Below, piece after piece: positions 1-64,000 of a DNA stretch of 64,000 nucleotides (position 1 is its first letter; every line of letters begins with the position of its first letter). The notes under the pieces were generated by a model, which saw only the letters and a list, made by a program, of their open reading frames with translations, was not told the DNA's origin and did not search any database. The stretch spans positions 3,176 to 67,175 of the forward strand of contig JAADVB010000085.1 in assembly GCA_023334545.1 (NCBI GenBank). Direction: 5' to 3'. The position numbers and the translations under genes are program-made. This stretch comes from Salisapilia sapeloensis CBS 127946 (taxonomy: Eukaryota > Protista > Oomycota).

Positions 1-2986
1 ACAACTCTTTCGTCAAGTGCTTCGAGATATCCACACGACCAAAGACCGGTTCAGCGTCTGCTTTCGGAGGACCTTCCTCTCCCTTCACCTTCCGCTTCAC
101 ACTCGCCTGTGCCTTCTCCGGATCGTACCCAACGCGCTCAAACTCTGCTTGCACGAGTTTCGCTAGCGCTGGTTTCCACGAATCTAAATTCAAGATCGGA
201 AGGAGATTCGGACCGAGCTGCGTGTACATGGCGCCTAGGAGAGAGATGGCTGCACCTCGGACCTTTGGATTCGAAGAGTCCGTCGCTTGTGGTCCTTTCG
301 TAAAGTCCACGATGGCGCGAGGACCGCACTCGGTCAGTCCAAACTCTTCCACCACTTGCTTGATTGTCATAAGCGCTTCTAACTGCGCTAACGGAGCACG
401 CACTTGACCTAAATGCTGCATCATACAACCGAGCGTATAGGACGGACTCGTCGCTTCACACAGCGCGAGTTTCATGGACCGAATCACGTCTGCGGCTTTC
501 TTATCGCCAGCTTTATCTGTCGCAAGTGGCACGACGAGCGTCACGACGGACTTGGGGAACTTGCCTGGCGTATTCTCTGCCAACGTCCCGATCGCTTGGA
601 ACGCACAGCGTAAGACATTGATGTTACTTTCCTTAAACTGCTTCACGTTCTTTCCCAAGTACAACGTCAGTGCTTCAATAACTTTCGGCGTCAATTCCTC
701 CGAATGTTCTCGAGCGAAAGACTCTAACGCTTCAATCGCAGCCTTGCGTTCCAGCCACTTGGAACTAGCCAATCCAGCTTGGACTTGAGCAAAGTCGGGG
801 ATACCAAGACCTTCGACGACTCCATCCGCTTCCTCCGCTTCTGTCGACATGGCGATAGGAGAGTACTCTGTACTCCCACCGCCTCCACTCGTCTTAGTTG
901 GTGCAGCAGACTTCTTTGCTGGTGGCTTGGAACCGAAACGAGATGACGGACCTTTCGGTTTTTTAATCTCCGGCGCTTTCGTCTCCGGCGTCTTGCTCTC
1001 CATGTCAACGTCTGTAGTCGCCTTGGCTTTTGTCTTTCCAGAACTCGGACGAGATGATGTGGAGCTAGCTGCAGATGCAGGACGAGACGTCGCAGGAGAA
1101 GAAGACGCGTTCCCATCCAACTGCTGCTTGACAGTCTTGAACGCACGTGCGTTGGAGGTCTGGAGTTTCTCCATCAACGGCTTGACAAGCTTCGGAGCAT
1201 CCTCGGAGCTCTTCAAGAGTGCGACAAAGGCTTCTTGTCCAGCCTTGCGTACCGTCGGATCCGTGTCATCTATACCTACGAGCATCAACTTGCCCAGATC
1301 CATTAGGACAGCCTTGTCGCTCACATTGATCATAGGCACTTCGACGCATCGTCTCAAGAAGCCGAGCGTCTGGGCACGAGCCGGTGGCGCCTTGTTTTTA
1401 CTACTATCCATGGCTACTTTCAAGTCGTCTAGCATGAGATCGATACCCATGCAATGCATCAGGAACATATCCAACGCTTTATTCGTCGGTTGCAAGACCG
1501 ATACTTTTTTGTCCGAGAGTTTTTTCAATAGATCTGAGAACAACTGACGTGCATGTGGAGAAAAGTTCTTGCGCAATCCATCCGCCAAGACACTCATCAC
1601 TTCAATCGCTTTACCCTGGACATTCACATTCGAATCGCTTAACAGTTTCTTTAAAACACTCACGAGTTCATAGTAATCGCCATTCGTAAGCTTTGGCACT
1701 GGACCTGCTGCATCCACAACTGCCTGTAGTGCCTCCATACGGATACTCCACTTGGCTTCTTGAATCTGTTTGTAAAACTGCAGTTGAGAAAGTTTAGATA
1801 ATAAATCCACTTCGGCTGTAAACTCTCGAGCGTCCATCACTGGTGCTTTCGTCTGTGCTTTCGTCTCCACTGCTTTTGCGCCACGAATAAACTTGGTCGC
1901 TTCAGCTTGTCCAGGTGTAATGTCCTTCGTTTGGTCCGCAAACTCTGTCTGTTGCGCTTGACGAAGGTTGTCAACAATGCCTTGGACGACGGCAGGTCCA
2001 ATCCAACGATGGAGTTCCACCAGAATCTGCATCGCGACTGGACGCACACCATTCACGGTCGATTCACACAGCTTTGGCAATGCTTTGACGATCGATTGCA
2101 CCGGTACTACCTTTGGTCCGTACTCTTTTAAAGCGTCCAATACACACTGGAGACTAGCTGACGCTACTTTGGGTTTCTTCCCGCCTGCAGCTTCTAACAG
2201 TGCTTCGATCGTCGGGGTGGCGGCTCCAGCCGCTACGAAATTGTCTACTAACTCTGCACTGGCTGCCTGAACGCTGGATCGACCGGCTAAGCCTTTATCT
2301 GCCACGCGCTTGATGATAGGAGGAATGATCGTTTCGTCCACATCCTGCACATTCTTCGCGTACGCTAAGACGGCTCGAATACCTGGCTCCAACGCACCTG
2401 CAATCGGGTCCTGGCACATCTTTACGTAAAGTTCTAAAAGAGGTCGAACATCATCTGACTTGAGGTCTGGCCTGTCAGCTAGCTGCATGGCACTTTCATA
2501 CGCGCTTTTACGTGTCATCCAATTCTTTTCCTTGACATTTGCAACGATTTCATCTAATGACATCATAGATGTGGTGTCTGTAGCAGATGCAGACTTAGCC
2601 TCCGTTGGTGGAGCTTCTGATGGTGGATCGGATGACGCAAGATCGAGCGAAGGCAAAGCACTAGGTGTGGACTGCACAGCTGGAGGAGAATTTGCGACTC
2701 GACTCACAGGTGCAGGTGGAGGAGCCTCCATATTAACGTCCTCTGTCTCTGTAGGCGCCTTACGTTGCGCTGGGATTGGAGGCGAGTTCGCGACCGCCGG
2801 CTGTCTCGCCGCAGGCAATGGCGGAGACCTCGGAATGGATTGTGCAGGTGGCTCTGGAGCTTGGCTAGTATCCTCTTCTTCCGCCGTTTCCTCATCATCA
2901 TGATTAATTGTAGATTTAAACGCCCGCTGCACGTTCAAGAGGTCTGCGATGTCTTCACCCGCACAAAGTGGACAAGTGCAACTCAT
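1..2986 (-). CDS. CKAP5: XMAP215/ch-TOG/CKAP5 (MOR1) microtubule polymerase, N-terminal part; 3' end lies outside the window
   Basis: Minus frame translated by hand, open from ATG 2986 (MSCTCPLCAGE; in-frame upstream ATG at 3013) to the window edge. TOG HEAT-repeat signatures: KEKNWMTRKSAYE (TOG1), EAKWSIRMEALQ...DSNVNV (TOG2), SSKWLERKAAIE...KESNINV (TOG3). Confidence 0.92.
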   Translation of the reverse strand, partial: MSCTCPLCAGEDIADLLNVQRAFKSTINHDDEETAEEEDTSQAPEPPAQSIPRSPPLPAARQPAVANSPPIPAQRKAPTETEDVNMEAPPPAPVSRVANSPPAVQSTPSALPSLDLASSDPPSEAPPTEAKSASATDTTSMMSLDEIVANVKEKNWMTRKSAYESAMQLADRPDLKSDDVRPLLELYVKMCQDPIAGALEPGIRAVLAYAKNVQDVDETIIPPIIKRVADKGLAGRSSVQAASAELVDNFVAAGAATPTIEALLEAAGGKKPKVASASLQCVLDALKEYGPKVVPVQSIVKALPKLCESTVNGVRPVAMQILVELHRWIGPAVVQGIVDNLRQAQQTEFADQTKDITPGQAEATKFIRGAKAVETKAQTKAPVMDAREFTAEVDLLSKLSQLQFYKQIQEAKWSIRMEALQAVVDAAGPVPKLTNGDYYELVSVLKKLLSDSNVNVQGKAIEVMSVLADGLRKNFSPHARQLFSDLLKKLSDKKVSVLQPTNKALDMFLMHCMGIDLMLDDLKVAMDSSKNKAPPARAQTLGFLRRCVEVPMINVSDKAVLMDLGKLMLVGIDDTDPTVRKAGQEAFVALLKSSEDAPKLVKPLMEKLQTSNARAFKTVKQQLDGNASSSPATSRPASAASSTSSRPSSGKTKAKATTDVDMESKTPETKAPEIKKPKGPSSRFGSKPPAKKSAAPTKTSGGGGSTEYSPIAMSTEAEEADGVVEGLGIPDFAQVQAGLASSKWLERKAAIEALESFAREHSEELTPKVIEALTLYLGKNVKQFKESNINVLRCAFQAIGTLAENTPGKFPKSVVTLVVPLATDKAGDKKAADVIRSMKLALCEATSPSYTLGCMMQHLGQVRAPLAQLEALMTIKQVVEEFGLTECGPRAIVDFTKGPQATDSSNPKVRGAAISLLGAMYTQLGPNLLPILNLDSWKPALAKLVQAEFERVGYDPEKAQASVKRKVKGEEGPPKADAEPVFGRVDISKHLTKEL

Positions 2987-3462
2987 CGTCCGAAGACATG
3001 TTTGTGTGCTCATTTTTGCAGTTGTAAAGGATCTAGTGACTAAACTAGGTAGTGTATATGGTAGCTTTCGTATAAAGCTTGATTTCCTGTGTGTTCTATC
3101 GGATCAACGCAGTACGGATGTGGTAGTACTCCTGACTAAAGTCTACCTTCTGCCTGGTCCCTCCCGCGCTTTCTTCTTGTTTTGAACCAATACGATCTTC
3201 CCGATCAAGTACGATGTACCATTATCGTACCAACTTAAGAGAGGCATTATAGCCGTTGAGATAATAACGAAGTAGAACATACCATTCTTCATAAGCATGT
3301 ACAAAAGATTATTCTTATGGTGGTATCTTTTTCTTCCTTTTATAAGTTGGCTGGGTACGGATGGAATGGATTCAGGCTAAGAGAATACATAGTTAGAGTG
3401 TAACGGATCTTGAAAGGTACTTGACGACGACACAAGAATCAGGCTTCAGAGTGAGATTCGAC

Positions 3463-5554
3463 ATGGAGGAGCGAATAGCTACGTTTATTGATGCAATACA
3501 GCAAGAATATGACTGCCCAAAGGATGATAGTGGATGTACCGAGACGTGCTTACCTGAAGAAGTGGAGGAAGGCAATACGGAATATAAACTGCAGCTTCTG
3601 AACCCAGCTCCAGGTATAGACTTCCCATCTCCTTCACTGGAAGTCAATACGAACCTTGCTTGACGATACATGCAATACAGAACGACTGGTACAGTTAACG
3701 ACACAGCTTCATTGGAGACTGAATGAAGGTAAGGGAGTCGCTTTCTATGAATTGGGCGTCCGAGACAATGGACAAGCCGTGGGTATCACTCAAGACGATA
3801 TGGCTACATCCATCGCAACATTGTCCAAGTACGTTCTTGTGAACAATGCACATCAAATCCATCCAGCTCGTTGAACTAATATCGATATAGGATGTGCGAA
3901 ATGGTTGAGGCTGAATTATCATTAATTCGCTTTCGACGAGGCAAAAGTGAACACTTGCGGTCTGCAAGGCTGCAAATCCATCGCTTCGACGGTCAAAGGC
4001 AAACGTTTAAACAACTTCGAAGTATATAATAGCATACATTTCATCATCCGGGAGTAGAATTAATTTTTATGTGCTAGTATCTGTGACTGGGGACGTAGCA
4101 AGTGGTAAATCAACCTTGGTGAGCGTTTTGACCCACGGTCTATTAGATGACGGAGAAGGTTTGGCTCGAATGCAAGTCTTTCGGTACGTAGGAGGCAGTG
4201 CTAACATCGAGAGTGCAAATATAATTTCTGTGCCCATATATTAGACACCGCCACGAGCTAGAGAATGGTCGAACATCTTGTCTAAGTGAACACACCATTG
4301 GTTTCTATCTTTTGTAGAATACGCGCTCGATTGATACTCATCCCGACAATAGGCGTGACTGCAGATGGTCAATTTCATAGTCTCGATGCGTTCGATACGG
4401 ACGACTTCTGTGAAGAAGATGCACCGAAAGACTTTACAAGACTTATTACACTCAGCGATCTTGCTGGTCATAAGAAATACTTGAAAGTAACAGGTACTCC
4501 TATTCTACTTCCAATGCAAAAGTATATATATTTAATCATGTCTCTGTAGCTGCTGGATTGGCCGGTCAATTCCCAGACTATGCATTCCTGGTTATCGACT
4601 GTTGCAGTGGTGTCCAAGCAATGACAAAGGAGCATCTAAAGATTGCAGCCGCATTGGAAGTACCGCTCATCATCGTTCTAACGAAAACAGACCTCGTATC
4701 CACAGATCGCCGAGAAGAAACTATCGCCGATATAATGTCACTTTTACACATTGTCTGTCCAGATAAAATCATTCTTACAGGAGAGCATGCGAAGCAAAGT
4801 ATCCAGTGTATCCCGATCTTCCAGCTATCGAACGTTACTGGCGATGGACTTATCCGTCTCCAGCAATTCCTTTCCACATTGGAACCGACTAGAGTACGAC
4901 ATTCCACATCATTCCCATAGACACACAACTAACGTAAACTAGTTATGGGCACACCATACTTCGACACCAGCAGAGTTCCACATCGGTAAAGCTTTTGAAC
5001 TGGAAGACACTGGTACAATCGTCACAGGCCTCATGCAGAGTGGGACGATATGGAGTGAAGAGACTTTGCTCCTCGGTCCAGATAGCTCTGGGCGATTTAT
5101 CAACGTCGTTGTCGATAGTATCCACGCCCAACATCGACCGGTGCAGTATTTAACGGCAGGAGAAGCTGGTGCCTTACTCATCCGGTTCTCGAATCCTGGT
5201 ATGCAAGCTTCGTTCGTACGCAGAGGCATGCTGTTGCTCCATCCGAGTGTACGCCCGACAGCTTCGATGCAATTCGAGGCCGAAGTCCGATTCTTCGATG
5301 ACTCGAAAAGGATACGAAAGAATCATCAAGCTGTCGTGCATGTCGGACCTGTCCGTCAAATGGCCAGGCTAGTACAGATCGACGGAGAGGTCCCTCAACT
5401 ACGCACAGCTCTATGTCGCTTTGAGTTCATGTACTATCCTGAATATTTACGACCAGACCTACCGCTTGTACTGCGTGACACCTACGCACAAGCGGTAGGA
5501 AAAGTGATACGAACGGTACCTACGTCTACTTCCAGTACGACGAAAGTCAAGTGA
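3463..5554 (+). CDS. GTP-binding protein 1/2 family translational GTPase (multi-exon)
   Basis: EGNTEYKLQL, QLHWRLNEGKG.AFYELGV.D.G, P-loop GDVASGKSTL, RHRHELENGRTS, DLAGHKKYLK, KTDL and EF-Tu-like C-terminal barrels, spread over several ORFs separated by short GT-AG introns. Confidence 0.9.
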
Positions 5555-5919
5555 TGTCGAGAGTTTAAAGGTATGCAGCATGGTAGTACTAGTAAGCCTT
5601 CTTTTTCATTTGCACAATCAACGCCTAATGCAGGAGAATACACTGTTTCTTGCTCATTACTATCCGAATTGACCATGCTCATATAAATACCACTGACTGA
5701 CGCACCAAATCATGCTGAAACGCTTTGCTAGGCACTCTTCGACTTCTTACCGATCTAAAAATATAAAATGCTGGACCTGCGTCTCAGCGAAGAAGGCAAG
5801 AATCGACAAGACTAGCATCAAGACAAGAGGTCAGCTTGTTTTGAGTTGAAGATACTCTCTCTGGCGCTTACATTAGACTGCTGAAAGTGCATCAAGTCGC
5901 AGTGGTAACTTGTAAAAGT

Positions 5920-7875
5920 ATGAGCGAAACGTGTGTGGACAGCACAACCAGCGCATCTTCAGCATCCAACATCAATGGCGACGGTCCTGTAGAAGAAAAT
6001 GACTTAAGTCCAACAAACGGCCGCGTGAGCAAGTCCACGAACACTGCTCCATGCTCATTAACAAAGCGAAGAGTAGCTCGTGCTGTCAGTATTGAAGAAA
6101 TTTTTGCAACTGTCAGCAGTGTCCGTAGCTCTGGTCTAGACGCACATTCCCCAACACGCATCGTCCTTAGCCCACGATCTGCTGAGGCATGCTTGAAAAC
6201 CGGTATTAATCCAGAGACACTTCAAATTCGAGATCTCGACTCGTTCTATGATCCACAGGTGAATGCTGCCGTCCAGCGCATGCGCCATGAAGCGTATTCT
6301 ATGCGACGTCATGAGCAAATGAAAGCAGCTCGAGCTGAACGCAAGCGTCTGATTGGAGATGACGATGTTCCTGTCAGCCAATTTGCCAAGCCGTCTAAAA
6401 AAGCTTCAAGTGCTTCTGCGACGCCATTAAAACCACAAGAGTCTACTTCTGCTCTCGAGTTGGAGAAGAAGAGGCTAGAGAAACTTCAAAAGCGACAAGA
6501 ACGTGAACTGGCACAAATGCTTGAGTTTGAGATGAAGATGAGTCGTATTCAGACGGAGGCAGATGCGAAGGTTGAGCGAGAACGACAATTGCAAGAACGG
6601 CGGGAGCGGGAGCGTTTGAGGGCTGAACAGCAAGCTGCACAGGAAAAGCGGCGGAAGGAATTGGAGAAGAAGGCACAGCAAGACGCCGAGGAAGAGCGCC
6701 GAAGAGTTCTTGCTGCCGAAATGGCAGCACAGGACCGAGCCATCGCGGAACGGAAAGCTAGGGAAGAAAAGATACGAAAGTTGGAAGCAAAGCAGAAGGA
6801 AGAAGAGAGGAGGGCTAAAGCGGAGGAACATCGACGCGAGGCTGAAATGGCGGCAAAAAAGCAACAAGCGGAAATTCAGCGTCGCTTGCAAGACCTTGAA
6901 CGTGCGGAAGAAGCACGGCAGAAAATGGTGGAGGATCAGCGTCAAGAGCGTGCGGCAGCATATGAAGAAAAGAGGAAGGTGGTGACGCTGCGACTGCAAC
7001 GAAACGTTCAAATGAGTAAGAGACTAGAAGCTCAGCGCAAGATAGAGATTAAGCAAAAGCAGCAGATGAGCGAAAAAAAACGGAGACAAATGGAGGAAGA
7101 GCGAGAGCGGGAGCGAGCAATCCAGCAGCAGCAGTTAGAACGAGCTGAACGGAAGAGGTTGATGGTGCTGGAGGAGACTCGAAGAGAGGAGGAGAAAAGA
7201 AAGCAAGAACTGCTCGCGAAGCAAATGGAAATGGACGAAGCGGTTCGACAGACACAAATAAAGCAACAGAGACAGCGTGAACTTCGGAAGGAAGCGCGGC
7301 AGTTGCAAGCTCAGTTGAAGGTGGATAAAGTGGAGCGAATGAAACGAGTACAAGAGTACCAGCGATTAGAAACCTTACGCAAACTTCAGGAGGTAGAGCG
7401 ACGGACGCAAGAAATGCTCACACAGAAAGAGGAGCTTGTGAAACGAAGAAAGGAAATATCTGTGCAGAGTAAGATTAAGCGAGACGAGATCATGGTGGAA
7501 ATGGAAAAGGTGAAGGCAACCAAGAAGTGGGATAAAGCGTCCAAGACGATCGCTAAAGTGATGAACAAGAGTCCGGGTAAAAGTTTAAAGCAACGACCAA
7601 TATCAGGCAGTGTAATCACGAAGCAGAGTTCATTGCCCAAGTTACCAGCACCGAATTCAGCGAGTGCATCGATGAGCCGAGCGAGTCTGCAGTACTCAAC
7701 AGCGGATGACAATGGCCCGAAATTGTCTCCTCCGCCCACTAGAACGGCATTCAAGTACACGAAATCTACGCAGGAAGAAGAGGAGGAACCGCAGCCATAT
7801 GTATCGGTGTATGATCAACCTGTAAGCATGACACGGGCGAAGAAAAGCAAACACAGTCGATCCACGGTATTTTAA
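5920..7875 (+). CDS. Long E/R/K/Q-rich coiled-coil protein of unknown function, with a globular N-terminal motif (LSPRSAEACLKTGINPETL...RMRHEAY)
   Basis: 662-aa ORF 5887..7875, first ATG at 5920; trichohyalin-like composition over about 400 aa. Confidence 0.8.
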   Translation: MSETCVDSTTSASSASNINGDGPVEENDLSPTNGRVSKSTNTAPCSLTKRRVARAVSIEEIFATVSSVRSSGLDAHSPTRIVLSPRSAEACLKTGINPETLQIRDLDSFYDPQVNAAVQRMRHEAYSMRRHEQMKAARAERKRLIGDDDVPVSQFAKPSKKASSASATPLKPQESTSALELEKKRLEKLQKRQERELAQMLEFEMKMSRIQTEADAKVERERQLQERRERERLRAEQQAAQEKRRKELEKKAQQDAEEERRRVLAAEMAAQDRAIAERKAREEKIRKLEAKQKEEERRAKAEEHRREAEMAAKKQQAEIQRRLQDLERAEEARQKMVEDQRQERAAAYEEKRKVVTLRLQRNVQMSKRLEAQRKIEIKQKQQMSEKKRRQMEEERERERAIQQQQLERAERKRLMVLEETRREEEKRKQELLAKQMEMDEAVRQTQIKQQRQRELRKEARQLQAQLKVDKVERMKRVQEYQRLETLRKLQEVERRTQEMLTQKEELVKRRKEISVQSKIKRDEIMVEMEKVKATKKWDKASKTIAKVMNKSPGKSLKQRPISGSVITKQSSLPKLPAPNSASASMSRASLQYSTADDNGPKLSPPPTRTAFKYTKSTQEEEEEPQPYVSVYDQPVSMTRAKKSKHSRSTVF

Positions 7876-8254
7876 GAAGATAAATGTGTTTTTAAACTTA
7901 TCTATCTACATGTGTGCACGTCTTTTTGCCTCAAGCGTCAATGTTTCTACGTCGAAGGTCTACTAGGCGATGTGAAGTGACTCGACGTCTCTTGATAAAA
8001 ATACCGCCATTCAAATTCCCACCATTTCATTTAAATCGCATACATAGAAATATATAATTACACTTCAAACATATTATTTATGTAAAATAATATGGTATAA
8101 ATGTACACAGATATTATTTTATAAACCTTAATCCTTAAAAAATACATCGTTTTTTGTGTTAAATTGTAAACTGCAGTTGGTCGCATACAAAAAACCGCCC
8201 AAATCGCAAGACAAGGCGGGAGAACGACCGCCTTGACCGTCTTTTCGAAGCATC

Positions 8255-9334
8255 ATGGCCTCTCCATCATCCAGCCTTTCTCAGTCCATACTTCTCCGAG
8301 AAGATATGGCCGCACGCGAAGAGCTAGAGCGTGAAAACTTTAATCTAAAAATGAAATTAACTTCCGTCGAAGAGCGACTTGCTCGATTCGTCAACGGGCA
8401 GGCGATTGTCGACCAAGAGCAGGTCGATCAGCTCATGCAGAACCTCAGGGATACACAGGAAGCTCTATACGAACAGAAGGAACTCGCTCGAGAAGCCAAG
8501 CGTGCTGCGTATCACGCCCAACGGGAGCTCGATCGAGTCCGAGCGAAGCAAGAGAAGAGCGAAAAGCTTTCCAACAGTTACGAGAATCTAGTTCAGGACA
8601 AGACCGATTTACAGGAAGAATTACAAAAGCTCTTGAAAGTAAATCATGAACTTCAGGCCAGTCGAGACGAATGGAAACGCAAGTATGAGGACCAAGTACT
8701 TGTGGAAAATGATTTAAAGCAAGTGACAGAGGACCGAGATGAATGGAAACGTACTAGTGAAGAGCACTTGCGTAATCTTCGTCTGACAGAAGAAAAGTAT
8801 ACGGCAGACATAGAGGAGTTGCAGACGAAACACCAGACTAAAGTTCAGTCCATACAGTCGAAACTTGACGACGCGACGTCGACATTGACCAGGACGGAGC
8901 GTCGTAATAAAGAGCTAGAGCAAGAGTATAAGGAGCGTCTAGACCAGGTTATATCGTCCTCGAACGACTTGTTTGTGGACTTAAAGCGACACAAGCGAGA
9001 GAAGGAGGAGTATAAAGTGGGTCTCAAGAGCTCGATGCGAGAACGAAAGGACTTGCTGCGTGAGTTGGAAAAGTATAAGAAAGCATATCAGGAACGCCGG
9101 GAGGAAAAGAAGACTCGTGGCAAGTCGATTGAAGGTCTGAAGGACCAGTTGAAGCGTCATTTAGAGGAAACCAAGTACATGCATGAAGAAGTCTACCATC
9201 GGTGGGTCGATGCAGGGTTTCCCAATCGAGACGTGTCGAAAGACTATGTGACACACAATCAGATGAGTGCATTTAGAGACGCTGGTGATAGATGTCAGAA
9301 TCATGTCGAGAAACTCGATCGACTGGCTGCCTGA
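8255..9334 (+). CDS. Coiled-coil protein with N-terminal centrosomin motif 1 (CM1 / gamma-TuNA-like)
   Basis: LREDMAAREELERENFNLKMKLTSVEERL aligns without gaps to the CM1 consensus (L/M)(R/K)E......L..ENFNLKLRIYFLEER; the remainder is heptad coiled coil. Confidence 0.7.
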   Translation: MASPSSSLSQSILLREDMAAREELERENFNLKMKLTSVEERLARFVNGQAIVDQEQVDQLMQNLRDTQEALYEQKELAREAKRAAYHAQRELDRVRAKQEKSEKLSNSYENLVQDKTDLQEELQKLLKVNHELQASRDEWKRKYEDQVLVENDLKQVTEDRDEWKRTSEEHLRNLRLTEEKYTADIEELQTKHQTKVQSIQSKLDDATSTLTRTERRNKELEQEYKERLDQVISSSNDLFVDLKRHKREKEEYKVGLKSSMRERKDLLRELEKYKKAYQERREEKKTRGKSIEGLKDQLKRHLEETKYMHEEVYHRWVDAGFPNRDVSKDYVTHNQMSAFRDAGDRCQNHVEKLDRLAA

Positions 9335-9768
9335 TAGGAGTACTTGGCACTGTATCTAGACCTATTGCGTCCGAGTGGGCATCTAGTAGCTATGTCGAAA
9401 CGTCTGGAGCTGATATAATTTATCAAGATAACCTTTGCATCCTCCGTCTCATAATTACTCATATACACATACAGTTTAGGTACATTTGGAAGTAGCTAGG
9501 AAGACACGCACAGTCGAGATGGTAGCACCTAGCGCCCATTACGAGCAAGTAACTTGCTTTTTGTATGTGCTGGGTATCGATAAAGCACGACTAAAACGTA
9601 TGTTTTAGCATCGAGGAACGACTAAACACGCCAAAACTCCAAACGACGGCCGACAAAAAGCATCCAGTTATCAGATGGCACTAATTTGCGCATTTTAACA
9701 ACAAAATAGGACGCGCCACGTCCATTTAGACGAATTATATCCGTGACATTTGGCACAGCTTAGCGTTA

Positions 9769-11797
9769 ATGGCGCTTACCATGCAACGAAGAGAGGATAA
9801 TACAACCTGTACGAGCCGTGCAATAGGACGAATCCTCTGGATATTTGCTCTGTACGCCTCGGTTTGTCGTGGCGAAGCACGCGACGCATGTCAAGGTGCG
9901 TGTCATTGGCGTCCGTGGTAGATCCCCTTCTCACGACCCGCTCGACCGGTTTATCTCATACCATTGTCAATCGTAGGCAGCTCTAAAGCATACGCAGCAG
10001 ATGATAACAGTCAGCGGATAGCAGCTCGTGATACGAAGAATGATATCTCACCGGCAGACGCTCAAGCCGAACCTACTGTCGGTACGTTGCTAAATCGTAG
10101 ATGGAGTAGCAAGATATCTTACTCTAGTGATACTAGAGAGTCTACTAGCGGACTTTGATCACGATGGTCGCGTTGGCAGAAATGAAATAGAGCAGATTAA
10201 AGAGAATCTGCATCAATTCTTTGACGTGGATGACAGCGGAGATATCGATAGCAAAGAACTCAAATCCGTGCGTACTTGTGAAGATCCATTCAACCATTCC
10301 CAACCGTACTTAATTCCATTCCAGATGAGCAATAACGACAAGGACGTCCGCTCTGCTTTCCAAAAACTAGATCGAGATCATGATTCCGTCATCTCGTTGC
10401 AAGAACTCGATGCTCGATGGGAGCGAGTAGGTGCCGAAATGACAGTCGATGAAGTCGCTGACTGGGTTTCTTTCACCGTCCAGCTGCCCCAATACGCACA
10501 AGCCTTCCAGTCCAACTCCATCAGTGGCTATACCTTTCCATTGCTCATGGATCACGATGGCAGTCGTTTAGCTGAAATAGGCGTCGACAGCCCTCTCCAT
10601 CGACATCAATTAGCTGTCTTTCTAAAGAAAAAGTATCTCGGCATGGGACGAAAGCCACAGGCGCCTATATCCGTTACATGCAGCATGGACGCTTCGAGCT
10701 ATACTGACCGGACGGCGGAGAATACTAGACTGAACCTCGTGCAGCTCGAGTGGGAGCCTGCGGAGGATACACCTCAGCGCTTCCAGCTCCAACGTCGAAT
10801 CGCAGGCAGCAGTGAATGGGAACTTGTCTATGTCGGACCGGATACAGACTTTATGGATGCCATCGGAGGCATGGAAGGCAATGCCCATCACATCATGTAC
10901 AGAGTGACGGCGTGGAACTCATATGGACGCAGTCCTCGCATTAGCGTTCGATGCGACTCGGCACGTAACACGACACCAGAATCTTCCGCTTCTATCTTAC
11001 CTCATGAAGGGCATCGGCACGTAGAAGCGTCGTGGACACCATCCGCAATCGCGACTGTCATCTCGATCTTTAAAATGTATTTGTGGTGGCTAGACGAAGC
11101 CATCGCACTCACTTTGTTCATCATACTACCTATTCGTGGCTTCATCTACGGTGACGCTAACCTCGTCGTCAAGTGGATGCGCAAACTGCCACCGAACATG
11201 CCGACTCGCGTGACGGTGGAAGCTGATTTGAACAAGACTTCCATCAGTGAAGCTGTTGCCGTGGTTTCGTGGGATAAACCGACTGATAACGGTGTTCCGA
11301 TCGTCCAGTACAATGTACGTTGGACACGCCTAAAGACAGAGGAAGAGGAGTGTAAGGAGCTCCAGGCCAAGTCTTTGCCAACGAGTGTCACGGTTTATCA
11401 TTTAAGACACGGGGAGACCTATCGCTTCGTCGTAGAAGCCGTGAACGAGTTCGGGCTTTCCTCGTTCTCGAGTAGGTCGACGTACATGGTACCGATGCCG
11501 GAGTTCACAGGTCGCATCCTGTCGCAACAAAAGTCGTCTATTGAAGACACCATCCTACGTAATCAGTGCTATCTGTGTCTTCGAGCAAAGCGACACAAGG
11601 TCCGGATGCCTTTGATCTCCAAGTTCGATCGCCAAGTGCTTCACTTTTGCTGTGTCTGCGACCGAGAGTTCTGTCACTATCATCGTGGCAAAGTGCATCA
11701 TACGAAAGCGTTGAGCTGTCCAGCTGTGGATGGACGGTGCGTCTGTAAAGACTGTCAAGAAAATAATCGTCTGCCTAGAGCTGCGTCTGGGCAATAG
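9769..11797 (+). CDS. Predicted single-pass membrane protein: signal peptide - EF-hands - SAM (STIM-like) - FN3 - TM - FN3 - Cys/His zinc finger; 4 exons
   Basis: Exons 9769-9895, 9977-10081, 10137-10267, 10325-11797 (GT-AG introns of 81, 55 and 57 nt, phases consistent). EF loops DFDHDGRVGRNE, DVDDSGDIDSKE, DRDHDSVISLQE; SAM TVDEVADWVSFTVQLPQY...; FN3 signatures LEWEP...YRVTAWNSYGRS and VSWDKP..NG.PI..YNV...LRHGETYRFVVEAVNEFG. Confidence 0.8.
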
Positions 11798-11873
11798 GGA
11801 GAACATATAGACAAGTAAATGATCAATACATTGGTAATTGCATACGCTCTTTCGTTTATACCTAACGTCCTAC

Positions 11874-14123
11874 TCAGTGCAGTGCCAACGTATCCCACTC
11901 CATCATGTCGTCGGGAGATAGATCCGAGTCTTCGTGCATCGACAGTTCTGGCAGTTGAAGCTGCAGGTCACTCGATCGACTGGCACATAGCTGAGCTTCG
12001 TTCACACAGATGAAACCAATTTTCCGTTGTACATCTCCTCGCACTTTATTTCGTCTTGTGGATGACGGAACGGATATAGGGTGTAGCATCTTATCTGGTG
12101 TGATGCTTGTAGGAGTAAGGGAGAATAGTGTGAGCGCAAGAGCCTTCAGACGAGGCCAATCTTGGCCGATCGTATGCCAAAATTCGAGTGGAAACATATC
12201 ACGTTTGTCCATTTCACGACCTTCGCCTTCGTTCCGATCATCTTGTGTGGCAAAGACGACGTACTCTTCGTATTCCTCTCCAATCGCATTCTTCTGCTCT
12301 TCCTCTACATCAACAGTACTTTCGGAAGGAGCGTGCTCGGAGATGTACTCTTCCATAAGCTCTCGTTCGTTTTTGGCAGTATCAACGTAGCGAGGATCGA
12401 GTACAAACGCTAGACGATGAGCATCTCCTACGACTGTCATCAGCCTGTCGATAACAATATCCTTTAACTTCTGTATCTCTGTGTCGGACAAGGAGAAGAG
12501 GTCATCAAAGGCGATCGACAAATGCTTTAGCTCGAAGTAGATGTCCGACAAGGTCGTTTGGTCCTCCATGAACTTTCGTTGTAACTTCTCAAAGACACTT
12601 GCGACTTCAATTCCTTTATCCAGTGTCATGCTGGAATTGAGTGAAAGCATAAAGTCCTTTGCCCACTGCCGTACCTTTTGATCAGTACGCCCCATCGCTG
12701 TCACAAAAGTTTTCTTGCTCACGACAGACGAAAAGTGCTGCCTGTTTTTGGCTAAAAACTCGAGTCGACGACCTAAATCGACATACTTTTTCGTCCGACA
12801 TGTTGCTGTCATCATGATTTGCACTGCTTTCCGGTCAAAGTGCTTGGACAGTGGTAGCGTGGTGAATAACGAAAGGAACTTGTCTGCATCAGACACAAAC
12901 TCTACCAAGTCACATAAGGCATCATCATCATGTCGATTCATATCTGTACGCAAGAGGTCATGCATGGCAAGCTGTAGTGCATGGGAACTGCAGCCGTAAA
13001 AGAATTTCGTTGGAAAATCTGTCTTTAGTAGCTCCCACGCATCCACGTACGCCTCATTCGCAGCCGTGACGACGCCACTCACGTTGTAGTTAACGCGAGT
13101 CATCATGGCACGAATGTCCGTTGCAATAGTGTGTGCATCATGACATGTATGGGCACTCGGCTGTACTGCATCCAGAAGGAAGTACTTGTCGCTGCAAAGA
13201 GCAGTGTACATGACGCAAGGACTACCTTCTCCATCTTTACTTTCGGTGCCCATTCTACAATGGCTCCAATCGTCTCGTTTGAGACAGATAGCGGACTGTG
13301 TCATCAAATAGCTACAGACCTGCATCTGCACTTTGTCATAACATCGCTGCAACAGTTCATTTTCTAATCGTTTTCGATCAGGCACTCGGGAGCTAGGAAG
13401 TAGCACAGATAACGCACGCTGTAGATAGGGCTTGCTATACATATCTAAAGAAGCTCCACTTGTATAGATATGCATCGCCAAATCTTCCTCTGCTCTGTCA
13501 TAAGAAACGCTTTGGAGAAATGTCGTCGTTCGAGCACTCGTCGACTCTGTACGTCTACGTTTAGATGCTGGTTCGTCCTTGATACCATTGTGAAATGTTG
13601 TAATTGGATCCATCAAGTGGTCCGATAGACCGTGATGAAGCGATAAGTGACCGATAGCACCGGACGGGTGAGGCGCGTCCAAGGTAAACGACGTGGAAAC
13701 GTCTGGCGAAGGGATACTCGGTGGAGATGACGCAGTTGATAATCCTGCATTCGATCGCTCCTGAACTTTTCCGGTCTTGTTGCTGCTTTCCTGTGCAATC
13801 TTCATGTGGTAGAACGGAAGACTGTCCTTGTATTCGGCCATAAAGGCAGGCTGACGTTGAGCGACTTGGAACGGAGTGCAGCGTTTCAAGTGACGTATAG
13901 CCTGTTCGGATTTTTTATAGTAATACACTATCTGATGACAATGCTTGCAAGTGGCCGAGTTACTTTTGTTCGGGTCTGGATCATCCGTTAGTAGTCGCCA
14001 GATCGGACTTCGACTTCTTCCAGCTTTCTTCTTCTTCTTTGTCGATTCTGTCATGAAACTAAACTCTTGACCGGGCGGATAGTCGTGCATCAAACTCCGC
14101 TTGGTCGTGTCGCTTGAAGACAT
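11874..14123 (-). CDS. hAT transposase-derived protein (BED finger + DUF659-type core + hAT dimerisation region), probably domesticated
   Basis: BED finger SPIWRLL...ATCKHC...AIRHLKRC; core DDWS, CSSHALQL; C-terminal PLEFW...WPRLKALALTLFSL. Intact 749-aa single-exon ORF; no TIR or TSD seen. Confidence 0.8.
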   Translation of the reverse strand: MSSSDTTKRSLMHDYPPGQEFSFMTESTKKKKKAGRSRSPIWRLLTDDPDPNKSNSATCKHCHQIVYYYKKSEQAIRHLKRCTPFQVAQRQPAFMAEYKDSLPFYHMKIAQESSNKTGKVQERSNAGLSTASSPPSIPSPDVSTSFTLDAPHPSGAIGHLSLHHGLSDHLMDPITTFHNGIKDEPASKRRRTESTSARTTTFLQSVSYDRAEEDLAMHIYTSGASLDMYSKPYLQRALSVLLPSSRVPDRKRLENELLQRCYDKVQMQVCSYLMTQSAICLKRDDWSHCRMGTESKDGEGSPCVMYTALCSDKYFLLDAVQPSAHTCHDAHTIATDIRAMMTRVNYNVSGVVTAANEAYVDAWELLKTDFPTKFFYGCSSHALQLAMHDLLRTDMNRHDDDALCDLVEFVSDADKFLSLFTTLPLSKHFDRKAVQIMMTATCRTKKYVDLGRRLEFLAKNRQHFSSVVSKKTFVTAMGRTDQKVRQWAKDFMLSLNSSMTLDKGIEVASVFEKLQRKFMEDQTTLSDIYFELKHLSIAFDDLFSLSDTEIQKLKDIVIDRLMTVVGDAHRLAFVLDPRYVDTAKNERELMEEYISEHAPSESTVDVEEEQKNAIGEEYEEYVVFATQDDRNEGEGREMDKRDMFPLEFWHTIGQDWPRLKALALTLFSLTPTSITPDKMLHPISVPSSTRRNKVRGDVQRKIGFICVNEAQLCASRSSDLQLQLPELSMHEDSDLSPDDMMEWDTLALH

Positions 14124-14318
14124 TCAAACGGATCCGAGTTGAAATCGATTGCGTAACTAGGATGCAGATAGCTCCAATAAAACCTCGTTTACGTGGATAA
14201 AACCTCGCACCCAAGAGACGCTCTTCACTTGTATACGTAAAAAGGGTCGAACGACGGGAAGACTAGATACTATTCGACTGGTAAACAGGCGGGATGCAAG
14301 GACCGACTAGAGTCGTGA

Positions 14319-16284
<1,966 letters not shown>

Positions 16285-16333
16285 ATGTAAGTAGAGGAAA
16301 AGAAAGACATTGCATGGAAAAGATGGTTGGATT

Positions 16334-16789
16334 CTAGTCGTTCCACTGCTGCTTGCAGCTAACACATTTGTAAAAGGTTGTGGTCGGTTCATCAGCAGAT
16401 CGGATCTGAATCTGCATAAAGTATGCGCGATCATGTTCACAATGCGGGCAACGAGCTACGAGTGCATCACAAGAATTAGTACGATGGGGATATGATAGTC
16501 TTTTCTTAGCAGCTTACTCTCCGTTTGATCGACATTTTCCCAAGCCTGTTCTCCTCCAAGCACGTCATCCACTTGCTTACGTTGCAATGGGACTCGGTTC
16601 TCCACTCGGTCTTCTATCTGGAATAAATACGGACATGTTTGACAGAAGAAGCGCATGCCATCCGTCTAGTACAGTATCGTATCGTCAGTCTTTCAATCTT
16701 CATCATAATATTAATCGTTAAAATTTATCCAGACTAATTACATCAGGTTCAATTAGTAAGATGTTGCCACAGGACGGACAAAAGTGCAT
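16334..16789 (-). CDS. POLR3K: RNA polymerase III subunit C11 (RPC10/RPC11), 3 exons
   Basis: Spliced translation MHFCPSCGNILL...FFCQTCPY...VDDVLGGEQAWENVDQTETRCPHCEHDRAYFMQIQIRSADEPTTTFYKCVSCKQQWND*, with two Zn ribbons and the TFIIS-like RSADEP loop. Confidence 0.95.
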
Positions 16790-16943
16790 GTTGGCAGTCA
16801 GTAGGTGCACTCAAAGGAGCATGCAAGACCGGTAGAAGCTATTCTGTCAATAGTGGTCGTGTTTGGTGGCAAAGGCTGCGTGATGATTGGCAGAAATTAA
16901 TGGTAACCCAGCCAGTCGATTATCAGTGGACATATCAGTGGAC
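16790..16943. promoter_or_regulatory. Probable bidirectional promoter between POLR3K and Trm3
   Basis: Only about 155 bp separate the divergent start codons (16789 minus, 16944 plus). Confidence 0.4.
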
Positions 16944-16944
16944 A
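16921..16944 (+). repeat. 12-bp perfect tandem duplication (TATCAGTGGACA x2) ending on the A of the probable Trm3 ATG
   Basis: Read directly from the sequence. Confidence 0.85.
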
Positions 16945-19900
16945 TGACGATGGAGCTACTGTCCAAGCTGCGACGCCAAGTCGATCGTGCATGGGCACAT
17001 AGCAGTTTCCAGAACAAGAATACTAGTGTACAGGATGCTAGTGCTGTCAATAAATACGACACGCACAAATTTGTAGCGATTGGAGTCTTGGCTAGCTGGA
17101 CGACGGACGAGATGGTGGCTTTGATGGCCGAGTGTAGCACGGCGATTGTATCTGAGCTTTTGCTGCCGTTAAATGACCGGATGCTAGAAGATGAAAGCAA
17201 GTTCCACTTTACGCTTCTCCTCGTCACGACGTTGTTGGAAGATGTACATCGTGTGATGGATGCCGAGGATAAAGCGCAGGACAAGCTGTCAAAATGCGTC
17301 GAAATGCTTTGTTGCAGCGTCCTCGTACCAGCTATACTTGATCCAAATTGCGTCCATGTACATCCATTAGCATCAAGTACTATTAAAAGCCTTTTAGCGC
17401 TGACACAAAATGCTCCTGCATTGGTGCACACGCTGTCCACTCAGTTACACTTGAATTTGACTACTTCCAAAGGTGCTGACGCAAGCAAAGAAGCAATAGC
17501 TTCTGCAATGCATAGTGATAAGGATGAAAGTGCGATCTTTCGAGCTATTCGAAGTAGTTATCAAGTCCAAGCAGAGCTATGGACATGGTTTTACACGAAC
17601 AAACACGACACAAATGATAAAGCGGATGAGTGGGACGACGCTATGATTTCAATCTGTCAAGAGACGATTAATACCTTTTCTCCCGAACAGCCGTGGCAGC
17701 TTGAAGCCGTTGCCATTCACATGCTTTCGTCGTGCTCCATCTCATCACTGCCACAGCGTTGTGTGCAGCGTATTGAGGAGAGAGAACGCGACCAGCAAGC
17801 TGTGACTGGAAAGACTGTCGACCCTGCACCTGCCATGTTATTCCTACTCTGTCGCCTCGTACGCATGGACGTAAAAGTCGTGTTGTCAAGCTTAACGCTG
17901 CGAAGTATGATAGCACGTGGCCTAGCCTGTGAGAACGACAAACTCGTTCGAAAGCAAGCTCTGGCAGCTATGAAGACAGCTCTTGCAGCGTTCATTTCGT
18001 CGTCGAAACACCAGAAGAATGGATCACAGAAACAAGCTTCTCCTTACTCGACAGAGACGTGGGAGAACTTCCTTGCTGCATGTGAAGTGATTCATATGCA
18101 TCATGAACAGCATTTGATTGAACAAGTGTGGCCACAAGTGGATGCTTTAATCCAAATGGGTATCCAAGGTTTCCACAAACAAGATGAAACGCAGCTTCAT
18201 GACACTGGCTGTTGGCCAGTTGCTCTCACATTCGAGTGGATGCAAAGTGTGCTCATTCGCATTTTATTGCATGAAAACCCAGTCGTTCGACGGTTGTTTG
18301 TCTCCCGCTTCATGCACTCTTGCATCAAGTACTGGGAATCGACCGATTTGAAGCATTCGCTAGCATCTAATATCTCATCTTTTGTAGACGATCCGACCTT
18401 CCATTCTTTTGTCCAATATCGACTACTACGATTCTGTAATGATCCACTGCTCTACAAGCCGCTCGCTGCAGCAAAAGAGTTTCAGCAGCTTCTCACTCAG
18501 TTCCTCACGCTCTTCCTGCGCACACGTCTTTCATCTGCATCAACTGAACCTGGTAGTGGAAGTACTGCCGAAGACATCTTGTCAGCGTATGTGCATGTGG
18601 CATGTAACGCTGTCTTTGGACCTGACACGTCGAACCATTCACCAGAAGCGTTCATCAGTATGCTACAAGTCTTTGAAAGCACACATTTGCAACAACTGGC
18701 ATCTGCTTACCTATCCGATGGTCGTCCACTCCTAGGTGCTCAACCCATTGAGTCGCTCCGGTTCGTGCTTGACGTCTATATCATGCCATCGTTTGCTCAA
18801 ACAACCAAGTTCATTTTGATGCGAGCAGCACAAGCTTTACTCACGACTGGTTTCTGTGACCAGGCGACTTTGCCCTTATCTGCTATTGCACGGCTGCTAT
18901 GCATCTTCTCTCCAGAGCATTTGCTATCGAACAACAGCGTAACGCTTGTCGCGCTAAGAAATTGGCTTCTGTTGTCGTCGTCTGCATCTAAAGAGCAACC
19001 GAAGAATACGTTTATGATGCGTCTAGCGGATGCTGTGCACAAGTTCTTGGCAGATGATCAAAATGAACAGCTATCTGTCGAACAACTTGCTCGTTTAATC
19101 GTGCTTACAGGAGATACACAGCATGTTGGCACGGAAGATGACATCACAGAGTTGGTGCTAGAATATCCGTTGGCTAGTCTACTTGATCACGTCTCAACTA
19201 GTGCTACGTTCGATGGAAAAGAGCAAACTCGTGCTGTGTGGCTGGTGGGAATGTTGGAGAAAGAGGTCGAGATACTCGTTCAAGAAACACCAGCCTCCTG
19301 TACCTTTAGCATTCGCATCAAGCCCGACCAGATATACAAGTCGACGCCTACTACAACCATTTTCTCTCGTGAAACGATGTTCACTTACGCTTACGATCTG
19401 TTAAACGCGTGGGTCGCAGCTCAAGCTACATCCAGTAAAAGCAGCAATACGAGTCTTGATGTAGATTCATGGGATGCTGAACCTCGGCGTGTCGATGCCA
19501 TTGCCATGGTACTTGCTCGCATGGCAACGTACGCTATGGATCAGGAGGGAAATCTGTCGATTGTCGAACAGCTCAATCCGATATGCAAAGTACTGACAAA
19601 GATTGTATTCCAGCAAGAGCAGACATCTAGTCCGACTGCTCAGAACATTGCTTTGCGGATGCTAGCGATTCTATCTAGTCAGACGCAAGTGTTGGACGTA
19701 CTGGACATCTTTGACGCGAGTGATCTATTGCCACAACTCGTTCAAGTTTGCTTTGCGCCGGCGTCAGAAAGAGCTGCTCAGCAGATGCAGTCCAAGTGGA
19801 ACATCACCATCTTTACCACTAGCAAATGGGCAATCATTCATCATGTCATTCAGGCATCGACGTACGTTCCGAGAGAGACGACTAAACTCCTTTTGGAGAC

Positions 19901-22022
19901 ATGCGTGGATGCGTTTGGATCAGCTGGTACTGACCCGGATACTATCCTCCATCTCGTCCAATCTCTCGCTCGTTGCTTGCGTGACTTGGCTCCTCAGCTG
20001 CGTCATGAAGCCGAGACATCCGACGTGGAGGATGTCGACATGACGCTAGACGGATACTTTAAAAGTGTCTGGACGTCCTATCAAGACGTCAAGAATAAGC
20101 CGGATGACCTCACTAGAGGTGTAATCTACTGTATCTTCCAGCCTGTATTGCTACACTGCAGCGGTCTGACCGACGACAACGACTCTCTGTTCAAACGATG
20201 GTACCGAACAGTGTGGGAGTTTGGTGCACTGCATCGCCCGAACGTCATTTTCCACTTGACGTCGCGATTCGTCCAGATCTGGCGGATGAAGCCTCGCATC
20301 GCACTCGCTTTCCAAGATGAGATACTCGAGCTGCTCTTCTACAAGGAGCCTCAAGTGAGTGAAAAACAACGACTGAAGAATACGAATTGGCATGAAATGA
20401 TTGAATCAATGCCAAGTGAACGCGTCGGGGTGTCTGTGAAAGACAAGTTTGTTCGTATATTAGTCCTCGGTTTCCTCGATGACGTCCCTATCACGAAAGA
20501 AGACGATGATCTAGAGACGTTCATGACGACATTGCTAGAGCGACTGCTTCAGTACAACTTGACGGAAGATGGGAAGCGGCAGTACATGATTAACAGTGAC
20601 GGATTCGGTCGTAAAGTGCGTTGTTGGCAAGCCATTTGTGTCCTTAGTAGACACATCACTTCGGGTACGGTCGAGTCTGTGAATCAAGTCTTCTGGCAGG
20701 CCTTTGGAGCGCTCAATCTTCCAGAAGTACGCTTCTACATGGAAGTTGTAGCGATGCAGCTAGCTGTACGCTTCCCAGCGACAACCGTGCGAAAGCATCT
20801 CATTCCGTCCCTCGGAAAGGTGAATCAGTCTCCACAGATCGCGACGTCCTTGCTTCTTGTAGCTGGCTACCTTGTCACCCACGCACTAGACAGCGAGCTC
20901 TTGTCGAAAGAAAGCTGTGAGCTGGAGCTGTTTGAAGCCATGCTTCCGTGGCTGAGCAGTGGACATGGACATGCCCGCGTCTTGACGCAGTTTGCTGTCG
21001 GTCAGTTCCTACCAAGATTACTCGCATACCCGGAGTTATCACTTGACTCTAACAATGTGAACAACGGAATGAACTTGCGCTTCCTTGAACACACCACTCG
21101 GTTCTTGAGTGAAAACAAAGAATGCAAACGCATGCTGCGTCGACAGCAGAAACAACTGTCTGACTTCCGACCTAGCTACGAATGCTCTCTCCTTGGTGTC
21201 CTCTCTTCCTCCATCGCAAATGAGTTTGATGAGCTCGTCCCGCATGCTGGAGCAGGACGTGCCACTGCCTTTACGGAAGAGCTCAAAGCAGCCATGAATG
21301 AGCTATATGCTCAATTCCAACGAGAGTACTTTAATGCAGACATGTCTCCAGATATATTAAAGACACCGTCTAAAGTGGACGACGCTGATGAAGGCAATCG
21401 AGCTGGAGGTCTGTTGGTCCAACGCAAAATCGATGTCCACTCTGTTTTACTCGAAGAAAGCGTTCTACCTGTTGCATGGCAACGGTCTGATATGCCAACC
21501 ACGTCGCCACTGGACTTGAATGCTCGTCGACGACAGCGTCAGTCGGTCATCATGTGCGCTAGTCTCGTGGATAAAGCCCCGAACCTCGGCGGACTTGCTC
21601 GTACATGCGAAATTTTTAACGCAGAGAAGCTGATTGTCCCGGACGAACGCATTAAAAAGGATGAAACGTTCCAGACGATCAGCGTGACAGCTCATAAGTG
21701 GGTACCGATAGAAGAAGTCTCACCTGCCAATCTCACGCAGGCACTAGTCAAGTGGAAGCAAGATGGATATACAATTGTGGGTGTCGAGCAGACGGCCGAT
21801 AGTGAAGATCTAAGCTCCTTTTCATTCCCAGACATGGCTGTCATTGTCTTGGGTAAAGAGAAGGAAGGCATTCCGGTCGACGTGTTGCAGCTCGTCGATG
21901 TGTGCGTCGAAATACCTCAATTTGGCGTCATTCGGTCTTTGAATGTACACGTAAGTGGTGCTCTTCTGCTGTGGTCGTACACGCAGCAACAATTGCTGAA
22001 GGATAGTAGAAAGCTAGTATAG
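16944..22022 (+). CDS. TARBP1: tRNA (guanosine-18 2'-O)-methyltransferase Trm3/TARBP1
   Basis: ~1700-aa single-exon ORF with helical-repeat body and C-terminal SpoU domain: ASLVDKAPNLGGLARTCEIF, IVGVEQT, LGKEKEGIP, EIPQFGVIRSLNVHVSGA. Confidence 0.93.
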   Translation: MTMELLSKLRRQVDRAWAHSSFQNKNTSVQDASAVNKYDTHKFVAIGVLASWTTDEMVALMAECSTAIVSELLLPLNDRMLEDESKFHFTLLLVTTLLEDVHRVMDAEDKAQDKLSKCVEMLCCSVLVPAILDPNCVHVHPLASSTIKSLLALTQNAPALVHTLSTQLHLNLTTSKGADASKEAIASAMHSDKDESAIFRAIRSSYQVQAELWTWFYTNKHDTNDKADEWDDAMISICQETINTFSPEQPWQLEAVAIHMLSSCSISSLPQRCVQRIEERERDQQAVTGKTVDPAPAMLFLLCRLVRMDVKVVLSSLTLRSMIARGLACENDKLVRKQALAAMKTALAAFISSSKHQKNGSQKQASPYSTETWENFLAACEVIHMHHEQHLIEQVWPQVDALIQMGIQGFHKQDETQLHDTGCWPVALTFEWMQSVLIRILLHENPVVRRLFVSRFMHSCIKYWESTDLKHSLASNISSFVDDPTFHSFVQYRLLRFCNDPLLYKPLAAAKEFQQLLTQFLTLFLRTRLSSASTEPGSGSTAEDILSAYVHVACNAVFGPDTSNHSPEAFISMLQVFESTHLQQLASAYLSDGRPLLGAQPIESLRFVLDVYIMPSFAQTTKFILMRAAQALLTTGFCDQATLPLSAIARLLCIFSPEHLLSNNSVTLVALRNWLLLSSSASKEQPKNTFMMRLADAVHKFLADDQNEQLSVEQLARLIVLTGDTQHVGTEDDITELVLEYPLASLLDHVSTSATFDGKEQTRAVWLVGMLEKEVEILVQETPASCTFSIRIKPDQIYKSTPTTTIFSRETMFTYAYDLLNAWVAAQATSSKSSNTSLDVDSWDAEPRRVDAIAMVLARMATYAMDQEGNLSIVEQLNPICKVLTKIVFQQEQTSSPTAQNIALRMLAILSSQTQVLDVLDIFDASDLLPQLVQVCFAPASERAAQQMQSKWNITIFTTSKWAIIHHVIQASTYVPRETTKLLLETCVDAFGSAGTDPDTILHLVQSLARCLRDLAPQLRHEAETSDVEDVDMTLDGYFKSVWTSYQDVKNKPDDLTRGVIYCIFQPVLLHCSGLTDDNDSLFKRWYRTVWEFGALHRPNVIFHLTSRFVQIWRMKPRIALAFQDEILELLFYKEPQVSEKQRLKNTNWHEMIESMPSERVGVSVKDKFVRILVLGFLDDVPITKEDDDLETFMTTLLERLLQYNLTEDGKRQYMINSDGFGRKVRCWQAICVLSRHITSGTVESVNQVFWQAFGALNLPEVRFYMEVVAMQLAVRFPATTVRKHLIPSLGKVNQSPQIATSLLLVAGYLVTHALDSELLSKESCELELFEAMLPWLSSGHGHARVLTQFAVGQFLPRLLAYPELSLDSNNVNNGMNLRFLEHTTRFLSENKECKRMLRRQQKQLSDFRPSYECSLLGVLSSSIANEFDELVPHAGAGRATAFTEELKAAMNELYAQFQREYFNADMSPDILKTPSKVDDADEGNRAGGLLVQRKIDVHSVLLEESVLPVAWQRSDMPTTSPLDLNARRRQRQSVIMCASLVDKAPNLGGLARTCEIFNAEKLIVPDERIKKDETFQTISVTAHKWVPIEEVSPANLTQALVKWKQDGYTIVGVEQTADSEDLSSFSFPDMAVIVLGKEKEGIPVDVLQLVDVCVEIPQFGVIRSLNVHVSGALLLWSYTQQQLLKDSRKLV

Positions 22023-22098
22023 ATAGGGTATATCTAGGTGTTTCTAACAAGTTGTTTCAAGTTTGAAATGACAACAAGTCCTGGACACGAAAAGCGTG

Positions 22099-23829
22099 AT
22101 GGAGGGAGTCGTCGGTCGGGCTTTGCGAGGCGGCGTCTACCTTTTTCTTCAACGTATATTGACTTTCTCATTGCAATCGGTTGTTCTGCGCAAGTTACAC
22201 CTTAGTGTGACCGGCGTCGTTTCTGTTCAACTTGAGCTGGCGCTTGCGTCGTGCTTCTTTTTACGTGACGGCTTTCGACTTGCATTCCTTCGTGCTCCGT
22301 CCCTGATACGAGATACCACAAAAGAAAACACAAAGGTTAAAGTAGTGTCTGAGACCACCATCCAGCAACTTGTCAATGTTACTTGGCTGTCGACTGCTGT
22401 GACGTGCGTTGTAGCAATGGGCATCACTGCATACACATTTATCGTAAACGACAACTCCTCCGCTAAAGCAGATGAGTTGGACCAGCTTGCTGCTTTCCCT
22501 TACACAATGGCACTTTATTGTCTATCAGCGGCGATAGAAGCTGTGGGTGAACCGCTGTATTTGTTGGCACACTGCAGCTTGCTAATGTCAGTGCAAGTGT
22601 CTGCGCAGTCCATGGCACTAATCGTACGCAGCATTGCCCAATACTTTTGCATCATCTACTTGGACCTAGGACTTTTGGGATATGGTTTCGCGGAGGTAGC
22701 TAGCGCATGCACTATCCTGCTTGTTCTAGTCCTCTACTTTTCTCGTCAACTACAAGATGAAGAGTCAACCTTTGCGCTTCAATCACTACGTCAATTTCTT
22801 CCTAACATACCCAAGAACCGAAGCGATGGTATATTTGACCGTAAGCTACTTACGATCTTAGGTGCTCTAAGTCTGCAAAGTGGAGTCAAATACCTGTTAA
22901 CAGAAGGAGATAAGTGGGTCCTATCGTCTTTTGCTTCGCTTGAGAACATGGGTGTCTACGGCATCGTCTTTCACCTCGGATCCCTGGTTCCGAGATTACT
23001 CTTCCGACCAATTGAAGATGCAGCAAAGCCAATCTTTAGCAAATTGGGAACGACACACGGGAATGATAATGCATCGACCCAAGCGGTCCATCGCATTTTG
23101 ATTGTGCTCCTACGTGGAATGCTATTGCTAGGTCTGACTTTTATCACCTTTGGCTACCACTTCACTTCTACGCTTGTACTTCTTTTATACGGACCAGAAA
23201 AGGTTCGTCTTCACGTCTCATCTGCACTCTCGACTTACTGCATTTACATCCTATTCCTCGGATTCAACGGCGTGTGCGAGTCTTTCGTGCATGCAGTTGG
23301 AAATGAAAAGCAATTGATGAAGTTAAACCAGTGGCTGATTGCGTTCTTTGTCATTTATGCAATGACTGCTGCTTTGCTTGTAGCCGGAGAAGAGGATGGA
23401 GCTAAGGGTATTATCCTCGCTAACTGTGTCAATATGGGCTGTCGGATCTTGTATTGTATGCAGTTCATGGGCGCATTTTTCATACAGATAAACGAGCCCG
23501 ATACTTCTCAATCTCCTACCGTCTTGGAAAGTATATCATCAATCATGCGCACTATTTTGCCTAACCGCTGGGTGCTCGCATCATTTGCAATTACTGGTGG
23601 AGTATTGCGTCAATCCTACCAAACGCTTGTATTGCCTTGGGAGAATCAAATGGTGGAGCAAGAGATAGACATCGTAAATTTGAGTGTCTGGAAGATGCAT
23701 GCGATGCATGTTGCCATTGGAGGGGTAACTTTCATCTTGACAGCAATTGTTGTTTACGTAATGGAAAGGAAGTCAATAGTTGCGCAGGTTCAGGCGGTTC
23801 GTGAATCCCAGAAGTCGCATAGCGAGTAG
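22099..23829 (+). CDS. RFT1: RFT1 (Man5GlcNAc2-PP-dolichol translocation factor)
   Basis: Multi-TM protein with QRILTF, FFLRDGFRLAFLR, EAVGEPLY, KYLLTEGDKWVL, GVYGIVFHLGSLVPRLLFRPIED, FNGVCESFVHAV, GIILANCVNM..RI. Confidence 0.92.
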   Translation: MEGVVGRALRGGVYLFLQRILTFSLQSVVLRKLHLSVTGVVSVQLELALASCFFLRDGFRLAFLRAPSLIRDTTKENTKVKVVSETTIQQLVNVTWLSTAVTCVVAMGITAYTFIVNDNSSAKADELDQLAAFPYTMALYCLSAAIEAVGEPLYLLAHCSLLMSVQVSAQSMALIVRSIAQYFCIIYLDLGLLGYGFAEVASACTILLVLVLYFSRQLQDEESTFALQSLRQFLPNIPKNRSDGIFDRKLLTILGALSLQSGVKYLLTEGDKWVLSSFASLENMGVYGIVFHLGSLVPRLLFRPIEDAAKPIFSKLGTTHGNDNASTQAVHRILIVLLRGMLLLGLTFITFGYHFTSTLVLLLYGPEKVRLHVSSALSTYCIYILFLGFNGVCESFVHAVGNEKQLMKLNQWLIAFFVIYAMTAALLVAGEEDGAKGIILANCVNMGCRILYCMQFMGAFFIQINEPDTSQSPTVLESISSIMRTILPNRWVLASFAITGGVLRQSYQTLVLPWENQMVEQEIDIVNLSVWKMHAMHVAIGGVTFILTAIVVYVMERKSIVAQVQAVRESQKSHSE

Positions 23830-23895
23830 CAACTACCGATCGTAAAAGCTAAATATAGAGTTGAAATCGGTTATAACACTCTTGCTGTGCGAAAT

Positions 23896-26404
23896 ATGAA
23901 AGATCGTTGGATAGAACATATTCCCGAGGAAAGCGAGACAAATGCTGTTGATCCTACAAGCAATGCGAAAGATAAGAACTCAGATGAACCAAATATACGC
24001 GATGAGCTGCTTCGAGTAAGTTTTAATCAGTACATGAAAGCTAAACAAACTTTATCAAGTTCTTTCAGTGGAGATTGCTATCCCCATGGACGATGTACGT
24101 TGTTAGCGATCCAACTTTAAGCGAGAAAGAAAACCAGTATAACACCTTTGGTTTCATTAATCTTTATTGAGCTTTAAAGATAAACGAATATAGACTACTG
24201 ACAACAAATGTGCGAGATCAAGTACTGGTCGAATTGGAAGTCATCTTTAAGCGACTACGAAAGCAATTGAAAAGTCGAAATGCATCTGGTATCATGTCTA
24301 AAGATGCCAGCGCAACGAGGTTGGAATGTCAGCTACTCGTTGAAGCAAAGAAGTTGATTAAGCTGTCCAAGCTCACTAATGAGGTAATCTTTATAAACAT
24401 GCACACGTCTGAATAAACTTAGCATCACTTGATATAGGCAAAAAATGTTATAATAGCGAGTCGTTTTGCGACCTTGACGACCGCTTCATCTCCTCTGACG
24501 AGTCCTCAGCCTCAAAGTGGTGGAAATCGACATTCTACAAGACGAAGGACCAACGCAATTTCACAAAAGCCTCTTACTGGTACACAATCATTTATACACT
24601 GCTATCACGAACTATATTCACCGTTCATATATTCGCAGAGAAGATAAAATTTGGCAAAGATTTGCATTTGGAGGAAGTAGAAGAGTGTCCAAACGAAAGT
24701 GAACAAGTTGACTCGATCCAACTCCAGCTTCCAAAACGACAGGAAACACTTCATCAAGTGATGGATGAACTTGAACGTGAGGATGGTGAGCAAGAAGCAG
24801 TAAGTCAAAATCATATAACGAGCTTTCGAAAGCGTCCCACGTTAGGCCACTTATCACCATCAGCTTCCACCGATCAATCTCCTGGAAAATTACCAGCCAG
24901 AGTTCGCTACATTATGTCATCACGACCCGGTGTATCGGCACCTATCCAAGCAATTTTGGATGAATATGCCATTCCGAAGGAAGTTATAGAAGCCTTGGAA
25001 ACCCATCGCCACTTCCACGTCGATGAAAGCTCTTTACTCTCGTCTTTTGACCCAATTCCAATCTCTAGCAACCAAGTTACTCATTCGAGTGAAGCTACTT
25101 CTCCGAAACATGATCGTTTTCCGTCTGCAGCTCATGACAGTACCGCATACTTCCGTCGCTCTGTCCCACTGGAAAGATCTCCAGTTTCGTTTGTGCTCCA
25201 GTCTCTTGACATAGCTCCTGTCCAAGCGCAACCTGGTCCTATCGACATTTATCAGCATCAAACGAAGGAAGCATATAGCAGCGAAACACATCTACTCACG
25301 GAAGTACAAGGGCTATTCGATCATACATACGACGCGATCAATGCATTTCGAAAGAAGTTGCACAAGAATCAAGACATATCGGAAGTCGTTAACTTCGCTA
25401 TTCGAAATTCATTGCATTCGTTGGCATATTTCATGGTCCAAGATGGTGATAATACCTTTGCATCGTCTATCAGCAGCGATGGCAATGCCACTGGGTCGGA
25501 TGCTGCTATCAGTCGTGGTCGTTCGAAGATACCAATCAGGTTGAGACGTACATCGGGAAGATCGACAACCATTGTAAGGAGAGGTGGTACGAAAGCAACG
25601 GCTGCATTGCAAAAGTGGCAAAATGCTTCGGACCAAGAGGTGAATGGAAACAGACGACGAAATGGCATTACCTTGGCATTTCGATCTCCTCAAGTCCTCA
25701 GGTCACAGTATGTAGACCTAATAGACCAAATGTGTACGTTCGAGCCGGTGGAAATCGATCTCATGTCCACATACGCTGAGGCAATCAAGAAAAACGAGGA
25801 AGAGGAAGAGAGGATGGAGGACCCGATTCCCATTCCGCCGGATCTCAGTGCTCGCTTTGAACGTGTATGGAGGCAGCTTAAAATCGACCCTCATATCCGT
25901 TTAGACTTGGCAATCAAGTACAGTGAAAACACTCGCATGGCTGCTATCTTGCCCGAAGTTGTGGACATGTGGGAAGTTGTTGCGGCTTTAATTTTGGAGC
26001 GAGAGGAGTATGTAAACGTGCTTCGATCGATTGTCGAGCAAGTTCCACAAGTTCAGATGAACATGACCGCTGCAGTCGTCGCCGAGGAGGTTCATATACT
26101 CCAGGAACTAGCTATTACGACTCAAGATGTGAAAGAAGCCATACTTCTTGCTCACCATCACTACAACGACTTTGTAGGTTTATATATCGCTTACGCAATG
26201 CATTATCGTACGACTCATGGCATGTAGGTTATGCTAGGAAGCGACTTTTACCTCCATCGGATGGAACGAGACGCAACGGCGCTTAGGTACGTCGTCTCCG
26301 TTTACCCTCTTTTGCGCATGTCTGAAACACGAGATAGACAAGCATTGCTGAAAAGAATGGAAAGCATGGCAGACAGCAAATTTGCGAGTCATGAAAAGGT
26401 CTGA
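23896..26404 (+). CDS. CCDC87-like protein with C-terminal MAP65/Ase1-related domain (multi-exon; 5' exons uncertain)
   Basis: Main ORF 24662..26227; RFERVWRQLKIDPHIRLDLAIKYS...WEVVAALILERE; introns at 26174-26227 and about 26288-26338 give the end NDF|VMLGSDFYLHRMERDATALRQALL...KV*. Confidence 0.6.
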
Positions 26405-26590
26405 GAACGAAAGAACAACCTGGTAGACAAGATGGCGTGTGCAGCTCTCAGTCATCAAAATGTATTTCTCCTAATCCTCTCCTATAACCATGTTTTCAAT
26501 GGTCAAGGAGCGAACTAGGCACACTACAGTTTTCTGTTATTGAGCTTGTTGGTTCCGTTCGCTCCAGCTTTCATCCGATTCTGATACAAC

Positions 26591-27023
26591 TTAGGCGCTC
26601 GCCTTTTCGTCGTTCGAACGACGGATACGGGCCAACGTGGAGCGGACCGTAGCAGCCGAAGGGGTGCTATAAGAATAAGAGATGAGAATAGGCGTGGGGT
26701 ATAATAATAATAGCCTGAACGTACTTGAGGAGGTAAGCACCACCGGCCATGGTCTTGTAGCACGAGCCACAACGCCAGATGCCGACAACCGTACGCTTAA
26801 TGCTGTCCTTGCCGCAGAAGGCACAGTTGTACTTGGAGTGCTGCGAAACTTCGATCTTCTTGACGATCTTACGCAGCGACGAACCGTAGCGCGTGCCGTA
26901 TTTACCACAGATGCCAACCTTTTGTGTGCGACGTCCCTACAGAATGGCAATCACGTAATTAGTCTATCATACACGGAGCATAGGGAGGTTCATGAAAGAC
27001 ATATAAGAAGATGCACGCACCAT
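26591..27023 (-). CDS. RPL37A: 60S ribosomal protein eL43 (L37a), 3 exons
   Basis: Exon 1 is the ATG only (27021-27023); exon 2 26725-26936; exon 3 26591-26666. Translation [44 protein letters not shown]...VGIWRCGSC...[22 protein letters not shown]. Confidence 0.97.
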
Positions 27024-28622
27024 TTTGAACTTGTGACCTGACTGAGAGCGAACGAATCGACTTTGTGCAGGACCGAACGCTGTTTCCGCGTATTTGAATG
27101 GACGAAAGCCATCAGATATTTTTAGCCAATAGAAGTGGTATAAATATCATTTTATCCAATACAATCTGAATAATAAGATGCTGTGAAGCGACGTTGAAGC
27201 CATCTGGGACGGACTTGAATAAACAAGGTTGTCTAGGCAAGGACGTTGGAATGACCATCGACCTACATCTCTCATTGTGAATGCCAATTGGGCTTCTTTC
27301 TGTTGAAACATCACTATACATTTTTGTACAAATTCTGATGTATGACAGTAGTTTCGCTTTTTGAAAACTTGCTTTTTTAAGACCTTGAACAACGTTGTCG
27401 AGGCGCACTTTAATCCATGTTGCAAGTCGAGAGCTGGTCTATAGTACGATATACGAGACGCATTGGTCAAATTAACTATATTAAAGATTGCATTTGCCGA
27501 TCTAGGTATAAATACAGCTATGTCTGTGGGTAACTTTGGAGTACACATCAGACTAAATTGGCAACAATACACCACAGAATATTGGCAGCGTCCATACCGA
27601 TACATTAGCCAAATTCATAGTTTAAATGTGTGTTGGTGATCTTCCGCTTAGCTTAGGTTGGATTTGGATCTACTTAGTCCTTGTTAATCTAGGGTGGTCA
27701 GATTCATTATAAATATGCAAATGAATTTGACACACTGTACTTTGCCAGAGGGAGTTCTTTTGAGCACACCAAATTTCATGAAGATTTGTATTGATTCAAC
27801 TATGTAGAAGGCATCGATCTGCAATGCAATTTTACTCGTACTTCACGTCTAAACCCATTTTTGCTTGTCGAATAAGTGACCCTGGGCTTGTGTTACATCC
27901 GTATACCAACTCCCTACGTTCCTACATTCAGATCTCTTCTACATGTCATGCCATAGCTGGGCAGGGAAATTTCGTTTTGGACAAACGAAGGGATGTAGCT
28001 GTCCATTAAAAAACAAAAAAGGGTATAACCCTTTTGAGAGCTGTAGTTATTATGCCTCTTTCTTTTCATAGCATCCACCGTGTGAATCATAGAACAATCT
28101 TCATAGCTTATGACAAATCCCTTTCATGTACTCGATATATAATTTTAAGACATTAGAGCTCCAAGAGTACATTTCGGTCAACCATCTCATTTTCATACCG
28201 CGTGCCATGGCAATCCAGAAGAAATTTATACATGAATATTTATATATGACATAAATTGAGCATTATACACTAGATGGAGCGTCATAATTATTGCTCTACT
28301 TCCCAATGATAGTCTGCTCTATATCTAGCTATCTTTACTTTTTCTTAATAAGATGTCCTTCAGTTCGCTCAGTTCAACTATCAATGTTCCGTTTCGCACT
28401 TTCATCATCTAAATCAACTCTTTACAACCTATTTTCAATATGCTCAGTATTCTCTTATAATTCTACTCAGCTCCATGTTATTTTGAATTGACTCGAAAAT
28501 TGTGTCCTTTGCCCAGATTCAAGTTCCAACTTTCGTTGCCCGATTTGTTGTCAGAATTTGTTGTTCGAAAGTTGTTTGTATTTTCTTAATGTTGCTCGTT
28601 CTGGTGGTAATTTGGGATCAAA

Positions 28623-31600
28623 ATGTCCTCGAAGGCGAAACTTCCCAAAAAGCTTTCCGAAATGAACAATAAACCACGCAAACGTAAAGTCTTCACCTCA
28701 TAGTCTTTTTCATCTTCTTTTGCCGACGTTACTATAGGTGTGGTGTACATTGATGGCATTCCAATCGAGTCTGAAATTATTGAGGTGCAGCAAGAGTCGC
28801 CAGAGACAGAAGAGGCTGGGAATGCAAATGGACTGGCAGGACTAAAACCACGTGAAGTCGGACATCCTTTGTATACTTTAATCGACTTTAAATTAATTGA
28901 TTCTTGATTATAGCTTTTTGATAAATATGACGTGGATGGGTCTGGCGATATCGACTTCGAGGAATTTAAAACGCTGCTTCAAGACCTCGGTGTCCATTTA
29001 AACGAACCAAAAGCCTTGGCTTACTTCAAAAAGTGTGATACAAGTCACCGAGGCGCAATCTCTTTTGAAGAATTTCGAGTTGCGCTCTATACATGTGATC
29101 CTAAAAATCCAAATCGAACAGAAGGCTTTGCTCCAGGGAGCTCCATGACACCGAAAGACGTTTTTAATATGTTTGATTCAGAAGAGGAAGGTGGGATTGA
29201 TCGTGAAACATTTTTGCAAGTACTGTCATTTATGGGTCGCCCCATGCCGCTGTACCAAATGGAAAGCATATTTCAAGCAAATGAAGACGTACGCTTGTCA
29301 AATAACCATACTCATCCATGTTCTAATGTGAGCTCGTATAGCCAGAAACAGAGATGATGCAGTACCCAAAGTTTAAAAAAGTATGGCTGTCACTTGTAGA
29401 TGTAAGAGCTGAATTGAGTAATCGGAAAGAGCGATTTAATCGATTCTTGCCTCACGCAACTCTAGCGAGGCAATTAGAGAGGGTATTGGACTTGGAAGAG
29501 CGTAAAGAAGCGAGAACGCTTGCAGAGGCTTCAGCTACATTAAATATTGAAAAGTTGCTGCAACAGCGTCGTCGGATGGTATCCAATGCCCGAATGATGG
29601 CAGATGTACTCTTATCGCAGGCATTAGATGCTGCCGGTCATGTATATGTGTTTGGTAAAGGTCCTTTAGATCGCTTTAAGGATGAGAATGAAGACGTCGT
29701 TGAACCGGACTTTGCCGATTTTCTAGAATTTGATACGATTAAAAAGCTGTGGAAGTCTCGCGTAAAGCCTCAAGAGAAAAGTGATGAAAAGGACGCTCCT
29801 GTGGACACTGAAATGTCTAAGCGAATACGAAGGGACTATCAGGCAGCTCGCAGGGCGTTCATGAACAGACAAGTATCGCTGGTAACTGGATTCTTATGGG
29901 CAAGAAGAGTTCGCAAGGTAGCTTGCGGTGCTTCGGTCCTCTTTGCACTCACCGATGGCGGCGAGTTATTCACATGGGGAGGAAACAAGCGCAAGTGGAA
30001 TTATTTTTACGACGAAAATATGTCTCCTGAAAACGTTGCGAACGAAGTGGCCCAGATTTCCAGCAAGGATCGTTTAAATCCATTTGATAGCGTACCTACT
30101 ACTCGTGTCATGACGGCACGAACGGAAATGTTAAAATTGTCGACTCCGTCTCAAGCAGACAAAAGCAGGCAGCGTCGCAAAGAGGATTCAGTTCGACTCA
30201 AGTATTCGGGTGTATACAAACGTCCTGAACGGCCAGTTGAGGATGATGAATCGAAGCGCTACAAGCTAGAACTCCTTGCGCGCTATTACGACATCTTACC
30301 ATCTCTCAGTACAGAGAATGGTGAACCGATAGCTCCACAAGCAGTGTCGTTGACCCACCTCGTGACAAAGGTTGAGCCTGAGCTTCAGCTAGACGAAATG
30401 ATCCTGTCACTTGTACTTCGTGGTGTATACGCTCGAAAAGCAAATCGAATGCAGCTGGTAAAATTACTTAGTGATTGTCTAGCACTGGAGGTAGAATGTG
30501 TAGGAGATTCTTTTCATTCTTATCTTAAAGAACAAGATCGTGTTGCGCGTCATCTCAAGCAACGTCGGGAAGACCATAAAGTCCGCCGTATCGTTCAGAA
30601 AACGAGTTCATTATGGTATGAGCTTCGGAACTTACAACTTCGAATCGAAGCGATAGAGATGGAAGAGTATAATAAAACACTAGGGGAGTATCTTCAGATT
30701 AAACAATCTATTGTCGACGCAAAGCAAAGACGGGATCGAAGAGGAAAAGAAGGAGTGCATCTCTTTCCTGATGAAGGTGACTACAAGGACTCTGAGCTGT
30801 TACATCCAAGTGGACTGACAGCACGAGGTCCAGGTTTCCAAACATTTCAAGGGTCTGAGGCAATTGCAGACATCGCTTTAGGTTCACGACATGCCGTTGC
30901 TATCCACCAATCCGGCAAGCTATATACATGGGGAGTAGGGTCCTACGGAAGACTAGGTGGGGCAAACACAACAGAAAGTAGTAAAGACGAGAGTACAAGG
31001 AAGGCACTAAGGAAGAAGTTGAATAGCAAGAGATCAAACAACCACGATATAGCGACCGTAAAACCAGATAACGATCCGCATGCTTGGCATCGTGACGCTC
31101 GCGAACCTTTCGTTATTGAAGCACTTAGGCAAGAGCGCTTTCGTAGTGTGTGCTGTGGGTATGGCCACACGTTAGCACTCACCTGCAATGGTCAAGTTTA
31201 CACATGGGGATCTGCGACATTAGGTAAACTTGGGATTGGTCCTGTGCAAGCGAATGAAAGCTTTACTTTGTTCCCTATGGAGATCAAGGTACCTGGTAAT
31301 CTATCTGTTCGACAAATATCTTGCGGCGCTTCTCATTCAGCCCTCGTGACAATGGATGGAAAGCTATTTATATGGGGCGACGGCGATGGTGGAAAACTGG
31401 GTTTGATATTTCCAGACACGATAAAGAATGGAAATCCATTGTCAGCGATAGTGGCGCATAGTCCCACAAGAGTGGATCAGCCATTTGATGATAACTATTA
31501 TGTGCTCCAGGTTTCTTGCGGTGCTGCACACACCGCTGCCATTGCCAATAAAGTAGGGAGTGAATCTCCTGATGTTTATGTAGCTGGTAGTGGACACGCT

Positions 31601-33016
31601 TTAGGGCAAACGACACGTAGGTTTTGTCCTATTATATCGACACTTAGCAAGGAGCTTCGCGAGAATCCTCATGATGTACCAGAGTTTCCGGTCAAGGTCA
31701 GTTGTGGGAACGGTCATACGGCTATCGTCACGAAGGCAGGAGAGTTGTTCACATGGGGTAAAAATACAGGTGGATGTACAGGACACCGTGTGGACCAACT
31801 TGACATTCCGCATCCTACTCGAGTCCATTCTTTCTTTCAGCGATCTAGAAACCTGTGTTGCGAAGCTGACGTCAAGGTGATGCAGTGCAGTCATAATGCC
31901 AATTGCGCTGCCGAAAATGCTCTGAATCCTGCGAGTAGTTTATACGCGCAAACTCAACGAGAGAGGAATCCATTTTGGCAAATATCATTTCCAATGGAAT
32001 GCCGATTCGAACGAGTAAGACTTCGATTTCATAATCGACCGTCGTCTGCTGCCAGCACAGAAATGTCTTCGCGACGCTTAAGCGTATCTAGTACCACTTC
32101 TTACCAGCCAATGCAATCTGCACGCTCAATTACCTATTCTGTACTCATTAGTACTAGTCCGTTCTGTGAAGAAAAGAGAGGGAAATTTTCTCTCCAAGAA
32201 GCGAGGGCACAAAGTATATATTCGAACCATACGCTGTCCCCAACAGAACAAGAAAGAAATTGGGACGTGCCACTGGATACTTACGGAGCATACTTGCGAA
32301 TTCAAGTTGCAACCGAATCGCCTTTGATGCTGGGTTTGGAAAACGTACAAATTTGGGGCCGACCTACAAGCGAATATGAAGGTCCAAAAGTAGATGACAT
32401 TGTCTGTGGTGATAATCTCACCGTAGCAATCTGCAGGCCACTTGCTTCTCATGAACATTTAGAGATGAAGTTTCTGCGAGCAATGCGTGCGGACCCAGAG
32501 CATCGATGGGTACTTCAGCAGATCACCACCTTCCATCCATTCTTACCAGCTATCTCGTCGACTCTGTTGCCAGAACCTATGAACCAAAAGAAATGTGTTC
32601 TATGTAAACCTCGCGAAAAGTGCCCCATTTGCATCGTCGAGGAAGCTTATGCACATGCAAAGAGCGAGAGGAAAAGAGGGCAAGCAGATGATGTGGGTTC
32701 TACAAATGAACAGCTTTCTCTTGAAGAACTGTCCGAGAGGCTTTTGGCTTACACGAGCCGGGACGATGAAGAGGATGATGAACTAGATCATCCAGTAGGG
32801 TCTCTCCAGCAGCAACAAAAGCACAGTATCAATTCCGTTTTAATGAAAGGTAAACAGCAAGCTATCTCCTCTCTTCAGCAGATAAAGGCACAGTCTGACA
32901 AAGCACAGATACCAAAGGCATTGCGTTCGAAGCTACTGAAGAAATTTACTGCTCATTTTGTTCGTCCAAAGTTAATAAAAAGATGGACGAGAAACAAAAA
33001 GGAATATACGAATTGA
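28623..33016 (+). CDS. EF-hand + RCC1-repeat + galactose-binding (F5/8C or F-type-lectin-like) domain protein, multi-exon
   Basis: EF loops DVDGSGDIDFEE, DTSHRGAISFEE, DSEEEGGIDRET; RCC1 blades (IALGSRHAVA...LYTWGVGSYGRLG, VCCGYGHTLAL, ISCGASHSAL, VSCGNGHTAIVT..GELFTWG); beta-sandwich TQRERNPFWQ...GAYLRIQ. Confidence 0.8.
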
Positions 33017-33106
33017 GATATAATTTCTTTGTTCGGTACTTGCACGCACTGCACTCATTTCTTGTACCTTTGCACTCAAGGTTGAACAATATGACTACAC
33101 ATATGC

Positions 33107-35980
33107 CTAATTCGGACTTGCCATGTATTTGGCTTGCTGCATCAAATTAGACGTGTGATTCGCGCGTTCCAGCAGCGATTGAATCGTCGACATTGTAGAT
33201 CCACCGGGTGTCGCCATGGGTGGGGAGATATCATCCACAACATCGAATTCTGCATCGAAGGAAGGACACGCGATCGAGTCTAGACTCAAACGGTTAAAGC
33301 CATACGTATCCCTCAAATCCGATTCTTCAAACTCCGGAACGGGGCCATCTGCTTCGTTCGCGATAGCCGCAACATGATCCAGCACACTTTCAATCGTCTC
33401 TTGTAAGCATTTCCAACTGTGCTCACTCACCACTCCCTTCGCTTTTCTCTCTTTCGTTGTATAGAAATCCAATGTGCCAACGATGTGTGTATCGATCCAG
33501 ATGGGGATACTCAAGTACGATCTTGCGTCCATGTCGAAGAGAATCGGATGACCGCGTAGTCGATCGTCGCTTTCCAAATCTTGCACGAAGAACGATTGAC
33601 GGTAGTACAAAGCGTATCCCGACAAAATTTCCTGTCGCCTCTTCGCAAACTGATGATGCTTGAGGTTTTGCTCGTTCGATGGTGGCATCGACGTGTCTGC
33701 TATCAAATATCCTTTCTTATCGTCAATCAACGCCACGGAGCATACTGTCCACCGCTCATTTGCATCTTCAATATCCGCATTGACCACTTGCAGCGCATTA
33801 TTCGCAAGTACATGCGTAATTCGATGCAGACGCGCCTTCCTAGCCACCGTTTGAATATCCCTATCCGAAGATGTGGATTTAGAGGTACCCTTGGCTTTGC
33901 TCTGATTCAGATATGCCGATAAACAGTTAACACGCTGACGTTCCTCATGCGGAGGTGGCAACGGTATCTTCGGGAATGGATTTCCCCAATCAAAGTCCAG
34001 TTCGTAGTCTGGAGGTGGTGCCTCTAGCTTTCGCATACCCATTTGCGATGCATCCTTGTTCACTCTCGATGCACCATTTGTACCTCTGTGTTCTCTTCTC
34101 TTTTCATGTACAAGACCAGAGAAGCTAATTCGACTCGGTACGCCCGATTCATCTTCCTCCGCCCTCCTTTCCACTCTCTTCTTTCGAGTACGTCTCGACT
34201 TAAGGGCATTCATTTGATCATTGCTGGATGTTATGGCAGTATTATCACCGCCTTCACCCTCGGAATTGTCCGTAGACGATCCGGATGTGCACTGTTCATC
34301 ATCTGAAGTTTTGATACCAGGTGTTTGTAGATTCTCGCGGACGTGATTTGGACGTCTAGTTGGTACAGACGTGATCTCCTTTCGTACAAACACTTCATTG
34401 GATCCTTCGGCACTATCAACTGATGGTGTCCGACGTCTATGTGACACTGGTGTCGGTGGAGGCATGTCCATTCCTTCAAAGTACACTTGATTCTGATCTG
34501 CACATGCTCTACAAACCTTGTATCGACCTGTTGTCAGCGCTCGACTCGTATCCGATTGATAAGTACGAGTGACACACGAGCTACAGACATCATGATGACA
34601 CTCCTGGCACCGGTGCTTTCGTCGAAAGGTTGAAAAGCTCCGAGAGCAGACTGCACAGCCGACGACATGGGGTAGGATGTGGCCATACGCTTGTTTCGGA
34701 TTCACGTCCATGGTCTTCATCCGACTACGCGTATATATCGCGTCATCTCCAGACAAAAAGGTATTCGTAACTGGACTTGGACTTGATCGTAGATCCGCAG
34801 CATCGATAGGTCGTAGGCTACTCATGTTCATTTGAGTTTTATACTTCTCTTCCGTACGACTGCGAGCTAGCCCAGGGATACCAGTGGCTTTAACGACATT
34901 ATCAGAAGAAGAAGAGCTTGGCTCGTATGGAATCTCGTCCACGGACAAAGATCTCCTTCGTTGTCTCACCTCTGGCTCTGCTTTCGATGGAGTACCACGA
35001 CTTGGTTTTATTTCTCCCGCGACGCCACGGGACGAGGTAATCACATCGGACCGCATCGTAGATTTATATGACGGAAGCATGGCTTCTAGATGAGCAAGGC
35101 GCTGGACGTCACGCATCATGCGCTGGCGAACACGATCGCTCTGCTTCTTTACTACTCCTGCGTTGTCGTCTTGGGCCATGTGGGACCTCCACCTCAGCTT
35201 CTGGCCAGGGTACACTTTCATTGGGTCGATCCCAACAAATTCACAAGAGCACGTCAACTGCACTTCGACGTTTAAAACCCCAGGCTCCACCTCCTGGACG
35301 ACGTATGTGACACTAAATTCATTTCTAGACAAGTGCTTGGACTGGAGGCTTGCATGACGTCCACTAGCATTCGGATAAGCGATCGGCCAGAGGAGATGCA
35401 TTAACGTGGGCACAGGCATCTTCCGAATCTCTCTTGACGACGTACGAGACTTTTGGAAGCGAGTGACGAGGGAATAACCAAGTAGGATGTGGCGTTCACC
35501 AAAGCCGATACCTTCCCCATTTGCAGCTGCCGGCTTTTGCTTTCGACGACTATTTGCATGGGAAGACTCTTTCGCATAGGCACGAAAATCTGCGGCATGC
35601 ACTCCGACGTGCTCTCGTTCGTCCGTCGCATCGTGGAAGACGGACTTAAACGCGTCGACTAGACCACCTGCTCGAACGTTTTCCGGCACAAGTGTCGCAA
35701 ATAGATCACGTCGCCGAGATCCGAGCGTCATTTCTACTTCGGTCAAGGATGCGTGGAGACGTCGACATGCCTTGATGGCGTAGCAAGTACCTCCCCGGGA
35801 GACTAATCCCTCATATAACTGAACGCCAGCCGAGGTTTCTACATTTGCAGGAAGGCTCGGTTCATGTCCTTCTAGACGTTTCCACTCGATGTGCTGGGAA
35901 ACTTGGCGGCAAAAGGCTCGACCAGCAGTCAGTGCGTCTTCCCGGTCCTCCACCACGTGCAGTTTCGCGAGACCTGCCAT
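33107..35980 (-). CDS. START-like - FYVE - GAF domain protein (oomycete-type architecture)
   Basis: 957-aa ORF; FYVE CAVCSRSFSTFRRKHRCQECHHDVCSSC...KVCRAC; GAF FVQDLESDDRLRGHP...RSYLSIPIWI.THIVGTLDFY; N-terminal START-like region. Confidence 0.85.
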   Translation of the reverse strand: MAGLAKLHVVEDREDALTAGRAFCRQVSQHIEWKRLEGHEPSLPANVETSAGVQLYEGLVSRGGTCYAIKACRRLHASLTEVEMTLGSRRRDLFATLVPENVRAGGLVDAFKSVFHDATDEREHVGVHAADFRAYAKESSHANSRRKQKPAAANGEGIGFGERHILLGYSLVTRFQKSRTSSREIRKMPVPTLMHLLWPIAYPNASGRHASLQSKHLSRNEFSVTYVVQEVEPGVLNVEVQLTCSCEFVGIDPMKVYPGQKLRWRSHMAQDDNAGVVKKQSDRVRQRMMRDVQRLAHLEAMLPSYKSTMRSDVITSSRGVAGEIKPSRGTPSKAEPEVRQRRRSLSVDEIPYEPSSSSSDNVVKATGIPGLARSRTEEKYKTQMNMSSLRPIDAADLRSSPSPVTNTFLSGDDAIYTRSRMKTMDVNPKQAYGHILPHVVGCAVCSRSFSTFRRKHRCQECHHDVCSSCVTRTYQSDTSRALTTGRYKVCRACADQNQVYFEGMDMPPPTPVSHRRRTPSVDSAEGSNEVFVRKEITSVPTRRPNHVRENLQTPGIKTSDDEQCTSGSSTDNSEGEGGDNTAITSSNDQMNALKSRRTRKKRVERRAEEDESGVPSRISFSGLVHEKRREHRGTNGASRVNKDASQMGMRKLEAPPPDYELDFDWGNPFPKIPLPPPHEERQRVNCLSAYLNQSKAKGTSKSTSSDRDIQTVARKARLHRITHVLANNALQVVNADIEDANERWTVCSVALIDDKKGYLIADTSMPPSNEQNLKHHQFAKRRQEILSGYALYYRQSFFVQDLESDDRLRGHPILFDMDARSYLSIPIWIDTHIVGTLDFYTTKERKAKGVVSEHSWKCLQETIESVLDHVAAIANEADGPVPEFEESDLRDTYGFNRLSLDSIACPSFDAEFDVVDDISPPMATPGGSTMSTIQSLLERANHTSNLMQQAKYMASPN

Positions 35981-38585
35981 GCTTGCTGCTCTTACGCTTT
36001 ATGAAGACAAACTGAACGTAGGAGTTGTGATGCTACAATCGCAATTGGAATATTGCTATCGGAAGTGAGAAAGCGCAACAGTGCCGAGCAATCTGTGACT
36101 AACACAAGATGCGCTTTCAGCTGTCAAGTTGCGTGATCGCACCGAGGTTGACTGATTATATGAAGATGCGCTGGAACACCATTATTAATCTAAAATTTTG
36201 TATTAACGTAGTTGATGCGAAGTATCCGCAAAGATACTTGTGAGTTATAGCGCTTTACGTTGGTAGAGAGCATACTCATGGAAGTAGAAATACACTTAGT
36301 CGTAGTGACGTGCATTACAGCTGGCATATAAATGGCGCCAAGCTGAGATTTTGGTTTAGTACAGTGGCACATGCAGCTATCAGCTATGACTGCGTTAGCC
36401 AAGACTAGAGTGGGTGGATACTACGATTCCTTGGCCACAGTACAATTGAACAGAAGCCATTAAGTTTCATGTCGCTCTTGACGGAAGAGAGGTTTAGAAA
36501 AATTGGAGCGGAATACGAGATAGGCATGCCCTTGATCGAAAGTGGTCTTGTCTGACTACAAACCGATTACACGAGTTCGTCTGAGATTAGCACTATGCAT
36601 GCAGGCGGCTGGCTAACATATCGCTTCACTTGTGACGACCACGACAGTTCACGTTACGCCTAAATGAAGGCCTGCTTCTTGGCCTATTCGTAGCCAAGGT
36701 AGATGCACATCCTCTTGAGCGCATATCCTTCCTCTACTATTGTTCGTCAGCTATCAGCCTTCAAGATTCTTTTTAATCTGAGAAGCAGTGTTCGTGGAAA
36801 CTTGACCTCACCTGTCCACTGTAACGAGTATTTCCAAATCGAGGAGTTACTAGTCCGATAAAGTTTTAGTCGCCAGTGGCGGTAGCTTATGACAATACGA
36901 AGACTTGGTTTCGAATGTTAAAACTTGAACCAATACTGTCGATATTCCAAATCGAAAAATTGGTCTAGATGAGCGCGACGACGCAAAAGGAAGACTGGAC
37001 TTAAAGGAAGCAAGAGCGGAGAGATACGTAGGAAATATTCTTTTGTCTCTTTCATGTGCAAACTGGCATACAGGTAGTTGTTGGTCGTGGTTCTGGGAAT
37101 GCAGGCAGACGAAAAGTGCCATCGGAGATGGTAATGGAGGTCTCGAAAATCCAAACAACTTATGGGGCGGACGAAATGAGTGTGTACATTTGTGATTGAA
37201 TCAAAGCCAAACTTATTTTATACACATAAACTTGTTTAAGGTGGCAAAAGACAACGATCGAGCGATAGCAAGTGCTCGCAAAGGTTCATGCTTATACAAA
37301 ATTTGAAATGTACTATGGTCAACTCAAGTAGTGCTTTCGTGGAGTTAAGCGAAGCATTACACGCTAGAGGAGTCAAATTTGACTTTCGTGGGTACCGGAC
37401 GGAATGGGAGAACGCAGGTAGACACTTTCGCTCTAGCGTGCTTTGCTCTGGAGTATCTATTTTCACGAAGACACGTCCTTCCCTCTATACTGGTAGAGAG
37501 AATTTAAACATCCATCGCTAGAAGTTAGGGAAGTAGTTCCCTCTTCTCGTGTATGTGTTGAAGCAATGCATATGATAGCTAGATAAATCTGGTTAATATC
37601 AAGCGGCTTAGGTCTTTGCACACGACCAAATACCTTGATGGAAGTTCCCATCGTCCAGACACAATAAATTACATCGAGTGTTCTAAATCAGATAAAAGTA
37701 GGCGAAAAGTTTAATAAAAAGTTGCGATCATGGATGAGATCGTAAGTGTTATGTGTCGCGATTTCTAGATATAGAAGCACAATGCTGTAGTTTGTGTGAG
37801 CTCTTAGGCGCTTTTATCCGCCTTAGCAGCTTGCTGTCGAACCAGGATTTTCATCGTTGATCTATCACTTTAATTGCCACTTACTTCTCGTCTACTCAGC
37901 TAGACTCTGACCTGTATCGAATTCAACCATCTTCGTCCATTACGTCAGCTGCACAAGGAATGATCCGAATATGAAGCATTTGGAGGATCGAGTATTGAGT
38001 GATAATACTTCTCTCGACTATAAGTAAACTTCAATTTTATTTATAGTACGAAATCTTGAAGGCTTGTACACATTTGCTGGTTTAATAGTCATTTAAACTA
38101 GCACACAATCGATTTATTGTCAGGGAAGCGACTGATTACAGCCCAAACACGTTAAATTCCTCTAAGATGAGCACAACTTGGTGCTTTCAGTACATGAAGG
38201 CGCACCGTTATCAGCGTAAAGCAGAGAGCTGGTATCCAGTATGATTAGCAGTACAAGATTTTCACAGCCTAAGCAATGGTACGCCTCTGCAAGATGTCCA
38301 CTTGGATACGATATCATTGGCTGATTGGTTTTAAACGCATAGATCCCTATATCCGTGCAGTAAGACAGACTACCCGTACTACCATATCTTCAGACGTGAG
38401 ATGTGATTAAGCTAGTATGCATGAGGACTTTCGTAGCTCCAATGAATTCGGCATGGTCGATTTTACTCGACATTGGACCTTTTCTGACTTCCCTCCTTGA
38501 TCGTTCAAATCCGCTCTGATCACGGCTTTTGCTCCCCAGCTCACAAAGCATCAGCAAAAGATACCGCGAGCTACTTGATACAACT

Positions 38586-39293
38586 ATGAGCACTGAGAAG
38601 ACCTGCCTCATTACAGGAGCAAACCAAGGTATCGGCCTCGGCCTCGCCGAAAAGATGATTCAAGCCGGCTGGAAGGTCATTGGTACCGCCCGTCAGCCGG
38701 ACAAAGCGGACAAGTTGAAAGCGCTGAACCCGCTAAAGGTCATCCAACTAGACGTCACGGACGAAGATTCTATTCAATCTGCCGCTGAAGCTTGTAAAGG
38801 GATTTCCATCGACATTCTTGTTAACAATGCTGGTATGGGATATGGAAGCAACGTCAGCGACTCCACGAAGCAGCAAATTATGGAGTCGTTCGAAGTAAAC
38901 GCTGTTGGTCCATTTCTGGTGGCCAAAGCTTTTCGCCCAAACTTAAAGGCAGCGGCGGAGAAGTCAGGCGACGGTCAAGCGTACGTGATGAACACGACGA
39001 GCGGGTTTGGGAGTCTCAATTGGCACGTGTTTCCTGATGTAGCGATACCATACCGTGCATCCAAGACTGCATTAAACATGCTCACGTTAAGCCTCTCAGC
39101 GGACATGAAGAACGACAATATCAATGTCTTCCTTTTGTGTCCGGGCTACGTGTCTACCAACATAAACGCCTATATGGGCACCCTCAGCGTTGATGAAAGC
39201 TCGAACGCCATTATGACGAACCTGCTAACGAAATTGACACCTGATATCAATGGCAAATGGTACACCCACGAGGGAAACGTCAATCCGTGGTAA
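38586..39293 (+). CDS. Short-chain dehydrogenase/reductase, CsgA (C-factor)-like, intronless
   Basis: TGANQGIG, LDVTD, NNAG, EVNAVGPF and catalytic YRASK; first ATG of the ORF at 38586. Confidence 0.92.
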   Translation: MSTEKTCLITGANQGIGLGLAEKMIQAGWKVIGTARQPDKADKLKALNPLKVIQLDVTDEDSIQSAAEACKGISIDILVNNAGMGYGSNVSDSTKQQIMESFEVNAVGPFLVAKAFRPNLKAAAEKSGDGQAYVMNTTSGFGSLNWHVFPDVAIPYRASKTALNMLTLSLSADMKNDNINVFLLCPGYVSTNINAYMGTLSVDESSNAIMTNLLTKLTPDINGKWYTHEGNVNPW

Positions 39294-41240
39294 GATTGGA
39301 GCGGAAAAGTAATCGTACACTCTTTAGCGTTCGTGTGTACGGCTCCAATCTGCACATATTCTGCAGCGGTGACAAATATCTGCGCTACAGCTTTCTGTAG
39401 GCAATCTTTTGAACTGTGGACGTTGGATTGACCAAGAATCAAGATAGTAAAAGAGAAATGAATGAACATCAGAGCTTCGAACAAAGATTTGTAACAATCG
39501 TTTCCTTTTATTGACGTATGGAGCAAGTAGCATACCCTGCCTCCAGTAATGCTTGTCAGATTATTTGCCAATTATCTATATTTTGCTACGATTACATTTC
39601 AGTCAGGCTTACCATTTCTCATACGGCAACGCAGAGTACTCCATACAATCGTTTCGATATACATTGGATAAACGTATTCAGTGTGTGGTACAGGTTATCT
39701 TAGTCCATCTTGTCAGCTTCCAACAGCTTTCTAGCCGTCATACAAAGCTCGCACTTTGGTCTTAAGCTGATTGTATAAAGCAAGCGTCTAGTTGAGTGGG
39801 CTTTAAACCAGCTCAGCTTCATTTGTGCCTGTATGCCCAACCTTTCGCTTGAGTATTAAATACCTACATGGTGTTTTTGTAGGCAAATGTATTTATGACA
39901 TGAGCTAAACTATGAGTCGAAGCCATGGACCTTCATCCTTTTAAGGTGTATGACCCAATAAAAAGAAGAGTGAGTAGTTGAGCATCTCATCAATAAAATA
40001 CAGGAGCTTCAATCGTGGACGTCAATCTTTGGCTTACAATGTATGCATCGATTGCAGTGACCTGGTATAGTAATTTCTTCTATTTCTAAATCTAGAAGTT
40101 GATTGTTAGAGTGTGCTTTCAATTGTTATCCATACAATGTGATTATGTCACTTGATGCTGTATCATTACGCTTCTACAACTTTACAAATACAAAGCAGTC
40201 TATGCTTCTTAGTTTTAACTTCTTCGCTTTTATCATGTATCCATGCACGCGAAGCTCCAGTTGCCATTTAACATCTCGACAGTATTCTCGAACACGTACC
40301 GACACGCATGAATGACCACCCACAAACCCAAACGCTTAATAATCGAAAGAATCGTGAAGCTTTTACGAGTTGTCGTCAAGAGCAATGAGAGCTTTCGCGG
40401 ACTTATTAATATCATGAATAAAGGGTAAAAGTAAATAAATAAGTTGTCGAAGCAAACATCTCTGTTGACAGTAAGTGGCCAATGCTCAAGTTGAAATTTC
40501 ATCGCATTGTAGAACCAATGTCGTTAGCCTGCTCTTATGAAAGAGCTTACGCAGCGATGTTGACTCGATACATCAAAACTGTGTTTGTACTTTAGATTAC
40601 TGGTAATCTAGAAATATATGTTGCGTGAGTACATTTAAAAAAATAAGTCTATATCTTACACAAATGTATAATCTCAACGTGCTGTGCTACATAGAAAGAT
40701 GCAAACCGGTTCGAGTAATTCATAAGGCTAAAATCCTACCACAACGACATCCCTATGCCCCCATATCGAGCGTACATTGCTTCTAGTGCTTAGCTCATCA
40801 GCACGACATGAGCTGGAGGTAAGCGTAGGAGAGCAGTTAGGAAACGCAATAAGTTTGATTTACAGTAGAATTAATTTCGATGTCGGTCATACAAGGTAAA
40901 AGACCTCAATATATGGTAGGATGGTCCTTGCTGCTCCGAGAGGATTCATTGTCGAAACAAGAGGCATATCACAAGGATCTAGTACAACCAGAATTGAAAA
41001 TCCTTCCTTTGGTAAGCATTGTCCTAAACTAGCGTCGTACTGGATCAACTACATCACCATGTTAAAAATCCAACTCCTAAAAGCTTTGTTAAACTCTAAA
41101 CTCTCCGTTCTGCAGTGAGCTACAGCAAGTTGGTCCACGAAACTAATCCAAAAACAGAATGGAATGGAAACAGTTTGCATGATTGTATTGATTAAAGACA
41201 ATTAAAGCATTCTTTTGCTTACCAATTGATTTTTGTTGCC

Positions 41241-42070
41241 TTATCTTAGTGTCAGTTTGATCATCATTGTTATCTCATGGATGAGTTGGATGCTAGAGAT
41301 CTGGACCTTGGGATGTGATTTCGCGAAGTTCCATATATGATGCATTGGAATATTGATCACATGCCACTGCGCTCCACATACTAGGTCATACCAGATAGTC
41401 ATTGCTATCAGTTTACCATCGTAAAATACAGGTGCACCAACATCACCCAGGCAAGGAGGGGTCAAAATTGCCTTGATCCACATATTGCGATCCGTTACGT
41501 TAGACAGTGCCTCGTCGGGGTAAGAGCCTACGTACTGCAGCATATTCCACTCCATTTTGCAATCTTTCTAATCAGATACTTTCATCTATCCAATTCGAAG
41601 ACGATGCTTCTCCTTCTGTACTGATTCGATGCCGTATCCGGTATGTTCCAATCTCGCGAAAAGCGAAAGACTGAACTCTTCCTCAATGTGAGCTGGTGGA
41701 GTGAATATATATATTCTCTGACTTCAAAATAACTTCCAGCAGAGCAAAATCAGTCCCTGTATCGGCTTTCACGTCGAACGCTGGGCCAAACAGCACACGA
41801 GCTACTGTGCTGCTGCGTAGGCCTTCGTTGTTACTAAAGGTTTTTGTTTGTCTTGCAAAACACTAATTGATTTGATGGGTATGAACTCTTTCACATTACT
41901 ATTGTACATCAATACATAGTGTTCAGCAGTGACTACGCACTTCGAAGACATAAAGAAGTCAGTGCAAACGCGTTTTCATTCCCTCGGATGAAATGCAACG
42001 ACGGAAATTACATAACGTATATTGTCATGGGACTGGATTGCTTCTCCGTTTTGAAATCGATTCTCATCGC
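41241..42070 (-). pseudogene. Trypsin-fold (S1A) serine-protease homologue pseudogene
   Basis: Collinear motifs across frames: RFQNGEAI...YVISVV...CTDFFMSSKCVVTAEHYV (His region, 41919), STVARVLFGPAFD...DFALLE (Asp, 41749), HTGYG...KDC, PCLGDVGAPVFYDGKLIAM..W..VC (Ser position is Val). At least 2 frameshifts (one near the AT run 41704-41713) and 3 in-frame stops. Confidence 0.7.
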
Positions 42071-42449
42071 TTCGACTCATTTTTCCCATCAAGCCCTTCG
42101 CGTCGAATGCTTAAATTTAGCTATCAAAAGCAAAAAATGGTTTGTTTCTTGAATGGTACAGACGAAGATAGCAAGATGCCAGTGACTATGAAGAAGGTAA
42201 CAACCGTCAAGATTGATATGTGTCAACGGAACATGTAGACGCGATAGCTTGTAGGCTTCTTGTCGTAGAAGCAAAACGGAGAATGGCGAGTGTTTTATGC
42301 CAACACTCAATGACGATACACTCGAGCGGTAAATGCAGCATATCTCGTATAATGTGTTGACCACCGATTACCTATGATGTTTGTTGCTAAAGAAGCATGA
42401 TCTAAACACCTACAGCATCTCCTATGAATGCTTCGACTACACATCAAAC

Positions 42450-44300
42450 TGGTGAAGACCAAGGTCTTTCATAAAATCAACGCAGTGCTCGGTATTCATA
42501 TCAGCTGTATAGCTTTATACCCCGCAATGAAGGAAAATAAATCGTGCTCGAGTGGTTTAGCTCTTCATAAGACGCCATCACTTTGATACCAAGATCTACC
42601 TTGCAATGTATCGATTTCGAAAAGCAGAGTAGACTTCTTCGAATTTAGGCAGTTAATGATGATAGGTGGTTGCCCATTGGCTTCTCCTGGTCCTCCTGTA
42701 GCTTACTAGTGTCTTCTATTCGAGTGTCTTGACGCAATATTCGGTAACTAAATCTACCGGATCACCGACTGAAGATCTTGGTATCATCAACGGTATTTAA
42801 TACAAGAGCCATGCATGTTAATTCGTGGGTTTCTCTGGTGGAGACATGCAAAATATCTTCGATTGATATATTCGTGAAACTGAAGATCTATCCCATAGTT
42901 GCTTTGTGTAGTGGTCTAAGCAAATAAATGCTCATCATCGCTCTATTATAGGCGCACGATTGCATGCTTGTCATGACTTTCACACTGAAATCACTAGACG
43001 CGATGGTCTTACGTACGGACACTTAAACTGAGTAGGCAGCCTACGAGTTACCATAGTTCATTTCACTTATCAAGTCGCTTCAGATAAACTACAAACCTTA
43101 TTAACGATCAGCAGCATGATCTCGTAGTGCGTTCCCCCCTTGTTCACCATGTCTTCAATGAAGTTGTACAAGAGCTCCATCAGCTCCTTGGCAAAGTATA
43201 ATACCAACGCTTCTTCCTTTCATAGTCAAAGTCCAACTTGTAGATGAAAGCGTGCTTGGTGCGATACAATAAGCTGTTAAAAAAAAGGTAAAGCTATCGG
43301 TCAATGCGCCGTTAAGCAAGTTGTCTGCGTTAAAGGTTTCGTGGCGTATGGTCGAACAATCACACTCGCTCATATTAACAATTGTATCGAGACTAGCTTA
43401 TGACTCCACATCTAGAAAGCCGAAAGTTATAGTGGTAGCGGATATTTTTAGTTTGGGAAGTCGAAGCTCGATTCTGTCAGACATAAAGCAAGCTCGTTGT
43501 TCAGCTCGATCGCCAAAGGCAGGTGATTGTCTATATATAACGCCATGATGAAGTTCGTGTCAAGGACCAGCTCGTTCGCGATCAAACTATGATGTGTTCA
43601 AGCAGCAATGCCGCTGATACCCTTCAGGAATAGCTCATCAATCTTAGACAAGGTCGTGGAGTCCTAATTAAGGATAATAAAGTCGATGGCATCGACTCAC
43701 TTGTCTTCATATTGAAAGAGTTCAGAAGAAGCTACTAAGCAAACCTCTAATCATGTTAATACTATCAACATGTTTGGCATCGCTAAGCCCACGGTCTTCA
43801 TCATGGTATCTATCGGTTCTTTATCTTGGACCGAGACCAATTCAAGCGCTGCTGTCTCCGGGAACATGATTCAATTAAGCATGTAGTAGATTTGGAGGGT
43901 AAAGTCACAGGCTAGTATGGTCTTCGGTCTACTTAATCCAAAATGAAGAAACATTCCGTTTATAAATTCTTGATATAGTGTACTGCAGATAAATTTAGTA
44001 AGAAACAAAGATCTCATTTGCATTTCGTTTTGCTTGGTTCATTACCTTTGTCTAATTTCCATGGAGCTGCTTCAATTTACTTGATGGAGATAGGAAGTGG
44101 ATAGTAGTAGTACTTCAAAGTGGTACTTCAAAGAAAGATGACATCCCTTCTTGTAGTTGAATATCTACTTCATATCTATCTCCAGTTTACGAATGCTACC
44201 TTGAAGGCGTTATAGCCTGTGCTTCCATAACCGTCTTCCACTTCTTCTCCTTCCGCATCAAAGCTGCATTCTCGGCCTGTAGTAGGATGGCACGCACGCA
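42450..44300 (-). pseudogene. Unidentified decayed protein-coding sequence
   Basis: Strong codon-like periodicity on the minus strand (e.g. VDAIDFIILN*DSTTLSKIDELFLKGISGIAA*..ANELVLDTNFIMALY; TKHAFIYKLDFDYE/EEALVLYFAKELMELLYNFIEDMVNKGGTHYEIMLLIVNK), broken by stops and 1-bp indels. Boundaries approximate. Confidence 0.45.
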
Positions 44301-46086
44301 AGACCGCTTTACTTTTACTTGTCTGATCCTACGATCATGTGACGATTTCGAAGTTCAAGGCTTCACCTATGCTACGAGCGGCAACGACTAGTCACCTATG
44401 CTTTAAGCATGTGCAAGGCCTACATAAGAGAATTGTCTGCTTTCAATGCATATCTGCGAGAAAATAGACAAGTCTTTAAAAGTTTCTACATTGGAAGAGG
44501 GTGCTTTCTTCCATTTTCGCATGCAAAGTTTTCTAAAGTTGCTAAGAAGACATTATATCGATCTGTGAAGCCTTCTTTGGACCCTCAAACCGAGCTGCAG
44601 TGGTACGCGGGTACATCAATCAGGTTTCCTGAATGAATCTGATCAAACCAACAGATGCAAGCAAGTACTTCAACGCTTGCGCTGATTAGATGTCCTGGTT
44701 GCAGGAGTGAAAGAAGGATCAAGCTTTAGCTTGACTGTATCTGCCTCAGAAACGAATTTTTTTAACGTCGTACACAGCAGCGTTCTATTACTGTAAACTT
44801 TTACGCATCGTTGTCGAGAAGCATGATTCGTAGACAACTACCCCTACTTGCTCGCCCTACCTTGTGATATTGATGCTGACGTGCGAATGCAGTTTGCTTG
44901 AAGAAGTACTGCATTTCTGAATGTCAAAAGGGATTCTGAGGGTCACAGAGTCGAAGTTGAAGTACGGAACCGCCAGGTCCGACATGCTTTGTACACTCTA
45001 CGAACCGGCATCACATAAACTCGATACAAATCCCAGACGCTCGATCCTGTCAAGATTCGGGGGATACTTTTAGCTAGTCATCCGTGGCGTGTGTACGTAC
45101 ATGGTTTCAGCGTACTTCTTTTATCCTGGTAGAGCCCAGCAGGTATGGTGCAGGCACAAGAGTTCAGAAGTGGTTGAACTTTGAAACATCTGTCGGAAAT
45201 CTTGCTCATGTCGTGGCTATGCGCGACCAGGCAAGGAAACTGTCAGCGATAGGCACCTACTTTTGGAAGAAAGAGGAGACGAGAGCGTAGTTTCAGAAGA
45301 GCTATTGGCTGAAACCATAGCTTCTTCTCATTGCAATCGGATGAAACTGAAAAAAGATGTTCCGGTGCCGGTTCTTCAGTTCTGTGCTACCTTGCCCTTT
45401 ACCCACAATCTTTCCTTCTTTCCGGAAATTTAGATACGTCTATACCTTACTTGGAATCCCATGTCTTTGCAAAGGCAATCATTCAAGCAGTTTGTCGAAT
45501 GTACTTGCCACAGGCACCGCAGCAAGATTTCTTTTTGCTGCACGCAAGCCTGATCTCGACAAAAAAGTTAACGTCGATCGTGTCCACGTCCGACGTGGCT
45601 GCAGACACCCCAATCAGCCGTTGAGTCAGCTTCGTTGTAGAGAGCCGACTCGAGCTTTTTTGTCATCTAGCCTTCGGCATCTACTCGATCACAAGTACCT
45701 GAATTCCGCCGACGAACACGAGTACAATCGTCGGGATACCGAATGAAACCCATGTCGCCACCCGTGTCCTCGTCTTACTTCTAAATTTAGCAACTTCAAA
45801 ATTGCACTTCCTGTACCCGGTTGAAACGAAGACACATGGTTGAACCACGGTGACGTGAATCGTCTCTGTATTCCAAGACATCGGCGGAAATCCTATGGTA
45901 TCTCTATCGTCCCGCATTAACCTGCCGCATTGAAGTAGCTTCATGCCACATCTTCAACCAGGAGTAAGCGCCCGGTTGTGATTTGCCCATTTTAAGTTCG
46001 AACGCTTCTTGCACACTTGCCAGACGACGTTCCTGTCGGCAAGCACCGGTTTCCGATAAACACGATACATACCACGCGTCTCCTTC

Positions 46087-47439
46087 GTGTGCACACCATT
46101 AACCTTTCCAATCGACAAAGCCATGACGTCGCTTGCTTCCAATGCGGCAGCGTTGCCACCACCGCCGCCATCTCTCCTCCGTTCGCCGCAGCTTTCCACA
46201 TCCGCTGCCCCGAACAATGCGCCTCCGACACTCCCAAAGCTCCAGCTTCCGCTTAAACTCGATGCAAGCTCGCCTCTCCGCGCATCTTCGACGCACTTCT
46301 CTGCCTCGTTTCCGACTTCCACCTCGATGGTACAACAGGGGTACAGTAGCCAATCACCGTCTTCCCCGAACGGATTCTCGCAGCTCCTCCAGGCCGTCGA
46401 GTACGCGCAGTACCGTCAATCGGCATCCCAAGTGCTTCCGACGGGCAAACGCAGTCGATCCGAGTCATATCCGCTACCATCACTCTACCGCGACTCGAGT
46501 TCCAGTGAGCGCTTGTTTAAGTATGCTCGAACGACGTTGCCTTCCATGAACATGATCAGTTCCTTGCCGCGCCAGTCCATGTCTCTCTCAGCACCGTTGG
46601 AATCCACTTCCTCTGCCGTCGCGCCACTCCCGCGTCCGACTTCTCCGACGGAAACGTCCAGTGGATCGGTTTGGGAAACGGTTCTTCGAACGGGTGAGTT
46701 TCCGTCCGAGCTGTGCCTGTCCGAGAACAACAGTGGGCAGGACGACTCGTCAGAAGATCGCGACGGCAGCCCTCGCGACATGGTCCGTGGACGATGGACC
46801 TTCCAAGAAACGGAGCGAGCGCAGACGCTCATTCACCAAGTCGAAAGCGGACTTGTGAAGCTTCCGGTTGGCATGTCTGCACGTCAGTACTTGGCCGACC
46901 ACTTGAACTGTGATCCGATGCGCGTAACCAAGAAGTGGGGAAACCTCCAGTACCGACTCGGCGGTGCTGATGAAACGAACGATGCGCATCCGCACATGAG
47001 TATTCGTCATATTATGAATGAAAACGGTGAGCCCCAGACATCCAAAGAAAAGAAGCCGGCTGTGCGAGCACTCAAGCGGTCAGACTACTCGCAACACCGA
47101 GTCGTCCGCAGCGGCAGATGGTCAAGCGAAGAAGAGACGTACGCGAAAGCGATGATCGAGGCCTTTAAGTCCGGATACCTTCCTCTCCACGGGAATGTCA
47201 GCCTTCGCAAATTTTTATCAGAAGTATTAATTTGCCATCCCATGCGTATCAGTAAGAAATTCGTCGGGTATGTCCGAAAGTATCATTGGTACCGCATCGC
47301 CGCGCGCGAGTGTGACCCGTCCGCTCGGCGGGAGGCGCTAGAGCATTTGTGCCAGTTGGAGCGCAAGTTCTGGTCAAGTTTACAGCAGACGGGGGAGTTC
47401 CCGCCGGCCCCTCGATCGCCCAACGTCCTGTACAAGTGA
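46087..47439 (+). CDS. Putative transcription factor with two stramenopile-type Myb-like repeats
   Basis: RGRWTFQETERAQTLIHQVESGLV...LNCDPMRVTKKW and RSGRWSSEEETYAKAMIEAFKSGYL...LICHPMRISKKF, preceded by a long S/P-rich disordered region. Confidence 0.75.
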   Translation: MCTPLTFPIDKAMTSLASNAAALPPPPPSLLRSPQLSTSAAPNNAPPTLPKLQLPLKLDASSPLRASSTHFSASFPTSTSMVQQGYSSQSPSSPNGFSQLLQAVEYAQYRQSASQVLPTGKRSRSESYPLPSLYRDSSSSERLFKYARTTLPSMNMISSLPRQSMSLSAPLESTSSAVAPLPRPTSPTETSSGSVWETVLRTGEFPSELCLSENNSGQDDSSEDRDGSPRDMVRGRWTFQETERAQTLIHQVESGLVKLPVGMSARQYLADHLNCDPMRVTKKWGNLQYRLGGADETNDAHPHMSIRHIMNENGEPQTSKEKKPAVRALKRSDYSQHRVVRSGRWSSEEETYAKAMIEAFKSGYLPLHGNVSLRKFLSEVLICHPMRISKKFVGYVRKYHWYRIAARECDPSARREALEHLCQLERKFWSSLQQTGEFPPAPRSPNVLYK

Positions 47440-47614
47440 GCTCATGGGTCGAGTGCCTTACATGTTGTGTATGGAGGTGAATAATAATGTAGTGTCTTTG
47501 CATCTTGGTATTTGTATGTGGTGCGTTTTTGCAATTTACAAAGGACCTGTGACGATTTGTAGAATCAGACACTCAGGTGCGAATTTGTAAAGCTTGTTCC
47601 TTGTGCGTCGGATA

Positions 47615-50611
47615 ATGCGGATGCACCAGGTACATCGATCTCGATGGCGAAAGAGATTGGTGCTAGTGTCCGTTGCAGGTGGAGTGTCTGCATTAGGCTA
47701 CTCTCACTGGCATGAACAGTTTGATACGAACTCTCAGGCATCGAGCATGCCGTTAATGCTTCGATCGACTCGTGTGATCGCGAATGGCATGCAGCGTCGA
47801 TTGCCACAAGGAGAAAACTATGCAAGTAGAATGGTACAACAAATACAGGAGATGCCATGGGATGAGATCTATCAGAGACCTCGCGCGAAACTCACTGCTC
47901 TTGCAGCAGAACACATCACAGACACGATCTACGATCAGCAGGAAGGTACTAGATGGACGGAGCTCTTACGATCCCTAGTCTATCAAGGTGCTATCGAGAT
48001 TCTATTCCAGCACTTTGCATTGAATCAACCGACGGACCGGTTGCAGCTACAGCGTCAAGTAGCCTGCTTGACGTGGTTGCTCGGCGTGACAAGTAAATGG
48101 GAGCCGGATGATGTCACTAGATCCCGCTCCTTGCATATTCCTTTAGCATCCGTAGGCTCTGCTTTATACCATCTAGATCAACAGAACACACTTGGTGCCT
48201 CTGACTGGTTAAGACTCGGTGACTTGCTCATGCGCCTACAAATTCGTACTGAAGAGGAGGATTCTCTAGCATTTACTACCTCCTCTCGATCGAGTCTTCC
48301 GTTTGAACTAGGTGCAGAAGGTTTCACGCACTTGCTGTCTTCGTCCTTACCACCTTCTATTCAACAGTTTAGTCTCTGGGCCTTGTCCTACATGCTGCAA
48401 GGCGTCCTATCGTCTAAACATGGTCACAGTCGCCACGTCTCTCCTTTCTTCGCTCCTGAAACAACAGCCAACGTCCTGAACCTTTCTCCATCTAACATGC
48501 GACTGCAGTTGAGAGCAGCAGAGTTGCTCGATCTGATCTTACAAGCCGTAGCTCAGAACGCAGCATCAGCTACATCCGATATGCTAGATCACTACTTGGA
48601 CAAGATCCAAATATGGATGCAAAGCGATCGTTCTGACCTGCAGCTCGCTGCCGCTAAGTGTCTTCGAACGATGACAGAACACCCAGTCTGTCGCAAAGCT
48701 CTGTTCGACTCACCAGAGACCATGCAAGCACTCTTCCACTGCACCCGTAGCCTCCACGAACGTCAGCAGACACTAGCGAAAGAAATATTGCTATCCAAAG
48801 ACCTCGATATTCAAGAGCAAGTTTCTCGTGTTTTTAGAAACTTGTGTTTATCGACCAAAGATGCAGACTATCTCATGGAAGCCTTTCGAGACGACGATGG
48901 TGAAGAAGCGACGGCCGTGTGGGAATCGAAGCGGACGCTACCAATGTCCAAGGCACTACGTGGTGCTCAAGACGTGACAGATCTGCCTGTCATCGGTGCA
49001 GATGAATATAACGCCAGTACACAGTTCGGATGGGTCGACATCCTCACGTCTTGGACAGGTAGCGACCGACCCTGCATCAGGTCCGACGCGATCGACAGTC
49101 TCTACCATCTCGCAGCACCGCCCCTCTCCGATGTCGCTCAAGGTGACCACGTTACGTTAGATAATAGACAGTTACATATCTTGCAGGCTTGGCTCATGAG
49201 TATGCTCCAGCGTGTACGTAACGAGTCCGAGGGAGGTGAACTGCTTGCTGTCCAACAGCTCGAAGCTATTGCACAAGTCTCGGACGACTTCACACCAGGA
49301 AATGAGCGCATTCTCTTTAACCCAGCAGTTGTCGACGCCGGTGTTGATGCTCTCGCGACTCTGGCAGAGACACATCATGACCAGTTACTTCGGGAAGGAG
49401 CTGTTCCTCTCTTAGCACTACTAGGTATCTCAGCTCCACGTTCACCAGAGGATGGATATGACATTCGAACGCAATGTGCTCGTGTCCTGGCGAATTTGTC
49501 TGCTTCGAGCTGTCATCAAATAGAACAAATATCGTATAAGAGACGAGAGGAGGATGAAAAGGATATTGAGGTGCAGCTACAGCAGACTGTTAGTGGACGA
49601 CGCTTTTGGCATTTGATGCAGAGGTGGTGGGATCTAGATTTAGATCCGATCCGTCGATCCAACTACTTTCGAGCAGTACAGAATACAGAAGCGTATGTGG
49701 ATGGAAAGAAGCGTGGACATGTCGTTAAAGACGTGTACCATGAAGGCGTCCATCCTATCTTGTCACCGACGATGATCGCTCGGAAGCAGGTCGAACAAGA
49801 TGCAAGTGACGAAGAGCCATCGGCAGACTTGGATGTCGTCTTTGTCCATGGACTTCGAGGTGACCCGTTCGGTACGTGGCGTACAGATATGAACGAGCCG
49901 CTTTCATCTACTAACGACGTATGGCCGGATACACTATTATCGCCTGACTTGGTGGACAATCACGGTATTGAAACGAGGATCGTGACACTTGGATATGAAG
50001 CAAATCTAGTTAGTTGGTCCAGTCCATGGCCAGCGTTGACACTACAGGAGAGAGCGGGTGTGATGTTAAATGCTTTATCTGCTGCCAACATCGGCAGTAG
50101 ACCAGTCGTCTTCGTAGCCCACTCGATGGGCGGTCTCCTGGTTAAGAAGATGCTACTACTGGCTGCTCAGAGTCAAGATAGAAACCTAACGTCTTTGATA
50201 CACAACACACTCGGCACCGTTTTCTTAGCCGTCCCGCACTTTGGATCGGATCTCGGTGGCTACATGGGTGGCTCCGAATCCGTTCGATCGATGCTGCGAG
50301 CGCATCCGGCATTAGAAGATCTGTGTGCGCCACGTCACGACGGTCGTCTGGAGCAACTGAACGACTCATTTGCAGCACTGAATATTAGTTGCATTAACTT
50401 TGGTGAAGAGAAGGCATCTCCGTTGGGTTTTGGTATCTCCGCCATGGTTGTCAAGCCAGAATCCGCCGATCCAGGTATCGGCAGCTTCCGTACGATACCT
50501 GACTCGGACCACATGACTATATGTAAAGCCAAATCAGAGGATTCGCCGTTATATCAAGAAGTACGTAACTACATACTGAAATGTGTGGATAATGCACGCA
50601 GACAGCAATAG
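47615..50611 (+). CDS. SERAC1: SERAC1-like protein (ARM-like region + PGAP1-type alpha/beta hydrolase)
   Basis: DVVFVHGLRG...TWR, WPD.LL, RPVVFVAHSMGGLLVKKML (GxSxG-type nucleophile), FLAVPHFGS, DHMTICK; basic N-terminus followed by a hydrophobic segment. Confidence 0.85.
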   Translation: MRMHQVHRSRWRKRLVLVSVAGGVSALGYSHWHEQFDTNSQASSMPLMLRSTRVIANGMQRRLPQGENYASRMVQQIQEMPWDEIYQRPRAKLTALAAEHITDTIYDQQEGTRWTELLRSLVYQGAIEILFQHFALNQPTDRLQLQRQVACLTWLLGVTSKWEPDDVTRSRSLHIPLASVGSALYHLDQQNTLGASDWLRLGDLLMRLQIRTEEEDSLAFTTSSRSSLPFELGAEGFTHLLSSSLPPSIQQFSLWALSYMLQGVLSSKHGHSRHVSPFFAPETTANVLNLSPSNMRLQLRAAELLDLILQAVAQNAASATSDMLDHYLDKIQIWMQSDRSDLQLAAAKCLRTMTEHPVCRKALFDSPETMQALFHCTRSLHERQQTLAKEILLSKDLDIQEQVSRVFRNLCLSTKDADYLMEAFRDDDGEEATAVWESKRTLPMSKALRGAQDVTDLPVIGADEYNASTQFGWVDILTSWTGSDRPCIRSDAIDSLYHLAAPPLSDVAQGDHVTLDNRQLHILQAWLMSMLQRVRNESEGGELLAVQQLEAIAQVSDDFTPGNERILFNPAVVDAGVDALATLAETHHDQLLREGAVPLLALLGISAPRSPEDGYDIRTQCARVLANLSASSCHQIEQISYKRREEDEKDIEVQLQQTVSGRRFWHLMQRWWDLDLDPIRRSNYFRAVQNTEAYVDGKKRGHVVKDVYHEGVHPILSPTMIARKQVEQDASDEEPSADLDVVFVHGLRGDPFGTWRTDMNEPLSSTNDVWPDTLLSPDLVDNHGIETRIVTLGYEANLVSWSSPWPALTLQERAGVMLNALSAANIGSRPVVFVAHSMGGLLVKKMLLLAAQSQDRNLTSLIHNTLGTVFLAVPHFGSDLGGYMGGSESVRSMLRAHPALEDLCAPRHDGRLEQLNDSFAALNISCINFGEEKASPLGFGISAMVVKPESADPGIGSFRTIPDSDHMTICKAKSEDSPLYQEVRNYILKCVDNARRQQ

Positions 50612-50784
50612 ACGCAGTGGTAGTTTTGTCATCTTCCTATTAAGCTTCCACATAACTTCAATACTACCAACCAGTTTGTTTATTTTAATACAAGACAAAT
50701 ACTCTATATTTGTATAGTTGATGTATGTAGTATTTTAGTGGAACTTGGCATACAGAATCATTGGCCGGTGGACACTTGGGCACG

Positions 50785-51381
50785 ATGACAGCGGATGCAG
50801 CAGTGGCGATGCCGCTCATGGGAAAGAAGATGAAGCAACAGCTTGGTGGACGTGCCAATGAGGCAGCTGCAGCGGCAGTGTCCGACTTTGCGAAACGTCA
50901 GATGGCCAAGATGGGCTGGACGGATGGCAAAGGCCTTGGTAAGAATGAGCAAGGGATTAAATCCCACGTGCGTGTCAAGCAGCGTGAACAGAATGCTGGA
51001 GTGGGTGTGGAAAAAGTCGCTGTAGAGGAACAGTCCTCCCAGTGGTGGTATGGCGCGTACGACAAATTGGCTGGTAAAATCCAAATCGATGCGAGTGACG
51101 AGGAAGGCGAGACGAAGAAAAAGAAGGATAAAAAGAGTAAGAAGAAGCGCAAGCGAGAAGCAGAAAGCAGCTCAACCAAGTTCAGCATTCCAACAGATGA
51201 AGAGCTCTTTGCAGCGACAGGTGGAAAGCTCTATGGCCGACGTGCCTATGGCTCTTGCACTGGCAAGCTAAAGCGCGATGAGATGCACGTCGCCGGTGTT
51301 TTGATCAAAGAGAAGACGACAAAGGTCGAAGGTGACAAGAAGGAGAAGAAGAAGAAAGCCAAGAAAAGCAAGTCGGCATAA
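50785..51381 (+). CDS. G-patch domain protein (GPATCH4/PinX1-like, probably nucleolar)
   Basis: FAKRQMAKMGWTDGKGLGKNEQGI..HV.V...G.G; IPTDEELFAATGG; lysine-rich tail. Confidence 0.85.
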   Translation: MTADAAVAMPLMGKKMKQQLGGRANEAAAAAVSDFAKRQMAKMGWTDGKGLGKNEQGIKSHVRVKQREQNAGVGVEKVAVEEQSSQWWYGAYDKLAGKIQIDASDEEGETKKKKDKKSKKKRKREAESSSTKFSIPTDEELFAATGGKLYGRRAYGSCTGKLKRDEMHVAGVLIKEKTTKVEGDKKEKKKKAKKSKSA

Positions 51382-51464
51382 AGTTGTAGTTTACTTTTGA
51401 ATATAGGTATGTTTTGTCCCATCAACTTTCCAAATGTATTTATATATCATGCATCTATCCTTCC

Positions 51465-54400
51465 TCAGCGTTGGTTCTCCAATCGTTCAATGGCAAATCG
51501 AATCATATAGATCCAATTTTCCACCTCTGCCTCGCTCTCGACAGCCACATAGAACGCTCGTCGCTGGCTCATCAAAAACCGACCTTTAGTCCACTCCACC
51601 ACCTCTACTTTGAAGCAGTGGTCCCGTCCTGCCAGCTCTGGGTCACAAGCTTCCACTCGTGCATGATGTAAGAATAGAGCTGTGCTTCTTCCTAGTTGAG
51701 ACCCGCTCATTTCTTCCGTCTGCAGCAACAGCCTCGAGTCTTGTAGCACTGCGTATCGACGTTTCCACATCTTGGCATTCGCTAGTCCCTTGACATTAAG
51801 TTTCGCGAAGAAACTGCGGAACTTGCGGACGTTTACATGTCCAGACTTGAGTCGTTGGAACGTCGGTAACGTTCGTACAGGTGATCGTGACGTATGAGTT
51901 GCATTCAACGCCTCAGGAGACGACGTTCCACTACGGGACGAGTCAATCATCTGGATATCAACACGCAAAGCAATGTGCTTCTTGGCGTTCATCCGTTCAC
52001 TAAAGAGCATTCGCAACTGCTTTTCATGCTGCTCTCGCGCATCCGTCACGCGCGCCTGGAGCTTATCTACTTGACCACATAGCATCTGACCTCGCACAGC
52101 ATCTTGCATGAACCCATGACCAAACTCGAATTTACGTCGAAGGCCAGTAATCGCATGTGCCTCTCGCTTCACTGGTCGTATCATGCCGAGTCGCTCCAAC
52201 TCTTCCAAGTCCTCTGAGAATTTGTTCGCATGCGCCTTGATCGGACACGCTTCACGCAGTATCTCGTCATCAAACACAGGTCCGATGACACTCGCTGTCT
52301 TCATCAGTATGCGTTGGGAAGCCGTCAAAGTGTCCAGCATACTCGCCAGTATGCTCTTCACAGCCGCAGGTGGATGCAACGCGACACAGTGCTTTAGGTC
52401 AGGTGAAGCGACTTGAGTGTGTGGTAAGAACAAGGACAGAACTCGATGCTTGTGCTTCCCGTCCTTACTCTTCGTCGGCGTGCTGCATCCAGTCGTGTGT
52501 TCCAAGCTAGGTTTCCGCGTCGCCGAGAGGGCGTAGCATCCACAGCAATGCCGCACTTCATGTGCCGATCCACCAGCAATCTTACGACGGCAAGCCTGCG
52601 GCGTACACGCTTCACAAAAGACATATCCACAGCATTTACATCTTCTCTTCTCCTTCGTTTTCAAAGGAACGTGACAATGGAAACACGAGTGAGCTCGATG
52701 CTTATCTCCCCATGGCTCCTGCACTATCAACTTACAAGTCTGTCGCTGTTCATCTACTTGGACGACTCCTTGGTTCCGCAAGTCGTTCACCACCTCCTTC
52801 AAGAACAAAGGACTGCCTTGACATCTAGATACAAGCAATTTCAAAAGATCAGCAGGGACACTCTGTACATCCAAGAGTTCTCGTGCTAGATCTTCCACTT
52901 CAGCTGAACATAAGGCTTCGAGATAGACGTGCTCACTCGCATGCAACTGCCGCAGTGCACGTAGTCTCTTGCCGAATGAACTAGACTCTGTATGTTCATT
53001 CAACGCTCGAGCTGGTGGACGTGTTCCGAGGACCACGAGGCAATTGGTAAAGTACCTCGCGACGATCGTTGCGACTGTCCAGGATGCAGCATCCAAGTGC
53101 ATCGCGTTATCCAGACAAAAGATAGTCACTCGTTCCCGAGACATGGCATGCAGAGCACACAGGAAGAGGACACCTCGGAGGTCTAGATCGTCTGGTGTCC
53201 AGTCCAAGTCGTCCTGGTTCTCATCCGAGACAGACCTCTCTCTCCTCCCTCGTTCCAAGTCCGCTTCCAACAACTCCATAAACCACGAAGCTAGCTCTCC
53301 TTCTGCTTGACTAGTATCCCTCTGGTTACCAGAACTCGACTCTCCTGTCGTGTCCTCCATGTCGCTTCCAAAGATAGGAGACAGGACATGCGCGTACTGG
53401 ATGAGCGTCGTATTCGGAGCAGACCCACTGATGATCTGTCTCTTCATGAAATTCGCGACACGTGCTTTCCGCTGAGCTTCCGTTTCTTCCTTGAGCTTCC
53501 TTGGAGACCTCTTATTGGGAACCTCGCTCTCTTCCGTTGCTGCTTGTGCCACAAGTTCAGCCCAGACAGCGTACGGCTGTCGAGTGGAGAACGCACTCGC
53601 TGTAGCTTGGAAGACACGATACCCTCCTGCCTCTGGACTCGCCAGGGTCGATCGCAACAGGACGCTCTTGCCAATACCTGCTCCGCCCTCTAGCACAAAG
53701 GCTCCTCCAGGACTATACCGATTGATCCGAGAGCTCTTATCAAGTAGAGCTCGCCGGACGTTGAGGAAACTATCGCTCATGATAATAGCGTCCGCATCTA
53801 ACGACGTCTGCTGCTGCGTACGACGACTGAGCTTAGTTTGAGCTTCGCGCACTTGGATGCAGTGCATGGCTTCCAATAAATTACTGATCTGCTTCGGCTT
53901 GCTTTGGGATGCTGGAAGTGCTACGGCAACGCTCCTATCTCGTACGTTCGTCTTGGACGCAACGAGGTAGTCGACGAGGATGGACATACGAGGGTATGGT
54001 CGATGGATGTTAACGCTGTCGTTCTTGCCTTTCACCATGATCTGCGGACGTGACTCGAAGAGAAGTGCGTGAGACGACCGACGCTCGGTCGTTTCGTCTG
54101 TGATCACACCGCCATTCTCCGTCTTGGCCTTTTGCATCAAACGAGCACTTAGATTGACAATGTTGCCTAGGATCGTGTACTCTCGTCTGTTGCCTTGGTG
54201 TCCGACGATCCCACAGAACGCAACACCAGTTGTGACACCAACTGACGCTCGGAGTTGGAGTGGCGCTAATGCGGCTCGGATAGCGAGACTTGCCAAGATG
54301 CCACGTACAGGATCATCTTCGTGTGCGACTGGTGGTAATCCAAAGGCAGCGATGACCGTGCTGCCTTTATCGTCCACTAGGAACTTATTTATCGTGCCTT

Positions 54401-55436
54401 CATACTCATATACGCACGCTTGGACACGTCTGAAGGCTTCATGCAGCCGATGGACACCTGCGACGTCTAGCATATCCGCTAGATCTTCATCGCCAAAGCC
54501 AAGATTAATAAAAAGGACCGTCACGTCTCGTATTTCCGATCCCCAGAACTCGTCCTGAGCATCTAGATATGGCCACACAGCTCGAGGGACATACTGCTGC
54601 ATTCGTAAGTGTAGCTGAGCATCGTCACGTGTGAAGGACGCACGCCGAGAACAGATTTTTATAGCTTCACGCACACTTTTGATCTTGTAAAAGTTTCCAG
54701 TGGATGCCTGGATGGCACTCGCATCGACAAACTGACGTAGATGGTTCCAGCAAGCAGAGGAACAGATGACGTCACCAGGTTCTGCCTGGTGCTCAGACTG
54801 GAACGCTTGCTCTAGTGCTGGACCGACGGCAATGCACTCGATACGATTGATTGCACTATCGGACTCACCTCCGAGGTGAGCAAACGTTGCGGCACCGAGA
54901 CCGATGCCCATCTTGACACTCAGGACGACACCTGGTGCTAAGTCCGCTTCGTGCAAGTAGCTCTGAACTTTTAACGCTGTCTGGACACACCGTCGTAAGC
55001 ACGTTTGCAATGAATCGTGCTTGTTCTCTCGCCAAAAGACTAGGATGGCATCTCCTGCGAACTTGAAGACGTCTCCACCGGCACTCGAGATGAGACGTAG
55101 GAGCTGCTCAAAGTAGGAATTCAAGTGCTTGCTGAGCATCTCTGCGCCGACGGGACCTCTTGCAGCGAGTGACTCAGTCATGGCCGTGAAGCCTGAAACG
55201 TCAGCAAACATGGACACGACTTGGGCAGTGTGAGTTTCTGGAAGTTGCGGCGTTTGCGTCTGTTGCTCCAAGTGACTGCGGACGATTGCTGGTAGGTAGG
55301 CCGTGAGACGCATGTCGAGCTCTTTGTGCATTCCTAGCGAGTGACTAAGCGGACTGGACGACTTGACAGGAGACTTGGCCGTCGTCCGTGGCTGTATCGA
55401 CACTGGGGACGGTATGGATATGTCTGAGGCAGGCAT
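51465..55436 (-). CDS. Soluble-type (ADCY10-like) adenylyl cyclase: tandem class III cyclase domains - STAND NTPase - FYVE-like finger - PH domain
   Basis: MFADVSGFT, KFAGDA, VKMGIG; VLFINL, INKFLVDDKG, GNIVNLSARLM; P-loop GGAGIGKS; C..C...RRCKCCGYVFCEAC...CCGC; PH KMWKRRYAVL...CFKV...FYVAVESEAEVENWIYMIR. First internal ATG at 55436. Confidence 0.88.
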   Translation of the reverse strand: MPASDISIPSPVSIQPRTTAKSPVKSSSPLSHSLGMHKELDMRLTAYLPAIVRSHLEQQTQTPQLPETHTAQVVSMFADVSGFTAMTESLAARGPVGAEMLSKHLNSYFEQLLRLISSAGGDVFKFAGDAILVFWRENKHDSLQTCLRRCVQTALKVQSYLHEADLAPGVVLSVKMGIGLGAATFAHLGGESDSAINRIECIAVGPALEQAFQSEHQAEPGDVICSSACWNHLRQFVDASAIQASTGNFYKIKSVREAIKICSRRASFTRDDAQLHLRMQQYVPRAVWPYLDAQDEFWGSEIRDVTVLFINLGFGDEDLADMLDVAGVHRLHEAFRRVQACVYEYEGTINKFLVDDKGSTVIAAFGLPPVAHEDDPVRGILASLAIRAALAPLQLRASVGVTTGVAFCGIVGHQGNRREYTILGNIVNLSARLMQKAKTENGGVITDETTERRSSHALLFESRPQIMVKGKNDSVNIHRPYPRMSILVDYLVASKTNVRDRSVAVALPASQSKPKQISNLLEAMHCIQVREAQTKLSRRTQQQTSLDADAIIMSDSFLNVRRALLDKSSRINRYSPGGAFVLEGGAGIGKSVLLRSTLASPEAGGYRVFQATASAFSTRQPYAVWAELVAQAATEESEVPNKRSPRKLKEETEAQRKARVANFMKRQIISGSAPNTTLIQYAHVLSPIFGSDMEDTTGESSSGNQRDTSQAEGELASWFMELLEADLERGRRERSVSDENQDDLDWTPDDLDLRGVLFLCALHAMSRERVTIFCLDNAMHLDAASWTVATIVARYFTNCLVVLGTRPPARALNEHTESSSFGKRLRALRQLHASEHVYLEALCSAEVEDLARELLDVQSVPADLLKLLVSRCQGSPLFLKEVVNDLRNQGVVQVDEQRQTCKLIVQEPWGDKHRAHSCFHCHVPLKTKEKRRCKCCGYVFCEACTPQACRRKIAGGSAHEVRHCCGCYALSATRKPSLEHTTGCSTPTKSKDGKHKHRVLSLFLPHTQVASPDLKHCVALHPPAAVKSILASMLDTLTASQRILMKTASVIGPVFDDEILREACPIKAHANKFSEDLEELERLGMIRPVKREAHAITGLRRKFEFGHGFMQDAVRGQMLCGQVDKLQARVTDAREQHEKQLRMLFSERMNAKKHIALRVDIQMIDSSRSGTSSPEALNATHTSRSPVRTLPTFQRLKSGHVNVRKFRSFFAKLNVKGLANAKMWKRRYAVLQDSRLLLQTEEMSGSQLGRSTALFLHHARVEACDPELAGRDHCFKVEVVEWTKGRFLMSQRRAFYVAVESEAEVENWIYMIRFAIERLENQR

Positions 55437-64000: not shown

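Follow-up and report, generated by a model that had tools for sequence, protein, structure and literature searches.

A STIM-like EF-SAM module in a predicted single-pass membrane protein of the oomycete Salisapilia sapeloensis and its algal relatives

The gene, its transcript and the order of its domains

The window, by which we mean the whole stretch of 64,000 nucleotides that was analysed (Salisapilia sapeloensis CBS 127946, contig JAADVB010000085.1, forward strand, positions 3,176 to 67,175), carries a gene of four exons whose spliced product, as read from RNA contigs of four runs, is a protein of 611 aa. The gene is expressed and spliced as modelled; the exon joints are identical in the four runs, with zero mismatches and a word depth of about 29-43. 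Positions are counted from the first letter of the window.

9769-11797, + strand: coding sequence, from the ATG at 9769 to a stop codon whose last letter is 11797
9769-9895, + strand: exon 1, with the start codon and the predicted N-terminal signal peptide or signal anchor (aa 1 to about 35); RNA joint from 9895 to 9977
9896-9976, + strand: intron 1, 81 nt, GT..AG; joint seen in 4/4 RNA runs
9977-10081, + strand: exon 2, a variable acidic linker from the signal peptide to the first EF loop
10082-10136, + strand: intron 2, 55 nt, GT..AG; joint seen in 4/4 RNA runs
10137-10267, + strand: exon 3, from RNA contigs
10268-10324, + strand: intron 3, 57 nt, GT..AG; it keeps the reading frame and holds no stop codon; removed in 4/4 RNA runs
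10325-11797, + strand: exon 4, from RNA contigs

The three introns proposed in an earlier sequence-only reading of this DNA are all borne out by the assembled RNA contigs of the four runs, and every peptide stretch quoted in that reading occurs in the spliced protein. Removal of intron 2 yields ..PTVESLLADFD.., in agreement with the orthologue consensus; an acceptor at 10127 was considered for this intron and discarded, as the RNA joint puts the acceptor at 10136. The 19 residues that intron 3 could encode are missing from the orthologues, and the linker region of exon 2 is weakly conserved in their alignment. The transcript contigs begin at 9680-9744, contain an in-frame TAG at 9727-9729 and hold no ATG ahead of 9769. 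Because 9769 is thus the first ATG within the contigs and an in-frame stop lies upstream of it, exon 1, with its hydrophobic N-terminus, is used. It had been foreseen that an unused exon 1 would leave the EF-SAM in the cytosol; exon 1 is in the mRNA, and the EF-SAM is therefore predicted to face a lumen or the outside.

The encoded protein consists, in order, of a signal peptide, three EF loops, a SAM domain, a fibronectin type III domain (FN3-1), a stalk, a transmembrane (TM) segment, a second FN3 domain (FN3-2) and a Cys/His finger. The spliced sequence, Pfam matches and hydrophobicity agree in this with the FN3, TM, FN3 and finger order read earlier from the letters.

10151-10186, + strand: EF loop 1 (DFDHDGRVGRNE, aa 83-94), an extra canonical loop, oomycete-specific
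10223-10258, + strand: EF loop 2 (DVDDSGDIDSKE, aa 107-118), counterpart of the STIM canonical EF-hand
10370-10405, + strand: EF loop 3 (DRDHDSVISLQE, aa 137-148), counterpart of the STIM hidden EF-hand
10415-10648, + strand: SAM domain (aa 152-229), Pfam SAM_2 E 5.2e-7, pLDDT >90
10664-10957, + strand: FN3-1 (aa 235-332), predicted luminal or extracellular, with an invariant cysteine on either side (VTC...VRC)
10958-11044, + strand: Ser/Thr-rich stalk, varying in length and sequence among orthologues
11075-11134, + strand: single predicted TM segment (MYLWWLDEAIALTLFIILPI, aa 372-391), the sole internal hydrophobic 19-mer with a Kyte-Doolittle mean >1.2 (first spliced model)
11135-11197, + strand: basic juxtamembrane segment RGFIYGDAN...MRKLPPN (aa 392-412), predicted cytosolic
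11198-11503, + strand: FN3-2 (aa 413-514), cytosolic by the predicted topology, Pfam fn3 E 1.8e-10
11567-11755, + strand: FYVE-derived finger (aa 536-598), C-x2-C-x21-H-x-C-x2-C-x4-C-x2-H-x5-H-x5-C-x6-C-x-C-x2-C

The protein is most likely a type I single-pass membrane protein with the EF-SAM toward the lumen or the outside, where signal peptide and topology are called from hydrophobicity and rules of thumb. The hydrophobic core encoded by exon 1 is ILWIFALYASV (aa 22-32), and an N-terminal hydrophobic core together with one internal TM segment was found by hydrophobicity in the window protein and in 18/18 orthologues checked. Further support for the topology comes from the basic residues after the TM segment, the cysteines flanking FN3-1 (invariant; C185 and C276 in ORF numbering) and the position of the zinc finger on the C-terminal side. 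The TM segment is found in all orthologues with unusually high conservation, its W, D and P being invariant, and the juxtamembrane segment has invariant residues of its own in the orthologue alignment (R337, I340, Y341, G342, L354, P355 and P356). The net positive charge of the latter fits the cytosolic side, and a similar motif, LPIR...DN, is seen in three non-oomycete relatives too. The hydrophobic segment does contain D, E, P and R; if it did not span the membrane, the entire protein would end up in a lumen or be secreted, and its finger would be a disulfide knot instead of a zinc site.

A STIM-like EF-SAM module

Sequence profiles and the predicted fold both single out STIM, as the sequence-only reading had proposed, and together they establish the EF-SAM of the window protein as homologous to that of STIM. 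By phmmer, matches were obtained to STIM2 (E 1.2e-6) and STIM1 (E 4.7e-6). An oomycete EF-SAM profile searched against the PDB returned STIM1 (9.1e-14), STIM2 (1.1e-11) and Caenorhabditis elegans STIM (1.4e-9), each as one stretch spanning both EF loops and the SAM. A family-wide profile matched STIM at 1e-16 to 4.5e-14 over 146-152 of 170 positions; calmodulin-type proteins score above STIM with this profile via repeated EF matches, and no PDB chain apart from those of STIM is matched in one stretch over both EF loops and the SAM.

The SAM signature itself is STIM-like (TVDEVxxWxxxxVxLPQY...FR....SG...P.L, with the anchor helix HRHQLAVFL). Its affiliation was judged by ranking a SAM-only profile against all PDB SAM domains, where STIM1 came first (7.3e-8), by only about 6 bits over liprin-beta and with a modest margin over liprin and caskin. 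In this ranking the SAM stands closer to STIM1 than to generic SAM domains; a grouping with the latter would have spoken against a STIM relationship.

An AlphaFold2 (AF2) model of the EF-SAM built from a 74-sequence alignment reached a pLDDT of 87.8 and a pTM of 0.80; an earlier run with 17 oomycete sequences gave a pLDDT of 60 in the EF region and was kept out of the fold search. In the Foldseek comparison with the PDB, the only three matches at E <= 1e-3 are STIM EF-SAM structures (TM 0.58-0.68), as the earlier proposal of a STIM1 EF-SAM fold would lead one to expect. Whole-module matches among the AFDB clusters are the oomycete cluster itself, three proteins named only 'EF-hand domain-containing' and others that are named STIM or SAM-domain or are unnamed. 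Apart from the oomycete cluster, nothing but generic FN3 proteins came out of a feature search of the ESM Atlas. The predicted fold has the EF pair packed on the SAM, like the Ca2+-loaded STIM structures that it matched; AF2 was trained on STIM structures, so that this packing counts only in part as independent evidence. Conservation of the Ca2+ ligands and anchor residues is seen in the SAM helix and both paired loops.

In STIM1, STIM2 and C. elegans STIM, as in the window protein, a contiguous EF/EF/SAM module with like spacing and an anchor helix follows the signal sequence and precedes the TM segment. The loops themselves differ. EF loop 2 aligns with the STIM1 loop DDDANGDVDVEE and its ligand positions are conserved family-wide. 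In STIM, the second EF is hidden and binds no Ca2+, whereas the corresponding EF loop 3 of the window protein has canonical ligands at positions 1, 3, 5 and 12 (oomycetes and 60 further sequences of the family keep D1, D/N3, D5 and E/D12) and probably binds Ca2+. The order of a canonical and a second EF read from the letters therefore stands, but the description of the second as hidden does not. STIM also lacks a third EF loop; the oomycete proteins have an extra one, and the additional upstream loop noticed earlier is indeed present. EF loop 1 keeps D/D/D/G/E at positions 1, 3, 5, 6 and 12 in 12-13/14 oomycete sequences, is deleted in Albugo and finds no alignment in the non-oomycete relatives. 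As judged by alignment, both paired loops and the oomycete third loop retain canonical Ca2+ ligands.

Beyond the module, the resemblance to STIM ends. The STIM TM segment lies directly after the SAM, whereas in the window protein about 140 residues (FN3-1 and the stalk, aa 229 to 372) intervene. On the cytosolic side, STIM has CC1-CC3/CAD(SOAR), a Pro/Ser region and a polybasic tail, all of which are missing from the window protein, whose place for them is taken by an FN3 domain and a FYVE-derived finger. A Pfam scan of the window protein at E <= 10 gave neither SOAR/CAD nor any coiled-coil family, in line with the absence of an Orai-activating coiled coil noted before, and the window protein sequence has no polybasic tail. 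The non-Orai output suggested in the sequence-only reading is deduced from the missing CAD; Orai-family genes are reported in oomycetes (PMC11085791), so that a link to Orai is conceivable as well.

Cytosolic tail and distribution of the family

The predicted cytosolic part of about 220 residues is fully assigned to the juxtamembrane segment, FN3-2 and the finger. FN3 domains are unusual in the cytosol. FN3-2 has a Pfam fn3 score of 41 bits against a cutoff of 25, and a phmmer search of the PDB finds titin and NCAM FN3 domains. Among the representatives, the FN3-2 profile matched a single protein in full, from Albugo, and otherwise just short fragments of two others (P0092 and P0128), so that this domain is, by its profile matches, specific to oomycetes. 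The identity of FN3-1 as an FN3 has transitive support only, via relatives: its profile matches the segment right after the EF-SAM in about 60/144 representative proteins, and some of these segments are recognised as Pfam fn3.

The finger has twelve Cys/His positions that are invariant in the orthologue alignment, and an invariant cross-brace spacing, C-x2-C ... C-x2-C-x4-C-x2-H ... C-x2-C, with His as the sixth ligand. The FYVE/PHD-like Cys/His finger read from the letters is thus present, and it is FYVE-derived by a transitive link through its relatives. The window protein's own finger matches neither Pfam FYVE nor another zinc-finger family. By hhalign, the oomycete finger is related to the fingers of non-oomycete relatives (98 %, E 2.8e-13) over its second half only, while its N-terminal half aligns poorly with FYVE. 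The fingers of the relatives in turn match the FYVE domains of EEA1, Vps27 and Hrs at about 1e-6, and 15/23 match Pfam FYVE at E <= 0.01, with one (P0100) at 29.1 bits exceeding the gathering threshold of 27.8. An identity as an eL24/RLP24 zinc ribbon was set aside in favour of the FYVE link, the matches of the oomycete finger profile in the PDB being insignificant (E 0.08-0.25).

With the FYVE domains of EEA1, Vps27 and Hrs, the window finger shares the cross-braced Cys spacing C-x2-C ... C-x2-C-x4-C-x2-(C/H) ... C-x2-C and a Phe before the fifth ligand. It differs from them in having four further invariant His/Cys positions, which may form a third metal site, and in lacking the PI3P-binding motifs WxxD, R(R/K)HHCR and RVC. 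The basic motif R(R/K)HHCR has degenerated to LHFCCVC, the finger reading ...DRQVLHFCCVC... and CVCKDC. Binding of PI3P by the window finger is doubtful because of the missing motifs, the His as sixth ligand and the extra ligand positions.

The same architecture extends far beyond the oomycetes, in which 52 orthologues were found from Saprolegnia to Phytophthora. Diatoms, green algae, algae of the xanthophytes and phaeothamniophytes and a haptophyte have proteins of the arrangement SP-(EF-SAM-FN3)n-TM-disordered tail-FYVE-like finger, where SP is the signal peptide. Named members include Gonium pectorale KXZ44899.1, Apatococcus KAK9858438.1 and proteins of Chlorokybus, Tribonema, Phaeothamnion and Ditylum; a Pavlovales protein (KAJ1623338.1) is partial, with FN3 and EF-SAM repeats only. 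A finger lies C-terminal to the EF-SAM in 25 representatives, and a hydrophobic segment stands between the two in 22/25. As judged from sequence, the window protein belongs to this EF-SAM-FN3-TM-FYVE-like family. The algal members share with it the EF-SAM-FN3 supermodule, one TM segment and the C-terminal finger, and differ in having a long disordered cytosolic linker in place of FN3-2; the FYVE motif R(R/K)HHC is retained in many of them, and two tandem EF-SAM-FN3 units are present in some. Within the family architecture, only FN3-2 and EF loop 1 are additions of the oomycetes. A search with the Chlorokybus protein for land-plant or other streptophyte members gave itself and one FN3 protein, and no such members. 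To our knowledge, Orai is present in mosses and absent from angiosperms.

Databases already carry automatic 'STIM-like' labels, and orthologues have been named automatically as 'cell surface glycoprotein STIM'. In the literature, STIM has been placed as arising near the base of animals (PMC7016017), and oomycetes have been described as without STIM, the single Phytophthora match being one that 'just shared a SAM motif' (PMC4820453). The earlier suspicion that STIM-like fragments in stramenopiles may have been noted is thus right for the automatic labels; the reviews either dismiss the oomycete match or restrict STIM to animals and choanoflagellates. Our full-text literature search found no paper on the EF-SAM-FN3-TM-FYVE-like family, which is widespread and so far uncharacterised. 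The undescribed system that had been envisaged in oomycetes is accordingly an uncharacterised family, but it is not confined to oomycetes, with relatives in several algal groups.

Proposed mechanism and alternatives

With somewhat better than even confidence, we regard the window protein as a membrane protein that shares the Ca2+-sensing EF-SAM of STIM but not its output, and that would signal by Ca2+-dependent clustering. The Ca2+-bound EF-SAM would be compact and monomeric. A drop of Ca2+ in the compartment that it faces, whether the lumen of the ER or another store or the outside, would loosen the EF-SAM and allow it to self-associate like that of STIM. The signal would probably be relayed by lateral clustering, and not by a change of conformation running along the TM helix, since an FN3 and a variable flexible stalk between the SAM and the membrane make STIM-style coupling through the TM segment unlikely and clustering more plausible. 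Once clustered, the cytosolic FN3 and finger would hold a partner with greater avidity. For relatives with R(R/K)HHC, a membrane containing phosphoinositides may be this partner, and these proteins would then be Ca2+-regulated tethers; in oomycetes, where R(R/K)HHC is lost, a protein partner would be more likely. High conservation of the TM and juxtamembrane segments suggests a further partner inside the membrane.

A functional analogy, and no more than that, is offered by Protrudin (ZFYVE27), an ER membrane protein with a C-terminal FYVE domain that bridges to endosomes. The likeness lies in a membrane anchor and a FYVE-type domain ending the cytosolic tail, which suits contact-site tethering. 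Protrudin differs in having a hairpin anchor instead of a type I topology and in having no luminal Ca2+ sensor.

A less probable but serious alternative is a receptor or adhesion protein of the plasma membrane, with the EF-SAM and FN3 outside, that reports or depends on external Ca2+ and monitors no store, for example in zoospore encystment, adhesion or hyphal tip growth. The FN3, the Ser/Thr stalk and the flanking cysteines are typical of ectodomains, no KKXX or KDEL-type signal was seen at the C-terminus, and the automatic name of the orthologues points the same way. Many oomycete stages are, moreover, under external Ca2+ control (PMC4820453). Against a place at the cell surface, the nearest characterised module, the STIM EF-SAM, acts mainly in the ER lumen, and the FYVE-type tails of the relatives indicate endomembrane targets.

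Direct regulation of oomycete Orai-family or other Ca2+-entry channels, through the TM and juxtamembrane segments or the FN3-finger unit instead of CAD/SOAR, which would make the protein a STIM analogue in function, appears unlikely. It draws some support from an Orai tree that includes oomycete sequences and from the argument that lineages with Orai but without a STIM1 homologue (diatoms, green algae and early plants) must have another sensor (PMC11085791). Orai has been reported in diatoms, in green and brown algae and in the haptophyte Emiliania, and it is likewise from green algae, diatoms, further ochrophytes and a haptophyte that named family members come; the unusual conservation of the TM segment would suit a channel partner. 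However, the protein is without CAD/SOAR, coiled coil and polybasic tail, and there is no indication of a physical interaction.

Lower still we place a constitutive scaffold, in which EF hands always loaded with Ca2+ and a SAM/FN3 ectodomain for stable assembly would anchor an FN3-finger adaptor without sensing. Three canonical EF loops may mean an affinity above that of STIM, possibly with saturation at store or external Ca2+; yet the docking surface and anchor residues of the STIM switch are conserved, and the EF-SAM pairing has been retained over very distant lineages. Independent joining of an EF pair and a SAM, with the STIM resemblance reflecting two common folds, is hardly credible: both domains are very common, calmodulin-type proteins beat STIM with the broad profile and STIM1 is ahead of liprin and caskin by a modest margin in the SAM-only ranking, but STIM is the only one-stretch PDB match and the only whole-module fold match, and the spacing, the anchor helix and the place after the signal peptide and before the TM segment are all as in STIM.

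Beside the clustering sensor that we favour stands a broader and speculative reading, to which we give a low probability, that the family is the luminal Ca2+ sensor of the Orai-bearing 'no STIM' lineages (oomycetes, diatoms, brown algae, green algae and haptophytes), linking Ca2+ in a store or outside the cell with Ca2+ entry or membrane contact sites without CAD/SOAR. If this were true, the EF-SAM switch would be older than animals and not an invention of the animal stem. What lies behind the signal peptide of this conserved and expressed oomycete membrane protein is a complete EF-SAM, beyond a mere SAM. That green algae, diatoms, further ochrophytes and a haptophyte have this module in the same architecture takes its origin far beyond Holozoa, unless an ancient transfer is assumed, and yields a testable candidate for store or external Ca2+ sensing in these groups. 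Among the oomycetes, plant and fish pathogens with Ca2+-dependent life-cycle transitions offer a setting for the study of this conserved membrane protein.

Gene model and predicted topology

The region holds a single gene on the + strand, the STIM-like gene at 9769-11797, which is matched without mismatches by RNA contigs assembled from four runs of one study. Its exons and introns are as follows.

9769-9895, 9977-10081, 10137-10267 and 10325-11797, +: exons, from RNA contigs
9896-9976, +: intron 1, GT..AG, skipped by RNA contigs
10082-10136, +: intron 2, GT..AG, skipped by RNA contigs
10268-10324, +: intron 3, GT..AG, skipped by RNA contigs

The three introns predicted in the sequence-only reading are all confirmed by contigs from the four runs, and the spliced coding length of 1,836 nt yields 611 aa. 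The contigs have their 5' ends at 9680-9744 and contain no ATG before the one at 9769, and there is a TAG in frame with it at 9727-9729; exon 1 therefore belongs to the message, which removes the possibility that it is unused and the EF-SAM cytosolic. Because intron 3 (57 nt) is in frame and contains no stop codon, the genomic ORF 10127-11797 runs through it, and ab initio gene models can do likewise. All four RNA runs show it removed, and the aligned orthologues lack the 19 residues that reading through it would add. The Logan-derived orthologue P0001 has an insertion at this position, probably the same read-through artefact. Expression of the gene is established, as is the anatomy of the encoded protein.

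aa 1-~35: basic n-region followed by a hydrophobic core of 11 residues, ILWIFALYASV
aa ~36-76: variable acidic linker
aa 83-94: EF loop 1, DFDHDGRVGRNE
aa 107-118: EF loop 2, DVDDSGDIDSKE
aa 137-148: EF loop 3, DRDHDSVISLQE
aa 152-229: SAM
aa 235-332: first FN3 (FN3-1), flanked by two invariant cysteines
aa 333-361: Ser/Thr-rich stalk of variable length
aa 372-391: hydrophobic segment (TM), MYLWWLDEAIALTLFIILPI
aa 392-412: basic, highly conserved juxtamembrane stretch
aa 413-514: second FN3 (FN3-2), Pfam fn3 E 1.8e-10
aa 536-598: Cys/His finger, in which twelve Cys/His positions are invariant

The N-terminal hydrophobic core and a single internal hydrophobic segment are found in the window protein and in all 18 orthologues checked. 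The short N-terminal h-region, the positive charges after the TM, the paired FN3-1 cysteines and the C-terminal zinc-type finger together suggest a type I topology, in which the EF-SAM and FN3-1 would lie in the lumen or outside, and FN3-2 and the finger in the cytosol. Within and directly after the TM, W, D, P, R, I, Y and G positions are invariant among oomycete orthologues. The motif W...LP(I/F/L)(R/S)...DN occurs here (window 11075-11197; oomycete form ILPIRGFIYGDAN) and in three non-oomycete relatives with two EF-SAM-FN3 units (P0057 ~645-680, P0065 ~588-625 and P0072 ~552-590; e.g. WLPIRVLVFLADNHY). Judged from the alignments, such conservation is unusual for a mere membrane anchor and argues for a partner within the membrane.

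The EF-SAM module compared with STIM

A STIM-like EF-SAM following a signal peptide had been proposed for this protein, and PDB searches bear out the likeness to STIM. As a single sequence against all PDB chains, its best matches after FN3 proteins were the EF-SAMs of STIM2 (E 1.2e-6) and STIM1 (4.7e-6), and a profile of 17 oomycete EF-SAM segments reached STIM1 at 9.1e-14, STIM2 at 1.1e-11 and C. elegans STIM at 1.4e-9. Each STIM match to this profile was a single stretch that began at the canonical EF loop, took in the second loop and reached the SAM's end; calmodulins aligned to the EF part only. With a SAM-only profile, STIM1 ranked first (7.3e-8, 35.7 bits), followed by liprin-beta-1 (29.9 bits) and STIM2 (29.5), with caskins, neurabin and Shank lower. 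By sequence, then, the SAM is nearest to that of STIM rather than to generic SAMs, by a modest margin.

An AlphaFold2 EF-SAM model from 74 family sequences (mean pLDDT 87.8, pTM 0.80) was of low confidence only across the read-through intron residues. The sole Foldseek matches in the PDB at E <= 1e-3 were the STIM EF-SAM structures 6pw7, 2l5y and 2k60 (TM 0.58-0.68 over 160-171 columns), a result not fully independent of them since AlphaFold2 has seen STIM structures. Whole-module matches among AlphaFold-DB clusters comprised the oomycete cluster, three proteins named only 'EF-hand domain-containing' and others named STIM, SAM-domain or unnamed. In the last SAM helix, hydrophobic positions are conserved between the window protein (HRHQLAVFL) and aligned STIM1 (HRQKLQL); these correspond to the positions with which STIM1 inserts into the cleft of its EF-hands. 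The sensor module's homology and the conservation of its docking residues and Ca2+ ligands are firm, and both sequence and model indicate a bona fide STIM-type EF-SAM; on the sensing side the protein, by analogy, probably behaves as STIM does.

The canonical and 'hidden' EF loops are present in the order claimed for them. However, the equivalent of the STIM1 hidden EF has canonical ligands (D1, D/N3, D5, E/D12) in 14/14 oomycete and nearly all of 60 other family sequences. Unlike STIM, the oomycete proteins have a further canonical EF loop upstream, as the sequence-only reading held; at only 24 residues ahead of the next loop, it is too near for the two to form a classical EF pair. The CAD/SOAR of STIM, the adjacency of its SAM to the TM and its hidden second EF were each looked for in the window protein and are absent, so that it does not count as a full member of the STIM family.

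Automatic annotation has given some orthologues names such as 'Cell surface glycoprotein STIM, contains SAM domain' and 'Stromal interaction molecule-like protein', and one transcriptome paper repeats an automatic STIM-type label in passing. A P. infestans match to STIM1 was reported to have no more than a SAM motif in common, with neither STIM nor Orai homologues detectable in nine oomycete genomes (Zheng & Mackrill, 2016; PMC4820453), as was restated in 2022. STIM has been placed at the metazoan accretion (Schäffer et al., 2020; PMC7016017), and a published Orai tree takes in oomycete sequences (Murphy et al., 2024; PMC11085791); the authors of that tree argue that diatoms, green algae and early plants, with Orai but no STIM1 homologue, must use a different sensor. 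No account of the EF-SAM-FN3-FYVE family turned up in full-text literature searches. A STIM-type EF-SAM with a different output is of considerable interest for the evolution of Ca2+ signalling.

Relatives, finger and possible mode of action

The 52 oomycete orthologues (32-57 % identity) span Saprolegnia, Aphanomyces, Albugo, Pythium, Phytophthora and downy mildews. Two copies occur in Aphanomyces stellatus (P0045/P0051; consecutively numbered Aste57867_18895 and 18896, apparently on one 58,399-bp contig) and Lagenidium giganteum (P0033/P0038), the second being more divergent, with EF loop 1 weakened or lost. Longer gene models with extra Pfam families (PF16810, PF02535) in P. fragariae (P0027, 809 aa) and Peronospora belbahrii (P0036, 854 aa) are probably annotation fusions with neighbouring genes, not real architectures.

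When a profile was searched exhaustively against 1.84 billion representative proteins, there were 338 matches at E <= 1e-10. Among the best 150 of these, a near-complete EF-SAM was present in about 70, an FN3 homologous to FN3-1 directly after it in about 60, and a C-terminal finger homologous to that of oomycetes in 25. The recurring plan consists of an N-terminal hydrophobic signal, EF-SAM-FN3 (single or tandem) and one TM, followed on the cytosolic side by a long tail of low complexity and then the finger. Family members include diatoms (Corethron, Stephanopyxis, Ditylum), a phaeothamniophyte (Phaeothamnion), a xanthophyte (Tribonema), a haptophyte (a pavlovophyte), a streptophyte alga (Chlorokybus) and chlorophytes (Apatococcus, Gonium). 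The earlier interpretation, which had seen an oomycete system, is supported in part and needs broadening beyond oomycetes; FN3-2 and EF loop 1 were apparently added in oomycetes. Two tandem units precede the TM in many non-oomycete relatives (P0054, P0057-P0061, P0064, P0065, P0068, P0072 and P0079), of which the closest, for the most part on metagenome contigs, reach 140-210 bits; in the partial Pavlovales protein there are two EF-SAMs and three FN3s.

By itself the oomycete finger reached no Pfam family, and in the PDB its profile matched nothing but zinc ribbons, none of them significantly. The FYVE side of the FYVE/PHD-like assignment is borne out through the relatives, whose fingers align with it (probability 98 %, E 2.8e-13) and in the PDB find the FYVE domains of four proteins (EEA1, Vps27, WDFY3 and Hrs) with E values near 1e-6; 15 of 23 match Pfam FYVE, one above the gathering score. 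Many relatives keep the FYVE motif R(R/K)HHC, whereas the window finger reads LHFCCVC, is without WxxD and RVC, uses His as its sixth ligand and carries four additional invariant His/Cys positions. This makes it a FYVE-derived finger in which PI3P binding has probably been lost.

By analogy with STIM biochemistry, the Ca2+-bound EF-SAM would stay compact, and Ca2+ loss would expose hydrophobic surfaces and lead to self-association. Because an FN3 and a flexible stalk separate SAM from TM, signalling across the membrane probably proceeds by clustering rather than helix rearrangement, and the cytosolic FN3-finger unit would then bind its target with multiplied avidity. Algal relatives whose basic motif is intact and whose disordered tail is long could act as Ca2+-regulated tethers to phosphoinositide membranes; in oomycetes a protein target is more likely.

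Neighbouring genes

8255-9334, +: upstream 359-aa coiled-coil ORF; centrosomin N-terminal motif 1 (Cnn_1N) match at 25.3 bits, below the cutoff of 28.5
11877-14123, -: convergent downstream 749-aa ORF with BED zinc finger and DUF659; interval between the two ORFs 11797-11877

The downstream gene, hAT-transposase-like by its domains, is transcribed according to RNA contigs. These start at 11839-11843 and those of the STIM-like gene end at 11837-11842, so that the two transcripts meet tail to tail to within a few bases, which leaves the STIM-like gene a 3' UTR of just ~40 nt.
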